DNA from: Gammaproteobacteria bacterium
Lineage (GTDB): Bacteria > Pseudomonadota > Gammaproteobacteria > UBA4575
Assembly: GCA_965243395.1 (NCBI GenBank)
Contig: CBDEUS010000002.1
Location: 910,491 to 974,490, forward strand
DNA length: 64,000 nucleotides
Direction: 5' to 3'
This document shows, in pieces, positions 1 to 64,000 of this stretch (positions within the stretch are counted from its first letter, which is position 1; each line of letters begins with the position of its first letter). Below the pieces are notes generated by a model. The model was not told the origin of the DNA and did not search any database. It worked only from the letters and a program-made list of their open reading frames with translations. Both the position numbers and the translations under genes were made by a program.

Positions 1-112
1 AGTAACATGCCAAGCGGAATGTTATCAATACAATAGAAGTCGTCATCTTCTAAAGTATTAATCGCTACAGATTTTCCTGAGCCCGAAAGACCACTGACAA
101 TAACTAATTTCA
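1..112 (-). CDS. rapZ: RNase adapter protein RapZ (YhbJ), N-terminal fragment; gene continues beyond window start
   Basis: The reverse complement of nt 1-112 translates to [37 protein letters not shown]. This has a Walker A P-loop and matches the conserved RapZ N-terminus. Its position after ptsN/hprK fits the rpoN-cluster synteny. Confidence 0.7.
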
Positions 113-127
113 TTATTTATTCTTACT

Positions 128-1087
128 TCACTGCATAGATTTTTTTTGGCGTTCAATAAAATCTTCACTGGCATTGTAACCATTCTTAATTAGTAAATGA
201 TCACGCACAGCTGCTTCTACTAGTACCGCTAAATTTCTGCCCGGCGCCACAGGTAATGAAATCGTGGCAATATCTACGCCAAGAATATTGGTTTTTCTTT
301 CTGATAATCTAAGTCGATCTTCAGATTTAGGTACGTTCATCTTGGGAGGGATTAGATCAATAATTAATTTAAGAAATTTATTAGATTTAATTGCACTATC
401 ACCATACATCTCACGAATATTTAATACCCCTAATCCACGAACTTCTAAAAAGTTTTTTAACAAATCGGGGCAAGTGCCATTTACAGTTTCGGGTGCGATG
501 CGTGCAAATTCAGGTGCATCATCTGCGATTAAACGGTGTCCTCGACTAACAAGATCCAGGGCGAGCTCACTTTTTCCTAGACCACTTTTACCCGTTATTA
601 ACACTCCAACACTGATCACTTCCATAAAAACACCATGCAGTATTTCTTTTTCTGCGAGGGCTTGGGTTAAGTAGTAACGTAATTGATCAATTAACTCATT
701 ACTGGAGAGTGAAGAACAAATAATTGGCAAATCATACTTGAGAGAGTGTTCCCTGAAACTTTCAGGTGGTGTTAGACCATCACTAATAAAAATTGCGGCA
801 GATTTTCTTTGGAATAATTGGGTAAGCAAATTTTGTAAAATATTATCATCAGCTTTGTTGAAAAACTTTAATTCAGTTTCACCAAGAATTTGAGCTTGGT
901 TTGGGTGTATTAAATTAAAATAACCCACTAAGCCAATTTCAGAGGAAGAGAAAGATAAGCGGGTGAAACCGAGGCCACTGTCTTTATTTCCAGACCACCA
1001 ATTAAGATCTAGGTTTTCTTTGTTTTTTGAAAACAGATCTATAGTTTTAAGCGCTACAGTAGCATCTTGTGGTTTTCCAACAGCCAT
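128..1087 (-). CDS. hprK: HPr kinase/phosphorylase
   Basis: The 319-aa ORF carries a P-loop GKSGLGKSE followed by LVSRGHRLIADD and LEVRGLGVLN, which are characteristic HprK motifs. It lies between ptsN and rapZ. Confidence 0.85.
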   Translation of the reverse strand: MAVGKPQDATVALKTIDLFSKNKENLDLNWWSGNKDSGLGFTRLSFSSSEIGLVGYFNLIHPNQAQILGETELKFFNKADDNILQNLLTQLFQRKSAAIFISDGLTPPESFREHSLKYDLPIICSSLSSNELIDQLRYYLTQALAEKEILHGVFMEVISVGVLITGKSGLGKSELALDLVSRGHRLIADDAPEFARIAPETVNGTCPDLLKNFLEVRGLGVLNIREMYGDSAIKSNKFLKLIIDLIPPKMNVPKSEDRLRLSERKTNILGVDIATISLPVAPGRNLAVLVEAAVRDHLLIKNGYNASEDFIERQKKSMQ

Positions 1088-1171
1088 ATAGTTTATATAC
1101 AGCTCTATTTAGAACTGATCAAGATAAAACTCAGTTTGATGTGCAGTGAACGTAAAAGTTGTGCCCGAAAG

Positions 1172-1639
1172 CTAGGCAGCGAGGTGTTTTGGGTCTTGGG
1201 TGAGAATCTGATACAGCTCTGAAGCATTATTAGATTCTTGGATGGATTTTCGTAATTGCTCATTGTCGAGTAGTTCCGCAAGGCCCGCTAAAAGCTGCAG
1301 GTGATCCTCGTCTGCGTCTTCAGGTACGATCAGGCAAAACAAAAAATTCACTAAGTGTTCATCGCTAGCTTCAAAATCAACACCTTCCTCTAATTTAAGG
1401 ATTGATACAAAGATATTATCCAGCTCTTCTAATCGGCAATGAGGAATTGCAATTCCATTACCTAAGCCTGTGCTTCCCAGCTTTTCACGTGCGAGCAGCG
1501 CATCAAGCACTTTATTTTTGTTTACACTAGTATCTTGATGAGCTATTGCCTCACTTAAAATTTCAAGTGCTCTTTTTTTACTACTAACCGAGGGAGAGAA
1601 AACAATCCCTTGTTCAGAGATAAAATCTTTGATTTGCAT
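1172..1639 (-). CDS. ptsN: PTS IIA-like nitrogen regulatory protein EIIA-Ntr
   Basis: The 155-aa ORF has a PTS EIIA type-2 fold with an active-site His context (GIAIPHCR). Its position downstream of hpf matches rpoN-cluster synteny. Confidence 0.85.
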   Translation of the reverse strand: MQIKDFISEQGIVFSPSVSSKKRALEILSEAIAHQDTSVNKNKVLDALLAREKLGSTGLGNGIAIPHCRLEELDNIFVSILKLEEGVDFEASDEHLVNFLFCLIVPEDADEDHLQLLAGLAELLDNEQLRKSIQESNNASELYQILTQDPKHLAA

Positions 1640-1663
1640 GCTATTGAAGAAATTATTATTGGA

Positions 1664-1984
1664 CTAATGTATTACGTGATGTTCAACGTCACGTTGGTGA
1701 TGATCTTTAAGCTTTTCTTTATGTTTAACGATCTGTCGGTCTAGCTTATCTACTAAGCTGTCTACTGCTGCATACATTCCATCGCTTGTTGCCTCAGCAA
1801 ATATATTATTGCGACTTACTTGCAAAGACGCTTCTGCATGATGATCATGTTTTTCTACAGTTAAAATTACATGAATATTAATTACATGATCAAAGTGTCT
1901 GGTTAGTTTTTCAAATTTTTTTTCTACGTAGTCCTTTAATGAGGTTGTGATTTTAAGATGTTGCCCCGTTATATTTATTTGCAT
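1664..1984 (-). CDS. hpf: ribosome hibernation promoting factor
   Basis: The 106-aa ORF resembles the YhbH/Hpf family (MQINITGQHLKITTSLKDYVEKKFEKL) and sits immediately downstream of rpoN. Confidence 0.85.
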   Translation of the reverse strand: MQINITGQHLKITTSLKDYVEKKFEKLTRHFDHVINIHVILTVEKHDHHAEASLQVSRNNIFAEATSDGMYAAVDSLVDKLDRQIVKHKEKLKDHHQRDVEHHVIH

Positions 1985-2044
1985 AATTATTCCCTCAATC
2001 TTATAGCTAATAGTAAATCACAGACTTTAAGAGATTAAAACAGC

Positions 2045-3520
2045 CTAAATGATTTGTTTCCTTTCATTAGAAGGCGGTATTCCTAAAGATTCCCTATATT
2101 TAGCAATGGTACGTCGCGCAACACTGATGCCTTTTTGTTCAAGTAATAATGCTATTTTATTATCACTTAGTGGTTTTACTTGTGATTCTTCTTTAATTAG
2201 TTTTTTAATCATGGCGCGAATTGCTGTCGCGGAACAAATTCCCCCATCATTTGTGTTGACATGACTGGAAAAAAAGTATTTAAACTCAAATACCCCACGT
2301 GCAGATTCCAAATATTTATTTGTTGTTACACGTGAAATTGTAGATTCATGCATTTCTAATTCTTCAGCAATTTCGCGTAACACCAGTGGACGCATTGCTT
2401 CTTCTCCATACTCAAAAAATGCTCTTTGGTGTTGCACAATTGAAGTTGCCACTCGCATTAGCGTTTCGTTGCGACTTTGCAAGCTTTTTATAAACCATCT
2501 TGCTTCTTGTAGCTGATTACGTAAATAGTCTGCGTCTGCGCCATTGCTAGAATCTTTTATTAGGCTTGAATAGACATCATTAATGCGTAATTTTGGTGCA
2601 CTATCGGAGTTAAGTCTTACTCTCCAAGTGCCTTCATGTTTTGCTACATACACGTCGGGAATTATATATTCTGCTTTTTGAGTGCTTACTAAATCACCAG
2701 GTCTAGGATTGAGTGATTGAATTAGTTTGATGGCTTCTTCTACATCTTCAATATCAAGTTTTGTATGTTTTGAAATCTGTAGATGATTTTTTGTTGCCAC
2801 TAAATCTAAGTGGTGTTCAACAATCATGCGCGCTTCAGGCACAAAAGGAGTTGCATCAATCATCTGTTGCAATTGGATATCTAAACATTCTTGTAAATTC
2901 CGAGCACCTGAGCCAATCGGGTCCAGTCGTTGCACGAACTTTAATATTGCCTCAACTTCATCTAAATCGAGCTGATCTGCATCAATTTCGCGTTCTTTGA
3001 TTAGATTTTCATAAATACTTTCGACCGGCTCCTGCAGATAACCGGATTCATCTAAATAATCGATTAATGTGCTAGCGATAATACGGTCTAAATCTGAGAG
3101 GGTACTGAGCTCTAGCTGCCAAAGTAGATGTTCTTGCAAGGAGTTCTGGTCTTCACTACTTTGATTTTCTAAAAATTCAGAGTAATCGTCAGTTTTCTGA
3201 CTCCCGGAGATGGCGTGACTAGGTTCATAATAATCATCCCACTGGCTATCTGTGGGAAGCTCATCAGGTAAATTTTCGTTTTGACCTAGTTCAGCAACCT
3301 CAGTTGTTGGTTCATCATTTTCATTTTCCTTACTGCTCGGTGTAAGCGTTTCAAGTGATGTCTCATCCTCTGTTTCCAGCATAGGGTTGGTCTCAAAGGC
3401 TTCCTGAATTTCTGCTTTGAGCTCTAATGAAGAAAGCTGCAATAAGCGAATCGCTTGCTGCAGCTGAGGGGTCATCGTAAGTTGCTGACCAATTTTGACT
3501 TGAAGTGAAGGTTTCAGCAT
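2045..3520 (-). CDS. rpoN: RNA polymerase sigma-54 factor
   Basis: The 491-aa ORF has the canonical N-terminus (QLTMTPQLQQAIRLLQLS), an acidic region II and the C-terminal RpoN box (ARRTIAKYRE). Confidence 0.95.
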   Translation of the reverse strand: MLKPSLQVKIGQQLTMTPQLQQAIRLLQLSSLELKAEIQEAFETNPMLETEDETSLETLTPSSKENENDEPTTEVAELGQNENLPDELPTDSQWDDYYEPSHAISGSQKTDDYSEFLENQSSEDQNSLQEHLLWQLELSTLSDLDRIIASTLIDYLDESGYLQEPVESIYENLIKEREIDADQLDLDEVEAILKFVQRLDPIGSGARNLQECLDIQLQQMIDATPFVPEARMIVEHHLDLVATKNHLQISKHTKLDIEDVEEAIKLIQSLNPRPGDLVSTQKAEYIIPDVYVAKHEGTWRVRLNSDSAPKLRINDVYSSLIKDSSNGADADYLRNQLQEARWFIKSLQSRNETLMRVATSIVQHQRAFFEYGEEAMRPLVLREIAEELEMHESTISRVTTNKYLESARGVFEFKYFFSSHVNTNDGGICSATAIRAMIKKLIKEESQVKPLSDNKIALLLEQKGISVARRTIAKYRESLGIPPSNERKQII

Positions 3521-3531
3521 ACCTTCAATTA

Positions 3532-3547
3532 TGGCACGAAAATTGCT
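3532..3547 (+). promoter_or_regulatory. sigma-54 -24/-12 promoter-like element (TGGCACGAAAATTGCT) on the strand opposite to rpoN, 12 nt from the rpoN start codon
   Basis: The sequence is an exact match to the TGGCACG-N4-TTGCW consensus. GG sits at 3533-3534 and GC at 3545-3546, giving the correct spacing. It points into the antisense strand of lptB. Confidence 0.45.
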
Positions 3548-3665
3548 TCTAAAATACTAATTATGGTAACTGCTCGTCGTCTTAATGGCGCATACAGTAC
3601 ATCATAAGAATTATTCCTAGTGTACTAATGCGACATTTATTTGACAGTATTGTGTGTGAATAAAA

Positions 3666-4394
3666 CTAATTGAGTGTGAAGTTTGAACCAAGATAGACAT
3701 CTTGCACTTCTTTGTTGCGTAATAAATTCTCTGGCGTACCTGATGCGAGAACACGACCTTCGTTTAGAATGTAAGCGTGATCACATATGCCTAAAGTTTC
3801 ACGGACATTATGATCTGTAATGAGTAAACCTATACCTTTATCGCGCAGCTCTTTTAAGATGCGTTGAATATCTTTTACAGCAATTGGATCAACACCAGCA
3901 AAGGGTTCATCAAGTAGTATAAATTTAGGCTGCGTTGCAAGTGCTCTCGCAATTTCTGCACGTCTTCTCTCGCCACCGGATAAACTTAAGCCTTTATGAT
4001 CACGTATATGTTCAATTTGTAAATCATCAAGTAACGACTTGCATTCTTGTTTTCGCTGGTTGCTTGTTAAGTTGCCACGTGCTTCAAGACTTACCAAAAT
4101 ATTTTGTTCTACAGTAAGTCCGCGAAAGATTGAAGCTTCTTGCGGTAAATAACCAATACCATGTTTAGCGCGTTGATGCATAGGCATACGAGTGATGTTA
4201 CTTTCATCCAATAAAATTACTCCATCATCACAATGGATTAGGCCTACCAACATGTAAAAGCATGTAGTTTTACCCGCACCGTTGGGGCCCAATAAACCAA
4301 CAACTTCACCAGATTTAATCTCTAGTGAAGCATTATCTACCACTACACGTGATTTAAACTGTTTGCACAGGTTTTCTGCACTAAAAATACTCAT
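3666..4394 (-). CDS. lptB: LPS export ABC transporter ATP-binding protein
   Basis: The 242-aa ORF has Walker A (GPNGAGKTT), an ABC signature (LSGGERRR) and Walker B (ILLDEP). It lies directly upstream of rpoN as in E. coli and Pseudomonas. Confidence 0.9.
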
Positions 4395-4431
4395 TAATCT
4401 AATTGTGAATTATTGATTTGTAAGAGTTTTG

Positions 4432-4956
4432 TTATTCAGATGCATCTTTAACAGTTTCTGGAAATACCCTGATATTGACACGATCGTTACCAGAACTACT
4501 ACCAGCTTTAACAATTTCTTTATCTGTAAAAAAAGTGATGCTATCACTAGCAAAGGTATTTCCAGCTTCGGTTAATTTTGCGTTATTGGTCAAAACTATT
4601 TTATTTTCAGTGATGCTGTAAACCATTTTTTCGGCTTCAGCATTAATTAAACGTCCATCATCGGTTTGCTGCTTAAACGTACTTAACTTGCCTTCAGAAG
4701 TAATCTTTTTCACTTTCTTGTTTTTCGTTTCTAGGACCACTACGTCACCCGTAAGGCGCATACTTCCTTGAATTATTTCGACATTACCTTTGTAAGTACT
4801 AATACCCGTTATGTCGTTAATTTCTGCAGAATCAGCCTGAATATTTATTGGTTTGGTTGAATCATCTGAGAGGGCATTTGCATAATCACTGAGTAGAAGC
4901 ATGAATACTAAAGCGAAAATAAGCTTAATAAAAATTTTAACTTTATTATGGATCAT
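4432..4956 (-). CDS. lptA: LPS transport periplasmic protein LptA (OstA-like)
   Basis: The 174-aa ORF has a signal peptide and OstA-N-like beta-jellyroll repeats. It sits between lptC and lptB. Confidence 0.75.
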   Translation of the reverse strand: MIHNKVKIFIKLIFALVFMLLLSDYANALSDDSTKPINIQADSAEINDITGISTYKGNVEIIQGSMRLTGDVVVLETKNKKVKKITSEGKLSTFKQQTDDGRLINAEAEKMVYSITENKIVLTNNAKLTEAGNTFASDSITFFTDKEIVKAGSSSGNDRVNIRVFPETVKDASE

Positions 4957-5509
4957 GTTGGGCTTTCACATTGCTATGCAGTTGTAAGATTTTAGTATCA
5001 AGATTTAGCGTCATCCCAAGTGCAGTAATTTTTTGTGATCCGCGTGATGCGGTAACGGGCAAATCTGTTGTTACCTGTTGTTCACTTTGTGAAACTCTAA
5101 TTTTATCGGTAAAAATATTTAATGGATATGGGTCTTCCTTGGTTGCAGGTTGTGTAATCTCTACATTTCCAATTAAAGTAATCACATCATTTTCATTATA
5201 CGTTTCACCTTTTTTAGAGGTAGCATAAATTACACTACCATTCTTGTTGTAAATTTCTATGTTAGGTGAGTCAAACTCGCTTTTTTGTTCCTGTTGATAA
5301 AGCCAATATTTAGGTGAAGATAACTTATACTGGGGTTGTCCTGCTGGTGAGTTAATAATCATATCAATATTTTCAAAACTTACGTTCGGTATGTCATTGT
5401 TATTTACTACAGGTGAATTAGTAATATTTTCACGCTGATTTAAAAATGACAAAGTTAGCCCGCCGCCTACGAATATTAAGCAGAAAATCCATATGATTCT
5501 ATAAGGCAT
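4946..5509 (-). CDS. lptC: LPS export system protein LptC
   Basis: The 187-aa ORF has an N-terminal membrane anchor followed by a periplasmic domain. It sits between kdsC and lptA. Confidence 0.7.
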   Translation of the reverse strand: MPYRIIWIFCLIFVGGGLTLSFLNQRENITNSPVVNNNDIPNVSFENIDMIINSPAGQPQYKLSSPKYWLYQQEQKSEFDSPNIEIYNKNGSVIYATSKKGETYNENDVITLIGNVEITQPATKEDPYPLNIFTDKIRVSQSEQQVTTDLPVTASRGSQKITALGMTLNLDTKILQLHSNVKAQHDP

Positions 5510-5512
5510 GCT

Positions 5513-6055
5513 TTATGGGCCTTTTCTAAGATTATATTCAAGTGCTTTTGTTAATAGACCTTGTGATTCTAATAACAGTTCACACACTTCGCGTACAGCT
5601 CCATGGCCTCCATGGGTAGTTGTCTGCCAGTGCGCTTGTTGCTTTACATAATAATGTGCATTGGCTACTGCAATACTTAAACCGCATTGCGACATAATTT
5701 GTAAATCGACAATGTCATCGCCAACAAATGAAGTTTGCTCTTTGCTTAGATTTAATTCTTTTAACAAATCGTTATAGACCGAGTGCTTGTCAATTACTCC
5801 TTGATATACATGTGCTACATCTAAATCTCGCATGCGGTGTTCTAATGCCTTTGATGTCCGCCCCGTTATTACCCCCACTTGAATTCCATAATGCTGCAAT
5901 AAACGAATGCCATGGCCATCTTGGGTATTAAATGTTTTAATTTCCTCACCATTGGCATCAACATGTATGTTACCGTCAGTTAAGACGCCATCTACATCAA
6001 ATAATGCTAAACGAATGTTTTTAGCGCGTTCTAAAATTTTATTTTCTATTTTCAT
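5513..6055 (-). CDS. kdsC: 3-deoxy-D-manno-octulosonate 8-phosphate phosphatase (HAD family)
   Basis: The 180-aa ORF has the HAD motif I (ALFDVDGVLTDG) and shows the KdsC family pattern. Confidence 0.85.
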   Translation of the reverse strand: MKIENKILERAKNIRLALFDVDGVLTDGNIHVDANGEEIKTFNTQDGHGIRLLQHYGIQVGVITGRTSKALEHRMRDLDVAHVYQGVIDKHSVYNDLLKELNLSKEQTSFVGDDIVDLQIMSQCGLSIAVANAHYYVKQQAHWQTTTHGGHGAVREVCELLLESQGLLTKALEYNLRKGP

Positions 6056-6056
6056 T

Positions 6057-7001
6057 TTATATTGACTGTATATATATAAAGTACATATAAACTAAGTATC
6101 CACTGAGAAAAAGTAATCCAAAAATTCGTGGAATATATTTTTTACGTAAAAAAATTAGTACCAATGCAAACAATATCGCAGTTGCAAATAACATCGCGGG
6201 ATAATCACGTGTAAATACTTGATCTGGTAATGAATAACTTGTGATTAAGCTGGCTGTAGCCGTTACACCAAGCGTGTTAAATATATTTGAGCCAACAACA
6301 TTACCAAGTGCAAGTTCACTATGTTTTTTTAGTGCGCTAGCAACACAGGTGGCTATTTCTGGCAAGCTAGTCCCAAGAGCGATTATCGTTAAGCCTATTA
6401 TTAAATCACTCACTCCAAGATTTTTTGCAATACCCACAGCCGCCCATACAACTAATTTTGAACTTAGCAGCAGTACTACAAGTCCAACAATTAAATCGAA
6501 AATAATTCTTACAGTCGGCTTATTATTGCCTATATTTTCGATGGCATGTTCTATCTCGCCATCACATTTTGATAAAACATAAAGTGTTATGAGTAAAGCG
6601 AGTAATAAAATTAAACCATCTAGGAATGTTAACTGATGGTCATAAATCAAAACCGTTAATAGAATGGTCGCTGCGAGTAATAATAAAAAGTTTCGACGTA
6701 CGATTTCAGCATAAATTACGAGTGGCAAAATGCACAAAGTGACCCCAAGTACGAGAGTTATGTTAGTGATATTCGAACCTATGGCATTACCGATTGCTAA
6801 GCCAGGATTCCCCTGCCAGGCCGAAATTGCAGAAACCAATAATTCCGGTGCCGAGGTACCAAAACCTAATATCACAATGCCAATAAGGATTTTTGATAAA
6901 TTTAGATGTTGACCTAGAAGGAGTGCTTCATCGGCGAAGCGATTTGCACTCCACAATAACAGCAAAAACCCTAATACCAAGGCAATTATGAAGGTCAACA
7001 T
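6057..7001 (-). CDS. yrbG: Ca2+/Na+ antiporter family membrane protein (YrbG-like CaCA exchanger)
   Basis: The 314-aa polytopic membrane protein has two alpha-repeat motifs (GTSAPEL and GTSLPEI). Its position next to kdsC matches E. coli yrbG. Confidence 0.8.
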   Translation of the reverse strand: MLTFIIALVLGFLLLLWSANRFADEALLLGQHLNLSKILIGIVILGFGTSAPELLVSAISAWQGNPGLAIGNAIGSNITNITLVLGVTLCILPLVIYAEIVRRNFLLLLAATILLTVLIYDHQLTFLDGLILLLALLITLYVLSKCDGEIEHAIENIGNNKPTVRIIFDLIVGLVVLLLSSKLVVWAAVGIAKNLGVSDLIIGLTIIALGTSLPEIATCVASALKKHSELALGNVVGSNIFNTLGVTATASLITSYSLPDQVFTRDYPAMLFATAILFALVLIFLRKKYIPRIFGLLFLSGYLVYMYFIYIQSI

Positions 7002-7170
7002 ATATACGATTTTAGTTTATAGAGTTTGAGATGAGTGCGTCGCCAAGCATACTATAAGCAGGTATGATATTCGGCTTGAATTATAAGTCGAAATAATCAC
7101 TTAGACTGGGAATATAATTCTCGCGCAGCGGAATCGCTATAGCAAACCATTATATATAAGAATAATAACA

Positions 7171-7968
7171 GTGGAATCAATTGTACAAATTCGCGATCTG
7201 CATTTTACTCGTGGCACTCGCAAAATCTTCAATGGTATTAGTTTAGATATACATGCCGGGCAAGTGACAGCTTTTATGGGCCCTAGTGGCACCGGTAAAA
7301 CTACATTATTAAAGCTGATAGGTGGTCAGTTGCGCCCGGATAAAGGCTCCGTACAGGTGTTTGGCGAGAATATTCACCATGTTAATCAAGAAACACTTTA
7401 TACAGTGCGTAAAAAAATGGGCATGCTTTTTCAAAGTGGCGCCTTACTAACTGATTTGAACGTTTTCGAAAATGTCGCCTTCCCATTACGCGAACATACT
7501 CAATTGCCAGAACAAATTATCCGTGATCTTGTCTTACTTAAGCTTGAATCAGTGGGTTTGCGTGGAGCGAGAAAACTCATGCCAAGTCAATTATCAGGTG
7601 GAATGGCAAGGCGTGTAGCTTTAGCAAGAGCGATCGTTCTTGACCCAAGTATGATTATGTATGATGAGCCGTTTACTGGGTTAGATCCTATCACTAAAGG
7701 CACTATTGTAACTTTAATAAAAGAGTTAAATGAAAGTATGGGTTTAACCAGTGTTATTGTTTCTCATGATGTTGATGAAACATTGTCAATCGCGGACTAT
7801 ATCTATGTAATTTCTGAAGGTGAAATTGTCGAGTCTGGAGCTCCAGATAACTTATCCACCAGTACATCCGATTGGATGCAGCAGTTTCTGCAAGGTTTAC
7901 CGGATGGTCCGGTACCATTTCATTATCCATCTGAAGAATTTAAATCTGATTTATTAGCGGGTAGATAA
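7171..7968 (+). CDS. mlaF: phospholipid ABC transporter ATP-binding protein MlaF (GTG start)
   Basis: It has Walker A (GPSGTGKTT) and an ABC signature (LSGGMARR). It is the first gene of the mlaFEDCB block. Confidence 0.9.
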
Positions 7969-8753
7969 TGATTGCTTCTACATTACAAAATATTGGTGCG
8001 CGTGCTTTAGGTGTTTTTGAAAGCTTTGGCAGTGCGTCAATATTTTTCGCCAAAATCATTGCTGCTGTACCTCGTGCACTTACCCGGCCACGACTTATTG
8101 TAAAGGAAATATATTCAGTAGGTGTTTTGTCTCTAACCATTATTGTTGTATCGGGTCTTTTCGTGGGTATGGTGCTGGGCTTGCAAGGTTACGTGACACT
8201 CGTTGACTTTGGCGCCGAAGAATCTTTGGGTGTAGTTGTGGCAATGACTTTAGTGCGTGAATTGGGTCCTGTGGTAACGGCATTACTTTTCGCTGGACGA
8301 GCAGGTTCAGCATTGGCCGCTGAAATTGGCCTAATGAAAGCAACAGAACAACTTTCAAGCATGGAAATGATGGCAGTAGACCCCATCCGACGCATCATCA
8401 CACCGCGATTTATTGGTGGTTTTATCTCGGTACCTTTGCTAACTGCGATTTTCACTGCAGTGGGCATCTTAGGAGGAAGATTTGTAGGTGTTGGAATGTT
8501 AGGTATTGATGAGGGTTCCTATTGGTCGCAAATGCAGGCCAATGTTGATCTTATTGATGATGTTGCCAACGGTATGATTAAAGGAGTGGTATTCGCAGTA
8601 GCGTGTGTGTGGATTGCCTTATATAAAGGCTATTCTGCAATACCTACGGCAGAAGGAATTAGTTTAGCAACGACGCATACTGTGGTTAATTCTGCATTAG
8701 CAGTTTTAGGATTGGATTTTGTGTTAACTGCTTTAATGTTTGGTGACTTATAA
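7968..8753 (+). CDS. mlaE: phospholipid ABC transporter permease MlaE
   Basis: The 261-aa ORF is a membrane permease and is translationally coupled to mlaF. Confidence 0.9.
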
Positions 8754-8789
8754 ATAAAATTTTAAAAATAAAGTTAGGATAGAACTAGT

Positions 8790-9248
8790 ATGACGACGCG
8801 TTTTATTGAAATCATGGTGGGGCTATTTGTAGTGCTTGGTTTTTTAGCATTGTTTATGTTGGCAATGAAAGTGAGTAACTTAAGCCGTTTAACCGACAAT
8901 GATGGTTACGAAGTCACTGCTTACTTTGAAAATATTGGTGGTTTGAAGGTGCGCTCACCGGTGACTGTATCGGGTGTGAGAGTTGGACAAATAACGAGTA
9001 TTGTTTATGATGCAGATCGTTATGAAGCTCGTGTAGTGATGCGAATTCAAGATGAGCATGACTATTTTCCGATTGACACTACTGCGAGCATTTATACCGC
9101 GGGATTATTGGGGGAACAATATATTGCCTTAGAGCCAGGGGCAGAAGATGATGTATTAACCTCAGGTGATACCATAGAATTTACTCAATCAGCTCTGGTT
9201 CTAGAGGAGATAATTGGCAAAATTGTTGTCAAACTAACATCTGGGTAA
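8790..9248 (+). CDS. mlaD: MCE-domain substrate-binding protein MlaD
   Basis: The 152-aa ORF has an N-terminal TM helix followed by an MCE domain. Confidence 0.85.
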   Translation: MTTRFIEIMVGLFVVLGFLALFMLAMKVSNLSRLTDNDGYEVTAYFENIGGLKVRSPVTVSGVRVGQITSIVYDADRYEARVVMRIQDEHDYFPIDTTASIYTAGLLGEQYIALEPGAEDDVLTSGDTIEFTQSALVLEEIIGKIVVKLTSG

Positions 9249-9322
9249 ATTAATCAGCCATAAGTTGCTGATTTATATGCAGCTGTTAATTTTAATATTC
9301 TTCAATATTAAGGAGCTCCATT

Positions 9323-10021
9323 GTGACCAATTCTAAGGTGACAGACATGACGCTAATCAGGTCTATGTCAAAAAAATATATTCAAATTTCATTTGCAGCG
9401 GTGATGATCGTAATCCTCATTATGTGGGCTTATGTTTTTGCGATCGATGATCGTACACCCGAACAGATTGTAGAAGAGACATCTGCAACCGTATTGAAAG
9501 CGATAAACGAACAAAATGCAGAATTGCGAGAAGACCCTACGCTTATCAATGATCTGATTAATGACACTGTTATTCCTACTATTGATTTAGGTTCAATGGG
9601 TAAATTAATCTTAGGCAAGTACTGGAAGAAAGCTAGTCAGGAACAGCGCACAAATTTTGTTAATGAATTTAAAGACATGCTCATTCGCACTTATGCAAAA
9701 TCTTTAGTTGATTATGGTCATGCAAAGATTAAAGTTTTACCTAATCGTGATAAAAATCAAGGTAAGTATTACACCGTGCAATCTGAACTTGATATTGGCT
9801 CTGGTAAAACCCCATTACAAGTTGCATATATTTTCCGTAAGAACAAACAAGAAGAATGGAAAGTTTTTGATTTAGCAGTGGACGGATTAAGTTTGGTAAA
9901 AAACTTTCGTACCAGTTTTGGTCAAGAAATTAAAGAAACTTCTTTAGACGCTTTGATAGAGCGTTTAGCTAATACAAATAAAACTGGAACAACTGACGAA
10001 GTTGCATCAGAACAAGGTTGA
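9323..10021 (+). CDS. mlaC: periplasmic phospholipid-binding protein MlaC (Ttg2D-like)
   Basis: The 232-aa ORF has a signal/TM segment and toluene-tolerance-family similarity. Its position in the mla operon supports the call. Confidence 0.8.
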   Translation: MTNSKVTDMTLIRSMSKKYIQISFAAVMIVILIMWAYVFAIDDRTPEQIVEETSATVLKAINEQNAELREDPTLINDLINDTVIPTIDLGSMGKLILGKYWKKASQEQRTNFVNEFKDMLIRTYAKSLVDYGHAKIKVLPNRDKNQGKYYTVQSELDIGSGKTPLQVAYIFRKNKQEEWKVFDLAVDGLSLVKNFRTSFGQEIKETSLDALIERLANTNKTGTTDEVASEQG

Positions 10022-10051
10022 TACGTAATCAAAGTTGAAATAGATATATAA

Positions 10052-10354
10052 ATGGCGCCAATATTCAGCCATATTGAGCCAGGGAGTTTTAAACTATCGG
10101 GTGATTTAACATTTACAAGCGTGCCTGAAGTTTGGGACCTGGCGCGTAAAATGTTGTTAGACGTGTACGAAGAAAATGTTGAAATTGATATTGGTTCAGT
10201 CGAGAAATTTGATAGTAGCGGTTTGGCATTATTAGTTGCATGGGCGCGATGGGCGCATTGCAATAACAAAGAACTAAAATATAGAAATGTTACTGAAAAA
10301 ACGAATAAGCTGATCGAAATTAATAAATTGCAGGATTTGCTAAAAACTAATTGA
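10052..10354 (+). CDS. mlaB: STAS-domain protein MlaB
   Basis: The 100-aa ORF has an anti-sigma-factor-antagonist-like STAS fold. It is the last gene of the mla operon, upstream of murA. Confidence 0.7.
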   Translation: MAPIFSHIEPGSFKLSGDLTFTSVPEVWDLARKMLLDVYEENVEIDIGSVEKFDSSGLALLVAWARWAHCNNKELKYRNVTEKTNKLIEINKLQDLLKTN

Positions 10355-10474
10355 ATCAACATTTTTATTGACTGACCATAACCTGCCCACTGGTATATGA
10401 TTGGTGGGTTGGTTAAGATCCTCTCTTAAACAATCTAATCTATAAACCTATTTCTACGTTCCTGCTTGGTTTAA

Positions 10475-11737
<1,263 letters not shown>

Positions 11738-11784
11738 ATATGAATAAATTAAAATTTTCTTAAGTAAAGAAATTTCTGAGAAGT

Positions 11785-12465
11785 ATGTCTACGCAAGCAA
11801 GTCAAAATGTAACCACGATTGCGGTTTCTAAAGGCCGTATCTTTGACGAAAGTTGTGAGTTATTAAAAAAGATTGGTATCACAGTTGCACAACAAGATCT
11901 TGATGGGCGTAAGTTGGTGTTACCAACGAATAAATCGGATGTTCGTATACTTATTATTCGAGCAACAGATGTGCCCACCTATGTTCAGTATGGTGCAGCT
12001 GAATTAGGCATAGTTGGCAAGGACACCCTGATGGAGTTTGCTGGTGATGGTATCTATGAACCGTTGGATCTTGGAATTGCTAAGTGCAAGCTTATGGTTG
12101 CAGGAGTGGAGGGTAAGATCGTCCAGAATGAAGCGGACCAAATTACATTGAGCCAAGGTCGTCGGCTGCGAGTGGCAACAAAATATTTGCAAAGCACACG
12201 CCGCTACTTTGCTTCAAAAGGACAGCAAGTCGAATTAATAAAACTCTATGGTTCTATGGAGCTAGCGCCCTTGTTGGGTCTTGCAGACTGCATTGTTGAT
12301 CTGGTAGCTACCGGTGGAACTTTAAAGGCAAATGGGTTGGTGGCGACAGAACATATTGCGGACATCAGCTCGCGCCTGATCGTCAACAAAGCAGCAATGA
12401 AGATAAAATCTGCTACACTTAAACCCTTGATTGAACAATTTAGGCTAGCTATCGAGAAACCCTAG
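11785..12465 (+). CDS. hisG: ATP phosphoribosyltransferase (short form)
   Basis: The 226-aa ORF matches the HisG short form, which implies a HisZ partner encoded elsewhere. Confidence 0.9.
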
Positions 12466-12534
12466 GGTTTTCAAGAGAATTATTTTTAAAGCATAGAATA
12501 AAAACATAACGAGATTTTAGATTCAGGTACGGAC

Positions 12535-13614
12535 ATGAAATACCAAACGGACGACCTCAGGATAGTAGAAACTAAAGAAGTCATTGCACCTTCCAAGTTA
12601 CACCAAGAACTCCCCGTCAGTGAAAAGTCTGCACAGTGTGTATTTAATGCTCGCAGTGCGGTGCAAAAAATCTTACACGGAGAAGATGAGCGTTTATTGG
12701 CAATAGTAGGGCCATGTTCCATTCATGATCCTGAAGCTGCACGTGAATATTCTGAACGGTTAACTAAAGTACGTGATGAACTTGCGGGCGATTTAATGAT
12801 TATCATGCGTGTGTACTTTGAGAAACCACGTACCACTGTAGGTTGGAAAGGGTTGATTAATGATCCGAATTTGGATGACAGTTTTGAAATTAATCAGGGT
12901 TTGCGAATTGCACGTAAGTTGTTACTGGATTTAAATGAATCCGGTATGCCTGCGGGTACCGAATATCTAGACTTAATTAGTCCGCAATATGTTGCAGATT
13001 TAGTAAGTTGGGGCGCAATTGGTGCACGAACAACAGAAAGCCAAGTTCACAGAGAATTATCTTCTGGCTTGTCATGCCCGGTTGGATTTAAAAATGCAAC
13101 GGATGGTGGTTTGCAAGTTGCTGTGGATGCAATAGGTTCAGCAATGAATCCGCATCACTTTTTATCAGTGACGAAAGAAGGTAAATCTGCAATTTTTTCT
13201 ACCGCTGGAAATAAAGATTGCCACATCATATTGCGTGGTGGCAGCGATCAACCTAATTACAGTCCTGAAAGTATAAATGAGGCTTCTGATTTGCTTGAAA
13301 AATCAGGTTTAGCTGCGCGAATCATGGTTGATCTAAGCCATGCCAACAGTTTTAAGCAACATGAAAAGCAAGTTGAAGTTGGTAATTCAATTGCTCAGCA
13401 ACTCAGTGCAGGTGATATGCGTATATTTGGTGTAATGGTCGAAAGTCATCTAATTGGTGGACGACAAAATGCTAAACCTGGGCAAGAGCTTAAATATGGC
13501 CAGAGTATTACCGATGCTTGTCTGGGCTGGGAAGATACTGAAAGCTTGTTACACACGCTTGCCAACGCAGTTCGCGAACGACGACATTTTAAGTCTGCAG
13601 CAAGCGCGGCATAA
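12535..13614 (+). CDS. 3-deoxy-D-arabino-heptulosonate-7-phosphate synthase, class I (AroF/G/H family)
   Basis: The 359-aa ORF has the motifs LAIVGPCSIHD and RVYFEKPRTTVGWKGL, typical of class I-alpha DAHP synthase. It sits between hisG and hisD. Confidence 0.9.
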   Translation: MKYQTDDLRIVETKEVIAPSKLHQELPVSEKSAQCVFNARSAVQKILHGEDERLLAIVGPCSIHDPEAAREYSERLTKVRDELAGDLMIIMRVYFEKPRTTVGWKGLINDPNLDDSFEINQGLRIARKLLLDLNESGMPAGTEYLDLISPQYVADLVSWGAIGARTTESQVHRELSSGLSCPVGFKNATDGGLQVAVDAIGSAMNPHHFLSVTKEGKSAIFSTAGNKDCHIILRGGSDQPNYSPESINEASDLLEKSGLAARIMVDLSHANSFKQHEKQVEVGNSIAQQLSAGDMRIFGVMVESHLIGGRQNAKPGQELKYGQSITDACLGWEDTESLLHTLANAVRERRHFKSAASAA

Positions 13615-13629
13615 TTTCTCTACATTAAA

Positions 13630-14931
13630 ATGTTGAATATTCGCCGTCTTAATAGTCAAGACGCAGAGTTCTCTGCGCAATTTAATAATGTGCTACTGCA
13701 AAATCAGTCGGCAGAAAATGATGTGCGCGATACGGTCGAGGCAATAATAAAAGAAGTTCGTGAAAAGGGTGATCAAGCTTTACTTGAATACACAAAAAAA
13801 TTTGATCAAGTTGATGTTAAAAGTATTTCTGAATTAGAAATTTCTCCTGCTCAAATGAAAGAGTATGCAAGTCAAATTAGTACAGAGCAACGTAATGCAC
13901 TTGAAACGGCAGCTAAACGAATACGAGAATATGCTGAAAAACAAAGCTTACAATCGTGGTCCACCAAAGATGATGATGGAAATGAGTTAGGGCAAATTGT
14001 TACGGCCTTAGAAAAGGTAGGTGTCTATGTGCCGGGTGGCAAAGCGGCTTATCCTTCATCAGTATTAATGAATACCATTCCTGCCAAGGTGGCTGGTGTA
14101 AGCTCAATTAATATGGTTGTGCCTACGCCAGGGGGTGAAATCAATTCTATGGTCATGGCTGCGGCGTTAGTGGCTGGAGTGGATCGAGCTTTTGCTATTG
14201 GTGGTGCGCAAGCAATAGCAGCATTAGCTCATGGAACGGAGACGATTCCAAAAGTAGATAAGATCGTAGGGCCAGGTAATGCCTATGTCGCAACGGCTAA
14301 ACAACTTGTTTTTGGGCAAGTTGGTATTGATATGCTTGCAGGGCCATCAGAGGTTTTGGTTATTTGTGATGAAAGTGCTAATCCGCAATGGATAGCGATG
14401 GATTTATTTTCTCAAGCAGAACACGATGAAAAAGCACGTGCTATTTTAATAAGTACTCGAGCAGATTTTTTTGATCAAGTACAAGAACAGATGCAGTCGT
14501 TACTTAAAGAATTAGATCGTGCTGAGATTATTACTCGATCTATAAACGATTGCGGTGCATTTATAAAAGTTAAAAATCTAGATGAAGCAGCAGAATTATC
14601 TAATCAAATTGCACCCGAACATTTAGAGCTTTGTGTTTCAGACCCAGAGGCATTGATGAAAAAAATACGCAATGCTGGAGCAATATTTTTAGGTCATTAT
14701 TCGCCCGAAGTTTTTGGTGATTATTGTGCAGGTTCCAATCATGTTTTACCCACGGCAGGTACTGCACGTTTTTCTTCGCCATTAGGTGTATATGATTTTC
14801 AAAAACGCAGCAGTGTAGTGAACTGTTCCAAAATGGGTGCCGAGAAATTAAGTGCTGTAGCTTCTACTTTGGCTGAATCCGAAGGTTTAACTGCACATGC
14901 TCAATCTGCCGAATATCGTAAGAAGCTCTAA
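13630..14931 (+). CDS. hisD: histidinol dehydrogenase
   Basis: The 433-aa ORF matches the HisD family. Confidence 0.95.
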   Translation: MLNIRRLNSQDAEFSAQFNNVLLQNQSAENDVRDTVEAIIKEVREKGDQALLEYTKKFDQVDVKSISELEISPAQMKEYASQISTEQRNALETAAKRIREYAEKQSLQSWSTKDDDGNELGQIVTALEKVGVYVPGGKAAYPSSVLMNTIPAKVAGVSSINMVVPTPGGEINSMVMAAALVAGVDRAFAIGGAQAIAALAHGTETIPKVDKIVGPGNAYVATAKQLVFGQVGIDMLAGPSEVLVICDESANPQWIAMDLFSQAEHDEKARAILISTRADFFDQVQEQMQSLLKELDRAEIITRSINDCGAFIKVKNLDEAAELSNQIAPEHLELCVSDPEALMKKIRNAGAIFLGHYSPEVFGDYCAGSNHVLPTAGTARFSSPLGVYDFQKRSSVVNCSKMGAEKLSAVASTLAESEGLTAHAQSAEYRKKL

Positions 14932-15055
14932 TTTATCTTTATACGTCGTTAAAAAATAATCTTAATATCGCTCATGTATAATCAAATACACATCGCTCAT
15001 TTTGATATTTTTTGCCTCGTCTAAAAATAAATTAGAACTTCCTTGAATTGGTAAA

Positions 15056-16129
15056 ATGAAAATTCTTCCTGAAAATTTATTACGTGCTGAGCTTGCGACT
15101 ATGCAGGCTTATCATGTGCCTGATACAAGTGGGCTAATAAAATTAGATGCGATGGAAAATCCATACGCATTTCCTGATTCATTACGCGAACAATGGTTAG
15201 CTGAATTAAAAAGTGTTGAACTGAATCGTTATCCAAATCCACATGCTGTAAACCTTAAAAAAACATTTCAGCAAGTTTTTTCACTTTCGCCAAATTTTGA
15301 ATTAATGTTTGGCAATGGTTCAGACGAACTAATTCAATTGTTAATCATGGCTATAGCAAAACCAGGAGCTACAGTGTTAACTGTAACGCCAAGTTTTTCA
15401 ATGTATAAGCTAATTGGCGAATATATAGGCGTCAATGTTGTTGAAGTTCCATTACAACAAGATAATTTTGCATTGCAATTGGATTTACTTGCTGCAGAAA
15501 TTCAAAAACATCAACCTGCGCTAATTTTTTTAGCCTGTCCTAACAACCCTACTGGAACTCTTTGGCCAAAAAATGAAATTGAAAGCATTATAAAAATAGC
15601 AACAGGATTGGTGGTGATTGATGAGGCTTACTCACCTTTTGCAGCTTATTCAATGAAATCCTTGGTTGAACAATATCCTCATGCTTTGTTGATGCGCACC
15701 ATTTCTAAAATGGGACTGGCAGGTTTACGCTTAGGTTGGCTATATGGTTCAGCACAGTGGCTCAATGAACTAAACAAAATGCGTTTACCTTATAATATCA
15801 ACATATTAACGCAGGCGAGCGCTAATTTTGCTTTGCAAAATTTTGCGATATTAGATGAACAAGCAAAACAAATTTGCCAACAACGTGAAGTTTTGTTCTC
15901 AACATTACAGGCAATGGAAAATGTAGAGCCATTCCCAAGTCAAGCAAACTTTATTCTGTTTAGAGTTATAAACGGTTCTGCTACTGATGTTTATAACAAT
16001 TTGTTAGAGCATAAAATTATTATCAAAAATGTTTCTAATAATATGCTGTTAGAAAATTGTTTACGTGTGACGATAGGTACGCAAGATGAAAATCAAGCCT
16101 TTGTTGATGCATTAACAAAATCTTTATGA
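15056..16129 (+). CDS. hisC: histidinol-phosphate aminotransferase
   Basis: The 357-aa class II aminotransferase sits next to hisD. Confidence 0.9.
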   Translation: MKILPENLLRAELATMQAYHVPDTSGLIKLDAMENPYAFPDSLREQWLAELKSVELNRYPNPHAVNLKKTFQQVFSLSPNFELMFGNGSDELIQLLIMAIAKPGATVLTVTPSFSMYKLIGEYIGVNVVEVPLQQDNFALQLDLLAAEIQKHQPALIFLACPNNPTGTLWPKNEIESIIKIATGLVVIDEAYSPFAAYSMKSLVEQYPHALLMRTISKMGLAGLRLGWLYGSAQWLNELNKMRLPYNINILTQASANFALQNFAILDEQAKQICQQREVLFSTLQAMENVEPFPSQANFILFRVINGSATDVYNNLLEHKIIIKNVSNNMLLENCLRVTIGTQDENQAFVDALTKSL

Positions 16130-16143
16130 AAATCTAATGATGC

Positions 16144-17292
16144 TTATCGATATAGAGGGCGCTGATCGATTTTTGCATCAATTTCAAAAGTTTTGCCGCG
16201 GCGTAAACCTGCAATAGTTATTTCGGATCCTGGCCTACTGCTGGCTATTTCGTTTTGAATGGTTTTAGCATCACGAATAAGCTTCTCATTAAATGTTAAG
16301 ATAATATCTCCAGGACGAATTCCTGCTTTATATGCTGGACTTTGACGTACTACACCTGCAACTAGTACGCCAGTGCGCTCTTTCAAGCCAAATGATTCAG
16401 CGAGTTGGGGAGAAAGATTTTGCAGTTCTAGACCTAACCAGCCACGAATAACACGGCCATGTTCGATTATTTGTGCCATAACATCACTTGCTAAACCAAT
16501 GGGAATTGCAAATCCAATGCCTTGTGACCCACCTGATTTAGAAAAAATTGCGGTGTTAATACCTACTAGTTCTCCATATGCATTTATTAATGCTCCTCCT
16601 GAATTGCCCGGATTAATCGCCGCATCCGTTTGAATGAAATTTTCAAACGTATTGATTCCTAATCTATCTCTCCCCGTTGCACTGATAATTCCTTGAGTTA
16701 CGGTTTGTCCAAATCCAAAAGGATTTCCTATAGCAAGCACAACATCACCAACTTGCAAGTTAGATGAATCACTAATTATTGCTGTCGGAAGATTTTCAAC
16801 TTCTATGGTGAGTACAGCTAGATCCGTTTCAGGGTCTGCACCTAGAACATTTGCGGGAACTGTATGACCGTCTGCAAGAAGGACTGCAATTTCATCAGCA
16901 TTTTCGATAACATGATAGTTTGTTAATACATAACCCTGACTACTCATAATTACACCTGAACCCAAACTGGTTTGAGTGCGTTGTTGTGGTCGATTCAATT
17001 CACCAAAAAAGCGACGCAATAGTGGGCTATCTAAAAGAGGGCTTGGTCGTGTAACAATTTGTTTACTTGTGTAGATGTTTACAACTGCGGGACTGGCTCG
17101 TTGTACAGCTTGTGCATAGGAAACAGGTCCAGATCCTAAATTATCGGGTCGGTCCGAACTATCTTGTAAAAATTCGACCACTGGACGTTTATCGATTACA
17201 TAGTCCGGTAAGAATATAAGCAATAACACAGCAGCAAGCACACCAACTGCAACGGCTTGAAATATAAAAAGTAAGAGCTTGCGAATATTCAT
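16144..17292 (-). CDS. degS: DegS/AlgW-like periplasmic serine endoprotease (trypsin domain plus one PDZ)
   Basis: The 382-aa ORF has an N-terminal TM anchor and the catalytic triad context (TNYHV, DLAVL, GNSGGAL), followed by a single PDZ domain. Its position next to hisC matches Pseudomonas algW. Confidence 0.85.
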   Translation of the reverse strand: MNIRKLLLFIFQAVAVGVLAAVLLLIFLPDYVIDKRPVVEFLQDSSDRPDNLGSGPVSYAQAVQRASPAVVNIYTSKQIVTRPSPLLDSPLLRRFFGELNRPQQRTQTSLGSGVIMSSQGYVLTNYHVIENADEIAVLLADGHTVPANVLGADPETDLAVLTIEVENLPTAIISDSSNLQVGDVVLAIGNPFGFGQTVTQGIISATGRDRLGINTFENFIQTDAAINPGNSGGALINAYGELVGINTAIFSKSGGSQGIGFAIPIGLASDVMAQIIEHGRVIRGWLGLELQNLSPQLAESFGLKERTGVLVAGVVRQSPAYKAGIRPGDIILTFNEKLIRDAKTIQNEIASSRPGSEITIAGLRRGKTFEIDAKIDQRPLYR

Positions 17293-17331
17293 AAGTGCGA
17301 TAATCTACTCAACTACTACATTGTTTGTTTA

Positions 17332-18099
17332 TTGTTCATTATGGCCTTGTTAGCAGAACTTACAGAATACATAAATACTTTTTTGCAGGTTGATCGATTT
17401 AAAGATTACTGTCCAAATGGTTTGCAAGTAGAGGGTAATAGCGAGGTTCATAGTGTAGTCACTGGGGTAACCGCAAGCCAGGCCCTAATCGATATAGCTT
17501 GTGAAAAAAAAGCGGATGCAATTTTAGTTCATCATGGCTATTTTTGGCGTAATGAAGAAGCCCAGATAACGGGTATTAAGCGCAAACGAATTGCAACACT
17601 GTTAGATCATAATATTAGTCTTTTAGCCTATCATTTACCGCTCGATGCACATCCAGAGGTTGGAAATAATGTGCAGCTTGGCCAATTATTAGGCATCCAA
17701 ATAGATGGTGAGTTGCTAAATAGCTCTCATAGTATTTGTGGAAGTTATGGTCGTCTAAAAACTCCTTTGCCAGCTGAGCAATTTAAACAGCTAATTGATA
17801 AAACACTAGGTAGAAAAAGTACCCATATCCATGCTGGGTCATCCGATATAACCACAATTGGTTGGTGTACAGGTGCTGGGCAAGCTTTCATCGAAATAGC
17901 AGTGCGACAAGAATTAGACGCTTATATAAGTGGTGAAATTTCTGAAGCGACTACCCATATAGCGCGTGAGTCAGGTATTCATTATTTTGCTGCGGGACAT
18001 CATGCAACCGAGCGATATGGCGTCCAAGCACTTGGTGCAAATTTAGCTAAACAATTTGGGATAGAGCACGAATTTGTAGATGTGGATAACCCCGCGTAA
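17332..18099 (+). CDS. Nif3-family dinuclear metal center protein (YbgI/YqfO)
   Basis: The 255-aa ORF matches the Nif3 family. Confidence 0.8.
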   Translation: MFIMALLAELTEYINTFLQVDRFKDYCPNGLQVEGNSEVHSVVTGVTASQALIDIACEKKADAILVHHGYFWRNEEAQITGIKRKRIATLLDHNISLLAYHLPLDAHPEVGNNVQLGQLLGIQIDGELLNSSHSICGSYGRLKTPLPAEQFKQLIDKTLGRKSTHIHAGSSDITTIGWCTGAGQAFIEIAVRQELDAYISGEISEATTHIARESGIHYFAAGHHATERYGVQALGANLAKQFGIEHEFVDVDNPA

Positions 18100-18270
18100 T
18101 TAAAGCAATTTTTTAACTTCTACTTGACGAAATTGGGTTCTTGCGCCATCCTACTCGTCCTTTGTGAGGCTGCATTCACAAAAAAACATTAAATAAAAAT
18201 CATCAATATTTCATCTTTTAAAGTTAACTAGTCCCAAGACTTCGTTGTGTAAAGCTAGGAGAGTGAGTAC

Positions 18271-18870
18271 ATGGCAAAAGACAACATTGATCACAATCGC
18301 CGCAAAGCACTGACAAATAGTGTCGCAGTAGTAGGTGGCGTTGGCGCTGCGGTTGCAACTTGGCCCTTTATTTCAAGCATGAATCCAAGTGCGAGTGCAC
18401 TTGCTGCAGGTGCACCGGTAGAAGTAGATGTCAGCAAAATGGAACCGGGACAACAAATTCAGGAAATTTGGCGTCGTAAACCTGTTTGGATTATTCGTCG
18501 TACTCCTGAGATGGTACAAACCCTTGCCGGTTTAACAGATAAGCTTCGTGACCCCGATTCTAAAGAAATTTCTCAGCAACCAGCTTTTGCACAAAACGAA
18601 ATACGTTCAATTAAACAAGAATATTTAGTGCTCATTGGGATTTGCACACATTTAGGTTGCTCGCCTGAATTTAAACCTGACCCAGGTGGTAACTTAGGAG
18701 CAACATGGCGGGGTGGATTTTATTGTGCATGCCATGGCTCACGTTTTGATTTGGCAGGGCGTGTATACAAAAATATGCCTGCTAATAAAAATTTGGCAGT
18801 GCCTCCTTATCATTTTGTTAGTGATAACAGAATATTGATCGGCCTAACACAAGATGAGGCTAAAGCATGA
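18271..18870 (+). CDS. petA: ubiquinol-cytochrome c reductase Rieske iron-sulfur subunit
   Basis: It has a Tat-like N-terminus and the Rieske motifs CTHLGC and CACHGS. Confidence 0.9.
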   Translation: MAKDNIDHNRRKALTNSVAVVGGVGAAVATWPFISSMNPSASALAAGAPVEVDVSKMEPGQQIQEIWRRKPVWIIRRTPEMVQTLAGLTDKLRDPDSKEISQQPAFAQNEIRSIKQEYLVLIGICTHLGCSPEFKPDPGGNLGATWRGGFYCACHGSRFDLAGRVYKNMPANKNLAVPPYHFVSDNRILIGLTQDEAKA

Positions 18871-20285
18871 GTGAGTCATCAAAAACTGTAGAGCCTCAGG
18901 GTCTGTTGGGTTGGATAGATGCTCGTTTTCCTCTCACCAAGATGATAAGGGAGCATCTATCGGAATATTATGCACCGAAAAATTTTAACTTCTGGTACTT
19001 CTTTGGTTCCCTCGCGTTACTTGTACTCGTTATTCAAATTTTAACCGGTATCTTTTTAACTATGCATTATAAACCTGATGCAGAACTAGCATTTGCATCG
19101 GTAGAACACATCATGCGTGATGTGAATTGGGGCTGGTTAATTCGTTATATGCATTCTACGGGCGCATCATTCTTTTTTATTGTTGTGTATTTGCACATGT
19201 TCAGAGGTTTGATGTATGGCTCATTCAAAAGTCCCCGTGAACTCATTTGGATTTTTGGCATGCTTATATATGTTGCCTTAATGGCTGAAGCTTTCATGGG
19301 TTATTTATTGCCTTGGGGCAATATGTCTTACTGGGGTGCACAAGTAATTATTAACTTGTTTAACACCATCCCTGGAGTTGGCGAAGCGATTTCTGAATGG
19401 TTGCGTGGTGATTTTGTAATTTCTGATGCCACGTTGAATCGATTTTTCTCATTGCACGTCATTGCAGTTCCTCTTGCATTGTTAGGTTTAATCGTTGGGC
19501 ATATTCTTGCTTTGCATGAAGTAGGCTCTAACAACCCTGATGGTGTTGAAATTAAAAAGCTTAAAGATGCAAATGGCGTACCACTAGATGGAATTCCTTT
19601 TCACCCATACTACACCGTGAAAGATATTTTTGGAGCGGTGGTGTTCTTAGCAATATTTTCTGGCGTTGTATTTTTCTGGCCTGAAGTAAACGGTTATTTC
19701 TTAGAGCATGCTAACTTTGATCCTGCAAATCCGTTAAATACGCCGGATCATATTGCACCCATTTGGTATTTCACGCCGTTTTACACTGTTTTGCGTGCCG
19801 TACCCAATCCATTTGGTGGATTCTTAATGATGGGTTTAGCCATCATAGTTCTATTCTTCTTGCCATGGATAGATCGTAATCCTATTAGATCAATCAGATA
19901 TCGTAGCTTATTATTCAAGATAAACTTATGGATATTTGCCATTACATTTATCATTCTAGGTTATTTGGGATTAAAGCCTGTTACAGATTTATATTCACAA
20001 TTAGCTTTACGTTTTACGCAAATTTATTTCATATTTTTCTTTGTGTTGTGGGCCTATAACAAACCGCGTTCAAATGGATTCTGGACAGGTAGTTTTATAG
20101 TGCTTTTAGGAAGCATCGTTTTATATGACTTTGTAAGGAGTAGGGGTGTGGATGATCCATCCATAATTGCGTTGACTTGGTGGACCTTGTTAATTCCTGC
20201 AGTATATTTATTTCTAACCCTGTTGATGCCAGAGCTATCGAATTGGGATCGAGAAAAAGAAGTTCCAGAGCGAGTGACATCATGA
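18867..20285 (+). CDS. petB: cytochrome b of bc1 complex, with extra C-terminal insertion
   Basis: The 472-aa ORF has the conserved N-terminal region and heme-ligating His residues. It is about 65 aa longer than typical proteobacterial cytochrome b. Confidence 0.9.
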   Translation: MSESSKTVEPQGLLGWIDARFPLTKMIREHLSEYYAPKNFNFWYFFGSLALLVLVIQILTGIFLTMHYKPDAELAFASVEHIMRDVNWGWLIRYMHSTGASFFFIVVYLHMFRGLMYGSFKSPRELIWIFGMLIYVALMAEAFMGYLLPWGNMSYWGAQVIINLFNTIPGVGEAISEWLRGDFVISDATLNRFFSLHVIAVPLALLGLIVGHILALHEVGSNNPDGVEIKKLKDANGVPLDGIPFHPYYTVKDIFGAVVFLAIFSGVVFFWPEVNGYFLEHANFDPANPLNTPDHIAPIWYFTPFYTVLRAVPNPFGGFLMMGLAIIVLFFLPWIDRNPIRSIRYRSLLFKINLWIFAITFIILGYLGLKPVTDLYSQLALRFTQIYFIFFFVLWAYNKPRSNGFWTGSFIVLLGSIVLYDFVRSRGVDDPSIIALTWWTLLIPAVYLFLTLLMPELSNWDREKEVPERVTS

Positions 20286-21052
20286 AAATGCTAAACAAAT
20301 TATTTTTCCTGTTCACTTTATTCTTCTCAACCACCGGAATTGTATGGAGTGCAGGTGGTGGGAATGATGATTTAGAAAAACAACTAGGCAAAGTTCATAT
20401 CCAGCTAAGTAATAAGGCTTCATTACAGCGTGGTGCGAAGTACTTTGTGAACTATTGTTTAAGTTGCCATCCTGCACAACATAGTCGTTATAAAAGAGTG
20501 GCAGATGATCTGGGTATTCCAGAAGATAAAATGATCGAAAATTTAATTTTCACTGGCCAAAAGTTTGGTGATTTAATGACTGTGGCAATGAAACGTGAGG
20601 ATGCGAAAACATGGTTTCTAGGTGTGGACCCACCTGATTTAAGTACGCATGTGCGTGCTATCGGACCACAAGCAGTTTATAACTTTCTTATGTCGTTTTA
20701 TATTGATGAATCTCGCCCATTTGGTGTGAATAATCTGCATTTAAATAACACCGCCATGCCACATGTATTAGCAGACTTGCAAGGATTGCAACGTGCTGAT
20801 TTTCATATAGCTCCTGATCCGAGTGGTATAGAACATAAAGAGTTTGATCAATTTGAATTAGTTCAGCCAGGTTCATTAACTGAAGATGAATATAAACAAG
20901 TCGTAACTGATTTAGTTAATTTTCTAGCCTACCTTAGTGAGCCCGCGCAATTAGTTCGTAAAAAAGTAGGTACTGGCGTACTGATATTTCTCGCTTTTCT
21001 AGGTGTAATTGCTTATTTCTTGAAGAAGAATTATTGGCAAGACGTACACTAA
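20282..21052 (+). CDS. petC: cytochrome c1
   Basis: The in-frame ATG at 20282 overlaps the petB stop (ATGA). It has a signal peptide, a CXXCH motif (CLSCH) and a C-terminal TM anchor. The ORF-track start at 20177 would overlap petB and is unlikely. Confidence 0.85.
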   Translation: MKMLNKLFFLFTLFFSTTGIVWSAGGGNDDLEKQLGKVHIQLSNKASLQRGAKYFVNYCLSCHPAQHSRYKRVADDLGIPEDKMIENLIFTGQKFGDLMTVAMKREDAKTWFLGVDPPDLSTHVRAIGPQAVYNFLMSFYIDESRPFGVNNLHLNNTAMPHVLADLQGLQRADFHIAPDPSGIEHKEFDQFELVQPGSLTEDEYKQVVTDLVNFLAYLSEPAQLVRKKVGTGVLIFLAFLGVIAYFLKKNYWQDVH

Positions 21053-21094
21053 AAATTTGCTCATAACCTTTAAAACAAAAATAAAGAGATTAAT

Positions 21095-21724
21095 ATGGCC
21101 TTAGTTGCAAACCGTCGCTCGGGAATGACGCTATTTTCGGATCCACATTGTGCCCAGAGTCATCGTACTCGTATCGTTTTAGCGGAAAAAGATATTACGG
21201 TTGATGTTGTACACATTGATCCAAACAACAAACCCGAAGATTTGCTTGATGTAAATCCATATAACTCTGTCCCTACACTCATCGATCGAGAATTGGTGCT
21301 TTATGATGCCCGCGTCATTATGGAATACTTGGATGAGCGTTTTCCTCATCCGCCATTAATGCCTGTAGATCCTGTATCACGTTCTAAATCACGTCTGGCA
21401 TTGTTTCATATTGAAAAAGATTGGTATGTACCGTTAAGTGAAATTAATTCAAGTAATACTATTGCCGCAGATAACGCAAAAAAAGCTTTGCAAGAAAGCA
21501 TACTTTCTACAGTAGAAGTGTTTAATGCAAAGCCGTATTTTTTAAGTGATGAATTTAGTTTGGTAGATTGCAGTATTGCTCCCATTTTATGGAGATTACC
21601 TTATTTCGGTATCAAACTAGGTGCATCAGCAAAGCCTATTATGCAATATGCTGAACGTGTATTTGATCGACCTTCTTTCCGAAGTAGTCTTTCTGAAGAA
21701 GAAGTCGAAATGTGGCCAGGTTAG
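21095..21724 (+). CDS. sspA: stringent starvation protein A (GST-like)
   Basis: The 209-aa ORF has a GST fold and sits upstream of sspB. Confidence 0.85.
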   Translation: MALVANRRSGMTLFSDPHCAQSHRTRIVLAEKDITVDVVHIDPNNKPEDLLDVNPYNSVPTLIDRELVLYDARVIMEYLDERFPHPPLMPVDPVSRSKSRLALFHIEKDWYVPLSEINSSNTIAADNAKKALQESILSTVEVFNAKPYFLSDEFSLVDCSIAPILWRLPYFGIKLGASAKPIMQYAERVFDRPSFRSSLSEEEVEMWPG

Positions 21725-21774
21725 TCGACAAAAAACTTTAAGCTTTAACTTCTAAACGAAATCAAAAAATCGTC

Positions 21775-22158
21775 ATGACATCAAGCCGTCCATACTTATT
21801 AAGAGCAATGTATGAGTGGATTGTCGATAATGGTATGACGCCATATGTTTTGGTCGATACACGAAATGATCAAGTTAAGATCCCCCGACAATATGAAGAA
21901 GACGGCAAAATTGTATTAAATATCGGTCCAGCAGCTGTAGGATCACTAGATATAAACAATCAGGCTTTAAGTTTTGATGCTAGGTTTGATGGCGATTCTA
22001 TGGATATATATGTTCCTATGGAATTTATTTTAGCAATTTATACACGTGAAAATGGACAAGGAATGATGTTTGCTGATGAAGACATGCCACCCCCTGGGGA
22101 TGATTCAGAACAAGGTTCAGGAAAACAAAAGCAGCCTCATCTTCGTGTTGTAAAATGA
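21775..22158 (+). CDS. sspB: ClpXP adaptor protein SspB
   Basis: The 127-aa ORF matches the SspB family and ends with a C-terminal LRVVK ClpX-binding tail. Confidence 0.85.
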
Positions 22159-22679
22159 TTAAAATTTTACAAGACGATATCACAATTTTAAAAATTGATG
22201 CCATTGTAAATGCGGCAAACAATAGTTTGCTCGGTGGTGGTGGAGTAGATGGCGCTATCCATAAAGCTGCGGGTCCTGAACTTCTAGAATTTAATAAAAC
22301 TTTAAATGGCTGTGAAACAGGTGAAGCAAAAATTTCTCCCGGTTTCAAACTTCCTGCAAATTGGATCATTCATACAGTAGGACCGGTGTGGCAAGGCGGT
22401 AATCAAGGTGAACCTGAATTGCTTGCACAGTGTTATAAAAATAGTTTTGAACTTGCTCTCGAAAATCAAATTAAATCTATCGCTTTTCCAGCAATCAGTA
22501 CAGGAGTGTATGGATATCCAAAACAGGCTGCAGCGCTAATTGCAATTCAACAGTTACAAAATTTTGATGAAAAATTTGATGAGGTAATTGCTTGCTGTTT
22601 TAGCGAAGTGGATGTAGAGATTTATGAGAGATTATTAGCTGAGTATAGATCTTACGAATATGAGTCAAATCATGGGTGA
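22155..22679 (+). CDS. macro domain protein (O-acetyl-ADP-ribose deacetylase, YmdB-like)
   Basis: The 174-aa ORF has the macro-domain motifs [24 protein letters not shown]. Its start overlaps the sspB stop. Confidence 0.8.
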
Positions 22680-22751
22680 TTTGTATTTCTAATGACTTTA
22701 ATCTGAAACAACATCCCTGTTGTTACTCTTATTCGCACATCCATATGCTCA

Positions 22752-24125
22752 CTACGGTAGTGTCTTTCCGGGATTTAGAATGTTATTGGGGTCAAACTGT
22801 TGTTTGATTTTATGCATTAAAGAAAGTGTTGCAGCATCAATTTCTTGAGATACAAATTCGCGTTTAGTTAATCCCACCCCATGTTCACCTGAAAGTGTGC
22901 CGCCTAGTTTTAATACCTGTTCAAAAACTTCGCTTAAACATGTTTTAGCTGCAGCCTCTTGCTTATTTGCGTCATATAAAAGATTGACATGTAAGTTACC
23001 ATTGCCTGCATGACCAAAATTAAAAATTGCAATGTCATGTTTTTTGCTTAATTTTTCAAGTTCAATTAATAGCGCGGGTAATTGAGTAACAGGCACCACT
23101 ACATCTTCGTTAATTTTGTTTGGAGCAAAACTACGCAAAGCAGGAGACAATACTTTACGTGCTGCCCACAAGTCCGTTTTTTGTTTTGTATCTTCAGCGG
23201 TTTGAAGTTCGATGCACCCATTATTTTGTGCTGCATTCAATACTGCCTCTGTGCTAACTGCAATACTTTTCTTGAGGCCATCCACTTCTATCATCAACAT
23301 CGCTTGTGCTTGAGGATTTATCTCAAGACTGGAATGCTGACGAATTAAGTTCAGTGACCCAGTGTCAATAAACTCCAACGCATACGGTAATGTGTTTTGT
23401 GCGAGCATATTGATGACAGCATCAATTGCAGCACCGGTGTTTTTATAAAGTGCACGAACAGTATTAATATGCTGCGGTTTAGGATGAAGTTTTAATCGTG
23501 CTTCAGTAATAACACCTAAGGTTCCTTCGCTGCCTATTAGTAAGCGAGTGAGATCTAATCCTACAACACCTTTTGTGGTTGCGCTGCCGGTATGGATAGT
23601 TTCGCCTGTTCCTGTAACGACTTTAAGGCCCAAAGTATTTTCTCTACAAGTTCCAAATTTCACAGCGCGAGGTCCAGCAGCATTGCAAGCCAAATTACCA
23701 CCCACAGTACAATAATCTGCGCTACTCGGGTCGGGTGGCCAAAATAAATTTTGCTCAGTTGCACATTTTTGAATGTCTGCATTTATTACACCCGGCTCTA
23801 CCCGCATGTTTCGATTATCAATATCCAATTCGATTATTTGATTCATACGTTCCGTTGATAGTACGACACCAGACTGCACGGGAACGGCAGCACCTGTGGT
23901 CCCAGTACCACGTCCTCTTGTGGTAAGTGGAATGTAATGTTCATTGCAAATTTTTACACAGCTTACAATTTGTTCGTGTTTTGTAGGAAGTAAAACAAGA
24001 TCAGGACAAGCATGTTGCTTGCTGTTGTCATAGCCATAGGCCCAGCACTCACCTTGATCAGTAAGTACAGCATTTTTACCACAAGCTTCAATAAATTTGT
24101 TTGTAATGTGTGAATCTAAAGCCAC
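22752..24125 (-). CDS. FAD-linked oxidase (GlcD / D-lactate / D-2-hydroxyglutarate dehydrogenase family)
   Basis: The 457-aa ORF has an FAD-binding PCMH domain at the N-terminus and an FAD-oxidase C-terminal domain. No glcE or glcF partner is adjacent. Confidence 0.8.
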   Translation of the reverse strand: MALDSHITNKFIEACGKNAVLTDQGECWAYGYDNSKQHACPDLVLLPTKHEQIVSCVKICNEHYIPLTTRGRGTGTTGAAVPVQSGVVLSTERMNQIIELDIDNRNMRVEPGVINADIQKCATEQNLFWPPDPSSADYCTVGGNLACNAAGPRAVKFGTCRENTLGLKVVTGTGETIHTGSATTKGVVGLDLTRLLIGSEGTLGVITEARLKLHPKPQHINTVRALYKNTGAAIDAVINMLAQNTLPYALEFIDTGSLNLIRQHSSLEINPQAQAMLMIEVDGLKKSIAVSTEAVLNAAQNNGCIELQTAEDTKQKTDLWAARKVLSPALRSFAPNKINEDVVVPVTQLPALLIELEKLSKKHDIAIFNFGHAGNGNLHVNLLYDANKQEAAAKTCLSEVFEQVLKLGGTLSGEHGVGLTKREFVSQEIDAATLSLMHKIKQQFDPNNILNPGKTLP

Positions 24126-24139
24126 GTTTAACTAAACGT

Positions 24140-25085
<946 letters not shown>

Positions 25086-25092
25086 GCATCAT

Positions 25093-27024
25093 TTACTGGT
25101 TGGGCTCTAATCGTGCTGAATAATCGGGTATTGAACCTAATGTTTCTGGTTTGCCTTTATTAAATTTAGCCCATACGAGTTCGCGATAAATTCTATTTTG
25201 TGAATCAATACTTAACTTCCCTGTGGTGCCATCATAACGGTCAAATTCATTTGCAGCTAAGCGTTGTAAATGTGGAATCACTCGGTACGCATCAATTCCT
25301 AAAGCTGCGAAGCGTGGCAATCTAGAAGAGCTACTAGAGGCCTGTAAATCCAAGGAGTCTTTTAGTAATGCTATCGAAGGGTCATCAGTCAGTAACCAAG
25401 GTACATCGCAATATGTAATACCATTAATATCCTGGTCAGCAGAAATGTTTTCATTTCCAGAATAAACATGTGAAGTAGCAAATACAGGCAAATCAGAGGC
25501 AAAGTGATAACTTAACTGAGGGCGAATTAATCGCGCTTGTTGTGGTGATGCTGCAATGAAAACAAAGTCTGCATCTTGCCGTCGTCTTGGCTCAAATTCT
25601 ACTTCGGCTTTAATTATCGATTGCACATTGCGTCGACGAAATTCGCTTTGATTGAGTTGTAATAAAGATTTAATAGCAACAGAGTAATCTGCATCTTGTG
25701 GAAAATAGCGTTCAGACTGCAACACTGTACCGCCTAATTCAAGAAAGCGACTGGAAAAAGCAGATAATAAACGCGTACCCCATTCACCTTCAGGAACGAG
25801 TACTAATGCAGTACTTTTATTTTCAAAAGCTGCGCGTTCAGCAACTTGTTTTGCTTCATCCTCAGGTAGCAAACCAAATTGGTATAAATTATTGGCACCT
25901 GTTAATACATTGCCTGAGTAATTCAAAGATAATGTTGGCACAGGTAATGTGCCTTGGCTTGCCAATGAGCGTACAGCATCTTTTTGGAATGGCCCAATGA
26001 TAAATTCGGCCCCTTCAGATACGGCACGGCGATAATAACTTACTGCTGATATAGGGTCATCGCCGGTGTCATAAACTACAAGTTCGGGTGGCGGGTTAAA
26101 TGCTTCATCAAATTCACGTGCCGTAATAACACCTGAGTATACAGCTTCGGCAACTTTGCCATAACGTCCAGTGAGCGGTAATAGCAGCGCGATTTTATTT
26201 GGCGCTATATGAAAAGCTGCATAATCCTGATTGACTGAGTCAATAATATGATTGGGGATGCGGTGTCCTGAGAATCTCTTTCTCCATTGCTGAATGGCAT
26301 TATCAATGGATGCCTGGTTTGCATGGGGTTGCTTTTGTATAGCTACTAAGCCTAACCAAGCGGCAAGTTCGAAATTATTATTGTTTTGTGACCATGAATG
26401 TAATTCTTCAGTATGAGTGTTAAGCAGCGACTGCCATATGAGCTCATTATTTTTTTTCAATTGTGCTGGTTTTTTCAATAAATTATTTAACGCAATGCGT
26501 GTTTCGATAGATTGCTTGACTTGACCTACACTATTGAGAGCTTTAGCGCGAACAGCGAATAAATGTGGATTATATTTGTCTGAAAGATTAATTAATTTTT
26601 CTGGTACGGCATTGAGTGCGAGCTGTGGCTGTCCATTCAATAATGCTAATTCAGCCGTTGCCACACGTTTGCGAACAAATAGATCTTGATTTAACGTGCT
26701 TTCATCAATTGCGCTTAAATATTGTTGAGCTTGAATTTTGGTCTCTGGTTGCAACACAGCTTCAGCCGCTCTAATTTGTAATGCTTCTTTTTGAGGTGAT
26801 GGTTGATTCTCAGACTCAGACCAAAAAATAGCCGCAGCTTCTTGATACTTGCCTTCGCTAAGAAGCTTTTCGGCTTTGCGTGTTTGTGCATTGCCAGTGT
26901 TAAATACTTTGCTTGAGTCGAGAGAAAAATCAGCACAACTTGAAAGCATGAGCACAGCAAATAATGTTATAAATGCCAGTGCAAAAGAACTTTTTAATGA
27001 GTTTGGGTGTTGGGTTATTTGCAT
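25093..27024 (-). CDS. lpoA: penicillin-binding protein activator LpoA
   Basis: The 643-aa ORF has a lipoprotein-like N-terminus (LMLSSC), an N-terminal TPR region and a C-terminal periplasmic-binding-like domain. It is divergent from rsmI as in E. coli. Confidence 0.8.
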   Translation of the reverse strand: MQITQHPNSLKSSFALAFITLFAVLMLSSCADFSLDSSKVFNTGNAQTRKAEKLLSEGKYQEAAAIFWSESENQPSPQKEALQIRAAEAVLQPETKIQAQQYLSAIDESTLNQDLFVRKRVATAELALLNGQPQLALNAVPEKLINLSDKYNPHLFAVRAKALNSVGQVKQSIETRIALNNLLKKPAQLKKNNELIWQSLLNTHTEELHSWSQNNNNFELAAWLGLVAIQKQPHANQASIDNAIQQWRKRFSGHRIPNHIIDSVNQDYAAFHIAPNKIALLLPLTGRYGKVAEAVYSGVITAREFDEAFNPPPELVVYDTGDDPISAVSYYRRAVSEGAEFIIGPFQKDAVRSLASQGTLPVPTLSLNYSGNVLTGANNLYQFGLLPEDEAKQVAERAAFENKSTALVLVPEGEWGTRLLSAFSSRFLELGGTVLQSERYFPQDADYSVAIKSLLQLNQSEFRRRNVQSIIKAEVEFEPRRRQDADFVFIAASPQQARLIRPQLSYHFASDLPVFATSHVYSGNENISADQDINGITYCDVPWLLTDDPSIALLKDSLDLQASSSSSRLPRFAALGIDAYRVIPHLQRLAANEFDRYDGTTGKLSIDSQNRIYRELVWAKFNKGKPETLGSIPDYSARLEPNQ

Positions 27025-27056
27025 TAATATGTCTGCTTTAAATTTCTAATTAATAT

Positions 27057-27908
27057 ATGAGTGATTCAGGCACTTTGTACATTATTGCTACGCCTATAGG
27101 TAATCTTGCAGATATTTCTCTGCGAGCGTTAGACACTATAAAGGCTGTTAAGGTTTTATATGCCGAAGATACTCGAGTGACTCAACACTTATTAGAGCAC
27201 TATGGTATCCAAGCTAAATTGCTGTCGCTACATGATTTTAATGAATCTAAGAGGATATCTTCAGTTATTGAGTACCTGCAAGCAGGAAATGATGTTGGTC
27301 TAGTATCTGATGCGGGAACTCCGCTTATAAGTGATCCAGGATATAAATTGGTGGCGACCGTACAGGATGCGGGATTTGATGTACGCGCAATACCTGGGGC
27401 GAGTGCACTGACAGCGGCACTTTCGGTATGTGGTTTACCAACCGATCGCTTTGTATTCGAAGGGTTTCTGCCTAAAACTGCCAACGATCGGTCTAAACGA
27501 TTAGCTATGTTGAAGTTTGAATCTCGTACGATGGTATTTTATGAATCACCGCAACGTATAGAAGCATCTATACAATCTTGTATCGAAACAATGGGGGGTG
27601 ATCGCAAAGCAGCATTATTACGTGAAATGACAAAACACTACGAACAACATTTTTGTGCTGATTTGAATACTATTCAGCAGCAGCTCGCGGGTCAAAAAGA
27701 AAAACTGCGAGGTGAGATGGTGTTGATTTTGCGTGGTAATGATTCGCAACAGGGCGAGGCCGAAATTGAAAAAGCCATGAAACTATTAGTGGACTTACAG
27801 CAGCATATATCATTTAAAGACGCGGTTACTCTTGTGGCAAAACATACGGGTGTACGACGTAATCAGCTTTATTCTCATGGTCTAAAAGATAATTCTAATA
27901 ATGAGTGA
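27057..27908 (+). CDS. rsmI: 16S rRNA (cytidine1402-2'-O)-methyltransferase
   Basis: The 283-aa ORF is a tetrapyrrole-methylase-fold protein matching the RsmI family. Confidence 0.9.
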   Translation: MSDSGTLYIIATPIGNLADISLRALDTIKAVKVLYAEDTRVTQHLLEHYGIQAKLLSLHDFNESKRISSVIEYLQAGNDVGLVSDAGTPLISDPGYKLVATVQDAGFDVRAIPGASALTAALSVCGLPTDRFVFEGFLPKTANDRSKRLAMLKFESRTMVFYESPQRIEASIQSCIETMGGDRKAALLREMTKHYEQHFCADLNTIQQQLAGQKEKLRGEMVLILRGNDSQQGEAEIEKAMKLLVDLQQHISFKDAVTLVAKHTGVRRNQLYSHGLKDNSNNE

Positions 27909-27928
27909 GAGATGTTATCTTGTATAGC

Positions 27929-28315
27929 GGAGTTAGCTAAGCAGTCGCTGCTCCACTTAATTTGATGGAGCATATGTTTTCCACCAAATTAAGTGGGGCA
28001 GAGGAAAGTCCGGGCTCTATGGGCAAGGTGCCAGGTAACGCCTGGAGAACGTGAGTTCATGGAAAGTGCAACAGAAAGTAAACCGCCTAAGTTTTTAATT
28101 TGGGCAAGGGTGAAAAGGTGTGGTAAGAGCGCACCGCACAACTGGTAACAGGAGTGGCAAGGTAAACCCCACCCAGAGCAAGACCAAATAGAGGGGCAAG
28201 GAGCAATCCAGCGCATGGCCCGTGCGGTCCCCGGGTAGGTTGCTCGAGGCTTGTGGTGACATAAGCCCTAGATGAATGACTGCTCTCGACAGAACCCGGC
28301 TTATCGGCTAACTCC
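27929..28315 (+). ncRNA. rnpB: RNase P RNA (bacterial type A)
   Basis: It has a P1 pairing between GGAGTTAGC and GCTAACTCC. The conserved blocks GAGGAAAGTCCGGGCTC, GGTGCCAGGTAACGCCTGG, GGTAAGAGCGCACC and ACAGAACCCGGCTTATCGG are present. It lies between rsmI and mraZ as in other gammaproteobacteria. Confidence 0.9.
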
Positions 28316-28571
28316 AATTCAAGGCTGGCCATAGCTTTTCGTGTGTGCAGGATTGTGCTGAGCGAGCATGAAATATATCGCTACCCCCTATTCTTAATCT
28401 AAATTATCACTATTCTCGTTTAAACCTTCAGAATCCCGTAAGTTAATCGCAAAATACCTTGTATTTTTCAGGGTATAAAGTGTCTTAACTATCTGTCTTA
28501 TAAGAAATTTTTTAGCATTTTTCTATTTAATTACTTGCAATCCGACGGGCTCGTTTCTATAGTGTCAAAAA

Positions 28572-28600
28572 GTGGGAAATTGTGGGAAAACATGGAATAA
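28572..28600 (+). promoter_or_regulatory. MraZ-type operator: direct repeats GTGGGAAATT-GTGGGAAAAC-ATGGAATAAA at 10-bp periodicity upstream of mraZ
   Basis: Three repeats phased at 10 bp sit about 20 nt upstream of the mraZ start. This resembles the E. coli Pmra MraZ binding repeats (TGGGN series). Confidence 0.5.
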
Positions 28601-28619
28601 ATGTTCGTGACGAATACGT

Positions 28620-29072
28620 ATGTTTCAAGGAATCAACGATCTCAATTTGGATGCCAAAGGCCGTATGTCATTGCCTGCTCGATATCGCGACAGCATACAA
28701 GAAAGTTGTACAGGCAGTTTAGTGATAACCGTTGATGTAGATCGCTGTTTACTGATTTACCCACAACCCGAATGGCATGTAATTCAACAAAAATTAATGC
28801 AGTTGCCAAGTATCAATAAACAAGTACGACGCTTACAACGTTTGTTACTTGGCCACGCAACAGAATGTGATGTGGATGGTAGTTATCGAATTTTATTGCC
28901 TCCACCACTGAGGAACTTTGCTAATTTGACAAAGCATGCTGTGCTGATTGGTCAAGGTAATAAGTTCGAGCTTTGGGATCAAGAAACATGGGAGAAAATG
29001 CGAGAGCGTTGGATTAAAGAGGAAAATAAATTAAGTGATATATCGGAAGCACTTGAAACACTCTCGATTTAA
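28620..29072 (+). CDS. mraZ: transcriptional regulator MraZ
   Basis: The 150-aa ORF has duplicated SpoVT/AbrB-like halves, matching the MraZ family. Confidence 0.9.
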   Translation: MFQGINDLNLDAKGRMSLPARYRDSIQESCTGSLVITVDVDRCLLIYPQPEWHVIQQKLMQLPSINKQVRRLQRLLLGHATECDVDGSYRILLPPPLRNFANLTKHAVLIGQGNKFELWDQETWEKMRERWIKEENKLSDISEALETLSI

Positions 29073-29074
29073 TA

Positions 29075-30010
29075 ATGAATGATGCCAAGTATGCGCATCA
29101 ACCAGTATTGCTGGCAGAAGCTATAGAAGCTTTAAATATAAATCCAAATGGAAAATATATCGATTGTACATTTGGACGCGGAGGTCATAGCCAAGAAATA
29201 TTAAATAGATTGAGCAAACAAGGAAAATTACTTGCAATTGATCAAGACGCAGAAGCTATTGAGTATGGTAAAAAAAAATTTAACAACGACTCACGAATTA
29301 TATTAACGCAAGTTAATTTTTCGAAAATTTTACAAGTGGCAAAAAAAAATAATTTTGATGATGGTGTGCAAGGTATCTTATTTGATTTAGGTGTTTCATC
29401 ACCACAGTTAGATAATGCAATGAGGGGTTTTAGTTTTATGAAAGACGGCCCATTAGATATGCGTATGGATACTACGCAAGGTTTAAGCGCAGCTGAATGG
29501 CTGCAAAAAGTAAATGTGCCTACATTGACTAAAGTATTAAAAGAATATGGTCAAGAACGATTTAGTAACAAAATAGCCAAAGCGATTGCTAGGCAAAGAG
29601 AGGAAGCTCCCATACAAACTACCAAGCAGTTAGCTGATCTTGTGCTTAAAGCTGTTGGACGAGCACGCGAACATAAACACCCAGCAACACGCACATTCCA
29701 AGCTATACGAATTTATATCAACAGAGAATTGGAAACTTTGACAACAGCTTTGGATGATTGTCTTAGTTTGTTAGCAGATACAGGACGTTTATTGGTAATC
29801 ACTTTTCATTCGCTTGAAGACCAAGTTGTAAAGAATTTGTTGCGTAAACATAGTAACGCTCTTTTGCCACGTAAGTTGCCTGTAATCGATGAGCGTAAAT
29901 TGAAATTAAATAGAGTATGTAAAGCAATTAAACCAAGTGAAGATGAAATAGCTAGTAATCCTAGATCAAGAAGCTCGAAGCTTCACGTGTTGGAATGGGT
30001 TAAATGTTAG
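29075..30010 (+). CDS. rsmH: 16S rRNA (cytosine1402-N4)-methyltransferase
   Basis: The 311-aa ORF matches the MraW family. Confidence 0.95.
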   Translation: MNDAKYAHQPVLLAEAIEALNINPNGKYIDCTFGRGGHSQEILNRLSKQGKLLAIDQDAEAIEYGKKKFNNDSRIILTQVNFSKILQVAKKNNFDDGVQGILFDLGVSSPQLDNAMRGFSFMKDGPLDMRMDTTQGLSAAEWLQKVNVPTLTKVLKEYGQERFSNKIAKAIARQREEAPIQTTKQLADLVLKAVGRAREHKHPATRTFQAIRIYINRELETLTTALDDCLSLLADTGRLLVITFHSLEDQVVKNLLRKHSNALLPRKLPVIDERKLKLNRVCKAIKPSEDEIASNPRSRSSKLHVLEWVKC

Positions 30011-30276
30011 GGCGTGTGTTATTAGTGCTGGTGTTATTTGTTGCGAATGTGGCCACAGGTGTTGGTGTTGTTTATTCTAAACACTCTATGCGTAAGTCAT
30101 TCATAGAATTGCAGGCTATGCAAAATAGCTTTGATGAATTGCAAGTTGAATGGGGTCGTTTTCAATTAGAGCAAAGTGCATGGGCGACTCATGGCAGAGT
30201 TGAAAAAATTGCACGTGAAAAATTAAATATGGATTTAGTGCATAAAGAAAGACTTATATTTCTTAAGACAGATTAA
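30004..30276 (+). CDS. ftsL: cell division protein FtsL
   Basis: The 90-aa ORF has a single TM helix and a coiled-coil. It sits between rsmH and ftsI. Confidence 0.8.
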   Translation: MLGRVLLVLVLFVANVATGVGVVYSKHSMRKSFIELQAMQNSFDELQVEWGRFQLEQSAWATHGRVEKIAREKLNMDLVHKERLIFLKTD

Positions 30277-30284
30277 TTTTAAAA

Positions 30285-32003
30285 ATGAAGAAAAATCCAA
30301 TTTTTCCAGCACGCCGAATATTTTTGTTGTCTATGTTTGTAATTGGTCTCGGTGGTTTGTTTGTAAGATCAGTTTATTTACAACTATTCGAGCACGAGTT
30401 TTTAGAGGAGGAAGGTAAGGCGCGCCATCTGCGAGTAGTCGAAATTCCTGCCCACCGTGGCATGATTTTAGATCGAAATGGGGAGCTACTCGCAGTGAGC
30501 ACGCCTATACACTCTGTGTGGGCTAATCCGTTGGAAGCATTACAGAGCCACAAAGCTATTCGTAATCTTGCCCTTATCCTTGATATGAATGCGGACCGCT
30601 TAATTAAAAAGTTGCAAGGTAAAAAAGATCGTCAATTCTTATATGTGAAACGACACATTGGTCCACAACAGGCTGAAAAATTAAAACAATTAAATAGTAA
30701 AGGTATCCATCTACAGCGCGAATATCGTCGCTATTATCCAACTGCAGAAGTTAGTTCTCATCTTTTAGGATTTACAGATATTGATGATAAAGGGTTAGAA
30801 GGAATCGAACTTGCATACGAGCAATGGTTGCGAGGTCAACCGGGTGCAAAAAAAGTTATTAAGGATTCTTACAATCGAATTGTTGAAGACGTTGAGGCGA
30901 TGAAAATACCAGAACCTGGGAAAGATATCGTACTTAGTATCGATAGAAGAATTCAATACCTTGCTTACCGAGAACTAAAAGCCAATCATTCTAAACATCG
31001 TGCTAAAGCTGCTTCCGCTGTTTTAATTGATGCCAGAACGGGGGAGGTGTTGGCAATGGCAAATACGCCCGCATTTAATCCAAATAATCGTACTGGTTAT
31101 AGTCGTGGCACATATCGTAATCGAGCAGTTACGGATGTTTATGAACCTGGTTCAACAATAAAACCTTTTACGATCGCATCAGCATTAGAGTCACAGCGTT
31201 ATTCTCAAAATACGATTATTGATACCTCTCCGGGTGAATATCAGATTGGTGAGTTTACGATTCGCGATCATAAGGATTATGGCGCACTTTCGGTAAGTGA
31301 AATTATTCTTAAATCGAGTAATGTTGGTGCGACAAAAATTGCGCAAACTATTCCTGCACAAGAATTATGGTCTACTTTTAGTGCAATCGGGATTGGTCAT
31401 TCAACAGAATCTGGTTTTCCTGGTGAAGTTTCAGGACACTTAAAATATTTCCAGGACTGGCGCAAAGTGGAACATGCCACGATGTCTTATGGTTATGGCA
31501 TGTCGATGACGAGTTTGCAGCTTGCAAGATCTTACATGGTGTTAGCGTCAGGTGGGCAGTTACTACCTATTTCCATGCTACGAAAATCTGAAAAAGAGCT
31601 TGCCGAAATGAGCAAAACTCCTGCCATCTTTTCGCCACAAACAGTTGATAAAGTTGTCAGCATGTTGACTGCTGTGGTGTCCGATGAAGGCACCGGTTCA
31701 CGTGCAGCAATACCTGGATACAGTGTGGCAGGTAAAACGGGCACGGTGCATAAATCTTCTAAAGGCGGCTATGAAGAAGATAAGTATATTTCAGTATTTG
31801 CAGGTATGGCGCCCGCGAGTGATCCAAAATTGGTGTTGGTTGTCATGGTAAATCAACCAAATAGAGGAGTTTATTTCGGTGGCGAAGTAGCGGCACCTAT
31901 TTTTTCTAAGATCATGGGAGGTGCTTTACGCATCCTTAATATTTCACCAGATCGAGTGCCTTTACAGGCAAATGTTGAGCAATCTCAAAATCATGCTGGT
32001 TAG
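30285..32003 (+). CDS. ftsI: peptidoglycan D,D-transpeptidase FtsI (PBP3)
   Basis: The 572-aa ORF has the transpeptidase motifs STIKP, SSN and KTGT. Confidence 0.9.
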   Translation: MKKNPIFPARRIFLLSMFVIGLGGLFVRSVYLQLFEHEFLEEEGKARHLRVVEIPAHRGMILDRNGELLAVSTPIHSVWANPLEALQSHKAIRNLALILDMNADRLIKKLQGKKDRQFLYVKRHIGPQQAEKLKQLNSKGIHLQREYRRYYPTAEVSSHLLGFTDIDDKGLEGIELAYEQWLRGQPGAKKVIKDSYNRIVEDVEAMKIPEPGKDIVLSIDRRIQYLAYRELKANHSKHRAKAASAVLIDARTGEVLAMANTPAFNPNNRTGYSRGTYRNRAVTDVYEPGSTIKPFTIASALESQRYSQNTIIDTSPGEYQIGEFTIRDHKDYGALSVSEIILKSSNVGATKIAQTIPAQELWSTFSAIGIGHSTESGFPGEVSGHLKYFQDWRKVEHATMSYGYGMSMTSLQLARSYMVLASGGQLLPISMLRKSEKELAEMSKTPAIFSPQTVDKVVSMLTAVVSDEGTGSRAAIPGYSVAGKTGTVHKSSKGGYEEDKYISVFAGMAPASDPKLVLVVMVNQPNRGVYFGGEVAAPIFSKIMGGALRILNISPDRVPLQANVEQSQNHAG

Positions 32004-32006
32004 TGT

Positions 32007-33521
32007 ATGCAAAAGATTAGCTGGCCTTTGGATAAGTTGCTAAAGGGCTATGTAACCTTGCAAGAACATTATTCTGCTATTTCTGTGAATGGTTTAAGCG
32101 TAGATAGTCGTACTACTTCTTCGGGTGAATTATTTTTCGCATTGCAAGGTTTGCAACAGCATGGTTTGCAGTATAGCCAACAAGCTGTCGATAAAGGTGC
32201 AGCGGCAATGGTATGGGAGTCAAGCCCAAAAGTCTCAAAACAAGATTTGCCTGAGCATATTGTTTGCATCGAAATAGCAGATTTACAAAACAAGCTTGGA
32301 TTGATCAGTCAACGTTTTTATGACGATTGTTCATTACATATGCATGTAATTGGCGTCACAGGAACTGATGGCAAAACATCAGTAAGTCAATTTATTGCAC
32401 AAGCATTGCAAAACTTAAAACTTTCTTGTGGTGTGATTGGCACACTTGGTTATGGTGTTTATCCAAAATATAACGATGCTAGCCATACAACTCCTGATGT
32501 AATAAAAACTCATAGCTTGTTACATAATTATTATATAAATAATGTGAAACATGCAGTGATCGAAGCATCTTCACATGGATTAACTCAAGGAAGACTTGTA
32601 GGAGTAAATTTTAATACCGCAGTTTTTACAAATTTAGGGCGTGACCATATGGATTATCACGACTCTATGGAAGATTATGAAAATGCTAAGCGAAAACTTT
32701 TTCAAAGTAAGAATCTAGAAAACGCAGTAATTAATGTTGATGATGACTTTGGTCTTCGGTTAGCCAATGAGTTTTCCGATAAACTCAATGTGGTTACATA
32801 TTCAATACAAGCAGATTCAGCGCAATCAGATTCTTTTATTAAAGCGGTCAATATTAAGTATGCACAAGATAATACAAGCTTTGAAATTATTTCTAGCTGG
32901 GGAGAAGCAAAGCTTACGACTCAATTAGTCGGGAATTTTAATGTTAGCAATTTGTTAGCAGTGCTGGGAGTTTTATTAGTAAAAGGTGTTTTATTCGCTG
33001 ACGCAATTCGAGCTGTTGAATCTATGAAGACGGTTGCGGGTCGCTTGGAATTCATTACAGACAGTAAAGCTTCGTCTAAATTAAATCCCTGCGTTGTTAT
33101 AGATTATGCACATACACCGCAAGCACTTGCGAACGTCTTAAGAGTATTGCGTGATCAGTGTGCTGGTAAGCTTTGGTGTGTATTTGGGTGTGGGGGTAAC
33201 CGTGATCAGGGTAAGCGAACACTCATGGCCGAAGCGGTAGAGCGTTATGCAGACGTAGCTGTGCTGACTGATGATAATCCGCGATTTGAAGACCCGAAAG
33301 CAATTACCAGTGAAGTGCAGCAAGGGTTTTCTGAATCATACTCATATTCACTAATACACGATCGCCGCGATGCAATATCTTATGCTATTCAACATGCAAG
33401 TCACGAAGATATTGTGCTCATTGCAGGCAAAGGGCATGAAGCAGTACAAATTATAAAAGGCAAGCAATTTCCATTTGATGATAAAAAAATTGCCCATGAG
33501 GTGTTACAGCAAAGCTCATGA
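32007..33521 (+). CDS. murE: UDP-N-acetylmuramoyl-L-alanyl-D-glutamate--2,6-diaminopimelate ligase
   Basis: The 504-aa Mur ligase has a P-loop (GTDGKTS) and occupies the expected position in the dcw cluster. Confidence 0.9.
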   Translation: MQKISWPLDKLLKGYVTLQEHYSAISVNGLSVDSRTTSSGELFFALQGLQQHGLQYSQQAVDKGAAAMVWESSPKVSKQDLPEHIVCIEIADLQNKLGLISQRFYDDCSLHMHVIGVTGTDGKTSVSQFIAQALQNLKLSCGVIGTLGYGVYPKYNDASHTTPDVIKTHSLLHNYYINNVKHAVIEASSHGLTQGRLVGVNFNTAVFTNLGRDHMDYHDSMEDYENAKRKLFQSKNLENAVINVDDDFGLRLANEFSDKLNVVTYSIQADSAQSDSFIKAVNIKYAQDNTSFEIISSWGEAKLTTQLVGNFNVSNLLAVLGVLLVKGVLFADAIRAVESMKTVAGRLEFITDSKASSKLNPCVVIDYAHTPQALANVLRVLRDQCAGKLWCVFGCGGNRDQGKRTLMAEAVERYADVAVLTDDNPRFEDPKAITSEVQQGFSESYSYSLIHDRRDAISYAIQHASHEDIVLIAGKGHEAVQIIKGKQFPFDDKKIAHEVLQQSS

Positions 33522-34921
33522 AATTATCATTAAAAGAAATTGCCGAAATTGCTCATGGTCAGCTCATTGGCGCCGATTTACAAATCGATGGCTTGTCTAC
33601 AGACACACGTAGTGTAAAAAATGAAGAACTCTTTGTTGCTTTAGTAGGTCAGGTATTTGATCCGCATGAGTTAATTGAGCGCAATAAATCAGTCAAAGCC
33701 GCGGCTGTTCTTGTGCAGCGTGAAGTTAATACAGATATTCCTCAGATAATTGTTGAAGACACGTATCAAGCGTTACAGGATCTTGCTTTAGCATGGCGTG
33801 AACGTTTTAACTTACCTGTTGTTGGTGTTACAGGTTCAAACGGTAAAACATCAGTTAAAGAACTCATAAAAAATATTTTAAGCACCCAAGGAGAAATTTT
33901 AGCTACTGTAGGAAATTTAAATAACCACATTGGTGTGCCACTCACTTTAAGCAAATTAAATGATAAACACTGTTTTGCTGTTATCGAGATGGGCGCGAAC
34001 CATGCTGGTGAAATTGCAACATTGGCTAAGCTCGCACAGCCAAATATTGGCGTGATTACAAATATCGGTCCTGCTCATTTAGAGGGGTTTGGGTCTATTG
34101 AAGGTGTGGCGCGTGCTAAGGCTGAACTATATGCAAATTTAAATCCAAATGGTGTTGCAGTGGTCAATGCGGATGATTCATTTCGGGAATCATGGGCAGA
34201 TGAAATAGGTGATCGTATGCAAATAAGTTTTGGAGCCGAAAAAAAAGCAGATGTTAGCGGAAAATTTGTTGCAGATGACTTAATTGAAATTTCTACCCCA
34301 ATAGGTGAAATACGAATAAAACCTCAAATAACGGGTGCGCATGCATTGCTGAATATATTAGCTGCCACCGCAGTAGGTTTAGCCATAGGGATTGATTTAG
34401 ATGATATCAAATCAGGTATAGAAGCCACACAAGCAGTACAAGGTCGTTTAACAAAGATTGAGGGTTTAACTGGTGCGACTATTTTAGATGATAGCTATAA
34501 CGCTAACCCGGCATCATTAGCAGCAGCTTTAGATGTACAAGCTAAAGAGTCAGGCGAGCATTGGTTGGTATTAGGGGATATGGGTGAATTGGGGGATGAA
34601 AGTGAATTTATGCATCAGAAAGCGGGTGAAATTGCCAAACAATTTGGAGTGACACGTTTATTTGCCTACGGGGATCATACTAAACATAGTGTTAAGACAT
34701 TTGGGAAAGGCGCCAAACACTTTTCCAGTCATGCTGAAATTGTAACTGAATTACAAGCTGAAATAACAAAAGATGTTTGCGTGCTTGTAAAAGGTTCGCG
34801 TGCCATGCAAATGGAAAAAATTGTTACTGGAATTAAAAGTAATAAAGCGTCTGGAAATAAAAAGTTAAACGGAAAAGCAAACGGTCAAAGCAACTTGGAG
34901 CATAAAGAACATGCTGCTTAG
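33518..34921 (+). CDS. murF: UDP-N-acetylmuramoyl-tripeptide--D-alanyl-D-alanine ligase
   Basis: The 467-aa Mur ligase has a P-loop (GSNGKTS). Confidence 0.9.
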
Positions 34922-35993
34922 CTTATTTGAGTATTTAGAACAGTATCATTCTGGATTTAATGTATTTCAGTATTTAACTCTTCGCTCTATTTTGGGTGTA
35001 TTAACTGCACTAACTATCTGTTTCCTCACTGGACCAATAATGATTCGTAAGTTGACTACTTATAGTGTGAATCAAAATGTAAGAGATGATGGACCGCAAA
35101 CACACTTGGCAAAGGCAGGCACTCCAACTATGGGGGGCGCTTTTCTTTTAGTATCTATCTTAGTTAGCGCACTTCTATGGAGTGATTTAACTAACCGTTA
35201 TGTGTGGTTTGTAATCGCAACAACTTTCTTATTTGGTTTAGTTGGAGCGGTAGATGACATAAAAAAGTTGCTTAGCCGATCAAGCAAGGGGTTGTCGGCA
35301 AAGAGCAAATATTTTTGGCAGTCTGTAATTGGTTTAGGTGCTGCATTTTTTATTTTTAGTCTTGCCACATTGTCACAAGAAACGAGTTTATATGTTCCGT
35401 TTTTCAAGAATGTAATCATTCCATTAGGTATTTGGTTCATCCCGCTTACGTATTTTGTAATTGTGGGGTCAAGTAACGCAGTAAATTTCACGGACGGCCT
35501 GGACGGGCTTGCCATTATGCCGGTTGTAATGGTTACAGGTGCGCTGGGTGTGTTTGCATATCTTAGTGGCAACATTAATTTCTCAAATTATCTGGGAATT
35601 CAACATTTACCACTCAGTGGTGAACTAGTGGTGTTTTGTGGTGCGGTAGTCGGCGCCGGCTTGGGATTTCTTTGGTTCAATGCGTATCCCGCACAAGTAT
35701 TCATGGGAGATGTGGGTGCACTTGCATTAGGTGCTGCGGTAGGGGTATTGGCTGTTTTGGTTCGGCAGGAAATTGTTCTTGTGATAATGGGTGGAGTTTT
35801 CGTATTAGAAACTGTTTCAGTCATCATGCAAGTAGTCTCTTTTAAGCTCACTGGCAAACGAATTTTTCAAATGGCGCCACTACATCATCATTTTGAATTA
35901 AAAGGTTGGCCAGAACCAAGAGTGATTGTGCGATTTTGGATCATTACTTTTATATTGGTTTTAGTTGGTTTGGCCACTCTGAAACTCAGATAG
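34911..35993 (+). CDS. mraY: phospho-N-acetylmuramoyl-pentapeptide transferase
   Basis: The 360-aa polytopic membrane protein matches the MraY family. Confidence 0.95.
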
Positions 35994-36009
35994 CAAATAG
36001 ATTATTGGA

Positions 36010-37359
36010 ATGGGATTAGCATTGAAAAAAGAATCAATCAATCAGCAAACTGTTGTGATTGGTCTGGGAGAGACAGGAATATCTGTTGCTAATTACTTAA
36101 GTAAACAGGGCATTGATTTCAAAGTGTTTGACACAAGATCCAATCCACCACAATTAACTATATTCAAACAAAAATATCCTAGTGTTGAAATACAGTTAGG
36201 AGAATTTTCTGTAAAAGATTTTCAGGACGCGCAACAAATTATTGCAAGCCCGGGCATTGATATTAATCAAACTGAAATACGTGAAGCTATTATTCAGAAT
36301 GATTGTGAGTGTATAGGGGATATTGAATTGTTTGCGCGAGGTGTAAACAAACCTGTAGTGGCTATTACGGGCTCAAATGGTAAGAGCACAGTAACCAGCT
36401 TGGTGGCTGAAATGGCCAATACAGCAGGCGTAAAGGCTTATGCGGGTGGGAATTTATCTCCACCGGCACTAAGTTTGCTAGAAAATGATGATGCAGAATT
36501 ATTTGTTTTAGAACTTTCTAGTTTTCAGCTTGAGTCTACCTATTCACTAAAACCTACTGTAAGTGCTGTACTGAATGTCTCCCCTGATCATTTAGATCGT
36601 CATGGAGATATAGATAATTATGCTCGAATTAAAGAGCGTATTTATACAAATGCGGTATCAAGCATTATTAATATCGATGATAGTTTTGTGGCTAACATGA
36701 AAACCTCAGGGCAAGTTGTTTCATTTAGTTCACAACAGCCTGAAGATGATGAATTTGGGGTTATACAGCAAGAAGATTTACTATATTTAGCATTCGGAAA
36801 TAATGCCTTATTACCTGTTAGTGAATTAGCATTGCGTGGTGAGGCTGGTATTTTAAATTCACTTGCAGCTTTAGCTATTGGGCAAGCATTAAAGTTACCA
36901 ATGCAAAAAATGCTAGAGACTTTAAAAACATTTAAAGGTTTGCCTCATCGTTTAGCTTTAGTGGCAGAATTGAATGGTGTTTCTTGGTTCAATGATTCTA
37001 AGGGAACCAATATAGGCGCTACAGTAAGCTCATTGCGTAGTTTAGAGAATAATATAATTTTAATTGCTGGAGGTATTTTTAAGGGCGGTGATCTCGAATT
37101 TCTCACTCATGCAATTAAACAACATGCGAAACATGTGATTTTAATTGGTCAAGCATCAAAATTATTCCAACAAGCGCTAAAAAATTCTATCGAAGTTTCA
37201 TATGCTGATTCTATGCAACATGCAGTGGGAATCGCTCAGCAGATCGCAGTTGAATGTGACAAAGTTTTACTATCGCCTGCCTGTGCAAGTTTTGATATGT
37301 ATTCAAATTATATTGAACGGGGTAAGGATTTTGAGAATTGTGTTCGAGAGGTGTTGTAA
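36010..37359 (+). CDS. murD: UDP-N-acetylmuramoylalanine--D-glutamate ligase
   Basis: The 449-aa Mur ligase has a P-loop (GSNGKST). Confidence 0.9.
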   Translation: MGLALKKESINQQTVVIGLGETGISVANYLSKQGIDFKVFDTRSNPPQLTIFKQKYPSVEIQLGEFSVKDFQDAQQIIASPGIDINQTEIREAIIQNDCECIGDIELFARGVNKPVVAITGSNGKSTVTSLVAEMANTAGVKAYAGGNLSPPALSLLENDDAELFVLELSSFQLESTYSLKPTVSAVLNVSPDHLDRHGDIDNYARIKERIYTNAVSSIINIDDSFVANMKTSGQVVSFSSQQPEDDEFGVIQQEDLLYLAFGNNALLPVSELALRGEAGILNSLAALAIGQALKLPMQKMLETLKTFKGLPHRLALVAELNGVSWFNDSKGTNIGATVSSLRSLENNIILIAGGIFKGGDLEFLTHAIKQHAKHVILIGQASKLFQQALKNSIEVSYADSMQHAVGIAQQIAVECDKVLLSPACASFDMYSNYIERGKDFENCVREVL

Positions 37360-37361
37360 GT

Positions 37362-38525
37362 ATGTCAAAACAAGCAGCACGTAATAAATCTACTAGTTTG
37401 GAAATTACGCTGGAGAAATATTGCGACCCTAATCTGATGTTCGCAGTTGTCATGTTGTTAGGTATTGGTTTAGTAATGGTTGCCTCGTCCTCAATTGAAA
37501 TTGCAGATCGTGCTACAGGTGATCCTCTTTATTATTTTAAGCGTCAATTTGTATTTGCCTTAATGGGAATTTCAGCAGGCTATGTACTTACTAAAATTCG
37601 CTTAGCACATTGGGAAAGTTCTGGAATGGCTATTTTGTTACTAATGATAGTTCTACTGTCATTAGTATTGATTCCGGGCCTAGGAAGGACCGTAAATGGT
37701 AGTACTAGATGGCTAGCGCTTGGGCCATTTGGTTTACAGGTGTCTGAAGCCGTTAAGCTTCTTTTGATAATTTATCTTGCAGGTTATGTAGTTAGACAAG
37801 GAAAACAAATTCGCGAATCATTCATTGGGTTTATTAAACCTATGATGATTTTAGTCGTGTTGTTCACCTTGTTGTTATTAGAACCAGACTTTGGAGCAGC
37901 TTTGGTATTACTCATTACAGCATTAGGAATGCTTTATCTTGCAGGTGTAAAATTTTGGAAATTTGGTTTGTTACTTATGGCATCAGCTATTTCTATGGTG
38001 TTTGTAGCAATTTCTTCTCCTTATCGCGTTGAGCGATTCACTGCTTTTCTCAATCCATGGTCCGATCCTTTTGGTACCGGGTTCCAACTGACTCAATCAT
38101 TAATTGCCATAGGTAGTGGCGCTTGGACAGGTTTAGGACTAGGTGCAAGCGTACAAAAGTTATTTTATTTACCTGAAGCGCATACCGACTTTGTATTTGC
38201 CGTGATTGCAGAAGAGTTGGGTCTAGTTGGTGCAACGGCGGTGATTGGATTATATATTTTATTAATTTATCGATGTTTTGTTATAGGCAAAATGGTTGAG
38301 AAGAAAGGTATGAAATTTGGTGCTCAAATAGCTTACGGCATTGGTATATGGTTAGGATTGCAAGCTTTTATCAATATTGGTGTAAATACAGGTGTGTTGC
38401 CGACAAAGGGACTTACGTTGCCATTTATAAGTGCAGGAGGAAGTAGCTTGTTAGTAGTTTGTATGGCAATTGGACTCATTACTCGCGTATATACGGAGGG
38501 ATTAGCTAAAGCACCCCATCGATGA
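37362..38525 (+). CDS. ftsW: peptidoglycan glycosyltransferase FtsW (SEDS family)
   Basis: It is a polytopic SEDS-family membrane protein. The start is chosen at the Met just after the murD stop. The ORF-track start at 37338 would overlap murD. Confidence 0.9.
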   Translation: MSKQAARNKSTSLEITLEKYCDPNLMFAVVMLLGIGLVMVASSSIEIADRATGDPLYYFKRQFVFALMGISAGYVLTKIRLAHWESSGMAILLLMIVLLSLVLIPGLGRTVNGSTRWLALGPFGLQVSEAVKLLLIIYLAGYVVRQGKQIRESFIGFIKPMMILVVLFTLLLLEPDFGAALVLLITALGMLYLAGVKFWKFGLLLMASAISMVFVAISSPYRVERFTAFLNPWSDPFGTGFQLTQSLIAIGSGAWTGLGLGASVQKLFYLPEAHTDFVFAVIAEELGLVGATAVIGLYILLIYRCFVIGKMVEKKGMKFGAQIAYGIGIWLGLQAFINIGVNTGVLPTKGLTLPFISAGGSSLLVVCMAIGLITRVYTEGLAKAPHR

Positions 38526-38531
38526 TGGTGT

Positions 38532-39686
38532 TTGGGTGATTTAAATATGGCTATGAGAAATTCACGTTCACCAATAATGATTTTTGCAGGTGGCACTGGC
38601 GGACACGTATTCCCTGCATTAGCGGTAGCGAAACAAATAGAACAACATTCTGTGCCAGTAGTGTGGGTTGGTACAAAACGTGGAATTGAATCAAAAATTG
38701 TGCCTGATGCAGGTTATAAAATTGAGTGGATCTCAGTAAATGGTTTGCGCGGCAAGAACATAGCAACTCTAGTTTTAGCGCCTTTTAAATTACTACTAGC
38801 GAGTACACAAGTAACCTGGTTACTCATAAAACATCGCCCTTGTGCAGTTCTTGGTATGGGGGGATTTGTTGCTGGTCCTGGTGGGTTGATTGCTGCTTTA
38901 TTTCGGAAACCCCTTATTATTCATGAACAGAATGCTATTGCTGGATTAACCAATCGGTTACTCGCACCTTTTGCAAAGCGAATACTTACAGGTTTTCCTA
39001 GCACTTTTGTTCGTAAAAACGTTGAAGTATTAGGTAACCCTGTCAGATCGGAAATTTCAAATATTAAGAGGCAATATGAGATTGCCGCTCCAGACAGTCG
39101 GCCTCTTCGCATTCTTGTTGTAGGTGGCAGCCTAGGTGCACAAGCGTTAAATGAGACTGTGCCACGGGCGATGGTTCAAGTGCTGCAAAATGTTGCGAGC
39201 GAAATGCATCCGGAAATTTGGCATCAAACAGGAGAACATAAACATCAGTTTGCCCAAGAACAATATGCATCAAATCATCTAAAAGCACGCGTAGATGTAT
39301 TTATCGAAAATATGCAAGACGCATATGGGTGGGCGGACTTAGTGATTTGTCGTGCCGGTGCAATTACTGTGGCTGAATTAGCAGTTGCAGGTCTGGGCGC
39401 AATTTTTATTCCTTACCCGTATGCTGTGGACGATCATCAAACTGCAAATGCAACAGCGTTGGTAAACTCTGGGGCTGCAGTAATGATTAATGAAGATCAA
39501 TTAAATGCAGAAAGCCTCGCTGAACTATTAAATGACTTGTTGAATAACCGTGCCAAAATTAAAGCGTATGCTGATGCCGCAAGTGCATTTGCTAAACCAC
39601 AAGCTGCTAAGGATGTGGCGAACGCTTGTCTTAATGCTTGTTTGGGTAAAGATAATGAAAATATTAATATGGTGAAAGATTACTAA
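38532..39686 (+). CDS. murG: undecaprenyldiphospho-muramoylpentapeptide beta-N-acetylglucosaminyltransferase
   Basis: The 384-aa ORF has the GGTGGH motif. The true start may be at an internal Met a few codons downstream. Confidence 0.9.
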   Translation: MGDLNMAMRNSRSPIMIFAGGTGGHVFPALAVAKQIEQHSVPVVWVGTKRGIESKIVPDAGYKIEWISVNGLRGKNIATLVLAPFKLLLASTQVTWLLIKHRPCAVLGMGGFVAGPGGLIAALFRKPLIIHEQNAIAGLTNRLLAPFAKRILTGFPSTFVRKNVEVLGNPVRSEISNIKRQYEIAAPDSRPLRILVVGGSLGAQALNETVPRAMVQVLQNVASEMHPEIWHQTGEHKHQFAQEQYASNHLKARVDVFIENMQDAYGWADLVICRAGAITVAELAVAGLGAIFIPYPYAVDDHQTANATALVNSGAAVMINEDQLNAESLAELLNDLLNNRAKIKAYADAASAFAKPQAAKDVANACLNACLGKDNENINMVKDY

Positions 39687-39688
39687 GC

Positions 39689-41107
39689 ATGACATTTAAT
39701 ATTGGACATTTTGCAACTCGCAGAATTAAACAAGTGCATTTTGTAGGTATTGGTGGTTCTGGTATGGGTGGTATTGCTGAAGTAATGGTGAATCTTGGTT
39801 ATAAAGTTTGCGGCTCTGATATTCAAGCAAACGTAATGACACAAAAGCTAAAAGAGTTAGGAGCTACAGTTTATTTTGAACATGCAGCAAATAATATAAA
39901 GGGTGCTGATGTAGTTGTGATGTCAAGTGCAGTCAAAGATGATAATCCCGAAATAATTGCTGCAAAAGAACAGCGTATTCCTATTGTTCCTCGTGCTGAA
40001 ATGTTAGCTGAGCTTATGCGATTTCGTTATGGCATTGCTATCGCTGGTACCCATGGTAAGACGACAACAACAAGTCTCGTAGCATCCATTTTGACTTCTG
40101 CAAATATGGATCCAACATTTATTGTTGGTGGACGCATAAATAGTTTTGCAAGCCATTCAAAGTTAGGCGCAGGTCAGTATCTAGTGGCGGAGGCCGATGA
40201 AAGTGATGCATCTTTTCTACATCTGCAGCCAATCATGTCGGTAGTTACCAATATAGATTCTGATCATCTCTCAGCTTATGACAGTGATTTTAATAAGCTA
40301 CAAGATACTTTTGTAGAGTTTATACATCATTTACCGTTTTATGGAATGACAGTTTTGTGTATTGATAATGAGACAATTCGAGAATTGTTGCCAAGAATAT
40401 CTCGGCCCTATCTGACTTATGGTTTTAGTGAGGATGCGGATTATCAAATTACTGATGTAGAAATGACAGGGACAAAAACAAATTTCAAATTAAAAAATCA
40501 TGAGAATAAATTATGCATCACATTAAAATTAAACCTTCCTGGATTACATAACGTATTAAATGCAGTAGCAGCTACTATTATTGCATTACAGTTAGACGTA
40601 CATGAAAAGTATATTCAACAAGCATTAGAAAATTTCCAGGGAATTGCAAGAAGGTTTCAGTTATATCCCGACATTAGTATTAATGGGGGAAAAATTAAAT
40701 TAGTAGATGACTATGGACATCATCCAACCGAATTAGCTGCAACCATACAAGCTGCAAGGGATGCCTTTCCAAAACAGCGATTAGTTGTTTTATTTCAGCC
40801 TCATCGTTATTCACGCACACGTGACTTATTTGATGATTTTGTGCGGGTATTAAATGAAGTTGATGCGCTCATACTGTGTGAAGTTTATGCAGCAAATGAA
40901 GATCCAATTGTGGGTGCTGACAGTGCCGCACTTTGCCGTGCTTTGCGAGCACGCGGCAAGTTAGATCCAATTTTAGTAAAGGATTTATCAGAAATTGAAA
41001 ATACGTTAGAGCATGTTATACATGATAATGATGTGCTACTAACTTTAGGCGCAGGTAATGTGGGTAGCATTGCTCCTGCATTACAAGAATCATTTGCAAT
41101 CCACTAA
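39689..41107 (+). CDS. murC: UDP-N-acetylmuramate--L-alanine ligase
   Basis: The 472-aa ORF has GIGGSGMGGIAE and a P-loop (GTHGKTTTT). Confidence 0.9.
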   Translation: MTFNIGHFATRRIKQVHFVGIGGSGMGGIAEVMVNLGYKVCGSDIQANVMTQKLKELGATVYFEHAANNIKGADVVVMSSAVKDDNPEIIAAKEQRIPIVPRAEMLAELMRFRYGIAIAGTHGKTTTTSLVASILTSANMDPTFIVGGRINSFASHSKLGAGQYLVAEADESDASFLHLQPIMSVVTNIDSDHLSAYDSDFNKLQDTFVEFIHHLPFYGMTVLCIDNETIRELLPRISRPYLTYGFSEDADYQITDVEMTGTKTNFKLKNHENKLCITLKLNLPGLHNVLNAVAATIIALQLDVHEKYIQQALENFQGIARRFQLYPDISINGGKIKLVDDYGHHPTELAATIQAARDAFPKQRLVVLFQPHRYSRTRDLFDDFVRVLNEVDALILCEVYAANEDPIVGADSAALCRALRARGKLDPILVKDLSEIENTLEHVIHDNDVLLTLGAGNVGSIAPALQESFAIH

Positions 41108-41109
41108 TT

Positions 41110-42033
41110 ATGAACGCGGCTAAGAAGAAAAACACACAAGCGGAAATGCAAGAATATTCTGTGAGAGGGCAGCTTGAAAAAAATGTTTCTTTGGCGCGTT
41201 TCACAAGTTGGAAGGTGGGTGGTTTAGCCGATATTCTGTTTCAACCAGCCGACCTTGAAGATTTGCAACAATATTTGAGTGCTTTAGATGCTTCATTACC
41301 CATTACTTGGTTAGGCAGAGGTACCAATGTGTTGATAAGGGACGGCGGTATTCGTGGTGTAGTGATCATTATGCATAGTTGCATGAACAAATTAGTGAAG
41401 GTTGGCGATAATTTAATTCGTGCTGAGGTGGGTGTGTCATGTGCAAAGTTAGCACGGGTTTCAGCAGAGTATGAACTGCAAGGCGCAGAATTTCTTGCGG
41501 GTATACCGGGAACCGTTGGGGGTGCGCTAGCCATGAATTCAGGCGCATATGGAAGTGAAACCTGGAGTCATGTTGTAGAAGTAGAAACATTAATGCGTAA
41601 CGGTGAATTGCAAAAGCGTAAAGCTGATGATTTTGATATTGGTTACCGTTCTGTTAAAGGATTACAGGATGAATGGTTTGTAGCCGCAACATTCAAGTTT
41701 AAACAAGGTGATGGAGCCATCGCCAAACAAACTATAAGAGAACTTTTAGATAAACGAAATACTGCACAGCCCGTTGGTGTGAATAGTTGTGGTTCTGTAT
41801 TTCGTAATCCTGATAACGATTTCGCTGCACGTTTAATTGAGTCATGTAATTTAAAGGGTTTGGAAGTGGGTGGCGCACAGATTTCTACTAAGCATGCCAA
41901 TTTCATTATTAATTCAGGTAACGCCAGTGCTAGCGATATTGAAAAACTTATTTTACAAGTACGAAATACTGTTGAAATGGAACAAGGAGTGTCATTGATC
42001 CCGGAAGTAAAAATCATTGGTGAGGCAGCATAA
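41110..42033 (+). CDS. murB: UDP-N-acetylenolpyruvoylglucosamine reductase
   Basis: The 307-aa FAD-binding protein matches the MurB family. Confidence 0.9.
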   Translation: MNAAKKKNTQAEMQEYSVRGQLEKNVSLARFTSWKVGGLADILFQPADLEDLQQYLSALDASLPITWLGRGTNVLIRDGGIRGVVIIMHSCMNKLVKVGDNLIRAEVGVSCAKLARVSAEYELQGAEFLAGIPGTVGGALAMNSGAYGSETWSHVVEVETLMRNGELQKRKADDFDIGYRSVKGLQDEWFVAATFKFKQGDGAIAKQTIRELLDKRNTAQPVGVNSCGSVFRNPDNDFAARLIESCNLKGLEVGGAQISTKHANFIINSGNASASDIEKLILQVRNTVEMEQGVSLIPEVKIIGEAA

Positions 42034-42998
42034 TGGTTGCGCAAGAAAATATTTGTAACTTTGGCAAAGTTGCAGTGTTAATGGGTGGGCCCTCTGCTGA
42101 GCGAGAAATTTCACTTAAAAGTGGGGCGGCTGTATTAAATGCCTTGCAAACGGAAAACGTACAAGTGGAAGCGATTGATGTTGATAGTGATATTTTCAAA
42201 AAATTATCTACGGGAAATTTTTCGCGTGTTTTTATAGCTCTACATGGTCCACTTGGTGAGGATGGTTGCATTCAAGGAGGGCTTGAGATGATGGGTTTAC
42301 CATATAGTGGTAGCGGTGTAATGGCCTCTAGCATTTGTATGAATAAGCTGATGACTAAACAGATCTGGCAGGGCTGCAACATCCCAACCCCCAAATACGA
42401 AGTATTGAGTGAAGATATTAGTGAAGATTATTTAATTTCCAAGCTCGGATTGCCGATGATATTCAAACCGGCATCCCAAGGTTCAAGTATTGGGATGACT
42501 AAAGTTAATGCAAAAAATGAAATTGCTGCTGCGTGGGCCGATGCTTGTAAGTATGAAGAAACGGTTATTGCTGAACAGTGGATTGCGGGTAAGGAGTATA
42601 CAGTTGCGATCTTAAATGGAAGGGCACTTCCAATTATTCGCTTAGAAACCCCGAATACTTTTTATGATTATGAAGCTAAATATCAAGCTAGCGATACTGA
42701 GTATCATTGTCCCTGTGGTTTGGATGAAGAAATAGAGAAAAAAATTCAATCTCTCGCACTTCAGGCATTTAACGTAACGGAGGCATCGGGTTGGGGTCGC
42801 GTAGATGTGATGTTAGATGATCAACAACAGCCATGGTTTTTGGAGGTCAACACTGTTCCTGGAATGACGGATCATAGCCTTGTTCCTATGGCAGCAAAAG
42901 CAGATGGCATAAGTTTTAATGAGTTAGTAATTAAAATATTACAAACATCTTTTAAAGAAGATTCTAAGTTAACTTCTGATTTGTGTATGACTGCATGA
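42033..42998 (+). CDS. ddl: D-alanine--D-alanine ligase
   Basis: The 321-aa ORF has an ATP-grasp fold. Confidence 0.9.
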   Translation: MVAQENICNFGKVAVLMGGPSAEREISLKSGAAVLNALQTENVQVEAIDVDSDIFKKLSTGNFSRVFIALHGPLGEDGCIQGGLEMMGLPYSGSGVMASSICMNKLMTKQIWQGCNIPTPKYEVLSEDISEDYLISKLGLPMIFKPASQGSSIGMTKVNAKNEIAAAWADACKYEETVIAEQWIAGKEYTVAILNGRALPIIRLETPNTFYDYEAKYQASDTEYHCPCGLDEEIEKKIQSLALQAFNVTEASGWGRVDVMLDDQQQPWFLEVNTVPGMTDHSLVPMAAKADGISFNELVIKILQTSFKEDSKLTSDLCMTA

Positions 42999-43834
42999 AA
43001 CGTAAGAAACAAGTAAGTCGAAGACGAAATACGGTCAGACGTAAAAAAATTACCGTGCAAGCATTTTCTATGCGCGATGTTTGGGATGTCGTTGTAGTGA
43101 TTATGTTATTAATTGTCATTGTGTACTTTTCTACTTATGTTCGAAATAATCAGCACTTTGTTGCAGCATGGCCTTTAATTGAACATGTAAATATTAGTGG
43201 CGAAGTTGATGCGGTTGACCTTCTGGCATTAAAAGCTATTATTCGCAACCACAGTGCAGGTGGATTTTTACACGTGCAAATGGATCAACTTGAAAAAGCA
43301 CTAGAAAAATTAACCTGGGTACATAAAGCATCTGTGCAACGATATTGGCCAGATACACTAAGTGTGAAAATTTTGCAGCATAGTCCTATTGCTCGTTGGG
43401 GCGACGAAGGACTTATGAATGCATATGGAGATTTATTTTTTCCGACTGATGTCAATGCATATCAACATTTGCCTATGCTTTATGGTGAAGAGGTTAGAGC
43501 GAAAGATTTGGCGCGTACATTTGAAAATAGTATGCAACAGTTAGAACCACTTGGTATGAAATTGCGTGGACTATTTGAGGATGAACGTCAATCTAAACAT
43601 TTAGTGTTGTCGGATGGGTTGGTGATATCGATTGGAGATGGAGAGGTTGCTAAAAAGATCGATAGATTTATTACAGCGTATGAGCAATATCTATCTACGA
43701 ACATTACAGAAGTCAAAAAAATCGACTTGAGATATACCAATGGTTTGGCGATTGAATGGAAAAGCCCTCAATTCGTTCATAACTTAAATCAAAATCCATA
43801 TTCAAATATTCATTCCTTGGAACCCAGTTTATGA
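42983..43834 (+). CDS. ftsQ: cell division protein FtsQ
   Basis: The 283-aa ORF has an N-terminal TM helix and a POTRA domain. It sits between ddl and ftsA. Confidence 0.85.
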   Translation: MYDCMKRKKQVSRRRNTVRRKKITVQAFSMRDVWDVVVVIMLLIVIVYFSTYVRNNQHFVAAWPLIEHVNISGEVDAVDLLALKAIIRNHSAGGFLHVQMDQLEKALEKLTWVHKASVQRYWPDTLSVKILQHSPIARWGDEGLMNAYGDLFFPTDVNAYQHLPMLYGEEVRAKDLARTFENSMQQLEPLGMKLRGLFEDERQSKHLVLSDGLVISIGDGEVAKKIDRFITAYEQYLSTNITEVKKIDLRYTNGLAIEWKSPQFVHNLNQNPYSNIHSLEPSL

Positions 43835-45066
43835 GTCGTAAAGTCGATAAAAGTATGATCGTTGGGTTGGATATTGGAACTTCTAAGATTACCGCCATAG
43901 TGGGCGAAGTAAACGAAGATAATCAATTAGAGATTGTTGGAATCGGTTCACATCCTTCGCGCGGCCTTAAAAAGGGTGTTGTTGTAAATATCGAGTCGAC
44001 CGTACAGTCGATCCAGCGATGTATAGAAGAAGCGGAATTAATGGCAGGTTGTCAAATTCATTCAGTATTTGCAGGAATCGCCGGTAGTCACATACGTAGT
44101 ATGAATTCACATGGAATTGTTGCAATTAAAGATCGTGAAGTTTCCGCTAATGATGTGGAACGAGTTATTGATGCTGCAAGAGCGGTTGCGATTCCAGCGG
44201 ATCAGCGTGTATTACACGTTATGCCTCAAGAATTTGTGATTGATCAGCAAGAAGGTATTCGTGAACCGGTAGGGATGTCTGGAGTACGTCTTGAGGCAAA
44301 AGTGCATCTGGTAACAGGAGCTGAAAGCGCAGCTCAAAATATTATTAAATGTGTACGTCGATGTGGTTTGGAAGTCGACGACATTATTCTGGAGCAACTT
44401 GCATCCAGCTATTCTGTGTTAACGGATGATGAAAAAGAGCTGGGAATTTGTTTAGTGGATATAGGAGGCGGTACAACAGACGTTGCGGTGTTTACTGAAG
44501 GTGCAATTAAGCACACTTCAGTAATTCCTATTGCAGGTGATCAAGTTACAAATGATATTGCTGTCGCTATGCGTACTCCTACTCAATATGCTGAAGAGAT
44601 CAAAATTAAATATGCTTGTGCCTTGCGACAACTTGCAAATCCCGATGACACAATTGAAGTACCCAGCGTAGGTGATCGTGAACCACGTCGGTTATCGCGA
44701 CAAACGCTCGCAGAGGTAGTTGAACCACGTTATGAAGAGTTGTTGTCCTTGGTACATGCGGAATTACGTCGCAGTGGTTTTGAAGATTTAGTCGCAGCAG
44801 GTGTTGTGCTAACCGGTGGAAGCTCAAAAATGGAAGGGGTAGTTGATTTAGCGGAAGAAGTATTCCATATGCCTGTGCGTCTAGGACTACCTCAATATGT
44901 AACGGGTCTGGTAGACGTAGTGCGTAATCCAATTCATGCAACAGGTGTGGGCTTGTTGTTGTTTGGGCATAAAAATCAGCATATGGGAGAGACTTCATTA
45001 TTTAGTGATTCAAATGTAGGTAGTGCATTAAAGAGGATGAAGAATTGGTTTCAGGGGAGTTTTTAG
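43831..45066 (+). CDS. ftsA: cell division protein FtsA
   Basis: The 411-aa ORF has an actin-like ATPase fold. Confidence 0.95.
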   Translation: MSRKVDKSMIVGLDIGTSKITAIVGEVNEDNQLEIVGIGSHPSRGLKKGVVVNIESTVQSIQRCIEEAELMAGCQIHSVFAGIAGSHIRSMNSHGIVAIKDREVSANDVERVIDAARAVAIPADQRVLHVMPQEFVIDQQEGIREPVGMSGVRLEAKVHLVTGAESAAQNIIKCVRRCGLEVDDIILEQLASSYSVLTDDEKELGICLVDIGGGTTDVAVFTEGAIKHTSVIPIAGDQVTNDIAVAMRTPTQYAEEIKIKYACALRQLANPDDTIEVPSVGDREPRRLSRQTLAEVVEPRYEELLSLVHAELRRSGFEDLVAAGVVLTGGSSKMEGVVDLAEEVFHMPVRLGLPQYVTGLVDVVRNPIHATGVGLLLFGHKNQHMGETSLFSDSNVGSALKRMKNWFQGSF

Positions 45067-45134
45067 TTGCTCGATTTAATACGGGCTCATTACTTAATTT
45101 TTAGCATGTAAATGTAAACTAGAGGAGAAGCATC

Positions 45135-46322
45135 ATGTTTGAATTAATGGACGCATACAGCCAAAGTGCTGTGATAAAGGTAATTGGTGTTGGCGGCGGT
45201 GGCGGTAATGCCGTACAGCATATGGTGAACTCAGCAATTGAAGGAGTTGACTTCGTATGTGCGAACACTGACTCGCAGGCATTAAAAAATACTAATGCCA
45301 AAACTGTGTTGCAGATGGGGAGTGAGATTACTAAAGGATTGGGCGCAGGCGCCAACCCTGTAGTGGGTCGTGAAGCGGCGATTGAAGATCGTGACCGTAT
45401 TCACGATGTGATTGCCGGTGCGGATATGTTATTCATCACGGCAGGGATGGGGGGCGGAACCGGTACGGGTGCCGCGCCTGTTGTTGCCGAGGTTGCAAAA
45501 GAATTAGGTATCTTAACGGTGGCTGTGGTAACCAAACCTTTTCCGTTTGAAGGATCAAAACGTATGCAGATTGCGGATACCGGAATTGAAGAACTCAGTA
45601 AACATGTAGATTCATTAATTACGATACCGAATGAAAAACTGTTAACTGTTTTAGGAAAAGATACAAATTTACTTGAAGCATTTAAATCTGCAAATGATGT
45701 ATTACATGGTGCAGTTCAAGGGATCGCCGAACTTATAACTTGTCCGGGTTTAATTAATGTTGATTTTGCAGATGTGCGAACAGTAATGTCAGAAATGGGT
45801 ATGGCTATGATGGGTTCTGGATTATCTGTAGGTACTGAACGTGCTCGTGAAGCTGCAGAGTCAGCAATCTCAAGTCCATTACTTGAAGATGTAAATATTT
45901 CTGGTGCCAAAGGAATTCTGGTTAATGTTACTGCAAGTACCAGTCTCTCTATTGGAGAGTTTGAAGAAGTCGGAAACCACATCAAGGGTCTCGCTTCGGA
46001 TGATGCAACAGTGGTAGTAGGTACTGTAATCGATGAATCGATGGCAGATAACCTTCGCGTTACCCTGGTGGCGACAGGAATAGGTTCGCAGAATATGGCT
46101 ATACCAAGTAGACCTACTGTGAAGTTAGTGGAAACAACACCTAAGAAAATCATAGAAGATCCAGCAGTAATGGATATGGAGGAAGAGCTTGAAGCACCTG
46201 TTGCGATACGTGCCGAGAATCGTGCCAAACCCGCAATAGAGGCTAAGCCTAGCGAGAAAGATGATGACTACGATCTGGATTACTTGGATATTCCAGCTTT
46301 TTTGCGCAGACAGGCGGATTAG
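45135..46322 (+). CDS. ftsZ: cell division GTPase FtsZ
   Basis: It has the tubulin signature GGGTGTG and the conserved C-terminal peptide [11 protein letters not shown]. Confidence 0.95.
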
Positions 46323-46577
46323 GAGCCTAATCCAGAATCGTTGGTAAAACTGTTCAGATTGCTAAGTGGTTGATTTAATTTTGGTCTTTTAAGAGGTTAA
46401 AAGGAACCAAATGTCCTATGAAGGTTCCAACCTCCTAACAGCGAAGCTGTAGGATTTATGTAATAATATCGCCACTCTTTAAGGGTGTCGTCAAATGAGC
46501 CAAATAAGGGTGTTTGTATGCCACAAGGATATGGTTATGAGCATCCAAATAGGGGTGTCCAATTAAGGCCCGTAATC

Positions 46578-46611
46578 AAATAGGATTAGCGATCGAATAG
46601 GACTTACGATC
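46578..46611 (+). repeat. tandem 17-nt direct repeat (AAATAGGATTAGCGATC / GAATAGGACTTACGATC) abutting the lpxC start
   Basis: The repeat is visible directly in the sequence. Related AAATARGGGTGT copies lie at 46502-46513 and 46547-46558, and an AAGGGTGT copy at 46481-46488. Confidence 0.4.
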
Positions 46612-46612
46612 C

Positions 46613-47530
46613 GTGATAAAACAAAGAACACTTAAAAATGTAATCCGCGCAACTGGCGTAGGCTTACATACGGGTAAAAAAGTTTACTTAACTTTACGAC
46701 CTGCACCTATTAACACAGGTGTAGTCTTCCGTCGTATAGACCTAGACCCTCCCGTAGAAATAAAAGCCAGTCCTGAAAACGTAGGAGATACCAGTTTATC
46801 GACTACTTTAGTAGCAGGTGATGTGCGTATATCTACTGTTGAGCACTTGCTTTCAGCTATCGCTGGTCTTGGTATTGATAATGCTTATGTAGATGTGAGT
46901 GCTGCCGAAGTTCCCATCATGGATGGCAGTGCGGGTCCATTTGTATTTCTTGTTCAGTCTGCCGGTATTATTGAACAAAATGCGCCTAAGAAATTTATTC
47001 GTATAATTAAGTCTGTTGAGATTAAAGAAGAGGATAAGTGGGCAAGATTCGATCCATTCGATGGATTCAAAGTGGGTTTCACAATCGATTTTGACCATCC
47101 GGTATTCCAAGCGGCGCCTCAAAAAGCCGAGCTCGATTTTTCTACAACTTCTTTTGTAAAAGAAGTATCCCGCTCGCGAACATTTGGCTTTATGCGAGAT
47201 TTTGAAACATTGCGTTCTAAAAATCTTGCTTTGGGAGGCAGCTTAGATAATTCTATCGCTGTTGATGATCACCGCATCCTTAATGAAGACGGCCTGCGTT
47301 ACGAGGATGAGTTTGTAAAACATAAAATTCTCGATGCAATTGGTGATTTATACCTACTTGGTCATAGCTTAATCGGTGCTTTTAGTGGTTATAAATCTGG
47401 TCATGCATTGAATAATAAATTACTACGTCAACTTGTCGCGGTAACGGATGCCTGGGAAGAAGTGACTTTCGAAGATGACGCGGAAAACGTCCCGATTTTC
47501 TACAGTCGACCTATTAGTGCAAGTGCTTAA
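46613..47530 (+). CDS. lpxC: UDP-3-O-acyl-N-acetylglucosamine deacetylase (GTG start)
   Basis: The 305-aa ORF matches the LpxC family and begins [24 protein letters not shown]. Confidence 0.95.
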
Positions 47531-47532
47531 GA

Positions 47533-47545
47533 CGCGAATTTCGCG
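47533..47545. terminator. short GC-rich hairpin (CGCGA-ATT-TCGCG) between convergent lpxC and the DUF721 gene; possible bidirectional terminator
   Basis: It has a 5-bp GC stem and a 3-nt loop. The downstream T-tract is poor. Confidence 0.3.
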
Positions 47546-47589
47546 ACTTATTTAATCCCTATTATTTAATCAAATCGCTCGATTAAAAA

Positions 47590-48015
47590 TTAGTCAAATT
47601 TGCCTCGGTTAGCCAGCTTTTGCATGGCTTTTTGGAGCTCTAAATCCTTGATATTACTGGCACATTGATAGATGTGATTGGCAGTATTTGAGGATAAATT
47701 TCGCGCACTCATCGGATGGTTACCACCACTGATAACGTTACTTATTTTAACCTTTATTTGATTCAAGTATTCCTTTACAGTAAGACTTAGTTCTTGATTC
47801 AGCTGTTTGAGTATCTCGCGTTGCTGAAATCGAATAATACTAGCCCGATTGGGGTCATCTGTGATGATCGTCAGGGTGCGGTTATCGATACTAGCAACCC
47901 AACAGTGTCTGGCTAAGTCCTCAGGTAACTGCATTCTAATGCTCAGGGTGAGCCTATGTAGCAGTTTAGCCTTTTTTTGCAGATCAACACTGATGTATGA
48001 AGAGCATTTTTGCAT
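47590..48015 (-). CDS. DUF721 (DciA-like) family protein
   Basis: The 141-aa ORF lies between lpxC and secA, where Pseudomonas-type genomes encode a DUF721 protein. The call rests on a weak sequence pattern only. Confidence 0.5.
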   Translation of the reverse strand: MQKCSSYISVDLQKKAKLLHRLTLSIRMQLPEDLARHCWVASIDNRTLTIITDDPNRASIIRFQQREILKQLNQELSLTVKEYLNQIKVKISNVISGGNHPMSARNLSSNTANHIYQCASNIKDLELQKAMQKLANRGKFD

Positions 48016-48100
48016 CAGTTTTTATTACATGGAATGTAACTAATGTTGAAGCCAGCTTTATTGAACATGGACTACAGATAATAAATATAAAAAGTTTAAA

Positions 48101-49009
48101 ATGAACATTATCATTTTCCCACGTCCGCAAACAAATCATGTCTATGCAAAACCCATGCATGGATTGAATAAGATTTCTTTGATTTTTGGAATAATTGCAG
48201 TTTCGGCGGTTTTATTGGGTGGTGGGTATTTGCTAGGTATCTCATATGGCCATAAAACGATCATAAACGAATGGAAAGCGGATGTAAGTGCTCAAAATGA
48301 GCGTCTGCAACTAGCTAAGCGTGAGAGTGAAACTCATGTAGACGCTTTAACGACTAAAGTTGGTCTACTGCAAGCGCATATTAATCGTATTGATGCGCTA
48401 GGCAATATGTTAGTTAGCATGGCAGGTCTCGATTCAGAAGAATTTAGCTTTGATGCTACCCCAGGTGTGGGTGGTGCAGGTTCAGCAATAGAGAATGATC
48501 AGGATGTTGATATGGAAATTGATGCTGTCCTGGCAAGACTCAATGCGGAAATTGAAAACCGTGAATATCAATTAAGTGTTTTAAATGATTTACTGATTGA
48601 TGAAAAATTAGAGCAAGAAACTCGTCCGCAGGGGCGTCCAGTCATTCATGGTTGGATTTCTTCATATTTCGGCAAACGTACTAGTCCATTTTCCGGCAAG
48701 ACAGAGATGCATCGTGGTGTGGATTTTGCGGGAAAGACCGGCAATGATGTGGTATCAGTAGCCGGGGGTGTGGTAACTAAAGCAGGCAAAAAAGGGGCTT
48801 ATGGTTACTTAGTTGAGGTGGATCATGGCAACGGTTATATAACTCGCTATGGCCACAATCAAATGGTATTGGTTCAGGTAGGAGAAGCAATTAAGCGCGG
48901 TCAGGTGATCGCTAAGCTGGGTAGTACCGGTCGATCTACAGGGCCACATGTGCATTTCGAAGTTATCAAAGATGGTGCACGAATCGATCCTATGAAGTTT
49001 ATTGAATAG
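48101..49009 (+). CDS. M23 family metallopeptidase with N-terminal TM and coiled-coil region
   Basis: The 302-aa ORF has a C-terminal LytM domain with HRGVDF and HVHFEV zinc-ligand motifs. Confidence 0.8.
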   Translation: MNIIIFPRPQTNHVYAKPMHGLNKISLIFGIIAVSAVLLGGGYLLGISYGHKTIINEWKADVSAQNERLQLAKRESETHVDALTTKVGLLQAHINRIDALGNMLVSMAGLDSEEFSFDATPGVGGAGSAIENDQDVDMEIDAVLARLNAEIENREYQLSVLNDLLIDEKLEQETRPQGRPVIHGWISSYFGKRTSPFSGKTEMHRGVDFAGKTGNDVVSVAGGVVTKAGKKGAYGYLVEVDHGNGYITRYGHNQMVLVQVGEAIKRGQVIAKLGSTGRSTGPHVHFEVIKDGARIDPMKFIE

Positions 49010-49221
49010 GAAAAGTCCTAGAATAAATTGTATCTCTGTATCGATTGAATTATAGATAGTATCGCTTTGTTATTTCTTTCTTTAGGCTAGTGTATACTTC
49101 CCTGCTAGCTTCAAACGTAAAACTTATATTTGTTCACTAAAATTATTAGATTTGGTTCATTCTGCAATATTGTGGAAGTTGTACCGATCTTTTAACACAC
49201 GTCTAGTATTAAAATTAACGT

Positions 49222-51936
49222 ATGTTTCAAAAAATATTTGGTAGTCGCAATCAGCGATTAGTCAAGCAATATAGTAAGGCAGTTAAAAAAATTAATGATC
49301 TTGAGTCTTCATATAAGGCTTTAGATGATCAGGCATTAAAAAATAAAACTCTTGAGTTTCGTGAACAGTTAAAAAATGGCACGAGTCTCGAAGCTATCCT
49401 TCCAGATGCATTTGCTACTGTTCGAGAAGCTGCAATTCGAACTTTGGGCATGCGTCATTTTGATGTGCAGTTAATAGGCGGCATGGTACTTAATGATGGC
49501 AAGATTGCTGAAATGAGAACCGGTGAGGGTAAAACACTGGTAGCGACTTTACCAATCTATCTAAATGCCTTGACGGAAAAAGGTGCTCATGTTGTTACTG
49601 TCAATGATTATTTAGCTAAGCGTGATGCTGAGTGGATGGGGGAGATCTATCGATTTCTCGGTTTGAAGGTTGGTGTCATCACGGGGGGCATGATGCATGA
49701 AGAGCGTAAAGAAGCTTATGCCGCGGATATTACCTATGGCACCAATAATGAATTTGGTTTTGATTATTTACGTGACAATATGGAATTTTCTATCGAAGGT
49801 TGTGTGCAGCGCGAACTTAATTTTGCTGTTGTGGATGAGGTGGATTCCATTTTAATCGATGAAGCACGCACGCCTTTGATTATTTCGGGTCCGACTGGTG
49901 AAAATTCCGAAATGTATATGGCAATTAATAAGTTGGTACCTAAGTTGATTGCACAAGAAGAAGAAGAGGGGCCGGGCGATTACAGCGTCGATGAAAAGAG
50001 CAAGCAAATTTTTCTTACCGAGGAAGGACATCAGCATATAGAAGAGATGCTTGTTGGGCAGAAGTTATTGGGTGAGGGCGAAACACTTTATGACACTGCA
50101 AATATAAGTTTATTGCATCATATTAATGCGGCATTACGTGCACATGCATTATTTCAAAAAAATGTTGATTATATTGTTAAGGAAGGCCAGGTCATCATCG
50201 TAGATGAATTTACCGGTCGAACTATGCCGGGACGACGTTGGTCCGATGGTTTGCACCAAGCTGTTGAAGCAAAAGAAGGCGTGAAAATTCAAAATGAAAA
50301 TCAAACATTAGCTTCAATAACATTTCAAAATTATTTTCGTCTTTATGACAAGCTTTCAGGTATGACGGGTACCGCAGATACCGAAGCATTCGAATTTCAG
50401 TCTATTTATGGATTAGAGGTAGTCGTGATTCCAACTCACAGGGATATGGTCCGTGATGATATGGGCGATTTGGTTTATCTAACACTCAATGAAAAATACG
50501 ATGCAATAATCGACGACATAAAAGATTGTGTGCAGCGTGGTCAGCCAGTATTGGTAGGAACAACATCCATTGAGTCATCAGAACTTATTTCCAATGTATT
50601 AAAAAAATCTAATATTGAGCATCAGGTACTCAATGCAAAACAGCACGAAAAAGAGTCTCACATTATTGCTCAGGCAGGTCGACCGGGTACGGTTACGATC
50701 GCCACGAATATGGCAGGTCGTGGTACTGATATTGTGTTGGGAGGAAGTTTAGATGCTGAGTTGCAGGCATTAGATGATGAAAGTAAAAACAATTCCAACA
50801 TCGAAGATGTTAAAACAGAGTGGCAAAATCGTCATGATGCCGTGATAGATTCCGGTGGTTTGCATATTATTGGAACGGAAAGACATGAATCACGACGTAT
50901 AGATAATCAGTTGCGTGGTAGGTCTGGCCGCCAAGGTGATCCGGGTTCAAGTCGTTTTTATCTATCCATGGAAGATAATTTAATGCGTATTTTTGCCTCC
51001 GATAAAGTCAGGGGATTGATGCAAAAATTAGGCATGCAACAAGGTGAGTCCATCGAGCATCCATGGGTATCAAAAGCCATTGAGAATGCACAACGGAAAG
51101 TTGAATCACATAACTTCGATATTCGTAAACATTTATTGGAATATGATGATGTAGCCAATGATCAACGCAAAGTTGTTTATGAACAGCGACGTGACCTAAT
51201 GCAAGAGGAAGATATTTCAGAGAACTTAGCGGCAATTCGTGAGGATGTTACTGAGGCAGAAATTAATCAATATCTACCACCTGGAAGTATGGATGAGCAA
51301 TGGGATGTCGAAGGTCTAACGAATGCATTTAAAAGTGATTTTGGTTTAACGTTTCCTATTCAGCAATGGCTGGATGAAGATGACATGGTTGCCGAAGAAG
51401 AAATACGTGAGCGAATTCATGAACGAGTAGCAAAATTATTTCAGGAAAAACAAGATCGCATTGGTTCTGATGCCATGCGTCAACTTGAGAAAAAGTTTAT
51501 GTTAGATGTGCTTGATCATCGTTGGAAGGAACATTTAGCGGGTATGGATTATTTGCGCCAAGGTATTGGCTTACGTGGATATGCACAAAAAAATCCGAAA
51601 CAAGAATACAAACGCGAAGCCTTTGGTATGTTTCAAGAAATGCTTGAGCAAATTAAACATGAAACCGTGTCTTTAATTTCTAGAGTTGAACTGCCAACGC
51701 TTGAGGAAATTAAAGCCATGGAAGCTGCTCAACGTGTACCTGAAAACATACAATATCAGCATGCCGAAGCGGATGATTTGCTGCATCCAGAACAGATACA
51801 AGAAGATGTACCTCAAGCAGAAGAGCAAGTTAAACAACAGCCATTCAAACGCACAAACAAAAAAGTTGGTCGTAACGAGCCTTGTCCTTGTGGCTCAGGC
51901 AAAAAATATAAGCAATGTCATGGTAAGCTAACTTAG
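49222..51936 (+). CDS. secA: preprotein translocase ATPase SecA
   Basis: The 904-aa ORF has DEAD-like motor domains and a C-terminal zinc finger ([14 protein letters not shown]). Confidence 0.95.
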
Positions 51937-51984
51937 ATGTCTAATCTGAGTTAATCAGATTTAAAATCAAAATCTATATTTCAC

Positions 51985-53202
51985 ATGGCTATTTCTCTAC
52001 AAGCTCCAACTAATTTACTGCCGATTGCTGGTATACGAATTGCTAGTTCATCAGCAGGTATAAAATATCAAAATCGTGATGATTTAGTGCTATTTGAACT
52101 TTGTGAGTCTTCTAATACCGCAGTTGTGTTAACTGAAAATCAATTCTGCGCCGCTCCTGTTACAGTCACTAGAGAGAATCTAGCAATTTGTAAGCCCAAA
52201 TATTTAATAGTAAATTCTGGAAACGCCAATGCTGGTTTAGGTGGGAAAGGTATTGAAGACGCAAATAAAGCATGTGAAGCCATAGCATCGCAAGCTGATT
52301 GCCAAGCTGAAGAAGTTTTGCCTTTTTCAACTGGTGTAATCGGCGAGCCACTACCGGTAAAAAAAATCACTGATAAGGTTCAAGAACTAATTAAAAGCTT
52401 AAATGAAAATTTATGGCTTGATGCAGCAAATGCGATTATGACGACGGATACAGTAGCAAAAGGATATTCTGAGCAACTTGATTTAGATGGAAATCGTGTT
52501 TCTATAACAGGTATTGCAAAGGGCGCAGGAATGATACGTCCTGATATGGCAACCATGCTTGCCTATGTGGCTACTGATTTAAAAATCGAAACTCCTGAAT
52601 TGCAAATGATTTTAAAAAATGCGGTAGACCAATCTTTTCACTGTATTACGGTTGATGGCGATACTTCAACGAATGATGCTTGCGCACTAATTGCCACTGG
52701 TAAATCGAGTATAAAATTAGATGCATTATCAGAGCAGGCTAAAGAAAATTTTATTTCTGCATTGAATGCTATTTTTTTGAAATTAGCTCAAGCAATTATT
52801 AGAGATGGAGAAGGGGCTACAAAATTTCTGTCCATTAAAGTTGAACAGGCAACCAATGAAGTCATGGCACGAGATATTGCATTTGCAATTGCGCATTCAC
52901 CTTTAGTCAAGACGGCAGCCTACGCAAGCGATCCAAACTGGGGTCGTGTTTTGGCTGCTGCAGGAAGAGGTTCAGATGAGGCTTTGGATATTGGAAAAAT
53001 ATCACTATTTATCAATGAGTTACAGGTAATTGACGATGGAGAATTGGCTGAGAATTATAGTGAGGATTCTGGCCAAAAAGAAATGCAAAAGGATGAAATT
53101 CAATTTCTATTACGATTAGGCCAAGGAGACGCAGAAAATACTGTGTGGACAACTGACCTTTCGTATGATTATGTGAAAATTAATGCTGAGTATCGTACTT
53201 AA
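51985..53202 (+). CDS. argJ: bifunctional ornithine acetyltransferase / N-acetylglutamate synthase
   Basis: The 405-aa ORF has the ATML autoproteolysis site. Confidence 0.9.
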   Translation: MAISLQAPTNLLPIAGIRIASSSAGIKYQNRDDLVLFELCESSNTAVVLTENQFCAAPVTVTRENLAICKPKYLIVNSGNANAGLGGKGIEDANKACEAIASQADCQAEEVLPFSTGVIGEPLPVKKITDKVQELIKSLNENLWLDAANAIMTTDTVAKGYSEQLDLDGNRVSITGIAKGAGMIRPDMATMLAYVATDLKIETPELQMILKNAVDQSFHCITVDGDTSTNDACALIATGKSSIKLDALSEQAKENFISALNAIFLKLAQAIIRDGEGATKFLSIKVEQATNEVMARDIAFAIAHSPLVKTAAYASDPNWGRVLAAAGRGSDEALDIGKISLFINELQVIDDGELAENYSEDSGQKEMQKDEIQFLLRLGQGDAENTVWTTDLSYDYVKINAEYRT

Positions 53203-53217
53203 TGTTTAATTCTTTGG

Positions 53218-54183
53218 ATGAGTGATTTTTCAAATCAAAACTACACACATGTCGCAATTGGAATTATTCAAAATTCTAAACAACAAGTTTTAGTAAGTAG
53301 ACGAAAAGCTGAATCTCATCTTGGCGGCTTATTGGAATTTCCGGGGGGCAAAGTAGAGAAGAATGAATCACCTACCGATGCGCTAAAGCGTGAACTATTT
53401 GAAGAACTCAATATTGATGTTTTAGATATTACACCCTTAATTCAAATCCCCTATAGCTATCCGAATCGAAATGTATTGCTGGATACTTTTTTAGTAAATG
53501 AGTATCACGGTAATATTATCGCCAATGAAAAACAGGCCATAATGTGGGAGTCTGTATACTCCCTTGATGTAAAACAATTTCCAGTTGCAAATATAGGCAT
53601 ACTCAATGCGTTAAAACTACCAACACTTTTTGCAGTTACACCGGATTTTAGCGAGGATGTAGACTTTATTAGCCACTTCGTAGAAGTTATTTCTAATTCA
53701 AAAATTGAAATTATTCAATTACGCTCCCATAGTTTGAATGATCAAGAATATGCAGCGCTTTTAGATAAATGTGTAAGGTTATGTAATAAAACTAAAGTTA
53801 AATTAATTGCTAATCGTATTGGTAAGATAGTAAAGCAGCCAGGTGCTGATGGCATACATTTGACGAGTAAAAAGTTACTTAGCACTCAAACTCGACCTTT
53901 AAGTAAGGAGTATTTGGTCGGGGCATCTTGCCATAATCTTCAGGAAATCGAACATGCTAATAAGTTAGGGCTAGATTATATTTTCATTGGACCTGTTATA
54001 GAGAAACAACAAGACATATCTATGAAAACACTAGGTATGGATGGTTTTTCAGAATTGACTTTATCTAGCCAAATACCTAGTTACGCTATTGGAGGACTAC
54101 AATTTGATGATGTTGAAAAGAGTATTCTAAATGGTGGGCAGGGTGTTGCAGCAATACGTGCAATATGGAATACAAAGCAATAA
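53218..54183 (+). CDS. mutT: fusion protein: N-terminal Nudix 8-oxo-dGTP diphosphatase (MutT) plus C-terminal thiamine-phosphate-synthase-like (ThiE/TenI) domain
   Basis: It has the Nudix box GGKVEKNESPTDALKRELFEELNI. The C-terminal roughly 200 aa resemble a TMP-synthase-like fold. A comparable fusion follows argJ in Pseudomonas. Confidence 0.8.
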   Translation: MSDFSNQNYTHVAIGIIQNSKQQVLVSRRKAESHLGGLLEFPGGKVEKNESPTDALKRELFEELNIDVLDITPLIQIPYSYPNRNVLLDTFLVNEYHGNIIANEKQAIMWESVYSLDVKQFPVANIGILNALKLPTLFAVTPDFSEDVDFISHFVEVISNSKIEIIQLRSHSLNDQEYAALLDKCVRLCNKTKVKLIANRIGKIVKQPGADGIHLTSKKLLSTQTRPLSKEYLVGASCHNLQEIEHANKLGLDYIFIGPVIEKQQDISMKTLGMDGFSELTLSSQIPSYAIGGLQFDDVEKSILNGGQGVAAIRAIWNTKQ

Positions 54184-54200
54184 GAAGTTCGATTTTCAAA

Positions 54201-54986
54201 TTAAAAGCTGCAGCAAGCTAGCTTGAAATCAACATTAGTGTGAGATTGTTTAGGGGTAGAATTAGGGTTTTCTTGAGTCAAAAAACGAATTGAAAATCTG
54301 TGTTTACCAGCGCTGCATTCTGGGAAAAAATGGTTTTTCTTGTCGAGCGAAATTCGAATTAGTTGATTAGGTGCGTTTGGGTCTAAAGTTTGGTCATAAA
54401 AACCATTTTGCGCGGTCATTTCTTCAAATTGTGTGCTTGCCCGTATCAATTTTAATGCTCTGCCTACACTTTCTTGGGCCACTTCAAAGGGTGACATCCA
54501 ATCTAATAAGATATCTTTACGCTGATGAAATGGTAAACAAAGCCAGTGATGGTACTCTGGTAAATCAAAATCACACGTTCCACCTGGAATTACTGCGCGC
54601 TGTCGTATGCTATTTATAAAGTCATTTTCTTTTAAGTGGTTACCAATTTGTCCACGAACAGTATGTAGTTTATCGAATACTTTTTTATGTTTTGACAAAA
54701 TTTCATTTAGTTTTTCAGTGTTGAGTTTAGGTTTACTTGCAAGTTGCTCTAACGCGTCAATTTGTCGTTTAAGTTCTTTCAAAAGTTCTTGTTTAAGGTC
54801 GCCACGTGAAACTAAGCTTAAGATTTCAATTAAACTCAATAACGCCATGTGAGAATCTGAACTGGTATCTTGTTTAGCAAAAAAACAAAATCGGTAAGTC
54901 AATTGCTCATAGCGTAGAAAAGTTCGCATTCTCTCGTTGAGAGGCTGCTCATAGCATATCTCATCTGTTTCTACATTATCGCTCAT
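54201..54986 (-). CDS. zapD: cell division protein ZapD (YacF)
   Basis: The 261-aa ORF follows coaE as in E. coli. Confidence 0.8.
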   Translation of the reverse strand: MSDNVETDEICYEQPLNERMRTFLRYEQLTYRFCFFAKQDTSSDSHMALLSLIEILSLVSRGDLKQELLKELKRQIDALEQLASKPKLNTEKLNEILSKHKKVFDKLHTVRGQIGNHLKENDFINSIRQRAVIPGGTCDFDLPEYHHWLCLPFHQRKDILLDWMSPFEVAQESVGRALKLIRASTQFEEMTAQNGFYDQTLDPNAPNQLIRISLDKKNHFFPECSAGKHRFSIRFLTQENPNSTPKQSHTNVDFKLACCSF

Positions 54987-54997
54987 GGTTGATTTGA

Positions 54998-64000: not shown

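Follow-up and report, generated by a model that had tools for sequence, protein, structure and literature searches.

What does a full-consensus sigma-54 promoter element do when it stands eleven nucleotides before the start codon of rpoN, the gene for sigma-54 itself, and points away from that gene? The control of sigma-54 levels is poorly understood and most accounts give the level as low and unchanging; to our knowledge, only a few old genetic reports have dealt with autoregulation of rpoN. Here, we describe such an element in a 64 kb stretch of DNA from an uncultured gammaproteobacterium (hereafter the window), where it lies in the 145 bp spacer (3521-3665) between lptB and rpoN. The two genes are read from the minus strand: rpoN (2045-3520, 491 aa) matched the NCBIfam sigma-54 profile NF004595 with 679 bits and lptB (3666-4394) the LptB profile TIGR04406 with 379 bits, and the gene order across the locus is the usual yrbG-kdsC-lptC-lptA-lptB-rpoN-hpf-ptsN. 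The N-terminus of RpoN (MLKPSLQ...MTPQLQQ) aligned to sigma-54 family models from residue 1-3 onwards. The gene beyond rpoN-hpf-ptsN is hprK, encoding HPr(Ser) kinase/phosphatase (window 128-1087, minus strand), in the position that is occupied by rapZ (yhbJ) in E. coli.

The first-pass annotation had called a perfect -24/-12 match at 3532-3547 on the plus strand of this spacer, and the call was confirmed from the sequence. The element scores 12/12 against TGGCAYG-N4-TTGCW with a GG-to-GC spacing of 10 nt, and the 11 nt at 3521-3531 separate it from the rpoN ATG. It is the sole zero-mismatch occurrence of TGGCACG-N4-TTGCW in the window, for which base composition predicts 0.0068 perfect matches over both strands and 1.4e-5 in the lptB-rpoN spacer, and sigma-54 itself is encoded by the same genome in the adjoining rpoN. 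With up to two mismatches, 13 sigma-54-like matches were found window-wide against 9.8 expected. Two boxes with a single mismatch, at 19568-19583 and 31611-31626 (both minus strand), lie antisense within long open reading frames and are probably chance matches. The box had also been placed over the ribosome-binding region of rpoN, a placement that the sequence contradicts: the GAAGG at 3523-3527 falls outside the box, between it and the ATG, is not conserved in relatives, and is unfit as a Shine-Dalgarno sequence because it stands only 1 nt from the start codon. The features on which the argument turns are the following, fractions of 20 referring to the window together with 19 relatives:

3518-3520, minus strand: start codon of rpoN, ATG in 20/20 sequences
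3521-3527, minus strand: linker TGAAGGT between the hexamer and the ATG, 7 nt here and 6-7 nt in all relatives, variable in sequence
3528-3536, minus strand: putative extended -10 sigma-70 element TGcCATAAT, overlapping the -24 half of the box, its 9 bases invariant in 20/20 sequences
3532-3547, plus strand: sigma-54 -24/-12 box TGGCACGAAAATTGCT, pointing away from rpoN, with GG at 3533-3534 and GC at 3545-3546
3551-3564, minus strand: tract rich in T that reads TTAGTATTTT on the rpoN strand, kept in closer relatives and spanning the predicted sigma-54 start region on the other strand
3558-3560, plus strand: predicted transcription start should the box fire, which the geometry rule of Bonocora et al. 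2015 puts 19 bp downstream of the motif centre
3569-3598, minus strand: degenerate copy of a hairpin that reads ACGG-GTCG-loop-CGAC-CCGT in closer relatives, its inner stem lost in the window

The first-pass annotation had left conservation of the motif in related genomes to be checked, and this turned out strongly in its favour. The RpoN of the window was scanned against species-representative genomes and metagenomes, which yielded 160 loci. Nineteen of these carry an RpoN at least 60% identical to that of the window (60-86%; L001-L013, L035 and L081-L085); they belong to uncultured, metagenome-assembled gammaproteobacteria, some with records titled Thiotrichales, and make up with the window a clade set of 20 sequences that share ancestry, so that a count over them does not add up independent events. 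All 19/19 relatives have the box at the same place and in the same orientation, on the strand opposite rpoN and 10-11 nt from the ATG, with a match of 11-12 of 12 in 19/20 sequences and 10 of 12 in L008. On the rpoN strand, the form common to the relatives is GCAA-N4-CRTGCCATAAT, placed 6-7 nt before the ATG. An alignment of all 20 sequences anchored on the motif gave 14 invariant positions, GCAA..C.TGCCATAAT, followed by 6-7 variable nucleotides and the ATG, and the invariance of GCAA..C.TGCC with the N4 left free is the bipartite pattern of sigma-54 recognition. Across the clade the spacer measures between 98 and 190 nt, with all length changes on the lptB side, and the distal half of the spacer is unalignable even between closer relatives. 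Synonymous sites in rpoN codons 1-130 are saturated and freely variable, and only 1/100 of the last third-codon positions of lptB is invariant, so the lptB 3' end hides no conserved promoter. The box is the sole clade-wide conserved non-coding block between lptB and rpoN. Since it was kept in 19/19 relatives while spacer, linker and synonymous sites diverged, it is no chance match but a real element, and almost certainly a functional one.

Conservation also takes in the ATTA immediately 5' of TGGCA (3528-3531 on the plus strand), which is found in 20/20 clade sequences, including the GC-rich spacers of L010-L013. Other clades, in their sense-oriented boxes, show no such constancy at these four bases (ATTA, ATAT, ACAC, ATAG, CTTA); TGGCA is required by sigma-54, but we know of no strong sigma-54 preference for the four bases in the published consensus. 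Read on the rpoN strand, ATTATGGCA becomes TGCCATAAT, which has the make-up of a TG-extended -10 element: A-11 and T-7 are there, and C for T-12 is the one departure, for which the TG extension plausibly makes up. This overlapping extended -10 for rpoN was absent from the first-pass annotation. A -35/-10 consensus scan found no promoter in the spacer, and the proposed rpoN promoter would therefore be -35-less, with the -10 as its one element.

The hexamer CATAAT starts 12-13 nt before the ATG in 20/20 sequences, the distance that is usual for the -10 of leaderless genes. In published computational work, such genes are marked by TANNNT some 12 nt ahead of the start codon, in low-GC genomes with a TG extension and no -35 (Zheng et al. 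2011, PMC3160421); the placement of the hexamer is alike in the two cases, while the start at rpoN is predicted from geometry and conservation. The length of the linker fits the distance from a -10 element to a transcription start, so that the transcript would begin with the A of the start codon or with the base preceding it, and position 3520 (minus strand) is accordingly listed by us as the putative sigma-70 start of rpoN. A pyrimidine stands just before the ATG in 17/20 sequences, a weak bias when set against a local background of 7/11, and this is in keeping with the favoured arrangement of a -1 pyrimidine and a +1 purine. We infer that rpoN may be served by a -35-less extended -10 promoter giving a leaderless or near-leaderless mRNA. 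Leaderless mRNAs are uncommon in Gammaproteobacteria, and if the proposal is true, a housekeeping regulator of this class would be expressed from one.

No Shine-Dalgarno sequence is conserved at the rpoN starts of the clade, and most neighbouring genes of the window are without one as well; none was recognisable at hprK, ptsN, lptB, lptA, kdsC and yrbG (gene starts, window 128-9248), and the host appears to use few of them. Given these neighbours, the missing Shine-Dalgarno is non-diagnostic and was no longer counted in favour of a leaderless transcript. The hexamer TAAAAT, a -10-like sequence agreeing at 5 of 6 positions, stands 6-7 nt before the ATG at two other starts of the window, at 7002-7021 (minus strand) before yrbG, the first gene of an operon divergent from mlaF, and at 49201-49224 (plus strand) before an open reading frame of 904 aa. 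These two genes are possible further cases of leaderless transcription.

What, then, would sigma-54 do at this site? The sigma-54 holoenzyme forms a stable closed complex on promoters and does not melt DNA without an ATPase activator, and its footprint extends from about -34 to -5. In the reading that we prefer, the conserved near-consensus box, inverted over the rpoN core promoter, acts as an autogenous operator. The holoenzyme would sit on the box as a stable closed complex that does not open without an activator, and would cover approximately 3524-3554, within the region needed by a sigma-70 polymerase starting at 3520. An occupied box would deny this polymerase the overlapping rpoN promoter, more sigma-54 holoenzyme would lead to less rpoN transcription, and the feedback would keep sigma-54 at a set level. 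The invariance of the box in 19/19 relatives implies that sigma-54 most likely limits its own production in this clade. In 20/20 sequences the box overlaps TGcCATAAT and has a C at -12; the promoter role of TGcCATAAT, like the binding, the sigma-70 start site and the repression, is a part of the model that we infer. To the full mechanism, comprising silent docking, occlusion of the sigma-70 promoter of rpoN and negative autoregulation, we give an even chance, and we place higher confidence in the broader proposal of a functional sigma-54 site tied to the control of rpoN. About 30 bp would appear to hold two overlapping and opposed polymerase sites, which amounts to a compact and testable cis mechanism. 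The -12 element TTGC (3543-3546) falls in the spacer region of the sigma-70 promoter, outside the -10-like element, and the -12 half can be mutated without touching the putative -10, which makes the two functions separable by experiment.

The region upstream of the box, as seen from lptB, bears on where transcripts could end. Terminator-like hairpins with T-tracts occur on the rpoN strand in 6/20 spacers, just upstream of the box, against 1.8 in shuffled sequences, and no shuffle reached 6. In L001, L083 and L085 the T-rich tract comes after a hairpin in the manner of a terminator U-tract, for example AUUUUUUUAGUUUUU in L083. The degenerate hairpin of the window at 3569-3598 is probably the remnant of a partly decayed intrinsic terminator of lptB; wobble pairs in the conserved hairpin (8 on the sense, rpoN strand against 3 on the antisense strand) make the strand assignment suggestive only. 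If an lptB terminator stands upstream of the box, rpoN would need a promoter within the last 35 or so nucleotides of the spacer, and as the terminator-like hairpin of the window is degenerate, transcription coming from lptB may also extend into rpoN. On the antisense strand, terminator-like hairpins were found in 8/20 spacers against 3.8 in shuffles, with 1/40 shuffles reaching 8; this slight enrichment means that the box may additionally fire. The spacer of L001 (2903-2957) holds two convergent terminator-like hairpins, one per strand, an arrangement compatible with an lptB terminator as well as with a short antisense RNA, some 70 nt long, made from the box. RNAalifold, run on both strands, returned only a hairpin of 3-4 bp with no covariation and a consensus energy of -0.4 kcal/mol, and RNA of the window spacer folded no better than shuffles on either strand (z = -0.9 and about -1).

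An activator-dependent antisense transcript across lptB had been the second proposal of the first-pass annotation. Used as a promoter, alone or together with an operator role, the box would give rise from about position 3558 either to a short non-coding RNA that stays inside the spacer or to an RNA antisense to the lptB 3' end, and its downstream side in this orientation consists of spacer and antisense lptB only. A box of full consensus facing 108 nt of non-coding DNA is what such a promoter might look like, AATACTAA around the predicted start is kept in closer relatives, and antisense hairpins with U-tracts, as in L001, L002 and L035, exceed the shuffled expectation. These points must be weighed against an Rfam search of 3300-3900 that returned nothing at E up to 10, the low consensus and window folding scores given above, the failure of the distal half of the spacer to align among closer relatives, and the lack of a conserved small open reading frame on the antisense strand. 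Nor did the 390 bp upstream (rpoN codons 1-130), which take in the usual enhancer distance of about 70-200 bp, contain a conserved enhancer at synonymous sites, a scan in which activators that work without binding DNA leave no trace, and a six-frame scan of the window for the GAFTGA motif revealed no activator gene. A promoter role would also leave unexplained the invariant ATTA, the fixed 6-7 nt to the ATG and the boxes of opposite orientation found at rpoN elsewhere. The antisense transcript thus gained little support, with antisense hairpins in 8/20 spacers set against the missing enhancer, RNA structure and Rfam match, and we hold this use of the box to be unlikely. The two functions may also be combined into a two-way switch, in which idle holoenzyme parked on the box would shut the leaderless rpoN promoter, whereas busy activators would fire it in the antisense direction, yielding a short terminated RNA, clearing the site and allowing more rpoN mRNA. 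Such a switch is speculative and, in our estimate, distinctly improbable; if true, it would couple sigma-54 synthesis to demand, and rpoN boxes of either orientation would represent a widespread and largely unstudied form of level control in Gammaproteobacteria. Structured sigma-54-dependent small RNAs of the GlmY, Qrr, CrcZ and NrsZ types were considered as candidates and rejected, there being no Rfam match, no conserved structure and antisense hairpins in only 8/20 spacers. Across the whole 64 kb window, Rfam recognised RNase P RNA only, a bacterial class A molecule at 27929-28319 (plus strand, 323 bits).

Bound holoenzyme could, in place of occluding a promoter, act as a roadblock against readthrough from lptB into rpoN, and this was the mechanism first put forward for the site. 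Its premise of a sigma-54 docking site tied to rpoN autoregulation is upheld by conservation and position; the roadblock itself fared less well. The site does lie between lptB and rpoN, the terminator-like hairpin of the window is weak, and just 47 nt, in which no terminator is called, separate the corresponding genes of E. coli. However, several relatives appear to end their lptB transcripts before the box, and a roadblock needs neither a fixed distance to the ATG nor an invariant ATTA. In E. coli, moreover, sigma-54 bound inside genes was without effect on their expression, and the authors took a roadblock to be effectively excluded (Bonocora et al. 2015). We judge the roadblock less likely than promoter occlusion and its prospects to be slim. 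A further alternative dispenses with sigma-54 altogether and takes the block as merely the sigma-70 promoter of rpoN, a signal for translation or a site for some other DNA-binding protein, with a coincidental resemblance to a sigma-54 box. A -10 element alone could explain the TGCCATAAT half, but not the invariant GCAA exactly 10 nt from the GG across a variable N4, which in a sigma-70 promoter would fall in the spacer at about -25 and have no role. Coincidence would also have to account for a match of 11-12 of 12 in all sequences except L008 (10 of 12), adjoining the very gene for sigma-54, and for different sigma-54-like boxes at rpoN in three other lineages, and we regard it as very improbable indeed. 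Sigma-28, sigma-32 and sigma-E promoters were tried for the conserved block and rejected on a poor fit to consensus, as judged by eye.

Occlusion of the rpoN promoter by sigma-54 holoenzyme, our preferred reading, combines elements of known kinds, namely the occlusion of sigma-70 promoters by sigma-54 and the autoregulation of rpoN, and is no new category. In E. coli, sigma-70 promoters that overlap a sigma-54 site are repressed by the sigma-54 holoenzyme, which competes with them for the DNA, as documented in vitro for the promoters of four genes, namely argT, chaC, mdfA and patA, and a C is present at -12 in every repressive site (Schaefer et al. 2015, PMC4551910). The crl gene is a further case of overlapping promoters, going by the citation of Zafar et al. 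2014 in Bonocora et al. 2015. The locus in the window shares with all of these a consensus box with C at -12 over a putative sigma-70 footprint. It is unlike them in that the target would be the sigma-54 gene, the box is inverted, and the promoter is apparently a -35-less extended -10 starting at the ATG. Two sigma factors using one short stretch of promoter DNA are likewise found at glmY (2009 study cited in Bonocora et al. 2015); the glmY promoters run in the same direction and share a start, whereas those proposed here are back to back with starts about 39 bp apart.

Negative autoregulation of rpoN in rhizobia, to which the first-pass annotation had appealed, is indeed published: in Rhizobium etli (rpoN1) and R. 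leguminosarum, sigma-54 lowers the expression of its own gene, a genetic observation in alpha-proteobacteria. The rpoN2 gene of Bradyrhizobium japonicum and rpoN of Pseudomonas putida are also reported to be subject to negative autoregulation. The self-lowering that we propose is of the same kind, although the rhizobial and Pseudomonas cases are genetic observations and ours would apply to uncultured gammaproteobacteria.

Sigma-54-like boxes at rpoN are not confined to the clade of the window. Boxes of at least 10 of 12 were found within 150 nt upstream of rpoN at 61/160 loci (40 sense, 21 antisense), an approximately 40-fold enrichment over the background of 0.009 boxes per 150 nt in the same loci, bearing in mind that the 160 gammaproteobacterial loci are phylogenetically related and that box counts do not equal independent events. 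The presence of boxes in both orientations speaks for a tie with rpoN itself, as in self-control based on occupancy, and not with a neighbouring transcript, and their enrichment suggests that direct self-control by DNA occupancy is common. In the E. coli control locus (L161, 1813-1859), the spacer measures 47 nt and includes a ribosome-binding AGGAG, but it contains no sigma-54-like box even when 3 mismatches are allowed, so the arrangement is lineage-specific. In several bacterial classes, for example in Geobacter sulfurreducens, sigma-54 promoters in sense orientation have been predicted in silico upstream of rpoN and were read as autoregulation (PLoS One 2025, PMC12316311). These have in common with the window a sigma-54 box at rpoN, but they face the gene and could drive it in a positive, activator-needing manner, whereas the box of the window faces away and cannot transcribe rpoN.

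Among the 160 loci, a clade with RpoN about 55% identical to that of the window carries a sense-oriented ATGGCACAAC(A/T)TCTGCATAA situated 56-80 nt upstream of rpoN (L015-L017, L086-L095, L099, L101, L102, L105, L106, L119 and L128), and AAGAAGTTTTAAT is conserved near its rpoN start codon. This sense box could serve as a sigma-54-dependent rpoN promoter, in which case the autoregulation would be positive, or as one more docking site. In a third lineage, with Pseudohongiellaceae among its members, a sense-oriented ACGGCACGATACTTGCT stands 41-107 nt upstream of rpoN (L064, L069, L124, L138, L146, L148, L151, L154, L158 and L159). In a fourth lineage, which includes Spongiibacteraceae (L040, L042, L071, L116 and L143), the box is inverted and takes the form TGGAAYG-N4-CTGCA, 39-129 nt upstream of rpoN. 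A -10-like CTA[CA]ACT comes before it on the rpoN strand, and this lineage may thus hold a second, independent inverted box at an rpoN promoter.
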